A stretch of DNA of 38,002 nt from contig MU271626.1 in NCBI GenBank assembly GCA_021432655.1, forward strand, positions 1 to 38,002. Direction: 5' to 3'. Below, piece by piece: positions 1 through 38,002 of the stretch (the first letter of the stretch is position 1; each line of letters starts with the position of its first letter). This stretch comes from Atractiella rhizophila. Lineage: Eukaryota. Position numbers and translations under genes: made by a program. Below the pieces are notes generated by a model that saw nothing but the letters and a program-made list of their open reading frames with translations, was not told the origin of the DNA and made no database searches.

Positions 1-102
1 GAACCCATCATGTCCTCCTGCTCTCCTCCTTCACTGTATTATTCCGCTATAGCACTTTCATCTGAGATGGTTGAGTTTCTTCTATTGTTCGTGCTCCAGT
101 GA

Positions 103-1506
103 TCAGTCAACAATCACCTCCTCGTCCTCGACCGTGACCCAACTACTCTTTCCACTACTCTTCCTACTCAATTCTCCACTCCCCTCACCAACGCCGTGCG
201 ATCCACCCCTGATTGGCGTCTCCACGCCTCTCATGATCTCTCCAAACCCATCGCTCAAGTCCTCATCGCTCAAAAACAACGGCATATTGGCCGCGACGGC
301 ACCCACGCCTACACGGCTCTGGCTGCTTCCTCTCGACCTCGACATTCCCACGCCGACGCCGCCCACAGTGCCATTCGCGTTCACCCTCGAGGTGGAAGGA
401 GCCCTCGCCCTGGTGTGAGGCGGGAGAAAGGTGCTTGCGCTCGGACGGCGCGGGTGCCGGCTGAACCCAACCGCAGACGCAACTCGAGTGTTCCCTCCCA
501 AGGCAGAGGTCAAAGGTAGGAGTGTGACGATCGAGCTCGATGGAGAGCGCTGCTGTGGAGAGGACGGGGGGACGAGCGTGGGTACATAGGATGTAGAAGG
601 TGTTGTTAGCGTGGTACGTGCGGCAGAGGGGAGGGAAGAGGTCGAGTCTACTTCGGCGGGAGATATGGGGGACAGTGGGGAGGTGGACAAGGACGTGAAG
701 GATGGGAGACGAGGAGAGGGAGAGGTACTCCCGTTTGCGACTTTGGAGGCGGAGCGTGAGCGTCCGTTTGTGCCGGAAAAGGATTGGCGAGAGCGAGGTC
801 CAGAGGATGAGTATAGCACTGTGGACTGTGTGTTTGGCGGGCGATGGGTGGCCGGATAGCGCAGCGCCAAACCAGGGGTCGGATCGCCCAATCGATGATG
901 CAAGTCGTCCGTCCCAATACCGCACCTCTCACGCAACTCAATCAGCTCCCTCCTCCACCGCTCTCCATCCCTCGCGAGCGCCTCATATTCCTCCAGCCTG
1001 TTCCGCAGCTCCCTATTCTCGCTTTGCAGACTCTCGACGCTCCCACGGCGCATCGACAGCTGTGTCTGTTGCTCACTGCGCTGGGCAGAATGCGAATGTG
1101 CATGTGAATGCGGTTCGAGGGAATTGGGGGAGCCGGGCTCAAAGAATGGGGTCTGCGGGGTGGCAGGATCGGGGGGAGACAAGGAGTAGGGCTGAGGGGT
1201 GGAGGATAGCAAGGCGCGGAGTTGTGCTTGTAGCCTGGAGACGAGCTCGGAAGATTCCTGTTCGACGGTCGCTTCGAGAGCGATGCGATCGGCTCTCAGC
1301 TTCTCCAGCTTTGCATGCAGCTCTTCCACCAGACTGTGCCAGCTCAAGATTCACTTCCCGACTTGCAGATGGAAAGACACTTACCTATTCTCATCGTCGA
1401 GCAGCGCTTGGAAGAGCTCATCGTCCTCTTCGATGGAGGTGGGCAGGGTTGGCTCGACGGCTGGACAGAATGATATTCGACGCTTTGAAGTCGACGCTTG
1501 TGTCAT
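103..1506 (-). CDS. Coiled-coil protein, CCDC6/DUF2046-like, with a long Ser/Pro-rich disordered tail (2 exons, intron 1334-1384)
   Basis: ATG at 1506 (MTQASTSKRRISF...). A GTAAGT...CAG 51-nt intron joins it to the 103-1347 ORF. Heptad region LEKLRADRIALEATVEQESSELVSRLQAQL resembles the CCDC6 'LEQEqE.lVnrL' repeat. Confidence 0.55.
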
Positions 1507-1664
1507 GACCCTTGCTTCGCTGATATCTCCTGACTGTTCCAACCCGACTTATCTTTATATATGTTATCTTTGAAGTATTCACTTTGAATCTGGTCACGCA
1601 ATGGTCTCGTTGTTGCGGAATGCGGAAATGCATCAAGTGTCATTAACTTCCTTCAACATTACTC

Positions 1665-2530
1665 ATGGCAGGAAACGCCGCAACGACCAACTCGACGAAT
1701 TCCTTAGCTGTCCTTATTGACAACAGTTTATCCAGGAGAATGGACATCCAACAAGTGTTCATCCAGTCTATCCACCCCTTCCCCACCATCACACTCACCC
1801 TCCCTTCCGCGCTTCCCCTCGCCTGTCTCCCTCACCTTCTCTCACCCCTCGTCCCTGCCCACTCCTCCTCCCTCTCCTTGCTCTCAGGTCGCGCACTCCC
1901 ATCCGACGGAACGCTCTCCCAGCTCCCTCATGGCCAGACCATCCGAGTGGTACCACTCATGCGCGGTGGCAAAGGCGGTTTCGGCTCCCAGCTCCGCGCC
2001 GCTGGAGGACGGATGAGTTCGCGGAAGAGGAAGGGAGAGGAGGACTACAACTCGTGCCGAGACCTCGAGGGCAGACGGTTGGGCACGGTGAAGGAGGCTA
2101 AGAAGCTGGAGGAGTATCTGAACTCGTTGCCAGAGAGGGAGAGGAAGAGGGCGGAGGAGGAGAGGAAGAGATTAGAAGACTTGAAAGAGGAGGTCAGGAG
2201 GCTGGAGGAGAAGGTGGACGGAAAGGTGGAGGGGAGTATGACTAAGAAGAGGAAGTTGGACGCGAGCGAGGTCGAGGAAGGGAGGAAGCGGGGTGACAAA
2301 GTGAGGAATGCCCTTGGTGCTGGTATGCTATTCTGTTTTTTTTTGTTGTTGCAAGGAGAGACACTGACATCGATTCAATAGCACTGAAGAAGAAGAAACT
2401 GAATCCTGAAGACAAAAAGGAAAAGGAGAAGCCTGTCAAAGCTCCTTCTGCGGCGTCCTCATTGTCTAGCTCTGGCGAAGAGAAACAGAAGGAGGAGAAG
2501 TCATCGTCTGAGGAACCTGCGGTGGTTTGA
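1665..2530 (+). CDS. SDE2: Sde2 ubiquitin-fold splicing/silencing factor (intron ~2323-2381; start 1665 or 1740)
   Basis: Signature MRGG|KGGFGSQLRAAGGRMSSRK...SCRDLEGRRL after a ubiquitin-like N-terminal segment, followed by a basic coiled coil. Confidence 0.92.
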
Positions 2531-2795
2531 ATCATTATCTGTTTGGGGGTTTTTAATTCTTTTGCTTTGTATCCATGTTGTATAGGGGATCTCGAATGAT
2601 ATGCAGATTGAATGAATATTAATGCCTGATATTACTACACTGCGCCAGCTCCGACCTTGGACGTCTGAACTCTGAATCCTTGACTGCCTTGAAAGTTCCC
2701 CGTAAGGATCCTGACCTCTACCACAAGCTTCAACACAGCTTCCCATTGTAACAGGAAGAAAACGGCCCACCAAAAGCTGTTGTATGCGGGAGACA

Positions 2796-3289
2796 TCATA
2801 GCTGCCACATAGAGATCTTTCTCGCTCCTTCAGGCTCTTCGGCAACCCTCAGATTGGAACGTATTGGCGCTACATGGAAAATAAGTCAACACATAGCTTT
2901 CCCACTGGTAAGGAGGAGCGCACCAACAAGCGGATTCATTTGTGCGAGGTAGACGATAGCCCACCTATCGAGCCATCACAATAACATGAGAAGAAGGGAG
3001 AGCAGAGGAGGGACGGCGCACATAAGATAACAGCTGACGAGGGTTAGGAGAATGGAAGTGCGTATGACACTATTCCCACCCAAACAGGAACAGTTAGCGT
3101 CCGACGTGCATAGACAACAAGTAATAGCGCGTCAGGCCACCCTTTAAAGCAGGAACCAGAGCGAAAGGAGAAGACGCACAGAACATTGTCCGGGTTGAAC
3201 CGAAAGGCTTTCGCAGGGGTTAGGTACCAGGATGCAACTCCGGCGAGGAGCACGATGAGGCCAACGAAGGCTACGTGGGAGAAAGGCAT
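2796..3289 (-). CDS. VMA9: V-type proton ATPase subunit e (4 small exons)
   Basis: Spliced product MPFSHVAFVGLIVLLAGVASWYLTP...LVIRTSILLTLVSCYLMWAIVYLAQMNPLVAPIRSNLR contains the Vma9 'CYLMWAIxYLAQxNPL' motif. Confidence 0.88.
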
Positions 3290-3436
3290 GGCGAGGTTCT
3301 GCTTGGATGGTCCAGGTAAGTTGTGTGGGGTGTTTCATACAACGGGACAAATACGGGCACACTTTATGCTCAACTTGGTGTGGCCTTCATGGAGGTGACA
3401 CGGAACAATTGGGAACGAATACTAGTTGCATCTATA

Positions 3437-5199
3437 TCACAGAAACTTCCCACTCGCAGACGCGAATCCCATACCTTCAGACTTCCCACTCAGCTTCAAT
3501 CTCTGTCGTCCACTGTAAACCAGTTTATCGATCATTCCTGCGACCGTCAGCACACCTCCGACGATTGCACATGTCGAAGAAAGGAAGTGCGCGAGCGACT
3601 CCCGTGTCTCCGCGTGTGTTACGAGCATGGGTGAGATCTCGTACGAGAAGAAGACCCTGTTGCCTCTTTGTAAACGTCGTGGAGAGGGACAGCAGAGGAA
3701 CTAACCCTGGGACTCCAGCGTAGCCGTGGCTCGTGTGGTGCACTGCGTCCATTGGTCCACTGTCGCTACTTAAATCCCGTTCGTATTGGGTCACGCTGTA
3801 TTGATGCGTTCCTACTTCTTCGCCATTCAAAAACTTGAACTTGGTGCCGACCACCTTGAGGAAATATTGAAACATGCTTCATGCACCATATTAACGAAGA
3901 ATCGACAAATGGAGGAAAACAAACGCACTAGTTACTTTCCTCCGTGTGTGCCCGTAGACCATCGAGAGGGTTGACAATGCCCAGTTGCTCCCTATACTTC
4001 TTTTGCTTCGAATATGACGAGTCGTCCTCATACCCTCCTTCTTGTCCTGTCCCGAAACTAAATCGGTGGATAATATGCCCGAAATCGTGTTGTTTGCCTC
4101 CTTGAAGGTAGGGAACCAAATCGTGAACATGCATCGCGTTACTTTGGAACGACCTTCCCGGAGAGAGGTGAAAATTCCCGATAACTTTGTTGACGCGAAC
4201 CAAACCAGCGACATTGCACCCTTCAGTGTTCTGCTTCGCTATCTTGTCCGTCCAACCTTCCTTTACACACTAGAGATAGAATGTGTGGGTATACGCTTAT
4301 GTATGAAAAGAAACAGCCTACTTGATCAACTGAATCTGGGTTCACAAAGCTCCATCCTCTTCGAACATAAGCTTCCCGTACTTCTTCGCAGGTATTACAA
4401 CAACCGCTAGCTGGAGGTGCACCGCCGTAGCATGAGCCGCAGTCTAGCCTGGGCTTGAGTACTCTTTCTGTGTGGTTGCAACAAGTGAAAAGACAAACAA
4501 TTCGGGTCGTTGGATGCAGCGACACGCTCAAACTCTCCCTTCAAACCTGAAAAGTAAATGTCAACAACGTTGTCCACAATGCATGGAAAGTGTACCCTTA
4601 ATGCCCACAGCCTCGACCGGGTTTCCTTGTTGATCTAATCGTGTTTTGGTGATGTCGTGGTTCACATCTGTTTGAAGCGTCAGCAAATATGGGAAAATGC
4701 AATTTAAGTAATTACCATTTTGGTGCTCCCCGCTAATGTCCATAATGTCAATGCTAAGCACTGCGGAAGAAGTCAACATATTCCACAAGTAATGGTGTCA
4801 ATATAACTCACAATAGCATGGCACTCTCGGAAAAGTGATATTCATTGACACACTCAGTTTCTCTCCCCGGCTCTTGTCGACTACGATTGACGGTCTCAGC
4901 GTTATCCGTCGGTAGTCGAGAAGTTCAATGAGAGTAAGGGCGAGGATTAGGCAGAAAGAGAAGAGTGTGACTGTAAGGAAATAGCAACAGCACCCAATCC
5001 AACCAGAAATGTTGTTACTGCGCCAAGTTCCACGTAGGCAGAAAGAGCACTAACGCATTCCACCAAAGCCAGTCTTGACCTTTACATCCTCCATGGTCTA
5101 CAATGTACGTTACACCCATTCCCGTCATTCCAACAGAACGCATACCTTGCCAAAGGCATCCAGGCCTCTGAAGGACTGCGCGAAAAGTCCTCGAGCCAT
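3437..5199 (-). CDS. ERV46: ER-Golgi vesicle protein Erv46/ERGIC3 (multi-exon)
   Basis: N-terminal LDAFGKTMEDVKVKTGFGG; CGSCYGG...CCNTCEEVREAY; VNKVIGNFHLSPGRSF; MFQYFLKVVGT; FLSSTCAIVGGVLTVAGMID. Confidence 0.93.
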
Positions 5200-5597
5200 T
5201 TTGAAGTCGATTCACCACAACCGCACGTGGAGGTTTGGAGGGTGTCAGGGGGGGTTAAGAGGGCAAGGGCTGTTGGAAACCGCGTTGATTGGAGCTGTTT
5301 CCAAACTGTGTAGCGAGGTCGTGAATAGTGAGCAGGATCCGCAGAAGTTTGGCGAGGAAGGCTCAAGTTCGGGTGGTCGGAAAAAGACGATCTTCAATCA
5401 ACTTTCCCTGGATCTACCATCGCTGTCGCCTCAAATCTGAGAGTCACAAAGATTTTATTCCGCAAGGATTACTTGTAAGCGTGCTCAAAAGATCTATTTC
5501 TCGGATGCTAATCAGGCGGATCAGATAAAACATCTTACTGGTACTCGTCCCGAGTCCTGTTGAGCACAGATATCTGATCGCAAGGGCAGATATAAAA

Positions 5598-6071
5598 ATG
5601 GGAGTTGAAATCGAGAGAATCAGTCCCGGTGACGGAAAGACGTACCCCAAAAAGGGACAGACCGTTGTCATTCACTACGTCGGAACACTCACCGATGGCT
5701 CGAAATTCGACTCCAGTCGCGATAGAGGAAGCCCCTTCGAGACTCCCATTGGAGTTGGCCGCGTTGTCCGTGGATGGGATGAAGGTAATTCTGTCGTATT
5801 AATTTTGATCTTGCGACTCGTACTCACGGAGCGATAGGCGTCGTACAACTATCTGTTGGAGGTATGACGTCTCAAACTATATCAATTAATTTGATGCGAG
5901 TTGCGAACAGAGAAAGCGCGCCTTATCTGCTCTGCCGATTACGCTTACGGAGCCAAGGGTATGTGCAACTTTCTTTCTCTCCTTAAGCTGATCTTTCAAT
6001 TAGGATATCCCCCGATCATCCCCCCAAACGCGACCCTTACGTTCGAAGTTGAGCTCTTAGCCATTAAGTAA
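5598..6071 (+). CDS. FPR1: FKBP12 peptidyl-prolyl isomerase (4 coding exons; probably two 5'UTR introns at ~5475-5523 and ~5541-5589)
   Basis: [44 protein letters not shown]...GWDEG...[28 protein letters not shown]. Confidence 0.96.
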
Positions 6072-6731
6072 TCGATCTAGTGCACGTGAGCTATGATTTC
6101 TATCAAAAGTGGGTCTTGGGGTAATTATGGCTCTGGAGGATTTGAAAGATTGTTTGAATTGTCTTGTCGACCTGGCTGAGAAACTGTTGTTGTATGGGTG
6201 GCCTGTTTCTACTTATCTGAAGGATATCGTCCACATAAAGAATGACACGGTCCCTTTACATCCGTCATATGCATGGCCTTATCTACTGAAGGGCTGACTT
6301 AAGATCTCGTCCCGATATCAGTGATCAATGCAAGAAGAGCTGGCAGGGGTGAGTGCCGCATTCGTGAACTTTATCTTGGATCGTTGCTCCTCACAAAAAT
6401 TTTCGCAACAAAACCAACACCAGAGGTTCGTGGCGAGTAGGCATCTGCAACTGCATATTCTAGGAATACAGTACACGCGGGGAAAGGCGTTGTTGTTAAG
6501 TTTAGCATCTTAGGGATTTGGTGCTGGAGTGGTAAAGACACCGCATTGGTTACTTGTTTGGAGCTTGCAATAGGTACGGTTCTGCAAATATGTGATATGG
6601 GTGCTGTTGTAAACTCTGCCATCAATGCGTTGAACTTGCTGCGACGCACTTAGAGTACAGTTTGGAGCAAAACTGACAAATTGTTGTCTTCTTGCTGTAG
6701 AGCTTACATTGGAGCTTCCAACTTGCTCAGG

Positions 6732-9700
6732 ATGCCTCGTAAACCTCTGTAAACCATTAGCTGCTGCTCAGGGAGCCATTCTGACGTGCTTGAAGAGACG
6801 ACCGAATACTTGACCTCATTTCGCGAGGCATCGAAAACAACCACCGGTCTTTCATAGTGCTCGTGGGAGACCGCGCAAAGGCCCACAATCAAATTGTCAA
6901 CTTGCATTTTTTGCTGGCGCAGAAGCAGACCACCCGGCCGAATGTCCTGTTTTGCTACAAAAAGGAGCTTGGTTTCACAACCAATCGCAAAGTTCGACAA
7001 GAGAAGATCAAGCGGGATGTCAAGCGCGGAATCCGAGATCAAAATGATATGGACCCCTTCGAGCTTTTCGTTTCAGTGACAGATATTCGATACACATACT
7101 ACAAGGACACCCACAAAATACTTGGTCAGACCTTCGGAATGCTCGTACTGCAAGATTTCGAAGCAATCACCCCCAACATTCTCGCGAGAACCATTGAAAC
7201 TGTGAAAGGCGGCGGCCTTGTTGTCCTCATCCTGCAGGGAATGCGGAACTTAAGGCAACTCTACAGTATGTCGATGGACGTCCATGATCGCTATCGTACA
7301 GAGTCTTCAGAAGATCCCGTCCCTCGTTTCAACGAACGATTCATCCTTTCTCTCGGTAATAACCTGGGCTGCTTAGTAGTAGATGACGAACTTAATATTC
7401 TACCTATTTCTCAGACCGACCGAGTGAAACCAGAATCAAAGCCGAATCGCCAATCAGAGGATCTTGCAAAGGTCAAAGAAAGCTTAAAAGACGTTGTCCC
7501 CACTGGGCCAGTAGTCAACGAAGCGAAAACGGTGGATCAGGCGAAGGCGCTCTTACTGTTCTCGGAAGCAATAACAGATCGGCGAGCGTCTTCCATGGTG
7601 GCGTTGACAGCTGGTCGAGGTCGTGGAAAGTCAGCGGCGCTCGGGTTGGCACTTGCTCTGGCGATTGCAAATTCGTATGCCAATATATACGTGACATCGC
7701 CTTCTCCAGAGAATTTAGGAACGCTCTTCGAGTTCCTCTTCAAAGGGTTGGATCAGCTTGGATACAAAGAACATCTCCATTACGATGTCGTTCAATCGAC
7801 GTCCACAGCTTGGAAAGGTGCAGTCGTTCGAGTCAACCTTTTTAGAAATCATCGTCAGACAATTCAAGTAAGCTGTCTAAAGTATCACAGTAAATCTAAG
7901 CATGACATCGTGTGCAGTACATTCGACCAGAAGATTCGCAAGTCCTAGGTCAAGCTGAGCTTCTCGTGATTGACGAAGCAGCAGCCATCCCCCTTCCACT
8001 CGTCCGCGCTCTGCTAGGACCATATCTTGTTTTCATGTCGTCGACCGTTAGTGGATATGAAGGGACCGGTCGTTCACTTTCCCTGAAACTGCTACAGCAA
8101 CTACGGAAGGCAGCTACAGAACCTTCTTCTGTCCAAGGAGGAAAGGATCCTGTACGAAAAGATGTGAAGGTATTTCGAGAAACCAATTTGGAGGAACCGA
8201 TACGTTATGGGCGAGACGACCCTGTGGAGGCTTGGCTCAATCAGCTGTTGTGCCTGGATACGAAAATAGGCTCGTCTCTCACCAGCAAGAACCCGCAAGG
8301 CTGCCCACATCCCTCGACCTGTGAACTTTATTACGTAGAACGGGACACCCTTTTCTCTTTCCATCCTGCCAGTGAAGCATTTCTCCAGCGGATGATGGGC
8401 CTGTATGTCTCTAGCCACTACAAAAATTCTCCCAACGACTTGCAGCTCATGTCTGATGCGCCGGCACACAACCTCTTCGTCCTGTTGCCTCCGATAAAAG
8501 AGGATGGCAGTCTTCCGGAGCCATTAGTTGTCCTCCAGGTACACCGCTTGCCGTTTAAAGTGTGGTCTGATGTGCTTTAGGTTGCTCTCGAGGGTCGCAT
8601 TTCACGTGAGGCAATTAGGAAGTCACTCTCTCGCGGATTGCAACCTGGAGGAGATCTCATTCCATGGACCCTTTCCCAGCAGGTGCGCAGGAGATTTTCA
8701 TCGTTCACTCGCTGAGAAGTTACTATAGTTTCAAGATGACGAATTCGCATCTCTTTCTGGTGGCAGAGTTGTCCGAATTGCGACACACCCTGACTACGCT
8801 TCAGTGCGTACTGTCTTTGCATCGTGGTTGAAGCCTAAACAGAATTTAGATGGGCTACGGATCCCGGGCTTTACAAATTCTAAAGGACTTTTATACCGGC
8901 AAACTGCTCAATCTCGATGAATCTGCACAAGTGCCTCGTTTCGAGAGCTTCAAGGACGCTTCCCTGAAGAATTCGGTATGGATAAGATATGCAGCATAAT
9001 TGTGCCTAACAGGTGGGCAGGATGCTAACCTCCAATCCGAGTCAATCACTATTCGAGATGTCTCCAAAATGCCTGCTCTCTTGCAACGGCTATCAGACCG
9101 TCGACCCGAACCTCTAGACTATCTAGGCGTTTCGTTTGGTCTCACATCTCAACTGTTCAAATTCTGGAAGCGATGTGGCTATGCGCCTCTGTACCTTCGA
9201 CAAACGCAGAACGAGCTCACTGGTGAACACACATGCATAATGCTCACAAACCTAGAAAACAATGACACGAAGCCTTGGCTGCACTCCTTTGCGGATGGCA
9301 TGTTTTACCTGTCCCCACGTCCTATTTGCTGACACCCTTCTACTCAGATTTTCGTCAGCGCTTTCTAGCACTGATATCCTTCCCATGCTTCGCCGACCTA
9401 CGTTCAATCACGGCTCTGAGTTTTCTGGATGCTCTTCCCCCGCCCAAAAGTACAGCAGGTGTGTCTCAGGTCACCCTGAGGCGAACTCTACTTATCCTTT
9501 ATCCAGCGACATCCCAAGAAATACGCACTATGCTCACACCATTTGACCTGAAACGTCTGAGCGCATACGGCAATAATCTGCTAGATTATCATGTCATTGT
9601 CGATCTGCTACCTAGAATAGGACTACTGTTCTTCTCAGGCAGGTTACCTCCAGATTTTGATCTCTCGGGTGTCCAAAAGTCTATCCTACTTGCACTCAGC

Positions 9701-10023
9701 CTACAGCGCAAATCAATTGAAGCAATAGAAGTGAGTTATCCCTTTTGGTTTCATGACACGCTCACATGGTTGCAGGCGGAGTTAAACCTTCCAGTGAACC
9801 AGATTTTGGCTCTTTTAGTCAAAATCATACGGAAGGTTGCCACGCTCTTTACCCAACTCTCAGCCGACGAGCAGGCTCCTTCAGCAGGGTGAGGTAGCTT
9901 ATTTCCCCATGGAAATCAAATCTGATTTGTTGCTGCAGAGAAAAGCCCCTCGCAGAGGACATGGATGTCGACGAAGCACCACCGGACCGGCCAAAGAAGA
10001 AAAAACGGAAAGAGCGAGCGTAG
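6732..10023 (+). CDS. KRE33: RNA cytidine acetyltransferase Kre33/NAT10 (multi-exon)
   Basis: MPRKPL|DDRILDLISRGIENNHRSFIVLVGD; LQDFEAITPNILARTIETVKGGG; Walker A TAGRGRGKSAALG; IDEAAAIP; GYEGTGRSL; SHYKNSPNDLQLMSDAPAH; GNAT RIATHPDY..MGYGSRAL; basic C-terminal PKKKKRKERA*. Confidence 0.96.
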
Positions 10024-10505
10024 TCGTTGGCAGAGAAGCCACATCCGACGAGGTTGTTGACTCCATCTAGTACCTCAACGAGGACTTCGTGCAAGACATT
10101 GAAGAAGATCAGCTTGTTACAACACCTGGAGCTATCGAACTCATGTCACTGAACCCTTGCTTGCGTAGTTCTGCTTCGAAGGTGAAGACTGTAAACCAGC
10201 ACATTTTCGAATTACAATCAGTTCAATCAATATAAGAGTAGCAAAACTAAAAGCTTCGCGCCTTTTGTTTCCACTTCTGTGTAACTTTCACAAGCGCAGT
10301 CTACTGACATCTGGGAGCAAAAGTTTCACAGCAATGCCCAGCAGGAGTCATTGCAACCAGCCAGCAGAAAAGAGCAGCAGGAAGGATGACGGGATAATGA
10401 GCATAAAAAACATGTGCAACATGACAGGGAGTCACGAAACTTTGACTTGCGGTCGGATTATGATGCTCCGAATTGAGAACAGATATTCGTGACGAGGACG
10501 ACAAA

Positions 10506-11335
10506 ATGTTTGCTCTCTGGCTTTCCCTACTCCTTTTCGCCCTCTCGCGAGCGCAGGACTTCCCGTACAACGTCACAGATATTACCGGAACCTGGTGCTC
10601 AGGCTGGGGGAATACGGTCGTTACAGGTCCCGTACGTCTTGTACCCTCATCATTCTACCCACCGACATCTAGCAGGCATTCGCCAATCCTCTCAACTTCA
10701 CATTCAACCCTCCGGAGACAAGAGGAATATCGTACAGCTTTACCGGTGATGGGTTTTATGAAGAAGCGCAGTATCGCTATCTAAGCAATGGTCCGTGTTC
10801 CCATCGTCATGTATTTTTGGGACGAGAAAGGAGTGACAACCCCTTGGTGGACAGCATCGGACCCAAGTTGCCCCAAAGTCATTCTTATCTGGCAGCATGG
10901 CACATATAATCTCCACTCTAATCAGTCAATTACTACCCTCCCGATTCCAGAGGATGGAAGGATCAGGATAGACGACCCCTGCGCTGGACAGACTTCCACC
11001 GTCTACTATTATAATGAACCTGGTCTCTACACTAACTGGACGATCACCATCTCGGAGAATCATCAACAGTACATGCTCCAGCTTGCCCGATATGATGGAG
11101 CACTCTTGCCGCGGATGTATCTGACATATAAACCGTATGCTAATCCCCCTTTTTGAGGAAGGTGAAGGGTTGAAGTTTGTCCCAAAGGCCAATGATGTAT
11201 CCCCCTTATCAAATCACGACCAACATCACTCTTGCGGATCAGAGCTTGTGCGTTATTTCTGTTTCCATGCTCGTTCAGAAGGGTACTGAATGTCGCCGCA
11301 GGATCAACCAATACACCAATTACGGTAAGAAGTAA
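10506..11335 (+). CDS. ROT1: ER chaperone Rot1 (multi-exon)
   Basis: Signal peptide followed by ITGTWCSGWGNTVVTGP, GISYSFTGDGFYEEAQY, CPKVILIWQHGTY, DGRIRIDDPC and PRMYLTYKPPMMYP, all Rot1 family motifs. The 3' end is less certain. Confidence 0.85.
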
Positions 11336-11574
11336 TGGCTCTGCCGCAAACTCGCGATTGTACACTGGTCTACCTCTCTTTAATCCACGGACATTTCTGT
11401 TTTTCCTTCCGCTGAGTATAGGATGAACCTTTTCCTCAGATTTCTGAGTACTTGGACGCTTTCTCACCCTGTATATCCCTGTTTTTTTTGCGTACTGCAA
11501 TGCTTCATTGGCTTCGCCACGCTTACACATGGAGCATGTTTCAATTAAATTGAAAGAATGTCGAACGCGTCTAT

Positions 11575-12818
11575 TCATGCCACCACGTCACTGACATTTT
11601 CCCACTTCCCCTTCAGATCCTCCTTCCAAAGTGTGACTTTCCCATCTCCACTTGCGACAGCGAGAACATTGCCTGCTACAGACCATGAAACACGCCAAAC
11701 CACGTCAGGGAACTGGTTCGAGTTTCCAACCTGGAGGTGGGTTTTCGACCAAGCGGCTTTAGGAGAATCTTGCGTCCAGATTATCACTTGCTTGTCCTGT
11801 TCACGAGCTGAGTAGAGGGCTTTGACGAGAGAAGAGAACGGACCTGTCCAGCAGTAGCGATGTAGCTCTTGGGAAGTCCGATATTTGGAGCCCATGCCAC
11901 ATCTCGGACCCAATCTGAATGACCCTCCAGCACATCCTCCTCCGCCCAAGACTTCGAATCCTCCCTATGTTCACGCGCACAATCAATATGATACTCAACA
12001 TGCCTGTGGCAAGAAGTCCACCAACCTCCAGGCCCAGAGTTTGACCATCCCATCGCAGCCACCCGATGCGAAGCGTCTAATCTTCGTCACTGTCGAGGCT
12101 TGATTTTGTAGGCGTGGAGCAGTTGAGGGTACCAAAGAGCCACTCGGTGTAGCTGGTGCCCAGCTGACAGCGTTCGCTCCGATTGTGTGCGCAGGGAACA
12201 TCTGTGCATCCCAAGTGCCATCATCTAAAGGTCCGCATCTCAGCGCCCTCAGTTAAGAAAGAAGAATAAAGACCCACTGTTAAATGTCAACACACTCACT
12301 TTCCCGTCGCTCGAAGCGCAGGCGAGGATGGGGCCAAGTTCGTGAGGTGCCCAAGAGATGGAGTTTACGCTCGCCGAATGAAGAGTGTGCTCTTTTATTC
12401 TGTTCCATCCTCCTCCATGCTCCGTCTCCTTCCATACTATCACTTTCCCGTCGTAGGAGCAAGAAGCGAGGATGTTCCCGAACGAGGGATGAGCAAATGA
12501 GAGTTGCCACACTGGTCCTTCGTGCCTTTCGGTTTTGAATGCTGTCAGCCACGAGAAAAGGGAAGAAGTAGGAAGCAGTACCCTCGTAGTGTGTCGATAA
12601 GTTTGTGACTTCCGTCCGGCAGAATGTCGAAAATCTTCACTGTTCTGTCAGAAGAGCAAGTCGCAAGACGTGTCGAATAGTAGTCGAGTTGAGCATCATG
12701 CTGCAGACCGCAGGCCGCTATTTCAGCTGACTGAAAAATTAGAGAGCACACTCACGATCATGTCCTCATGCTGAGTCTCGATCTGCGTAGGTCCAGCTTG
12801 ACTTTGCTTGCTCGTCAT
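11575..12818 (-). CDS. SEC13: WD40 protein Sec13 (COPII/nuclear pore)
   Basis: [108 protein letters not shown]. Confidence 0.96.
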
Positions 12819-12949
12819 GATATAAGTATGTGGTGGAATAAGATGAACCACCTCAGTTGCAAAGGTCACGTGTCCACTTGCTTTCAACCCTCACTCCAAC
12901 AACGAACTTGACCCAGAGAACAACAAACGGCGAAACGAACTATTCTCAA

Positions 12950-13883
12950 ATGGCAGACCAGGATCAGATTGACAGCGAAATGATGGGTCAACCCATCATG
13001 ACAGACCCTGGACACCCTTTCACTTTCAATCGGGAGGTTCCAATGCCTCAACAAACTTACGAGCAGATTACTGCTCCCATGCGAAGTGAGAGGAAGCAAA
13101 ACAGTGCCTGTGGTACGTACCTTTATTCGCGAGGGAACTGGGTATAAATAGAGGCATAGACGCCTGCAGGTTGCGGAAGGTGAAGTGCTTCAAACAACCA
13201 GGTGAAGAGAAGTAGGTACCTTTGGTCACCTTTCTCTTTTGATCGCTTAACTTTATGTGCAAGGTGCCAGCACTGCAAGGCTAAGAAGCTGGAATGCACG
13301 CGATACTACGTTACGCTAGCGTCAAGCTATTCCAATAAACGGGGGACAAAGCGCACCAGGGCTCCGGCCACTGAGGGTTCTTCGTATGCATTCCATACCA
13401 TTCCATACCATTCATCCTCCCTGGTCCAGCAAATTTGAACTGTGTGGCAGAAAATCCGCACGATTGGAACAGTCGTCGACCGTGCCCGCCTCTTTTGAGT
13501 TTAAGGCAGGCAAATACGTTCAGGTTCGACGCACAGAGAAGGGGGATCTCTGGTCTGAAGATCCGCACAAAATCGTTCAAGTGATCTACAAACCTGTAGC
13601 CGTCATCTTGGACGACGAGAAAAACGCAGCAATCTCCATTGACCTAGTTCGTCCCTATATTCAGCCAACCAACGACGGCCCACCTCCTGCTTCTTCACAT
13701 ACCCAGCAGCAGCCGCAAGATCCAAATAGCCCTGAGATGCCTGGCCTCTCCACTTTCTTTCCTCCTACGCAAATGCAGGCGCCATACTCTCAAAATGCCG
13801 AACCATACGACAATCAAAACATTCCCGTCCCACAGGAAAACGGTTCCAACAACTATGGTTATGATGAACATTTTAACGCCTGA
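12950..13883 (+). CDS. Small Zn(II)2Cys6 cluster protein with a C-terminal beta-barrel-like segment (4 exons)
   Basis: Spliced RKQNSAC|DACRLRKVKCFKQPGEEK|CQHCKAKKLECT fits Cx2Cx6Cx8Cx2Cx6C. No middle homology region. Confidence 0.85.
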
Positions 13884-14103
13884 TATACCCTTCTATTTTC
13901 GTTTCAACATTAGGATTTAATTTCTGTGAACATTCTGTTGATCCTGAGTAGCTGTACAGTAGTAGCACGGTGAAGCGCTGAATTCTTGTTCTCAATGAAA
14001 TCATGAACATGATTGTTCACTCTTCGTTCCCGCTTCTTCGATGTGTCTCATCAGATTTCCGATTGTTGGCCCAGTTGAACAAGCAGGCAGCAAAAAATTG
14101 ATA

Positions 14104-15737
14104 TCAACTTGAAAATCCAATCCCTTTGGAGGGATTCTCGGATTGCAATATACTATAACGAGCTACAAGGTCAAACAAATTGTCGCCTCCGGAATTTACG
14201 GTAGCATCGATGAGCGTCCGAATAGCGTGTCTCAGCAACTTTGTCTCCTTGTCATGCTCTAGATTGTGAATAGGTGGAGGGTCTGCAAAACGAAGTAAGC
14301 GCAATACGAAGTCAACTGTCACTTCAGGATCTATCAAAGCAAAAGAACTCATGGGATGGGACAGAATTCAGTACAGCGAAAGAGCGCACCGATAGTGACA
14401 AAGAGGGCGATGTGGTTCTCTCGACAGCTTAGATCGTGACAGACGCCACCTGAAGCTTCAATGTTACAAAGCGTGTTTTGCCAGAAGCTCGGCGGACCCT
14501 TCGCGTTGGCTGAAAATGTTCGTAACGATGAGCTAAAGGAGAGTGAGTCGCCCATCCGCGACTGATCGAAAATCAGGGGCGGAGATTCTTGAGTTTGTGG
14601 ACTCGAAATCAAGGAGCGTAAGCTTGGGTATCTGAAAAACGGCGATATATATGGGCTAAAATTCAGGGAAGAGGACTACCCAGCGATCTCCCTCAGGCAT
14701 TGACAGAAGAAGAAAGAAACCTCACGATGGGCTCCTGATGCACGGCCGAAACTGTTGTTACCGTCATCTCTCCACATATTCACTAATGGTCCATACAACT
14801 TACACTCGTTTCGGAGTGTTTCAGGCTGTGCAGCTGTTAAAGTCAACTGCAAGCGGATCGGGAGGACGGACCTGGCGAGGCGGACTGGTGTTTGTGTCAA
14901 GGGTTTTCACGTCTTTTGAGCTGTCTTCTTCGGAGTGAGCCGACAGCTTTTTGCTCTTCTTCGCTTCCAATCGCGCTATCTCCTCCTTAAGCCTTTGCAC
15001 CTGATCCTCCTTGTATGATACACGAGGTGTGGGCGGAGGAATTCCGATCAAGCTGGATTCTTCGTCCTCCGATAAATCAATGATAAGTTGACTTCCCGTC
15101 GGGAAATGATTGCTTCCCCTAAAGGAATGCTGACGTGGTACAGGTATGGGAGAGGCGACAGTTGCTGCTTTACTGATTAGCAGACGAGGAGAAACACCTC
15201 GACCCTTTTCTTTAGAGTTCGAGGAAGCACTCTGGTTGGACACTAGAGGGCTTGCCGAGACTGTGGGAGAGGGAAGGTTGAGATCACGAAATGCTCTCGT
15301 TACCAATCCTTCGCCTACTCCGACAGACTTGATCAAGTACTCATGTGATACCCCAACTTCTACTAGCTCTTTAATGAGCTTTCTGCACTCCTCATAAAGG
15401 TCTGCTCCCTTCCTACTGGTGCCTATTTACCTATGATCAGATCGAACGGGCATGTCAGCAGAAGGGTACCAGTTGACACGGTTTTGGGATGTCGTGATGG
15501 CGGGTCACTGATTTCCCCTTCTTCAATTTCTCCCTCCTCTTTGGTCTCGACCATTGACACGGAAACAGCCATGGATACTGCGGGGTTTGACAATTCGCGC
15601 TGAGGTTGTGTTGGTTTTCTCCCGTCCGGTTCTGACGTTCCTGCTTGTCGCTTCCTCTTGCGCGACGCCTGAACGAGTTCCTTCAACTTCTGCTCCTGAG
15701 AAACTTGAAGCTCCGTCACCGACCTATTCGCGTTCAT
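14104..15737 (-). CDS. Red1/ZFC3H1-like nuclear RNA-surveillance scaffold (zf-C3H1 domain)
   Basis: EEGEIEEGEISD motif, a coiled coil (LKEEIARLEAKK), FSPYISPFFRYPSLR, and LCNIEASGGVCHDLSCRENH matching the zf-C3H1 pattern LCxxExxGGxCxDxxCxxxH. Confidence 0.72.
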
Positions 15738-15821
15738 CGTTCAGTCTCTGCTGAAACCGCCAAGTTCCGCAACAAAACAACGGCCCCGGCAAACAAGCAA
15801 CAAGCCCTGTTCCTGCAAACG

Positions 15822-16319
15822 ATGAGGAGAAAAGCTGCTCAGATAGACAACTCATTTGCTCAGGCAGTGTACGAAGCAGTTCGCACAGTTCCCCACGGAA
15901 AGGTCTGGCCTTTGAGTTCCCATGAGACCAACCACTGACTCATTCGATGCTTAGGTGACGTCCTATGGTTCCACAATCCACTCTTTCTGTAACACCATTG
16001 TTGACAATCCTGTGAAGGACATATTGCGAAGCTGATTCACCGTCCCAAGAACTGGCGCCTTGTCGGCCAGGTCCTGAAAGAGCTCCCTCGGGGTCGAACG
16101 GACCCTCAAGACGCGTCTCAGTTTGTTCCCTGGCACAGAATTGTCAAGTCGGACGGGAGGATCGCGCCGAGACCTTCCGCAAGTAATCAGGGGGATCAAC
16201 TCAGACTTGAAGGAGTCGAGGTGAACCGCGTTCAAGGATCTGAGGAATATGTGCTTGTTGAAGAACGCGTCAATATGTCCAAGTATGGGTGGTTTCCCAA
16301 TCCTGACGTTTTTGAATGA
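15822..16319 (+). CDS. ATL1: Alkyltransferase-like protein Atl1 (non-catalytic MGMT homologue; includes a ~13-nt micro-exon near 15955-15967)
   Basis: FAQAVYEAVRTVPHGK|VTSY|GHIAKLIHRPKNWRLVGQVL...VPWHRIVKSDGRI...LRLEGVEV. PWHR replaces the catalytic PCHR, which is diagnostic of ATL proteins. Confidence 0.88.
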
Positions 16320-16574
16320 GACAACACTTTGAAAATAAGCAACAGTGAGAGGCAGAGAGATAAAGAAGTAAGGATGTCGTGAATTACAGTACAAACAACA
16401 CAGATTTAGACGTTACGACAAACAAGTTATCCCCATCTCCATGCAAGGGGATGCCAAGGAGATATAAGAATTACATAGAGGGATGGGGAACTTGAACGTC
16501 CTTACAAAAGCAGTGAAATATGAATGTAACATGTAGGCATTTTGAATCGTCTGTCCATTCCCACTTCTGTTTTG

Positions 16575-19500
16575 TCAGTTGAATGATAAAGGAGGTAGAG
16601 CAGGGCTGTTATGAGATCTTGCTCCTTCCCTCCTCTGATGCATCTTGGCAGCGGCAATTCGCCGTTCTGTGGCGGAAACCCCGTCGCACTTTTCGATGAC
16701 TACAGCAGGCAGATCGTAGTGGGCTTTTCGAGCGAGATCAATGTACCGTGCCAACTCGAGATGGACACTTGGGTAATAGGTGGTCGAGCATTTGCGTAAC
16801 GTCTGGTATTGAAAAATCAACTTTGGTGTCGGATGATCGAGGAGACAACTAACCATGAGTATCCTCTCTAAACCGCTCTCAAACAGATCATGATGGAAGC
16901 GATACGCGTCAGTATCTGACGGACAGGTCCTCGCTAAGGCATTGATGAGTTTGAAATGCGTTGCCTGTTCTCGATTCTCAGCTATACGGTCGGACGGCAA
17001 AAACGAACGAACACAATAGGCCATTGCCTCAAACTCCACGCCTCCGGTCATGCCACCTGGTACCTTGGGAGCCTCCATTTCGTCTTGATTCATTTGCCTT
17101 AAATCACCGAATGTATTTTGCGAGTGGCAGAAGACCCTAATTGTTGTACCTTCGGCGGTAGTTATATGGCAGTAGTTAAAACATACCAGAAATAATCCAT
17201 AAGAACACCTAAAAATTCGGAAAGCCAATTCTTGTAAATCCTTGGTCGATGGACCTCTTGCATGAAATCAGGTTTGCTCTCTTGTTTTGGATCCGGCGGG
17301 CCGACAATCAGGCTTCGAACAAGTAAATGCGCTGAGCGTCCTGGTGCAGCCATAGGAGGAGTGGAACTTCTGTAATGCCTAAACTCGGATCTTCTGGGAG
17401 AGCCAGATGGTGAATACCCTCCTCCAACCAGAGGGGAAACGGCTACATCCATATTGGATGTGTGGCTGGCAGGGTGATTCGGGCTAAGTTGGACAGGGAG
17501 TTTCCATTCTTCTGCGTTGAGGGATCGGGTACCATGGGGGAATATTTCGAAGAGTCCCAAAATAAGTTCAACAATAATTTGTCGGATAGGAAGGTCGCCT
17601 GGCTTCTTTTCAGACAAAAGTAACGAGGTGAGCTGAACGAAAGGGGATGGTGAGTGCAACGCAAGAGCGGAGCGACCGGCCTTGACAAATGGTTAAAGAA
17701 AGTGATAGGATTGCTAGGAGCCTCACCTCAGTGGTCAATAAAGCTTTGAGGCATTTCCCAAGCTCATGCAACACCTGATCATCATGTTGCTCTTCCCTCC
17801 ATTCCAATTCCAAAATCTCCTTTAGTTTACCCAACAATCCGCCGTATCCCCCAAGCAAGATCCACTCTTCAATCCAGCTAGGAGGTTCATTCCTCAACAA
17901 TATCCTAAGCTTTTTCACATCCGCTGGCTCGAGCTTCGCCAGGGATCTAACCTTCATAAGGACTGCAAAGTAAGCAGGGCTGGTGTCATCGTATGCAGCA
18001 GAGCTGCCGACATTGCCGCCTCGCGACTTGGGACGGGTGAGATTACTGATGAAAGAGCCGCGAGACGGTGGGCGCTTCGTTGGGGGAGACACTAACTCCC
18101 ATTCGGTTTCCAGTGCGAGATCAGCGAGGGAAGGAGAGGCAGAAACACGGCCATCTGGTGTCACTGGGCGTGAAGGTAGGAGAGAGGCAGCGGACGGAGC
18201 AGTCCGTAAGGTGTGACCGGATTGTTGAGAGCTGGAACGAAGCATGCTCAGTTTGACAGCTGGCTCCAGACTTGCCATTTTGGAACGGACAGAGGCGGGG
18301 ATTTGCATCTTATCCTATGGAACACATCAGTGATGTGGGAAAGTGGGATGTGAAAAAACGTACCATGAGCTTCTCAAAATCCTGATCAACCCCATCGTTC
18401 TTGCCTGCCATGGGACTGCCCAGAGTATTTGCCCTCGCCCGGGACTTGGCATGTCCATCCGATCCCTTGCTTTCATGGTTCTCTGCGCGTTCCGTGTTCC
18501 GCAAAGGCGATGATCCTGTGCTAGGGAACTCGCTTCTACTTCTACTGTGACCATTTGGCCTCGACTTCGTGGGGGTGGACTGCAGCGGCGTTGGATCAGG
18601 AGGTGGGATGTTAGCCGCGGCTCGTTGCACTTTGGCAAAAGTGCGAGAAAGGTCAACCCCTGAGCGGGCTTTCTGGATCGAAGTAGCTTTGGCCATAGGG
18701 GTAGACGTATCCTGTGGGGGTGAAACTGGAGATGTCGATGCCTTGAATGAGATAGGAGTAGTGGATTCATTTGCTCGTAACTGAGGTGATATAGGAGTCG
18801 TGGTGATTTTAAAGGACAAAAGGGTCGACTCGTCCGCTCGCGGAGAATGGGATGTGTACGGCATCATCCGGGGTGAAGGTACAGCTTCAGGAGTTGTCCT
18901 ACTGACAAGTTTGGAGCTTGGTCTATGTCGCCAGTCATCACTTCCACTATTGCTAGTTCGCTCCAGCAGCTTTGGCTCTTCAGGCTTCATTTTGACAGGT
19001 TTCGAACTTGGATGTCCTAGACCGATACCTCCAGGCCCTTTCCCAAAATGAGGCGGTGATGTGGACAGCGTTTGCTTCGTGGGGGAGGAGTACTTGTTGG
19101 GCGAGGACGGCGCGACGACTGAATGCTGCAAAGGTGTAGACGGAGGAGTGATCTCTTTCACAGGGAGGGATGGAGGGACTGGTAAGCTTTGTTGTCTTTT
19201 GACTGGTGGAAGATTGAGACCAAGAAGAGGAGAAGGAGGGCGCGGAACGACGTCTTCCGTAGGGCTGAAAATTGGAGAGTTCGCACGCACCATATCATCC
19301 CCAGTAAGGATGGAAAGATTTGCCACGTTGGAGGGCGATTGAGAACGCTTTTGCTGGAATTCTCCGGCCGTAAACCTCCCGTTCGCAGAGCCAGATGGCT
19401 TATCCGTGAACAACTGAGCCTCGCCTAGAACTTCGTCTCGTTGCCGAAGACGTGAACTTCTTTCCCTTTCATTCTGGTCCAAGTCCCAATGCCCAGGATT

Positions 19501-20163
19501 CAGGGCGACGCTTTGTGGGGGAAAGATAGGACGAGGAGATGGCGGAGCGTTCCTTCGTTCTTTCCCTTGAGAAACAGGAGATATAAAAGGAAGCGCAGAA
19601 GAGTTGGGAGACTGAGCCGTGTATAGAGGCATCCGATGGTAAGACGAGGCATTTGCCTCCATGTCTCTGGTATTTGGGCTTTGTAAAAGAAGTGGCTCGG
19701 GTTTTGCTTCGAAAGCATGTGCGTGGTAAGGCTTGGATGGTGCGAGACTTCCAGAGTCGTAGGCGGATACCAAATCTCGTACGTTTTTCCCTTTCTTTGC
19801 CTCCTTCCCTTGCTTCATTTTGGGTTCCGCCTCCCCTTCGTGAGCTAGAGACTTGTCTTTCGATACCACTTCTCTCGCAGCGCTCAAGAACTTCTTCATC
19901 CCTGCTTGTACCTCGGATGTCTTTATTCCACCACCTCCGCCTCCAGCCCAGACGCTCTTCTTCTTCCCGCCTTTTTCTGGGGATGATGGCGGGGTTCTGC
20001 CATGAGGAGGAGACTTTACCAGTGGAGGAGTCTTGGACGATACCTTTGATGGCGGCCCGGAAGGATTTCCCCATCGAGCTGCATGTCGCGCATCGGCATT
20101 GGGATCATCTGGTATAGAGAATAGCTTGCTGACGAGGCCGGATTGTTTCGTCGGGGAGGCCAT
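16575..20163 (-). CDS. Rid1-like protein: formin GTPase-binding (Drf_GBD/armadillo) domain with a ~600-aa disordered N-terminus and no FH1/FH2
   Basis: FEKLM|DEMQIPASVRSKMASLEPAVKLSML; KKLRILLRNEPPSWIEEWILLGGYGGL...EWREEQHDDQVLHELGKCLKALLTTE; VPGGMTGGVEFEAMAY; LRKCSTTYYPSVHLELARY. Confidence 0.75.
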
Positions 20164-20534
20164 AATCAAACTGCTGGTATTTCGTCGTTGTTTAGTCTCC
20201 ACAGACGCGACGAGAGCACGTGATGCGCATCTGCTTCATGCTGTCCGCGAATGCTGCCAAAGAGTTCAAGTGCCTTGCTAACATAAAGTAAATAGAATCA
20301 CTCAAGAAGTTACTGGGTAGTCAATTGAATTAATATAACTATCATTGTCATTATCGCAGCAGGTAATGTTTATCAGTTGCCCTCACAGATGTTTACGACC
20401 TTCCCGCACACAGGAACAATATTTCCCCTCAGAAGAGCTTAGGCTTTGCAATTGCTTCAAGTGAGACTTCTTATGTCTGGTTCAATAGTAGTGGAATTGT
20501 TCTTATCTAATCGGCCAGATCACAACCAGCTGAG

Positions 20535-21899
20535 ATGTTCAGGGCATGCCTGTTCCGTCCAATCCTTTTGCCGCGACTGTACCACTCTGCAACTCGTGCA
20601 GCGCCGAGTTTTGTTTTCGACATTGTCCGTCCATCCTATGTCCAGCTTTCTTTACTTCGCCAAGTGACCTGCTCGCTCAAACAGGATGGAGTGCTCACAC
20701 TCGGTTCGAAGGCGACACCACGAGCTCAGCAAGCTCTTCAGCTTCTCAACTCGAGGGGAATCAACTGGATGCTCATGACCAATGTACGTTTCGTTTGATT
20801 CAGAACTATCACTCTGACCTGCACAAAAGGGAGGCGGTTCTCTGGAGAGTGAACGAGCTCAGCGGTTAACAAGCCAGCTAGGTGTTGAAGTGCGTTCATT
20901 GTTTTCTGTACACTGTTGAACTTAGGGTTCCAAGGGAGGTAGAAGAAAGGCGACTGCTGCAGGCACATACACCGTTCAAAGATCTCTCTGCACAATTCAA
21001 AAATGCTCCGATCCTGGTAATCGGAGGGCGAGGCAATAAGGGAAGAGAGATCGCAAACGCGTCAGGACATCGTTTTCGTTCCCCTCTCATCACTAACGTT
21101 CATGTTCTCAAGGTATGGGTTCACTCACCCTTTCATACCGTTAGACTTTCTCGATGCCACCCCTTCCTTGTACCCCTTCTATCAGATTTCTGCTGCTGAA
21201 AAAAAGTTCACGCAGCCTCCCGTTGCCTTGGAGGATATCGGGTGCATATTAGTCCTGCATGACTCGCGCAACTGGGGACTAGATACTCAGATTATTTCTG
21301 ACATTATCACTTTATCCAAAGCGGCCGTCAAAATATATTTCTCCAACCCAGATCTTTTGTGGAGCAATGAGTATCCGCTTCCGAGATACGGACAAGGAGC
21401 TTTCCAGGCAGTTGTGAAGACGCTTTGTCAAACGGAGAGCGAGAAGGTGGAGATGTGCGCCAGCTATTCCTCCCAGTTTGCATAGCTAACTTAACCAGAG
21501 TACAATATGGAAAACCTACAAAGAGGGCTTATATATGGGCGGAACGTATGCTTCGAGAAGAAGCGGAACGGCGTAGTCAACAATTAGCAGAGGTATTCAT
21601 GGTAAATTCTTTCTCGTTTTGGACTGCTCAATGTCCATAATGCGCCGCATAGATTGGAGACAATCCTCATAGCGACATAGCTGGAGCAAACGCAATGGGT
21701 TGGACATCGGTTTTGGTAAAAACGGGCGTGTTCCAAGGAGGTGCGAACAGTGAAGAATATCCAGCTGCCAGGGTAGTGGATGATGTTTACGTACGCCGTC
21801 GTCCTTGTTCTCCCTGTTGTCTGTTGTCTCACATTCGATTCGAAACGAGCATAGGATGCAGTAAAGTGGGCTTTGAAGAAGTCAACAGAATCATCATAG
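20535..21899 (+). CDS. HAD-IIA hydrolase (HDHD5/CECR5-like), probably mitochondrial
   Basis: Arg-rich presequence; FVFDI|DGVL; LMTN|GGG; HDSRNWGLDTQI; FSNPDLLWSNEYPLPRYGQGAF; YGKP; IGDNPHSDIAGAN; SVLVKTGVF. Confidence 0.9.
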
Positions 21900-22081
21900 G
21901 GTCCTGTTTCCGTTCCTCTCCACGCTCGAAATCCCCATTAGCACGGTTGGGAGTGTTTGACTTCAGTCGAACCACAGGTAAAATTGTCAAATAAGACATC
22001 ACACCTCTCCGAATGTCTTACAGCATTGGCATAGTAGAAGCGAAACATATGTTGCATGAGCATATAGGTAAAAGACATGGA

Positions 22082-23366
22082 TCACTCGTCCCCGTCTGCA
22101 GAGGACTTGATGAGAGCAATCTTGGCTTTAACGTTTCTAATACACTCCTCAGTTCATCAGGCATGAAAGATAATAGTTGACGTACTCTGCCCTTTGTTCC
22201 TTGGTGAGTTTGGTCGCTTTGTACTTGCGACTTTCAGCCTTCCACTTTTCGACGTCCTTGGGAGTGGGTTTTGCGAGCGGATCCTCCCGAATCTTTTGGT
22301 GAGCCTCCTTATAAATGTCCTCAATGTCCGCACTGCTGATATCTTCTTCCATATACTTGGCAAATTGCTTCTTGAACCTCTCGTCATCTTCTTCCTCAAG
22401 CGACTCCATGTACTCCGAGACATGCAGACCGTAAATGTAGTTTTTAAGGACTTCTGAGTCGAGCTCTTTACTCTCAGGGTCGTAACCAGGGAATCTGGAA
22501 CAAGTTCAATCAGCATAGTTTCTGATGGACCTGTAGTGACACACCTGTTTTCGGAGTGAGGGATAAGGATTCCACCATCACTTGCCCCTTTCAATGCGCC
22601 GAAAACACGCGATCCAGTGGATGTGCGCTTAAGACCAGTGTCTTTACTGCCACTAAGAAAGGTATGCGACAAATCACAACAGCATCACTCACCAAGATAA
22701 CACTTGAATGGGCGGGGACCATCCTCAATAGGATCAACTAAAGATATGGTTCCATCAGGCTCAGTTTGACCCTGGTACTTATCGGCCAAGCCTAGTTTAG
22801 TCAGGGCCCGGCGGGCGACGAGAAGTCCGGTTGCGTAAGCGGAGGCCCAGTTCGTCAATCCGACTTTAATACCGTAATTTGGTAGTTCGTGAGCGTATGC
22901 AGCTGCTAGGACGAAGTCGCCCTGAAGCTTCGCGTGAACAATCTATCGATAGTTGTCAGCTCTACCCCCAAGAAAGAGTTAACATACCTGACAGATGATA
23001 TCCTTGTTCGTAAAGCGAACAACCAGCCGATACTTTGGTGAGGAATACTTGTTCTTCGCCTGCGCAATTAAGCGTTTACGAGCGTAGTAGTCCGTCTTTC
23101 CCTCTGCCGCCGCCCAAATTATCAGCTGGGAGTTTCATTTAATAACACAGCATAATGTAATTGGTAAGTTCAGATAGGAGCGAAAGACTATTGATGATTG
23201 TGTTCTCCATGACTAGTAGGTCAGATTGAACTATGCATTTTCTTCGACATCATCCCGACAATTTGACCCATAACAAAGCGTTGAAATGCTCACCCCGTCG
23301 TCTCCGGTATTTTACTTGGTACCTCGAGTAGTAAGCGTCATTCTTGACCAACTTGACAAAAGCCAT
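22082..23366 (-). CDS. RPL5: 60S ribosomal protein L5 (uL18), multi-exon, plus a 5'UTR intron ~23378-23454
   Basis: [108 protein letters not shown]. Confidence 0.97.
23167..23257 (-). ncRNA. snR60: Intronic box C/D snoRNA, snR60/SNORD80-like double guide
   Basis: Lies in the unusually long (190-nt) RPL5 intron 23104-23293. Order: C-like box ATGATGT (23253-23247), guide GCATAGTTCA + D' CTGA, then guide AGTCTTTCGCTCCTAT + D box CTGA (23173-23170). The guides are complementary to the conserved LSU rRNA segments UGAACUAUGC and AUAGGGGCGAAAGACU. Confidence 0.88.
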
Positions 23367-23674
23367 CGCGAAATACCTGGTTCCAAGTTAGAGCAGCTGA
23401 ATGGAAGGGAATGTGACATACAATAATGACGACGAAGTATGAATGTAAACCTACCTCAGAAATGAAGGGTTCAGAAGAAGAATAAGGAGAAGTCGGGATG
23501 GTGAATCTCAGATGGGTGACAGAAAAACAGAAGCCACGGACATTTAGGTTCTCGGATCTTTAGAATTCACATGAAATCTGCCTCTTCTGGGGTCGAACAA
23601 ACCACAACCACGGACAAATTAGGGATCCTTATCATCGAAAAACGAAGAGTTGCCTTGTTGTCTAGCAAGCCTTG

Positions 23675-25427
23675 ATGGATGTGATGAAGGTTGGAAACGA
23701 AGAGGATAAGACAGAGAGGAGTCAGAAAGGGGAAAATGAGAAGCAGAAGATAGATAAGAGCAACATTCCACGGTGAGTGTCTGTGTTATACTTGGGGAGA
23801 TGTTCGGCATTGGAGGCTTGATTGAATTCTCACCGTCGGTTGTGGGATAAATTGTGTTTGAGCATGAGTAACGAGAGCACCAAGGCTCCCTGCGGATCCA
23901 TGCACTCTGTCCTAATAGGATTTTCGCATTCTTCTTCTGCCTTCACTGTCATGGTTACACCGTGCACCGAATATTCTTGCCCTTGATTCTGATTTATTTC
24001 CGCAGGCCATATAAATGCAGCTACTGTGACAAAGCCTTCTATCGTCTGGAGCATCAGGTAGGTTCTATGGCCCTCCCTGCGCATTCTGGCTTAGGTCTAT
24101 GTGGACAGTCCAGGCACATCAGGACACATACAGGAGAAAAGGAAAGCACAACAGAGACGGAGATTCACTTCTCCGCTCGTACCACTTCTTTTCTTTGACT
24201 AACACGTTGTTTTTCCAGCCGCACGGTTGCACATTTCCTGGATGCGAGAAACGGTTTTCACGTAGCGACGAGCTCACCAGGTAATTCGCCTTCTGTTGCC
24301 CTCCCTGGTGGGCCTGACAAGAAGGATATAGGCACGCCCGAATACATACCAATCCCAATAGTAAAAGGGGAAAAAAAAAGAGTTTGTTACCCGTGAGTTC
24401 CGCGTCATTGTCCATATTCACCTCTCAGTGTCCACTAGGCCGAACCAGCCGAAACGAATGGCGATGTTCAACTTCCTGTGAGTTCTCTATTCCTTCGCGA
24501 CTCATTCTCAACCACTTCGCCCAGAATGCATGCGATGCCATGACCAGCCTCTCGGTTGCAACAGGATCAGCAGTAGATGTTGACTATCGCCATCAGTCAA
24601 TCCACGCCCTCGCTGCTGCAGCTAGTGACAAGCTACAGGAGATTCACAGGTCGCAAAGTGGTTATTACAACGCGTCGGAACCTCATCCTCACGATCACTT
24701 CTCCCCCGCTAGCATCGGATCGAATTCTAGTTGGCACAATCAGGGTGGACAAAATACGACCTGGAGCTATAGATCGGAGTTCAGCAGATCGGAGTTCACC
24801 GTGTCTTCCCCGAAGTCTCGTCATTCCCACTCACCAAGTCCAGATCAACCTTTAGCAACAGAGTATACACCCTCGACCTCCCCCGTTCTTGGACCATTCA
24901 AGGGCTTGAGCTTGTTGAGCAGCTCTATCTCCAACTCTGGAGGTCCAGGAAGTATCGCTAGCTCGAGCGCGCTCAATTCACCCTACTACTCGCGCGCACC
25001 CTCGCCCAGTTATCACCCTGTCACTCAGTTCCAATTGCCCCCCGCAGTGATAACGTCGGACGCACAGCACGACCTAGTTTTACCTCATCACCATCAGCCT
25101 CACCATCGCTCTCACCCATATGCTACTGCTCACGATAAGCATATCCCCATGCTCCCCTCGCTATTGCGTCGGTCATCTTCGTCTAGCCTCAATCGAATCC
25201 TGCCCCCTCCCGTGCTTCATCCAGATGTAGAAATATCCTCCTCATATTTCCCGCCAAGTACACGCCAATCCCGGTCTGAACCTCCCACTAGAAGCAATAC
25301 GCCTCCCTTGTCATCAACGAGTCATTCAAGTTCCGCAAGCTTGCCCACTTCTGATAGCTTCAAGGCCTCGACAGGTTATCCTCGCAGGCCTGGCGCGCTT
25401 AAACCTCTGACTCCAATCCGAAGATGA
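23675..25427 (+). CDS. creA: C2H2 carbon catabolite repressor CreA/Cre1/Mig1 (multi-exon; needs a GA-AG intron at 24142-24218)
   Basis: IPR|PYKCSYCDKAFYRLEHQ|SRHIRTHTGEK|PHGCTFPGCEKRFSRSDELTR|HARIHTNP, followed by an Ala stretch, TPSTSP, HHRSHPY and LPPP. Confidence 0.92.
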
Positions 25428-25632
25428 TTAACAGAGCAGGTCTTCCATTGTCAATATTTCCTTCTTTTAGATTAGATTAGACTTCGTGAACTCTGTCCTG
25501 TTTCAATTATCCCTTAGACGGCAGCTATAGACACCCTATTGTATTTCCTTGCATTTACGCTTGTTAACATCTATTTAATGATACAATAATGCCACTCCCC
25601 ATTTCTTTGTGCTTCCCTTCTGGACCGGATTC

Positions 25633-28600
25633 TCAGAAGTACAACGAGGCACAAAAGACCACATCCCGCCTAATCGCAAGCTGGGCTCTCTCCATTTTGG
25701 CAAACAATTCTGAATTGCCAACAATCCTTGCGGCATCCTTGATTTCTCGACAGGTCTCGTCCAGCCGTGTGATTGTCCGCACAATTGTACCTTCTTGGAC
25801 ATCGGTGAGGCTTGCGATCTGGTTAAAGGGCTGCTCAACAACTGCCGGATTAGCCCACATCAAGTATGAACGAGACCACTCGCCATTCCTTTGGCCCATT
25901 CGTAGACCACTTCCATCAGCCCAAACCGAAGGATGTTGTCAGGCATCTCATCCCCAAAACTCGTACACACGCTTTGTATTTTCCGCGTCGTGTTGATGAT
26001 TAACTCACGACCCTTGGCAGTTCATGAGCAAAAGGCCATAGCAGAAGCGATTCGTTACCTCCTCCAACTTCTTTGTCAGTATAGGGTCTATCTCTGTCTT
26101 CTCTTGGAAGATAAAGGGCGATAGCAGAGCAACGATTTCCTCCGGTTCAAATGCGCCAAACACATTGTCCAGAATAAGCTCCGTAAGGATGAGCTCGTTA
26201 GCCGAGTTGATCTCGCAGGCGACCCTCCCTTTGAGCAGGACAGTAGAGTTTGAGTCAACAAACTCGAGGGTTCTCAATACGGCAACTTTCTGTTGGTAGT
26301 GCGGCAGCAGCTCGAGGTTCTGTTCCGAAATGCTTAGCTTCAAGCTGTGACACGGTCAATTGAGGTCCATCGCGGCTAACATTCCTATTCACTTAGCAAC
26401 CTTGACCTCCATTTCCTTCTCAGCGTGGAGCTCCCGATACTGCCCTTTGTATTAGGATTTTATCTATAAAATGAAGTGGAAGCTCGTACGAGCTGCTCGA
26501 AATAGGGGTCATCTTGACACGTCAAACAACTTCGCTTTGTGACCAGGTCGTTCCGCAATTTCAACAATTCAAGAAAGTCGAGGGATCGATGTTTCGACCA
26601 TTGCACTTCGCCGGCAAGATCATCGAGCATGGTCGTCTCAAAAGTCTGGAGGAAACCTTCCACAACTTTTGTAAGTTCAGACGATTTTGGACGCTTAAAG
26701 TCGGCTTTGATCTACGGCACATCTTCATCGTTTCGCTTGTCTCCATTTAAAGAAGCAAACCTCAAAATTGAACCGGGTAACGAAAGAGATGCTGGACAGA
26801 GGCACAGAATCCAGTTCATACGTAAGGTTTTCTTTTCCTCGCCATTCAGCGAGAGAAGGCGGCCAAACAGGACCAGTTGGAGAGGATCTTCCTAAATCTA
26901 GCAACGTGAGAATACTCCTCAGTGGCCCGTAAAGGAAATCAACTTCTGTTCATCTCGCTGATGATAAAAACTTGGAAAGTGCGGCGGCCTGGTCCTCCAC
27001 CGGATGACATGATGACTGCCGGAGTGTGAGGAAATCGCTATTTTTGACCACATCAGCTAGGATACCTTTTGAGTTTAACCCACCAAATCGGATAGAATCA
27101 CTACCCTGCCATGATTAAATATCTTGGCACAAAAGGGGTGTGAGAATGCATTCTCCATCATGGTACGGTTTGCGTCCACGATTCGCGCACTCAGATCGTA
27201 GTACTGCCTGATATCTTGCCGATTGGTTGAACTAGTTGAGAGGCGAATTCCATCCAGTTTCAAGAGCGCCTAAATCGGCGCCATCAACAATCAGCCAACG
27301 ATGTGAGGGCTCTTGCCTCTTCCAGCTGCTTTTGGTTCTCAGGTAGAAGCTTCTGCGAAGCGTTTTCCGAAAAACTGCGTTTAATCATCTCCTCGACGCG
27401 CAAAGCTTCCACCCTGAGAAGATTTAACACCATATTGTACGTTAAGCGAAATTGACTCGAAAGCCGTGTTGGAGTACCCAGCAGCATCTTTATCAAACTC
27501 GGGGACTATGCGTGGTAAGAAACTCGATGAAAGTTCAGGGTGAAGGCTAACATCGGGGGTCTCATGTTCGCATACGATTATGACTACTCCAGTAGCGTCG
27601 AGCCCTCGGCGCCCAGCTCGTCCTGCCATTTGAGTGTATTCTCCGGGCAGGAGGTCTCGAAAGTTTTTCCCATCGTGTTTGCGCGTGTTGGCAAAGACAA
27701 CAGAACGGGCAGGCATGTTAACGCCCTAAAGGAAAACGGTGAGCTATTTACATACACCAATATGGTGACCAACCATCGCAAATGTTTCAGTTGCGAAGAG
27801 TATCTTCACAAGACCTCGAGCAAATAAAAGTTCGACCATCTGTCAGCAACAGTTTGAAAAGTGAACTCGAAAGTTAGTTAAGCAGTGATATACTTCTTTT
27901 ACAATCGGGAGAAGTCCACCGTGGTGTACCCCAATACCGCGACCAAGTAGCAGTCGTATGGTCTTGATTTGAGGCAGGTCCTTGTCGCTCCCTTATTTCG
28001 TGTTAAACACCGAAGCGAAGTGGCTCGAACGGCATTACCCTGTAATCTCATGAGACTCCTCTCCAACACCACATGAATCTCGCTCTTTTCAGACGCAGTG
28101 CACAGGTCCGTGTTCGGCATGCTAGCGGCATATTCCTCACAGCGTTTTTTTGAAAATGCAAAAATGACGGCTGGCAAAAGCTGCTTCTTCTTTAATAAAC
28201 CCACCATATGAACCCAGAGCGTTGCATCCTGACGAAATTCCTTCCCTATCCCTGTATGCTTAGCTGGGACAGCAGCTCGACCGCCTCTGCTGTGCGATCC
28301 TCGACCACCTCTTACTGGTGTGGCTGCCCTGGACAATACGGACCCCTCTCGCTCTTTGTCTTGTTTACGACGAGAACCCTCAACAGCATCCCTCCATCTT
28401 GATCCCCTTAAGAATGCCATCGGGATTCAATCAACAACTTACCCCTGACCCAAAAACTCTCCTCTTTGATCAACAATCTTGTGGATCTCACGACCGGCGT
28501 AGAGGTAGTGCTCCAACGGAACTGGTCGTTTAGTGGTACTAATGACGAAGATGTCCTTCTTTTTCGTCCGACTAAATTCATATTGGTTCTTGGTATGCTG

Positions 28601-30286
28601 CAGGAGAACGGAGAGTACCCAACCCAGTCGGCGAATTCTTTCGTGTTTGGGACCGTAGCAGACAAAAGGACTACGTTAACGTGATCTGGAAGCATTATGA
28701 TGACTTCTTCCCATACTACTCCACGCTATCACAGCACAATGAGTGGTTACGAAAGGAAATCTCGAAACAAGAAAAAAGTACCTCAAGATCGTTGACATAG
28801 TGTACCTCGTCGAAAATGACCCATTCCACGTCTCGAATAAGATCCGCTCCCTACTAATTGTTAGGGCAAACGCGACGGTTGGAAAGATTACTTTATAAAG
28901 CATGCTTCGCAAGATTTCCGTTGTCATGATCAAACAACTGCCTTCAGTATTGATTTGAATATCCCCCGTCATTATGCCTACGGCTGACGCGGTAAAGGTC
29001 CGTTTGAAATCGCGAAACTTCTGATTCGATAGGGCCTTTATGGGAGACGTATAGATCGCTCTGGTGAAAACTGAGTAATCGCTTGACTGCGCATCAATAA
29101 CGACCGACTTTGTCATGTGTTTCTCTGCCAGCGCGATTGCGTATTCGGCAACCACAGTCTTACCAGCGCTAGTATGTGCCGCCACGAACACAGAGTCTCC
29201 TTGTTCCATGTGGTAGATCGCTTCTTTTTGGAAGTCGTCCAGCTCGAAAGGAAACTAATATGATGTTATGAGCGCCAAAATATTGTCAAAGCAAGACAAA
29301 CTCATGCCTCTCTAGCCATCTGAGGAACAAGGTCGTGAAAGTTTGTTAGTTTGGTATTTGCATCCACAACATGAGCCCAGTCGCGTTTAGCAACGACATG
29401 ACGCTTGTTCAAAACACTCCTTGGAGTTGGGTCCGGCTTTGAAATCATTGTCAGCTTGTAATTTCCAGATGCTTTGATGCTGACCGCCATGGCCCTGCCC
29501 CCGTCCTCTAGTTTATCATCAAGGGCCGAGAGAACTCCATTTTGGGGGGACCGTGGTGCCTAGAACGTTGAGGAGTGAACGACCGGGGGGGTCTAATCCA
29601 CAAATGCATACCCGAGTTTCGTTGATATCGATGATCCTCGGCTTATAACGTGGCCCCACACTGTCATGTTCTGCGTAGCACGCGACAATATCGGCAACTG
29701 GCAATAGCACATATAAAACAAGCAGACGATAAAGCTGGAATGAAACCTTGCGGAAAGTCTAATCCTCTTGTGAAACCGGGCGGAATGGTCTTTGTATTAT
29801 CTGATGAGTTCATCAGGCGATTATCTTCAAAAAAATAGTCCAAATCACCTCTGCTCAAGGTTAAGTTGGCCTCGATATTTTGTAACGAGTCGGCGACACT
29901 TTCCACAGACCCTAAATCCGCTATCTCTTCAGCCCCACCTGGTGTGAAAGGCATGTAGGTTGATTTTCCGCGTACAAAAGAGGAAGGATCAGCTGGTGGT
30001 CGCGTCATGGAAGTGGTCGCCTTTGCTGACAACGGCGTCCCTGAATGTTCTGAAATCTGTTGTCCTATCAGCAGCAGTTTTTGTTACAAGACGGACTCGC
30101 TTCTTCAAACCCGCAGGCTCGTCCATCCAGACCTTTAGTCTTGAATTCAAGCGTTGTTGTTCGAAACGATGGCTCGACATGAAGAAAAGAGGGAACCCTC
30201 TCTACATCGAAAGATGTCGGAAAGTGCCTGGTAACAAAAGGTAGCTCAGAGCTAACCACAACGCAGAAGGGACTCACTGCTGCCAT
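25633..30286 (-). CDS. SKI2: Ski2 DExH RNA helicase (multi-exon)
   Basis: [108 protein letters not shown]-terminal [13 protein letters not shown]. Confidence 0.95.
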
Positions 30287-30559
30287 TTATCGGATTTGGT
30301 AAATGTGTTGAAGGCTTCTTCCAGGAACTTGTCGATATTCAACATGATGAGTCCACTGCACCAGGTTTCGGGCTCTGAAACACAATTTTTTGGAGATCTT
30401 CGGAACTACCAAGATTATGATTATGATGCAAACAGTGCAGGGAACCTCCCTTATTAGGCACACGATGCTAGCTACAGCTTCAGGACAACTGATACTATTG
30501 GTAGAGTCACGTGACCATGCGCAGCTAAGAGCAAGACCATTGAAGAAGTCCTCAAAACC

Positions 30560-31130
30560 TTCAATTTTATCGTATGAATACCTAGAGCGCCCGTAGCCTC
30601 CCGCAGAGGAACATAGGAGATGGCCTTGGTGACCCAATCCACAACCTGCAAGCTTGTATTGATATAGTGCAAGATAACCTCATTACAATTAATATGATAT
30701 GGTACCGCTGTAAAAGTGCTTTGATTGTGCTCAATGAGAACTGTTTTGAGATTTTGCAAAATTGTTGATAGAGCAGGCCTGTCAGATCCACATTGTGTAC
30801 TAGATTAAAAATACCCAACTCTTGCAAGAAACCATACAACCAAATTGCCTGTTTGGCCACAACATGAGTACTGCTGTATTTCGCCTCCTCCAATAAACAG
30901 AAATCCAAGAGATTAGTCTGTCAGCTAAAATGGCAAAAATGCCAAACTGAGGTTAAAGACTAGAAAGTAGTGTAACAAAAGATGCACCAGAGTAGAAAAT
31001 CTGTGGCTGATTAGAGTGGTCAGAGACAATGCCATAAGTGGGAGTTCCCTTCTGATAGTGTAGAATATGATCAGCAGCAAGAAAGTGAGTGGGACCAGAT
31101 GTAACTAAAAGTAGTCATGGCTTTCGTATG
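30560..31130 (-). mobile_element. Degenerate Ty1/Copia RT-RNase H remnant
   Basis: Minus-strand scraps ..GPTHFLAADHILHYQKGT.. (RT C-terminus) and EAKYSSTHVVAKQAIWLYGFLQELG (Copia RNase H 'EAEY...EAIWLRxLLxELG'), interrupted by stops and frameshifts. Confidence 0.7.
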
Positions 31131-31467
31131 AGATTTTTCAGCTGTGCAGGCCGATACATGCTGTTGCACACAGCTGTCCTTGACCTTGACCACTTTGAGA
31201 AAGGCTGATGTAATACAGATTTGCTTCCCGTTCCATCCATTATGACCCAACTCCGCACGGATATTGTCTCTTCAGCCAGCTTGGCCATTGATTAAGAGCT
31301 ATTCCTTGTTTCCTTATAATGAAGCTTCATTGTACTTGTTAAAACCTCAGTTTGCATCAGTTGTAGCTGCACTCACATGCTTCTACAGTGTAATTTTAAG
31401 CACATTTGAGAATTAGGTTCAGCTTGACATCTAACCTTTGGGGTTGACAGTAAAAGGAGGCAATGCA

Positions 31468-31812
31468 TGTTGAATTAGGTGTTATATTTCATTGTGTTGT
31501 CTTTGTGTGGTCAGCCACCTTTGCTAAAGAGCAGTGGCTAGGGATTGACAGATCAGTTGAAATTACAATTTTCTAATTTGCTACCAACTTGGTTGAAAAT
31601 TTTGACCACTCAGCCATCTGTTTGTTAGTTGTAGTGTGTTGTGTTGGTCATCTGCCTCTTATGACTCATATGAGTCATCACTATGTAGTTTAGTTTTGCC
31701 TAGGAGTGTTGGTGCTCATTATTGACCACCAACTACTCCTAGGTATGTCTCTCTATACTTCATCAATGCCTCATTATTGACCACCAACTACTCCTAGTCT
31801 TAGATCCTTACA
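31468..31812 (+). repeat. 5' LTR of a Copia element (TGTT...TACA), with an internal ~28-bp duplication
   Basis: Starts TGTTGAAT and ends CCTTACA, directly before a PBS. CTCATTATTGACCACCAACTACTCCTAG occurs twice (~31715, ~31770). The first 53 bp recur at 35373. Confidence 0.8.
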
Positions 31813-31825
31813 TGGTAGCGAGAGC
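31813..31825 (+). promoter_or_regulatory. Primer binding site (TGGTAGCGAGAGC), probably for tRNA-Met
   Basis: TGG start immediately after the LTR-terminal CA. TGGTAGC is complementary to the 3' end (GCUACCA) of fungal initiator tRNA-Met. Confidence 0.7.
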
Positions 31826-32499
31826 TCGTGGCTAGGATTACACTTTGCCACACCCATAACCTTCCTCCTCCTCCAGACCACATTTTCACCTCCCCTGCAC
31901 TTAAATTTCGCTCAATTTCAATGATCAAGACAGATCTATGATCCTCAGACATTTCTTTACCACCTTAGAAGGTGTCTGCTTACTCAGGAATCAAGAAATA
32001 TCGAAATCTATCACCTTACCACCCACCTCATGCCTCCAAACACACTTTGCCACCCTGGACTCAAACATTGACGAATTTGGACGTTATAGGGCTTATTTTG
32101 ATCGCGAAACATTGCGCTACAACTTTACTAGGAACCATCTTGGTCACAATAAGCGAAAATTTCGAGATAGCCACTCCATCACCTCCCTTACACCTCAAAA
32201 AACATATTTTTTGGACTTTTAGAAGTCAAATCTGGTCTGATCTGGACAATTTTATCACCATTGGATTCACAATAGGCTATTCTACTATCCTACAACAGAT
32301 CACCTTGATCAGAAGAGTCAAAATTTCGAAATTTGCCGCCATCACATCATTATTACATCAGCCCCTATCATACTTTCTCCATCACATCAAGGGATCTTAG
32401 CACTCAACCATAGACTCTAAGAAGATATTAGGATGGAAATGGCTCTTAATGGGTTGGAATTTGCTGGGCTGAACAGTCTTGCGGCAGCAAATGATGTCA

Positions 32500-33760
32500 C
32501 TATGCCTCAAGCAAGCCTTGAGTGGATAGCAGACACTGGTGCAACTTTCCACATGTCTCCCCATCGTCATTGGTTCAGAACCTATTAGAAGAAAGTCATT
32601 CCTATCAGGGTAGCAAGTGGAGAAGTGATTTGGAGTGCTGGAATTGGGAGCTTGATCTTTGAAGCCAAGTTGGAGGAGAAGAAGACCACCACCATTACGT
32701 CCTACATGTCCCCAAGCTCTGGAACAACCTCCTATCGGTCTTCAGACTTACCATCTACAAAGGAATGAGGGTCTCCATCAAGCACAACAAGTTTATATTC
32801 TTCCAGGGTCAAAAACTCTGCCTTACTGCCACTGTGGACTACAAGAATGGAAGCATGGCTGGAATACTTGATGGGAACACCCTTCCTGCTCCAGAATTCA
32901 CTGGAAATGCTTCTACACTGCCTATGGATGCTTCTCTGTGGCACAGAAGACTTGGACACCTGAATTATGAGGACATCAAGCGTCTGAAGAGGAAGGAATT
33001 GTGAATGGGATGATTTTGGACCTGGAGGATAATCCAGACCCTATTTGCGAGCCATGCCTAGCTGGGAAGCAGCATAGGGTCTTCAACAAGTCAGCAGAGA
33101 CCAGGGAGAAGGAAGTACTGGGTAGGATCAGCTCAGACCTGCATGGACCTCTTCCAGTCACTTCCAGAGAAGGATATCAATATTGGGTCACCTTTATTGA
33201 CAAAGCAACAAATCATTGCACAATTGCCTTCCTCAAGAAGAAATCAGAGGCCCCAGAACTCTTCAAGACCTTGAAGAATTGGGTAGAGAATGTCACTGGG
33301 AAGAAGATCAAGAAGTTTAGAGAGGACAAGGAAGGTGCTTATTCCTCTAAGGAATTCGATCAATATTTCAAGGCTTGTGGTGTCCAGCGTGAACAGACAA
33401 TCAGGAACTCTCCTCACCAGAATGGCAGGGCAGAACGAGCCAATAAGACGATTCAGGAAACTATGGTTGCCATGTTTGAAGAATCTGTACTTCCACTCTT
33501 TCTCTGGCCATCTATTGCTTCAGCGGCCGTCCACATCCGCAAGAGATCTCCCTCAGCTTCAATCAACCATGCCATTCCCCACACGAAACTCACTGGCCTT
33601 ACTCCAACCATCTCAAGATTCAGAATCATTGGATGCAATGCCTACGTTCAAGTTCAGAAGGATGAAAGACCACACAGCTTAGGATCTCATACTCGAAAAT
33701 GCGCATTTATAGGCTATTCCCTTGCAGCAAAAGGGTAAGAATTCTGGGATCCTGTTGGAG
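32500..33760 (+). pseudogene. Copia pol fragment: protease, GAG-pre-integrase and integrase (stops/frameshifts; no gag or RT attached)
   Basis: WIADTGATFHMSPHRHWF (protease); LWHRRLGHLN; CEPCLAGKQHR; SSDLHGP..YWVTFID..FREDKEG..PHQNGRAERANKTI (DDE); KCAFIGY. In-frame stops present. Confidence 0.9.
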
Positions 33761-34300
33761 AAGGTGTACGTTTGAGATGCTCTGCAAGGTCAGGAAGGTG
33801 AAGATTATGTTAGAAGAGCCACAGGGGCCACTTAATGAGTGGAAGGAGTGTCAGGATCAGGTGGGAGATGGACAGAATAATGCTCCAGCCGCTCCTCCAG
33901 CGAGGATTTCGCTATGATGCAGGTCCGCTAGTCCCGCATTAGAGGCTACAACATGAGTCATTCCAAAATTGTGACTCCCAGAGTGAACATTTCAACAATC
34001 TGTCTTACATATAGCTTATTTGGTGTATTTAGAAGAGTTGTGTGAGACAGATTTTTTATTGGTTGACTTCCAGAAAAGTTTTTATTTTCAAAGATCTTGT
34101 GATTGGGACAGGCCTTTGTACGTCTCCAGTGTACTTCGGCAAAGTTAGTTCCGATGTCGGCGTTCGGCTGCGAACGGTCGATTTCGGTTCCGGTGCTGCA
34201 TTAACGCCCCAAACACAAGTCCTCAGGCTCCAATTGTCTGCAATGTCGTCTTTTCCATTCTTTCTTTTCCATTTCCCCCTTCGCCAAATCTTTCAGCGGC

Positions 34301-35365
34301 ATGGGGAGACACTCAAAGAGCATGAAAGCCCATGACCAAAAGCTTGTCACAGCAAGGGCAGCTAAAGCTGCCAAGAGTCAGCAGCGACAAGCTCTGAAGA
34401 TACTGAGAGGATCTGTTACAGAGCCCTCGTTACTTTTCTCAGATTCTTCTGATGAAGAAAGCGAGATCCTTGCATTAGCAGATGCTCCATTGCCTGAGCC
34501 TTTTGAGATCTCTTTTTGCAGCGAGCATGAAGAGACTTTGAATTGCTTCGGAACCTTTGATGATGCAAGTTGGGCTTCATCAGAGCAAAGTTCTGACTCT
34601 GAGGGTAAATCTGCATCAGAAGAGAGTGCCAATGAGCTTGCTCCTGAAACTGCTGAAGGACAGGTACTCATTGCAGAAGCTAAAGCACAACTTCCGGGCA
34701 TTTTTGCTGAGAGTTGAATCAGAAGAAGGGAGAAAAGGCATTGGGCCGCTCTATAGGATATAACGTTGGTACGAAGGTGCCAAAGCAAACCCGTCATAAC
34801 CGTAAGAAAAAGCAAGAATTGCTGGAACAGTTTGTATTTTTATTTAACCCTCTCCTTTCTCAATCTTTTTCAGCACCGAAGCTGGTGCTGATTGCTTTTT
34901 CAGGGAAGCAATGACATGCTGCCCGCTCAAAGCCTTCCTTATCAACAACCGGCCACTTCCACCGCCTTACTCCATTCCCCATACCACTCCTGACGTCCAA
35001 GTGGCTCACAAAGACGATGGCCAGCACAGTACGGCACCTACCCTCACAACCTCACCTCCTTCTCCTCTCAATGATCCATTCAATATTCAGACGTTTTATC
35101 ATTTCATCAGCCGAGGAGAATGAAGACTCACCTGACGAGAGACGACCACAGAAACCACCTTTGGGACACTGCAACACCAACGCTGCCTCCCTTTCTAATC
35201 CCTCCCTCCCCCACACAAGAGACAACCACAGCGATATGTGCAAAGCGAAGCGTTTGAGCGGCGACAAGCACGGCTGGGGCGGTATGCAACAGGCGCGGAG
35301 ATGGCGGAGAGGTTGCTCAAGAAACAGAAGTTTGAGACTGAGCTCCAAGCACGTCGAGTTTGAGC
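34301..35365 (+). CDS. Hypothetical spliced basic/acidic low-complexity protein, possibly a transposon-derived N-terminal region or pseudogene
   Basis: ATG at 34301 (MGRHSKSMKAH...ARAAKAAK). Possible introns 34664-34713 and ~34830-34903 join it to ...GYNVGTKVPKQTRHNRKKKQELLEQEAMTCCPLKAFL. The 3' structure is unclear. Confidence 0.35.
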
Positions 35366-35372
35366 ATTGGAG

Positions 35373-35540
35373 TGTTGGATTAGGTGTTATATTTCATGGT
35401 GTTGTCTTTGTGTGGTCAGCCACCTCTGTTTTGTTTGCTTCACTTCGGAGTTTTAGCCCCCTAGGGGGCAGTTTAGGCAGTCATCATCTTTGACCACCAA
35501 TCTCTGTCCCCTGAGTAGGTACTAGATCTGTAGATCGTGC
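35373..35540 (+). repeat. LTR-like fragment related to the 31468 LTR
   Basis: 51 of the first 53 nt match 31468-31520. Also shares TTGACCACCAA and TAGATC near its 3' end. Confidence 0.7.
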
Positions 35541-36594
35541 AAGAGTGTAGATACAGAAAAAGTAGGTAAAGTACAGCGGAAAGCTGTTTGCGCGGCGCGA
35601 GCTTGAGCGGCAGCGGCATCTTGACAACTTCGGCAAGAGGCGAGTGCTTCACGTGCCGATGACAAATACTGGCATATACTCCAACAACGAAAATAAAACG
35701 CGTTCTTCTCCAGCCCTTCCGACACATTCCCCTCTCCTCCTCTCTCTCGCCGTCCTCCTTTCGACGTTACGACGCTCATTGCGCCTCACCACAGCACACG
35801 CTCTCTCGATTATCACATTCCTTTCCGACATAGTTGCCGCCCTCATTGCCTCCGCCCCTCCTTCCCACCTTCCCAATTCCCTCCAATCCTCCAACCAGCG
35901 CCTCCCGACGTCTACCGATTCTCATACGACTCGTTTATCAATCTTTAGTGGAGGAGAGCAAAGGAGTAGTCTACTCACCCATTGGAAAGGGAGATATCAT
36001 GGTGCGTGGTCTTCTTTCATCGTGTGATGGGTGTGCGTTCGATTTGGATCTATTTTCATTGGTTTCTTGATATTCATGCTGCATGGTGTCCTTCCCTTCA
36101 TGTAATTCGTCCCCTCTTCATTGTCGAAAAGGAACTTACCTATCTGGTAGGGCTCGCTGTAGACAAATGAACTTGGGGTAGTGTCATGTTTGGAGCAGCT
36201 ACTCCCTACTCAAAAGCGAACTCTTTTGAGGCTCAGCGTAGAGCAGGGAGGAGCTATTACACTCCAAGATGCAATTGCACTGAAGCCCAAGGACACTTCA
36301 TTCGCCCTCTTCTCCGCCAGTTTTTCCAGCTCCTCAAAGGTAGAAGAAACTGTAATCCGGTGAGCATGTTTGCGCTCATAAGATAAAATATCTCGCTCAT
36401 ATGTCGAGCTCTCTTCAAACTCCCACGCTGCTTGAGGATACAACTCCACTAAGTGACGTGCTCTTGCCACCCACTCAATTCTTCCCTTTCCATCCTCGCT
36501 CCAGTCCACTAGTGGAATGCTAGGTTGCTCAAGCTCATCGCGCTAAAAGAATGCATAAACAAAACATATATCAGATGTTGATTAGCATAAACAG

Positions 36595-37700
36595 TTCGCA
36601 AAGTATATTCAAAGCGTGTGAAAGTGAAAAGGGATCAAAGAAGAATAGAAAGTGGTGCTAAGAGAGTTGGAGGGGACGGGAGTGGGGGAATGTTTCGGTT
36701 CTACTCTGCTGATGGAAAACATCTGGCAACAGTTTTGAAGGGTAAAATGGAAATTGTTCATGGCCGGAAGCAAGCCAAAGCAGCTTCAAACACTGCTAAA
36801 CATGCAGTGAAGAAGTTTGTTCATCTTCAGAAGCCTCATAAGCCTCCACCAGAAAAGGGAGATGCCCGTTGGACAGCTGAAGATATTAGGAAAGCCAAGG
36901 GAAGGAATCTTCGCTATGGCTCCTACTTCCTGGGCATCTGGAACGCGTCTGTTCATGGCCATGAAGAGGCGCGTCCAACTGCAGATTCAAGGAGTAGTGC
37001 GATTGCGTAGGTCATTTCAGCAGAGGCTGATACAAGTTGAAGTTGAGAGAATTCGCTTTAGAATGAACCACACACACGACCTCTTTCAGAGCCTTACTCC
37101 TCTCTCTCAAATTGTTACCACTCTCTTTCAAGTCCTTGCACCTGCGACTTTCTGCCATCAACTTCAGCTTGTCCATCTCGCAAGAAGGCTCTATCCGATG
37201 AGTAACAGCTTTTTTCTGACGCGGAGGTCCTGCCAGCTTGTCCTAGCCATCATCGCGAATGGTTCAATGCAGCCACATTGTGACAGTAGGAACAGAGCCC
37301 ATGGACTGGATCTCATGACCCCTGTTGGCAGTTTTCGAGGAGGGAAATTGTATCTTGACTTCGGAAAAGAAGATACTTATGTGGTGGAGTACAAGCCTGG
37401 TGATATTGTTATTCTCAAAGGAGCAGTCGTCGTTCACTGGATTGGCCGATTTGAAGGGGAGCGGTATGGATTAGTCTGGTTTTCTCATGAAGAGACCCAG
37501 TCTCGTGTTTTGGACCGGTGTGTTTCTTTTCTTGTGATATTGAACTTGACCTAACTAATAATGTGCAGTTACGTCAGTTATAACAAACGCTACAGGAAGC
37601 ATCATGGCCTGCAATCTTCTGAAGAGAGTAGCGATGAAGGTCAGCATGTTTGTTCACAATTTAACTTAACTGAGTTTGGTAATCTAGAGCCTCTTTGTTA
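36595..37700 (+). CDS. TET/JBP-like 2-oxoglutarate/Fe(II) dioxygenase (spliced; 5' exons uncertain, possibly from ~36180)
   Basis: Intron 37007-37061 (GTAGGT...TTTAG) joins the 36618 and 36817 ORFs in frame. Double-stranded beta-helix (DSBH) core: N..MQPHCDSRN (HxD), GSFRGGKLYL, YKPGDIVILKG, VVHWI (distal His), GERYGLVWFSH (2OG-binding Arg). Confidence 0.8.
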
Positions 37701-38002
37701 GGGCTGACACTATGTGCGGTCGCCGATAGGCGATGCGTCTGTAGTGGAGATAAACCTAAGAGCATGATATGACATGAAGACTAACCTGTAGTGGAGATAA
37801 ACCTAAGAGAATACTCTAAGGTCACCTCCACTACTCTCTGATCTATATATACAAGCGGAATAACACTGCCACAGAGCGTAGAGGAGAGCAGATGAAACAT
37901 GTAAGAGGACTAGAAGGGGAAGTGACAGTGGGATTACGCGGAGTTAATAAGAGGAGGATAGGCACAATTGGGCTAAGTGGTGATGTAGGCGCAAATGGGC
38001 GA
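37696..38002. repeat. Probable LTR of another retroelement, running off the window end, with an internal 23-bp duplication
   Basis: Starts TGTTAGGG. TGTAGTGGAGATAAACCTAAGAG occurs twice (~37740, ~37787), the same architecture as the 31468 LTR seen in reverse. TATATATA at ~37844. Confidence 0.45.

Follow-up and report, generated by a model that had tools for sequence, protein, structure and literature searches.

The 38,002-nucleotide stretch of Atractiella rhizophila DNA analysed here (contig MU271626.1, positions 1 to 38,002, hereafter referred to as the window) carries at 23675-25427 (+) a gene in which the linker between two zinc fingers is interrupted by 77 nucleotides that begin with GA instead of GT. 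The question raised by this locus is whether this segment is a genuine intron that is excised in spite of its donor, or whether the A reflects an error or a dead allele. In the case of a genuine intron, it must also be asked whether its removal might serve to control the amount of functional protein.

The spliced translation of 23675-25427 (+) yields 415 amino acids and is, letter for letter, the deposited protein P0001, which is annotated as 'hypothetical protein BT69DRAFT_747881 [Atractiella rhizophila]'. The gene consists of seven exons and six introns (Table 1), and its product holds two C2H2 zinc fingers spanning residues 33-87 (two stretches matching Pfam zf-C2H2, scoring 39.1 bits where the cutoff is 25.2). 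Over residues 28-100, with 92-99% coverage, the identity to proteins that bear the names CreA, MIG1 or carbon catabolite repressor is 79-84%. An alignment of 20 CreA-type proteins has revealed that C37, C40, H53, H57, the linker T58-G59-E60-K61-P62, C65, C70, H83 and H87 are invariant (20/20), as are the recognition-helix motifs RLEHQ, RH and FSRSDELTRH, and every invariant finger residue of this alignment is found in P0001. The protein shares with CreA, Mig1 and Cre1 the two C2H2 fingers with their TGEKP linker, the RLEHQ.RH and RSDELTRH helices, and a basic NPNSKRGKK tail. In contrast, the C-terminal 300 residues set it apart from these regulators, as a search of a 5.8-billion-protein collection (3828 candidates) returned P0001 itself as the sole match to this part. 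In the 20-sequence alignment, only a short HALAAAAS..LQEIHR stretch of the C-terminal part matches the LAxxAxxxER of the other proteins. It is therefore by its DNA-binding domain, through the identity of the fingers and their invariant residues, that the gene belongs to the CreA/Mig1 type. Both the assignment to CreA/Mig1 and the near-invariance of the linker had been proposed in the original prediction, and the finger identity and the 20 aligned sequences agree with them. Judged from its sequence, the gene at 23675-25427 encodes a predicted CreA/Mig1-type repressor, for which binding to SYGGRG sites and a role in glucose repression are putative.

Table 1. Map of the CreA/Mig1-type gene, in positions of the window, with the basis of each feature.
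Feature	Position	Strand	Description and basis
Exon 1, coding part	23675..23772	+	ATG at 23675; MDVMK...NIP and the first 2 bases of R33; model = P0001
Intron 1	23773..24005	+	233 nt, GT..AG; joint skipping 233 nt in X3, X4 and X6
Exon 2	24006..24057	+	First half of finger 1 (RPYKCSYCDKAFYRLEHQ); model, P0001, RNA
Intron 2	24058..24108	+	51 nt, GT..AG, phase 0 after LEHQ; joint in X3 and X4, variant form in X6
Exon 3	24109..24141	+	Remainder of finger 1, then the linker as far as K (SRHIRTHTGEK); model, P0001, RNA
Intron 3	24142..24218	+	77 nt, GA..AG, donor AAG/GAAAGC; joint in X3, X4 and X6
Branch-site-like TGACTAAC	24196..24203	+	Sequence; contains the TGA that is an in-frame stop upon retention
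Pyrimidine-rich tract and acceptor ACGTTGTTTTTCCAG	24204..24218	+	Sequence
Exon 4	24219..24280	+	Finger 2 (PHGCTFPGCEKRFSRSDELT and 2 bases of R); model, P0001, RNA
Intron 4	24281..24331	+	51 nt, GT..AG; joint in X3 and X4
Exon 5	24332..24392	+	HARIHTNPNSKRGKKKSLLP; model, P0001, RNA
Intron 5	24393..24438	+	46 nt, GT..AG; joint in X3 and X4
Exon 6	24439..24477	+	Model, P0001, RNA
Intron 6	24478..24524	+	47 nt, GT..AG; joint in X3 and X4
Exon 7, coding part	24525..25427	+	Stop TGA at 25425-25427; model = P0001
3' UTR	25428..25601	+	X6 contig ending at 25601, followed by loose AAAAAAAA

At the junction between the two fingers, the K of HTGEK is encoded by AAG at 24139-24141, the following 77 nt (24142-24218) open with GAAAGC and close with TTTTTCCAG, and CCG CAC GGT TGC (PHGC) begins at 24219. 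The 3' AG is preceded by the pyrimidine tract GTTGTTTTTCCAG (to 24218) and by TGACTAAC, which resembles a branch site of the CTRAY type and whose last A is located 16 nt before that AG. The coordinates and signals given in the original prediction hold when the sequence is checked again, as does its statement that retention of the segment leads into a stop codon. In the retained form, HTGEK is followed by ESTTETEIHFSARTTSFL and the frame closes at the TGA of 24196-24198, upstream of four further introns. The product, if translated, would comprise 79 aa with one finger, 61 of them native residues and 18 coded by the intron.

Within 24100-24225, GT dinucleotides appear only at 24101, 24108, 24179, 24206 and 24209, and GC dinucleotides at 24114, 24146, 24175, 24218 and 24221. 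The AG ends listed are 24146, 24154, 24156, 24162 and 24218, the latter being the only one in the second half of intron 3. The use of GC 24146 or GT 24179 had been dismissed for reasons of phase, and correctly so, because these donors would lengthen the exon by 4 nt and 37 nt, respectively. Around the site, 70 combinations of the GT-AG, GC-AG and AT-AC types were enumerated, 19 of which are in frame and open. None of the 70 yields TGEKP, and rescue of the linker by a canonical donor was rejected on this basis.

One in-frame donor, GC 24175, was absent from the list of donors considered originally. Together with the acceptor at 24218, it leaves an open frame and adds 11 residues (ESTTETEIHFS) to the linker, so that it could in principle generate a minor isoform. 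However, no joint using this donor is listed in the contigs of the three RNA runs described below (X3, X4 and X6), its sequence GCTCGT is a poor match to the consensus, and the invariant TGEKP linker would be interrupted by the 11 added residues. The existence of such an isoform is accordingly regarded as very unlikely.

The splicing of the gene was followed in public sequencing data. Four runs of the 20 listed were compared with the window, namely X1 (a DNA contig) and the RNA runs X3, X4 and X6, which come from three different studies or records, X6 being a root metatranscriptome; X2, X5 and X7-X20 were left out. A joint reported as 24139->24217, which skips 77 nt with two letters fitting on either side and is equivalent to 24141^24219, was found in the three RNA-bearing runs (3/3), with depths of 7.5 in X3, 194.7 in X4 and 4.44 in X6. 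This is the very junction whose presence in RNA had been proposed as a check. Run X4 contains a single contig of 5132 nt, with a depth of 194.7, from which all six introns have been removed. The depth of the bin 24129-24209 (26.4 in X4 and 0.6 in X6) is accounted for by the exon portion of the spliced contig alone, and no unspliced contig over intron 3 is found among the X4 or X6 contigs. Contigs lose rare variants, which may include minor unspliced or alternative forms. The RNA contigs begin at or upstream of 23616-23622.

Due to the two ambiguous letters, the mRNA product is identical for the cuts AG..CC, GG..CA and GA..AG. The GA..AG cut has been adopted because it is the sole option that would place a 3' AG behind the pyrimidine tract and the branch site. 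The occurrence of the joint in three studies or records indicates that the excision is exact and reproducible, and the spliced RNA joins HTGEK to PHGC, restoring the TGEKP linker between the fingers. The non-canonical GA-AG intron postulated at TGEK/P is thereby confirmed, as 77 nt are removed exactly and the spliced frame equals P0001. It follows from this exact removal that the gene would make a normal two-finger repressor. What did not stand is the claim that gene predictors would mis-model this gene, since the deposited P0001 already reads across the 24141^24219 junction.

A junction of this kind might also be produced by template switching of the reverse transcriptase or by an assembly artefact. 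Template switching has been named in the literature among the mechanisms behind GA-AG, and both ends of the segment have in common a 2-nt repeat (AG). Nevertheless, three runs that differ in year and library type share the junction, the deep X4 contig contains no other form, and the reading frame across it recovers a protein motif that is invariant. In addition, the segment bears a branch site, a pyrimidine tract and an AG, and a 2-nt repeat would be too short for consistent switching. An artefactual origin of the junction is extremely improbable according to these data.

The DNA evidence bears on another explanation, in which the true base at 24143 is a T misread during sequencing or assembly, or in which the window holds a dead null allele. 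What speaks for it is the rarity of GA donors. Contrary to this, contig 4 of the X1 DNA (23596-25800) shows 13 differences with respect to the window, and the unspliced contig 9 of X3 (24112-24244) shows one (at 24184), but both extend over 24143 and neither of them differs from the window there. As these contigs diverge from the window elsewhere, they represent other alleles, and the agreement of two other alleles at 24143 indicates that the A is not an assembly error, an alternative that the original prediction had left standing. Moreover, a null allele is at odds with the exact removal of the 77 nt in three RNA runs and with the open frame of 415 aa. The probability assigned to an error or a dead allele is close to nil. 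The 8-13 single-base differences per contig indicate that several alleles or strains are present in the public data. An allelic indel is also observed in the 5' leader, where a 4-base insertion (TCGA) after 23647 (+) is present in the X3 and X4 contigs and absent from the X1 DNA contig and the window.

Taken together, intron 3 is very probably a genuine GA-AG intron, excised by the U2-type spliceosome exactly and, within the data available, routinely, so that HTGEK is joined to PHGC, and its splicing is probably constitutive. It is the only GA..AG intron among the six of the gene, the other five being all GT-AG. The donor can be viewed as an otherwise consensus AAG/GTAAG in which the T at +2 has changed to A. 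Positions -2, -1, +1, +3, +4 and +5 of the donor consensus pair with the 5' end of the U1 snRNA, and the donor would still be recognised because its bases at these positions fit that consensus. The 3' signals seem to be the best and most complete among the six introns of the gene, combining a T-rich tract with the TACTAAC-like TGACTAAC at a distance of 16 nt from the AG, and the intron is short and has no in-phase GT competitor within reach. The crippled donor may be tolerated through these remaining signals of the intron. The type of spliceosome, the use of TGACTAAC as the branch point, and the compensation by the 3' signals are all predictions read from the DNA letters.

Other routes of excision and origin were also considered. 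U12-type introns hold an extended donor [AG]TATCCTT and a TCCTTAAC-like branch site. These features are not found in intron 3, and its donor GAAAGCAC and its branch region TTTGACTAAC rule out this class. The splicing mediated by Ire1 in HAC1-type transcripts relies on the loop motif CNG/CNGN; by inspection, the 5' junction lacks a C at -3 and the 3' signals are those of an ordinary spliceosomal intron, so this mechanism was rejected as well. Editing of the A to create a GT donor was discarded, because A-to-I editing reads as G and not as T, and the unspliced contig of X3 shows an A. Finally, an origin from a repeat or an introner was also rejected, as comparison of intron 3 with the window by blastn gave only chance matches of 9-13 nt.

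Intron 3 is a member of the known rare class of GA-AG introns, and it was already implicit in the public gene model. In the carefully curated 'golden' annotation of the basidiomycete Ganoderma lingzhi, 35 GA-AG introns (0.038% of the introns tabulated) are reported, in accordance with the view of the original prediction that such introns are rare but have been reported. In Fusarium graminearum, GA-AG is among the non-canonical donor-acceptor types listed, and seven genes with non-canonical sites have been confirmed by Sanger sequencing. The intron of A. rhizophila has the same splice dinucleotides as these introns and, like them, is a rare case amid overwhelmingly GT-AG introns; Ganoderma is, in addition, also a basidiomycete. 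The difference lies in that these surveys provide counts and examples, and in their main texts none was seen on CreA or on a zinc-finger linker. No paper remarking on this particular GA-AG intron was found, in a search whose scope left aside the supplements of the splice-site surveys.

The use of GA donors is not restricted to fungi. A GA 5' splice site has reportedly been described in human FGFR1-3 by Brackenridge et al. in 2003. As in the gene studied here, the GA donor of FGFR1-3 reportedly works efficiently at a coding junction that is essential. The FGFR site is said, in passages of papers that cite it, to need a canonical splice site 6 nt upstream, whereas exon 3 of the A. rhizophila gene does not contain any GT, the nearest ones being at 24108 and 24179. 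Human reporter assays place GA among the weaker but usable non-canonical donors, with an activity that depends on the context. In the copepod Eurytemora affinis and in Oikopleura dioica, GA/GG donors are abundant, at 3.2% of supported sites for GA, or ~12% when GG is included. The GA introns of both organisms are constitutive and are required for full-length proteins. The donor context described for them, AG/GA followed by A, is the same as in the AAG/GAAAGC of intron 3. However, GA donors appear there as a genome-wide habit, while here they affect one of the six introns of one gene.

The value of this case resides in that it is a fungal GA-AG intron verified by RNA at a place where the protein has no freedom, as the gene can work only if the splice within the invariant TGEKP linker is exact. 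In this basidiomycete, a key regulator is served by a donor whose T at +2 has become A. Intron 3 is also useful for testing gene predictors and for studying to what extent a crippled donor can be offset by strong signals at the branch site and the acceptor. Intron 3 alone does not reveal any new mechanism.

The RNA of the region 24122-24238 is predicted to adopt a fold in which a run of purines that covers the GA donor (24134-24142) pairs with a pyrimidine run at 24187-24195, just before the branch site, with an inner hairpin at about 24154-24178. Its minimum free energy is -28.8 kcal/mol, with a z of -2.56, and one of 200 shuffled sequences folds as well. The modelled helix between the donor and the branch region could bring the donor and the branch site together, or it could mask the donor.

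It can also be hypothesized that the GA donor makes the removal of intron 3 rate-limiting, in such a way that the carbon source or other signals would set the ratio of spliced to retained RNA, and that retention, leading to NMD or to the 79-aa one-finger product, would tune CreA. A retained form with a premature stop does exist, in that the unspliced contig 24112-24244 was found in one of the three RNA runs (X3), and this stop is followed by the downstream introns mentioned above. The intergenic bins of X3 have depths of 0.71 and 0, and since these are near nil, the unspliced contigs of this run correspond to RNA rather than to DNA carry-over. In X3, the depths of the spliced joint and of the unspliced contig are 19.7 vs 5.12 for intron 1, 16.5 vs 5.76 for intron 2, and 7.5 vs 7.22 for intron 3, from which the GA intron could be removed less efficiently than introns 1 and 2, which look more fully spliced, but contig depth cannot rank the parts of a gene and 7.5 vs 7.22 is not a valid measure. 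The pairing of the donor with the tract ahead of the branch site in the RNA fold would also be compatible with such a control.

Nevertheless, X4 and X6 show the spliced form only, and the deposited annotation uses the intron 3 junction. Furthermore, introns 1 and 2 are likewise covered by unspliced contigs in X3, and intron 2 also uses an alternative acceptor there that shifts the frame, which indicates that incomplete processing in this run is not specific to the GA intron. A literature search, in which titles were screened, found no title on CreA with a mechanism of intron retention. In view of the unspliced introns 1 and 2 of X3, and of the limits of contig depth, a regulatory switch at intron 3 is held to be unlikely.

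A parallel to the retained form is provided by Trichoderma reesei, where a truncated Cre1 of 96 aa with a partial finger domain binds DNA and acts as an activator. Like the Cre1-96 of strain Rut-C30, the retained-intron product of A. rhizophila, if translated, would consist of a short piece of the N-terminus in which the finger domain is incomplete. The difference is that Cre1-96 originates from a genomic mutation and not from splicing, and that the truncated Atractiella product is hypothetical. This parallel adds biological colour to the idea of a switch without supporting it. In the most speculative version, the GA donor would have been kept because the removal of intron 3 is the slow and tunable step of CreA expression in a root endophyte. 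A considerable fraction of the RNA would then retain the intron in certain conditions and would go to NMD or give a Cre1-96-like fragment whose action differs from that of the repressor, and the helix would help to choose between the outcomes. This proposal is likewise unlikely. If a selective and conditional retention of intron 3 were true, carbon catabolite repression would gain a new level of regulation.

The preferred reading, a constitutive GA-AG intron, was also placed in the context of other CreA-type genes. A metagenome scan with P0001 gave 105 pattern matches and no relatives (0) among them. A second metagenome scan, performed with the alignment, gave 80 loci, 30 of which hold a strict CreA-type two-finger signature. 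These CreA-like loci differ from the A. rhizophila gene in that none of the 30 carries an intron at TGEK/P, although the search was biased against such introns. As RTHTGEKP, which is among the two search patterns, runs across the junction and the ranking favours uninterrupted fingers, the absence from these 30 loci shows only that intron 3 is not universal. Contrary to intron 3, an intron at the position of intron 2 (LEHQ/TRH, phase 0) is present in 10 of the 30 loci, with nine GT donors and one GC donor. By its distribution, intron 2 appears to be old and widespread among CreA genes, while intron 3 is seemingly not a general CreA feature. The loci with the LEHQ/TRH intron are L019, L024, L026-L031, L034 and L035, with intron lengths ranging from 44 to 1130 nt, and the GC donor (GCAAGT) is that of L024.

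With regard to intron 2 of the A. rhizophila gene itself, the alternative acceptor observed in X3 (TCCAG) is located 5 nt downstream of the main one (24058-24113). It has a depth of 5, against 16.5 for the main joint, and would cause a frameshift within finger 1. At the other end of the transcript, the end of the X6 contig and its loose AAAAAAAA place a poly(A) addition site at 25601 (+), 174 nt past the stop codon. A second X6 contig starts at 25601 with adapter letters, and the X4 contig extends past 25800.

Upstream of the gene, an Rfam scan of the window identified at 23161-23262 (-) a C/D-box snoRNA of the family snR60/Z15 (54.4 bits, gathering score 41, full-length model). This snoRNA was the only match of the scan, with no snRNA in the window. 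It is surrounded by ORF fragments belonging to the adjacent gene on the minus strand, which we take to resemble ribosomal protein L5/uL18, and it is probably hosted by an intron. The X3 and X6 contigs present the same loose end before 23418 (+), which, when read on the opposite strand, corresponds to the start of the minus-strand neighbour (MAFVKLVK..., cf. ORF 23250-23387). This observation suggests that the minus-strand gene has an intron in its leader and that it has a short promoter region in common with the CreA gene.

Follow-up and report, generated by a model that had tools for sequence, protein, structure and literature searches.

Scaffold MU271626.1 of the basidiomycete Atractiella rhizophila carries a dioxygenase-like gene close to its end, raising the questions of whether this gene codes for an intact DNA-base oxidase, which base the enzyme would act on, and whether it was brought to the locus by a transposable element. 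The scaffold was analyzed over its whole length of 38,002 bp (the window). The reading that we consider probable is that of an intact, intron-bearing TET/JBP gene for a predicted 5-methylcytosine (5mC) oxidase that may have originated as transposon cargo.

Genomic Setting and Gene Model

Bases 1-30,700 of the scaffold encoded ordinary host genes (SDE2, NAT10/TmcA, Rot1, a WD40 protein, a formin GBD, RPL5, and a Ski2-type helicase) and repeat-derived DNA extended from approximately position 30,700 to the scaffold end. The TET/JBP gene was found at the edge of the host-gene block, inside the transposable element (TE) zone, with ordinary host genes less than 6 kb away and the scaffold stopping 301 bp past its stop codon. 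A tRNA search found no tRNAs and the minus-strand ORF at 36213-36542 had no match in the ESM Atlas. The gene was modeled on the plus strand at 36690-37701 with three exons totaling 906 nt in one open frame (301 codons plus stop):

36594..36689, plus strand: Lys/Arg-rich stretch KVYSKRVKVKRDQRR, in frame and upstream of the first ATG (translation)
36690..37006, plus strand: exon 1, opening at the first ATG in frame, passing the N-terminal strand FYSADGKHLATVLKG, and reaching GSYFLGIW
37007..37061, plus strand: predicted intron 1 of 55 nt, with GTAGGT donor, CTGAT branch site, and TTTAG acceptor, giving a frame shift of +1 (splice scan)
37062..37517, plus strand: exon 2, coding for a helical insert and for the double-stranded beta-helix core, in which every catalytic residue is located
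37518..37568, plus strand: predicted intron 2 of 51 nt, with GTGTGT donor, CTAAC branch site, and TGCAG acceptor (splice scan)
37569..37701, plus strand: exon 3 (tentative), coding for an acidic C-terminal tail, with the stop codon TAG at 37699-37701

The model was evaluated with a family profile built from 22 relatives, leaving out the Atractiella sequences, and with the one known paralogue, BT69DRAFT_1292545 (P0001), located on a 190,656-bp contig of the same species. Of the 1203 ORFs of 20 aa or more in the six frames, the only matches to the profile were two exon-bearing ORFs, namely the exon 1 ORF at 36591-37007 (E 1.6e-12 by itself, hmm positions 87-186) and a second ORF at E 3.7e-38, and the window therefore holds a single TET/JBP copy. 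Exon 1 DNA was matched by the paralogue with 80% identity over 36747-37004 (tblastn), and removal of intron 1 gave a gap-free alignment to the profile over the exon 1/2 junction. The paralogue protein was continuous at this point, with its intron 1 position the same as in the three-exon model. Intron 2 was also used by the deposited gene model, and the DNA of exon 3 was read in different frames by the paralogue and the deposited protein, such that the 3' end of the model, like its 5' end, is provisional.

The first-pass annotation had placed GSYFLGIW and a Lys/Arg-rich region ahead of the catalytic domain. Both were present in the ORF at 36591-37010, in a frame other than that of the catalytic ORF at 36811-37554 to which intron 1 joins it, and the part of this description that did not carry over was the Lys/Arg-rich stretch, which the first ATG at 36690 leaves outside the model. 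This stretch would be coding only if an upstream exon were spliced at the AG at 36592-3; in the deposited model it formed part of exon 8.

The deposited protein for the locus ("BT69DRAFT_1388710, partial"; P0002) has 575 aa from ten exons spanning 34301 to 37655, and its exons matched the window with 100% identity except for boundary residues split by introns. Its first exon is the ORF at 34301, the model crosses an LTR fragment at 35373, and it takes 37007-37291 as an intron, by which the HxD motif is lost. Against the family profile it scored 112.3 bits in two pieces with positions 189-265 (77 positions) absent, a segment through which the paralogue runs unbroken. The upstream ORFs went unmatched in Pfam and scored low for protein-likeness in the ESM Atlas. 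A true 575-aa fusion protein was rejected on the basis of the crossed LTR fragment, the 77 dropped profile positions, and the unsupported upstream exons, and the deposited model is a chimera that fuses unrelated upstream ORFs and is wrong at this locus. The ORF at 34301, suggested from the sequence as a clue to a carrier element, is the first exon of the chimera and had no family match and low protein-likeness.

Assignment to the TET/JBP Family

Assignment of the 36690-37701 product to the TET/JBP family of Fe(II)/2-oxoglutarate dioxygenases was well supported by sequence, profile, and fold. The 301-aa spliced model matched the family profile with 186.7 bits (E 8e-59) as a single domain over residues 4-260. 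The Pfam Tet_JBP model (PF12851, 2OGFeDO superfamily) matched the ORF at 36811-37554, with exon 2 alone scored, at E 8.5e-8 and 32.0 bits versus a cutoff of 34.9, and matched the paralogue at 24.6 bits against the same cutoff, which was passed by 16 of the 19 profile relatives scanned. A protein search among 1.84 billion representatives identified 149 proteins at E≤1e-3. Tet_JBP was found in 34 of the 50 of these that were scanned, two of which also matched 2OG-FeII_Oxy_3 more weakly, and eight of the 16 scanned relatives without Tet_JBP matched unrelated families (repeat proteins, pseudouridine synthase, and methyltransferase).

The profile search returned 12 proteins, including two from A. 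rhizophila and one from Pseudogymnoascus destructans, the paralogue and the deposited protein were the sole returns of the close-relative protein searches, and metagenome scans with exon 2 and one relative (P0039) as queries found no relatives. The closest relatives beyond A. rhizophila were only approximately 35% identical, and transfer of function from them is therefore indirect.

Comparison with solved structures pointed in the same direction. A PDB sequence search identified CcTet of Coprinopsis cinerea (E 7e-5) and NgTet of Naegleria (E 5e-3 to 8e-3) with no other chain below E 0.5, and the family profile matched the same two at E 8.8e-15 and 7e-13, respectively. The best other natural enzyme in the profile search was TauD-like (E 0.17). 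One artificial design, the coiled coil 9r1o, appeared at E 0.0064 with no stretch passing by itself. The AlphaFold model of exon 2 (pLDDT 93.9) had CcTet as its top Foldseek match (TMq 0.72-0.74), followed by NgTET1 (0.66), with PHD2, AlkB, and PiuC at or below 0.50. For the full-length paralogue model (pLDDT 84.1), all 21 matches listed to rank 26 were TET-family proteins (CcTet, NgTET1, hTET2, and CMD1). The first-pass assignment to TET/JBP was thereby borne out; AlkB, P4H, or small-molecule dioxygenases as best matches, named beforehand as evidence against it, were looked for and AlkB, PHD2, and PiuC were found to score far lower than CcTet and NgTet.

Active Site and Predicted Substrate

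The catalytic residues and two positions bearing on substrate choice were located as follows:

37276..37284, plus strand: HxD iron-binding motif, His-Cys-Asp (CAT at 37276-78, GAC at 37282-84), residues 178-180 of the 301-aa model
37291..37293, plus strand: Asn (Asn183) at the position of CcTet G331, NgTet1 D234, and hTET2 N1387
37309..37311, plus strand: Asp opposite CcTet D337 in the alignment
37435..37437, plus strand: distal iron-binding His (His231), CAC
37462..37464, plus strand: 2-oxoglutarate (2OG)-binding Arg (Arg240), CGG, inside GERYGLVWF

The HxD motif aligned to CcTet H326/D328, with His in 40 and Asp in all of the 41 family rows, and both the distal His and the Arg were conserved in 39 of 41. 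The intact set of H 37276, D 37282, H 37435, and R 37462 reported in the first-pass annotation was recovered at exactly these codons, all in the frame of the ORF at 36811-37554, a frame shared, as also claimed, by the GSFRGGKLYL and YKPGDIVILKG segments. Exon 2 kept every invariant or near-invariant residue of the family. By homology, His178, Asp180, and His231 would hold Fe(II) and Arg240 would hold 2-oxoglutarate.

The position of hTET2 Asn1387, equivalent to NgTet1 Asp234 and CMD1 Asp350, has been reported to carry a side chain that makes a hydrogen bond with 5mC at N4 and collides with the N6-methyl group of 6mA, such that Gly in CcTet, or the N1387G substitution in hTET2, permits 6mA demethylation (PMC11040006). 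The Atractiella residue at this position is Asn183, three residues past the HxD Asp and aligned by phmmer to both CcTet and NgTet; the family column contained Asp in 35 rows, Asn in three, and Glu, Gly, and Cys in one each (41 rows). Because Asn occupies the CcTet G331/hTET2 N1387 position, the enzyme is predicted to oxidize 5mC and not to demethylate 6mA, a prediction drawn from an alignment at 20-25% identity that is anchored on the gap-free HxD neighborhood. In the proposed mechanism, Asn183 would position a flipped-out 5-methylcytosine in duplex DNA, which would be oxidized to 5hmC and probably onward to 5fC and 5caC. We infer both the substrate and the expression of the 301-aa protein.

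A different substrate, by 6mA demethylation as in CcTet, thymine hydroxylation as in JBP, or addition of another group as in CMD1, appears improbable. It draws on CcTet being the best structural match, on the possibility of further activities raised for divergent fungal types (Kojima 2025, PMC12730594), and on the Asp at the CcTet D337 position, a rare residue present in three of the 41 family rows (the window gene, its paralogue, and the relative P0038). Gly or Ser at G331 together with Asp at D337 has been given as the criterion for AG-type, CcTet-like enzymes (PMC12730594), and the Atractiella gene had the Asp and, at G331, Asn in place of Gly or Ser. The side-chain-free room for 6mA in CcTet is thus filled as in hTET2 N1387 (PMC11040006). 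A CcTet-style "Asp switch" conferring 6mA activity was considered and dropped, since the G331-equivalent Asn of hTET2 serves 5mC (PMC11040006), and the 6mA role entertained in the first-pass annotation consequently lost ground to 5mC oxidation. The pairing of an hTET2-like Asn with a CcTet-like Asp occurred in two of the 41 rows, both from Atractiella.

CcTet (PDB 7VPN, 7W5P, and 8JKK) was the top match by sequence, profile, and fold, with the HxD motif, distal His, and GERY Arg aligning free of gaps and Asp at the D337 position in both proteins. It is related to AG-type TET/JBP dioxygenases borne by Kyakuja elements. The two differ in that identity is only approximately 20-25%, the CcTet chain has 415-430 aa compared to approximately 301 aa in Atractiella, the Asn at the G331 position makes 6mA accommodation unexpected, and CcTet derives from an Agaricomycetes host whereas the Atractiella gene belongs to Pucciniomycotina and has no Kyakuja transposase nearby. 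The Naegleria NgTet1 (PDB 4LT5/5CG8) and human TET2 share the fold (NgTET1 TMq 0.66 with exon 2) and the iron and 2OG ligands, although for NgTet1 the sequence E-values were only 5e-3 to 8e-3. The Atractiella protein lacks the Cys-rich or CXXC region of metazoan TETs. A polar contact to N4 of 5mC would be common to all three, through Asn in Atractiella and hTET2 (N1387) and through Asp in NgTet1 (PMC11040006).

Methylation Signature and Transposon Surroundings

The repeat-derived DNA ahead of the gene and the scaffold tail behind it contained the following features:

31468..31812, plus strand: putative copia 5' LTR, TGTTG...TTACA, then the primer-binding-like TGGTAGCG (sequence reading)
32663..33738, plus strand: decayed copia gag-pre-integrase and integrase fragments (Pfam)
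35373..35428, plus strand: second copy of the LTR start, 56 nt at 95% identity, 1.26 kb before the TET ATG (repeat search)
37702..38002, no strand assigned: scaffold tail, free of LTR matches and containing two direct repeats of 27 nt, at 37739-37765 and at 37786-37812

The end of the LTR at 31468-31812 and the primer site after it were placed by reading the sequence against a consensus and are tentative. The copia fragments matched gag_pre-integrs (3.7e-8), rve (9.6e-8), and SH3_retrovirus (7.6e-11) in Pfam, and no reverse transcriptase followed the integrase fragments at 32663-33738. The first-pass annotation had described LTR-like sequence on both sides of the gene. This held upstream, where the 56-nt repeat at 35373-35428 had no further extension by blastn, and did not hold downstream, where the 301-bp tail matched nothing elsewhere in the window (blastn).

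Base composition separated host from repeat DNA. The CpG observed/expected ratio was 0.86 in the host part (1-30,700; host median), 0.29 in the copia remnant (31468-34000), and 0.57 in the TET gene (36690-37701), the last being below all 295 host windows of equal length (minimum 0.63). TCG+CGA relative to TTG+CAA followed the same order, at 0.82 in the host, 0.20 in the copia remnant, and 0.42 in the gene. TCG hypermutation of repeats has been reported for Pucciniomycotina (PMC12730594) and the depletion fits this process, implying that cytosines become methylated in this DNA and that exposure of the TET gene to methylation has been mild. As the copia remnants bear this signature of methylation-linked hypermutation, methylated cytosine, the mark that the enzyme would act upon, is very likely present around the gene.

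Transport of the gene as cargo between the LTRs of a copia-like element was suggested by the LTR-start repeat that precedes the gene by 1.26 kb on its own strand and is highly improbable. Both LTR-start copies are upstream of the gene, which is thus not enclosed by the 31468-35428 repeat pair, and no downstream LTR match was found. Carriage by a retroelement is further disfavored because the two predicted sense-strand introns would vanish on passage through RNA, and the 2025 survey reported no retrotransposon encoding TET/JBP (PMC12730594).

Transposon types known to carry TET genes comprise KDZ, Plavaka, hAT, Harbinger, IS3EU, EnSpm, and ESTA, as well as Helitron. Between 30.7 and 38 kb, 82 ORFs (minimum length 45 aa) were scanned at E≤0.05 and none matched a transposase family. 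Across the whole window there were 50 ORFs with a length of 120 aa or more; 43 of these were scanned, again with no transposase, the remaining seven, which overlap larger ORFs, lying outside the scan. The absence of a KDZ or Plavaka transposase noted in the first-pass annotation was therefore upheld for these ORFs. Repeat searches within the window identified no terminal inverted repeat (TIR) or target site duplication (TSD) around the gene and no inverted repeat of at least 40 nt anywhere; only inverted pairs of 14-19 nt were present in 33900-38002, and one element end could be off the scaffold. A partner gene could likewise sit just past the scaffold end, given that 301 bp of sequence follow the stop codon.

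Origin of the Gene

The TET/JBP gene is low-copy and without a visible carrier. In the paralogue, which shares 88% identity over exon 2, the 2OG-binding Arg is replaced by His and the annotated start and C-terminus are unlike those of the gene at 36690-37701. The paralogue and the deposited protein each formed a singleton cluster at 90% clustering on one contig each. Three readings of this situation, which partly overlap, were weighed.

Cargo of a DNA transposon, the usual situation of TET/JBP genes in Pucciniomycotina, is the most likely of the origins considered, at somewhat less than even odds. The location in the TE zone, the mild TE-like CpG depletion, and the diverged paralogue favor it; the lack of any transposase, TIR, or TSD in the searches described and the singleton status of both copies speak against it. 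The Pucciniomycotina TET/JBP genes described in PMC12730594 resemble the Atractiella gene in subphylum, HxD type, and residence in repeat-rich DNA with the TCG-hypermutation signature, and differ in that no carrier element was found at the Atractiella locus.

The second reading, of a host-resident, low-copy cellular gene that was possibly domesticated long ago, borders a TE-rich region that breaks the assembly, and acts genome-wide on methylated DNA while serving no particular transposon, is somewhat unlikely. It would account for the two annotated copies as 88% identical singletons, the predicted spliceosomal introns, the missing transposase and terminal repeats, and the ordinary host genes within 6 kb. 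It sits poorly with a gene CpG ratio below that of every host window and with the placement among copia remnants where the scaffold stops. Repeat masking ahead of annotation could also conceal further TET/JBP copies, which counts against a low copy number as support for this reading. Moreover, TET/JBP genes of Pucciniomycotina have been described as transposon-borne (PMC12730594).

The third reading is a decaying relic, an ORF still open and no longer expressed or functional, stranded from a dead TET-carrying element under methylation-linked mutation. The intermediate CpG and TCG depletion, the His replacing Arg in the paralogue, the decayed elements around the gene, and a start and upstream exon that cannot be fixed all suit it, and the depletion together with the lost Arg is compatible with a family drifting to decay. 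Set against this, all 301 of 301 codons are open, the invariant and near-invariant residues of exon 2 are all retained, the profile match is a single domain at 186.7 bits, and the structure prediction for exon 2 is confident (pLDDT 93.9), making a relic unlikely.

Implications

Fungal TET/JBP genes and their link to transposons were reportedly established by Iyer in 2014. The link was also made by Kojima 2025 (PMC12730594), and the present locus adds a member to an established picture, not a principle. A search of one literature collection found no paper mentioning both Atractiell* and JBP, and the string "Atractiell" was absent from the main text and one supplementary file of Kojima 2025 (PMC12730594). 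The locus adds the Atractiellomycetes to the classes with a seemingly intact TET/JBP gene, and with a public model that lacks the HxD motif, the gene would be overlooked or misread in automated surveys.

More speculatively, and with low probability, the Atractiella pair may constitute a TET/JBP lineage of Atractiellomycetes outside the described TET-carrying transposon lineages, either as a domesticated 5mC oxidase bordering methylated repeats or as cargo of an undescribed carrier type. If so, this lineage would have an unusual active-site pocket combining an hTET2-like Asn with a CcTet-like Asp. The Asn-plus-Asp pocket is a natural variant that bears on the published rules for 5mC versus 6mA specificity.

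CpG depletion and a possible junction near 34127

The scaffold begins with a long stretch of host sequence:

1-30700, host-gene block

Its genes include those for SDE2, a NAT10/TmcA-type RNA cytidine acetyltransferase, Rot1, a WD40 protein, a formin GBD, ribosomal protein L5, and a Ski2-type helicase. Directly after the Ski2-like gene a depletion signature sets in: across 30701-34000 the CpG observed/expected ratio (o/e) is strongly reduced, at 0.22-0.29, and TCG+CGA relative to TTG+CAA falls to 0.07-0.20, versus 0.82 in host DNA. This pattern over the copia remnant, a decayed LTR retrotransposon, is a methylation-linked hypermutation signature.

A boundary had been placed at 34127 in the first-pass annotation. 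Here (33900-34130) the copia integrase remnant stops with no reverse transcriptase present, and CpG o/e climbs from 0.15-0.45 (32501-34000) to 0.50-0.69 (34001-35000). This supports reading the boundary as a junction between sequences of different age.

Gene model and flanks of the TET/JBP-family dioxygenase gene

The TET gene (36690-37701, plus strand) is overlapped by a deposited model and accompanied by the following features:

34301-37655, plus strand, deposited gene model BT69DRAFT_1388710 (575 aa, "partial", ten exons)
36213-36542, minus strand, 110-aa open frame immediately 5' of the TET gene
37739-37765 and 37786-37812, a pair of 27-nt direct repeats with 96% identity, 47 nt apart

The deposited model is a chimera in which the TET gene is joined to upstream ORFs that lack support. 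The model runs through an LTR fragment and removes the iron-binding HxD motif by splicing. Two of its exons are overlapped by the minus-strand frame, for which Pfam and Atlas searches returned no matches. The direct repeats lie shortly 3' of the TET stop codon, close to the scaffold end. The interval separating the TET gene from the second LTR-start fragment also contains a CpG-rich island (35501-36000; o/e 1.07, GC 52%), whereas the DNA neighboring the island is CpG-depleted.

Paralogue and distant relatives

The same-species paralogue BT69DRAFT_1292545 shares 88% identity with the window TET protein and has the 2-oxoglutarate-binding Arg replaced by His (GEHY versus GERY), the type of change expected from a CpG transition. 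The paralogue may be catalytically dead. Four distant matches (P0044, P0054, P0108, and P0131; E 9e-7 to 6e-4) displayed an N-terminal PseudoU_synth_1 (pseudouridine-synthase) match and a C-terminal TET-like region, a possible domain combination in these relatives.
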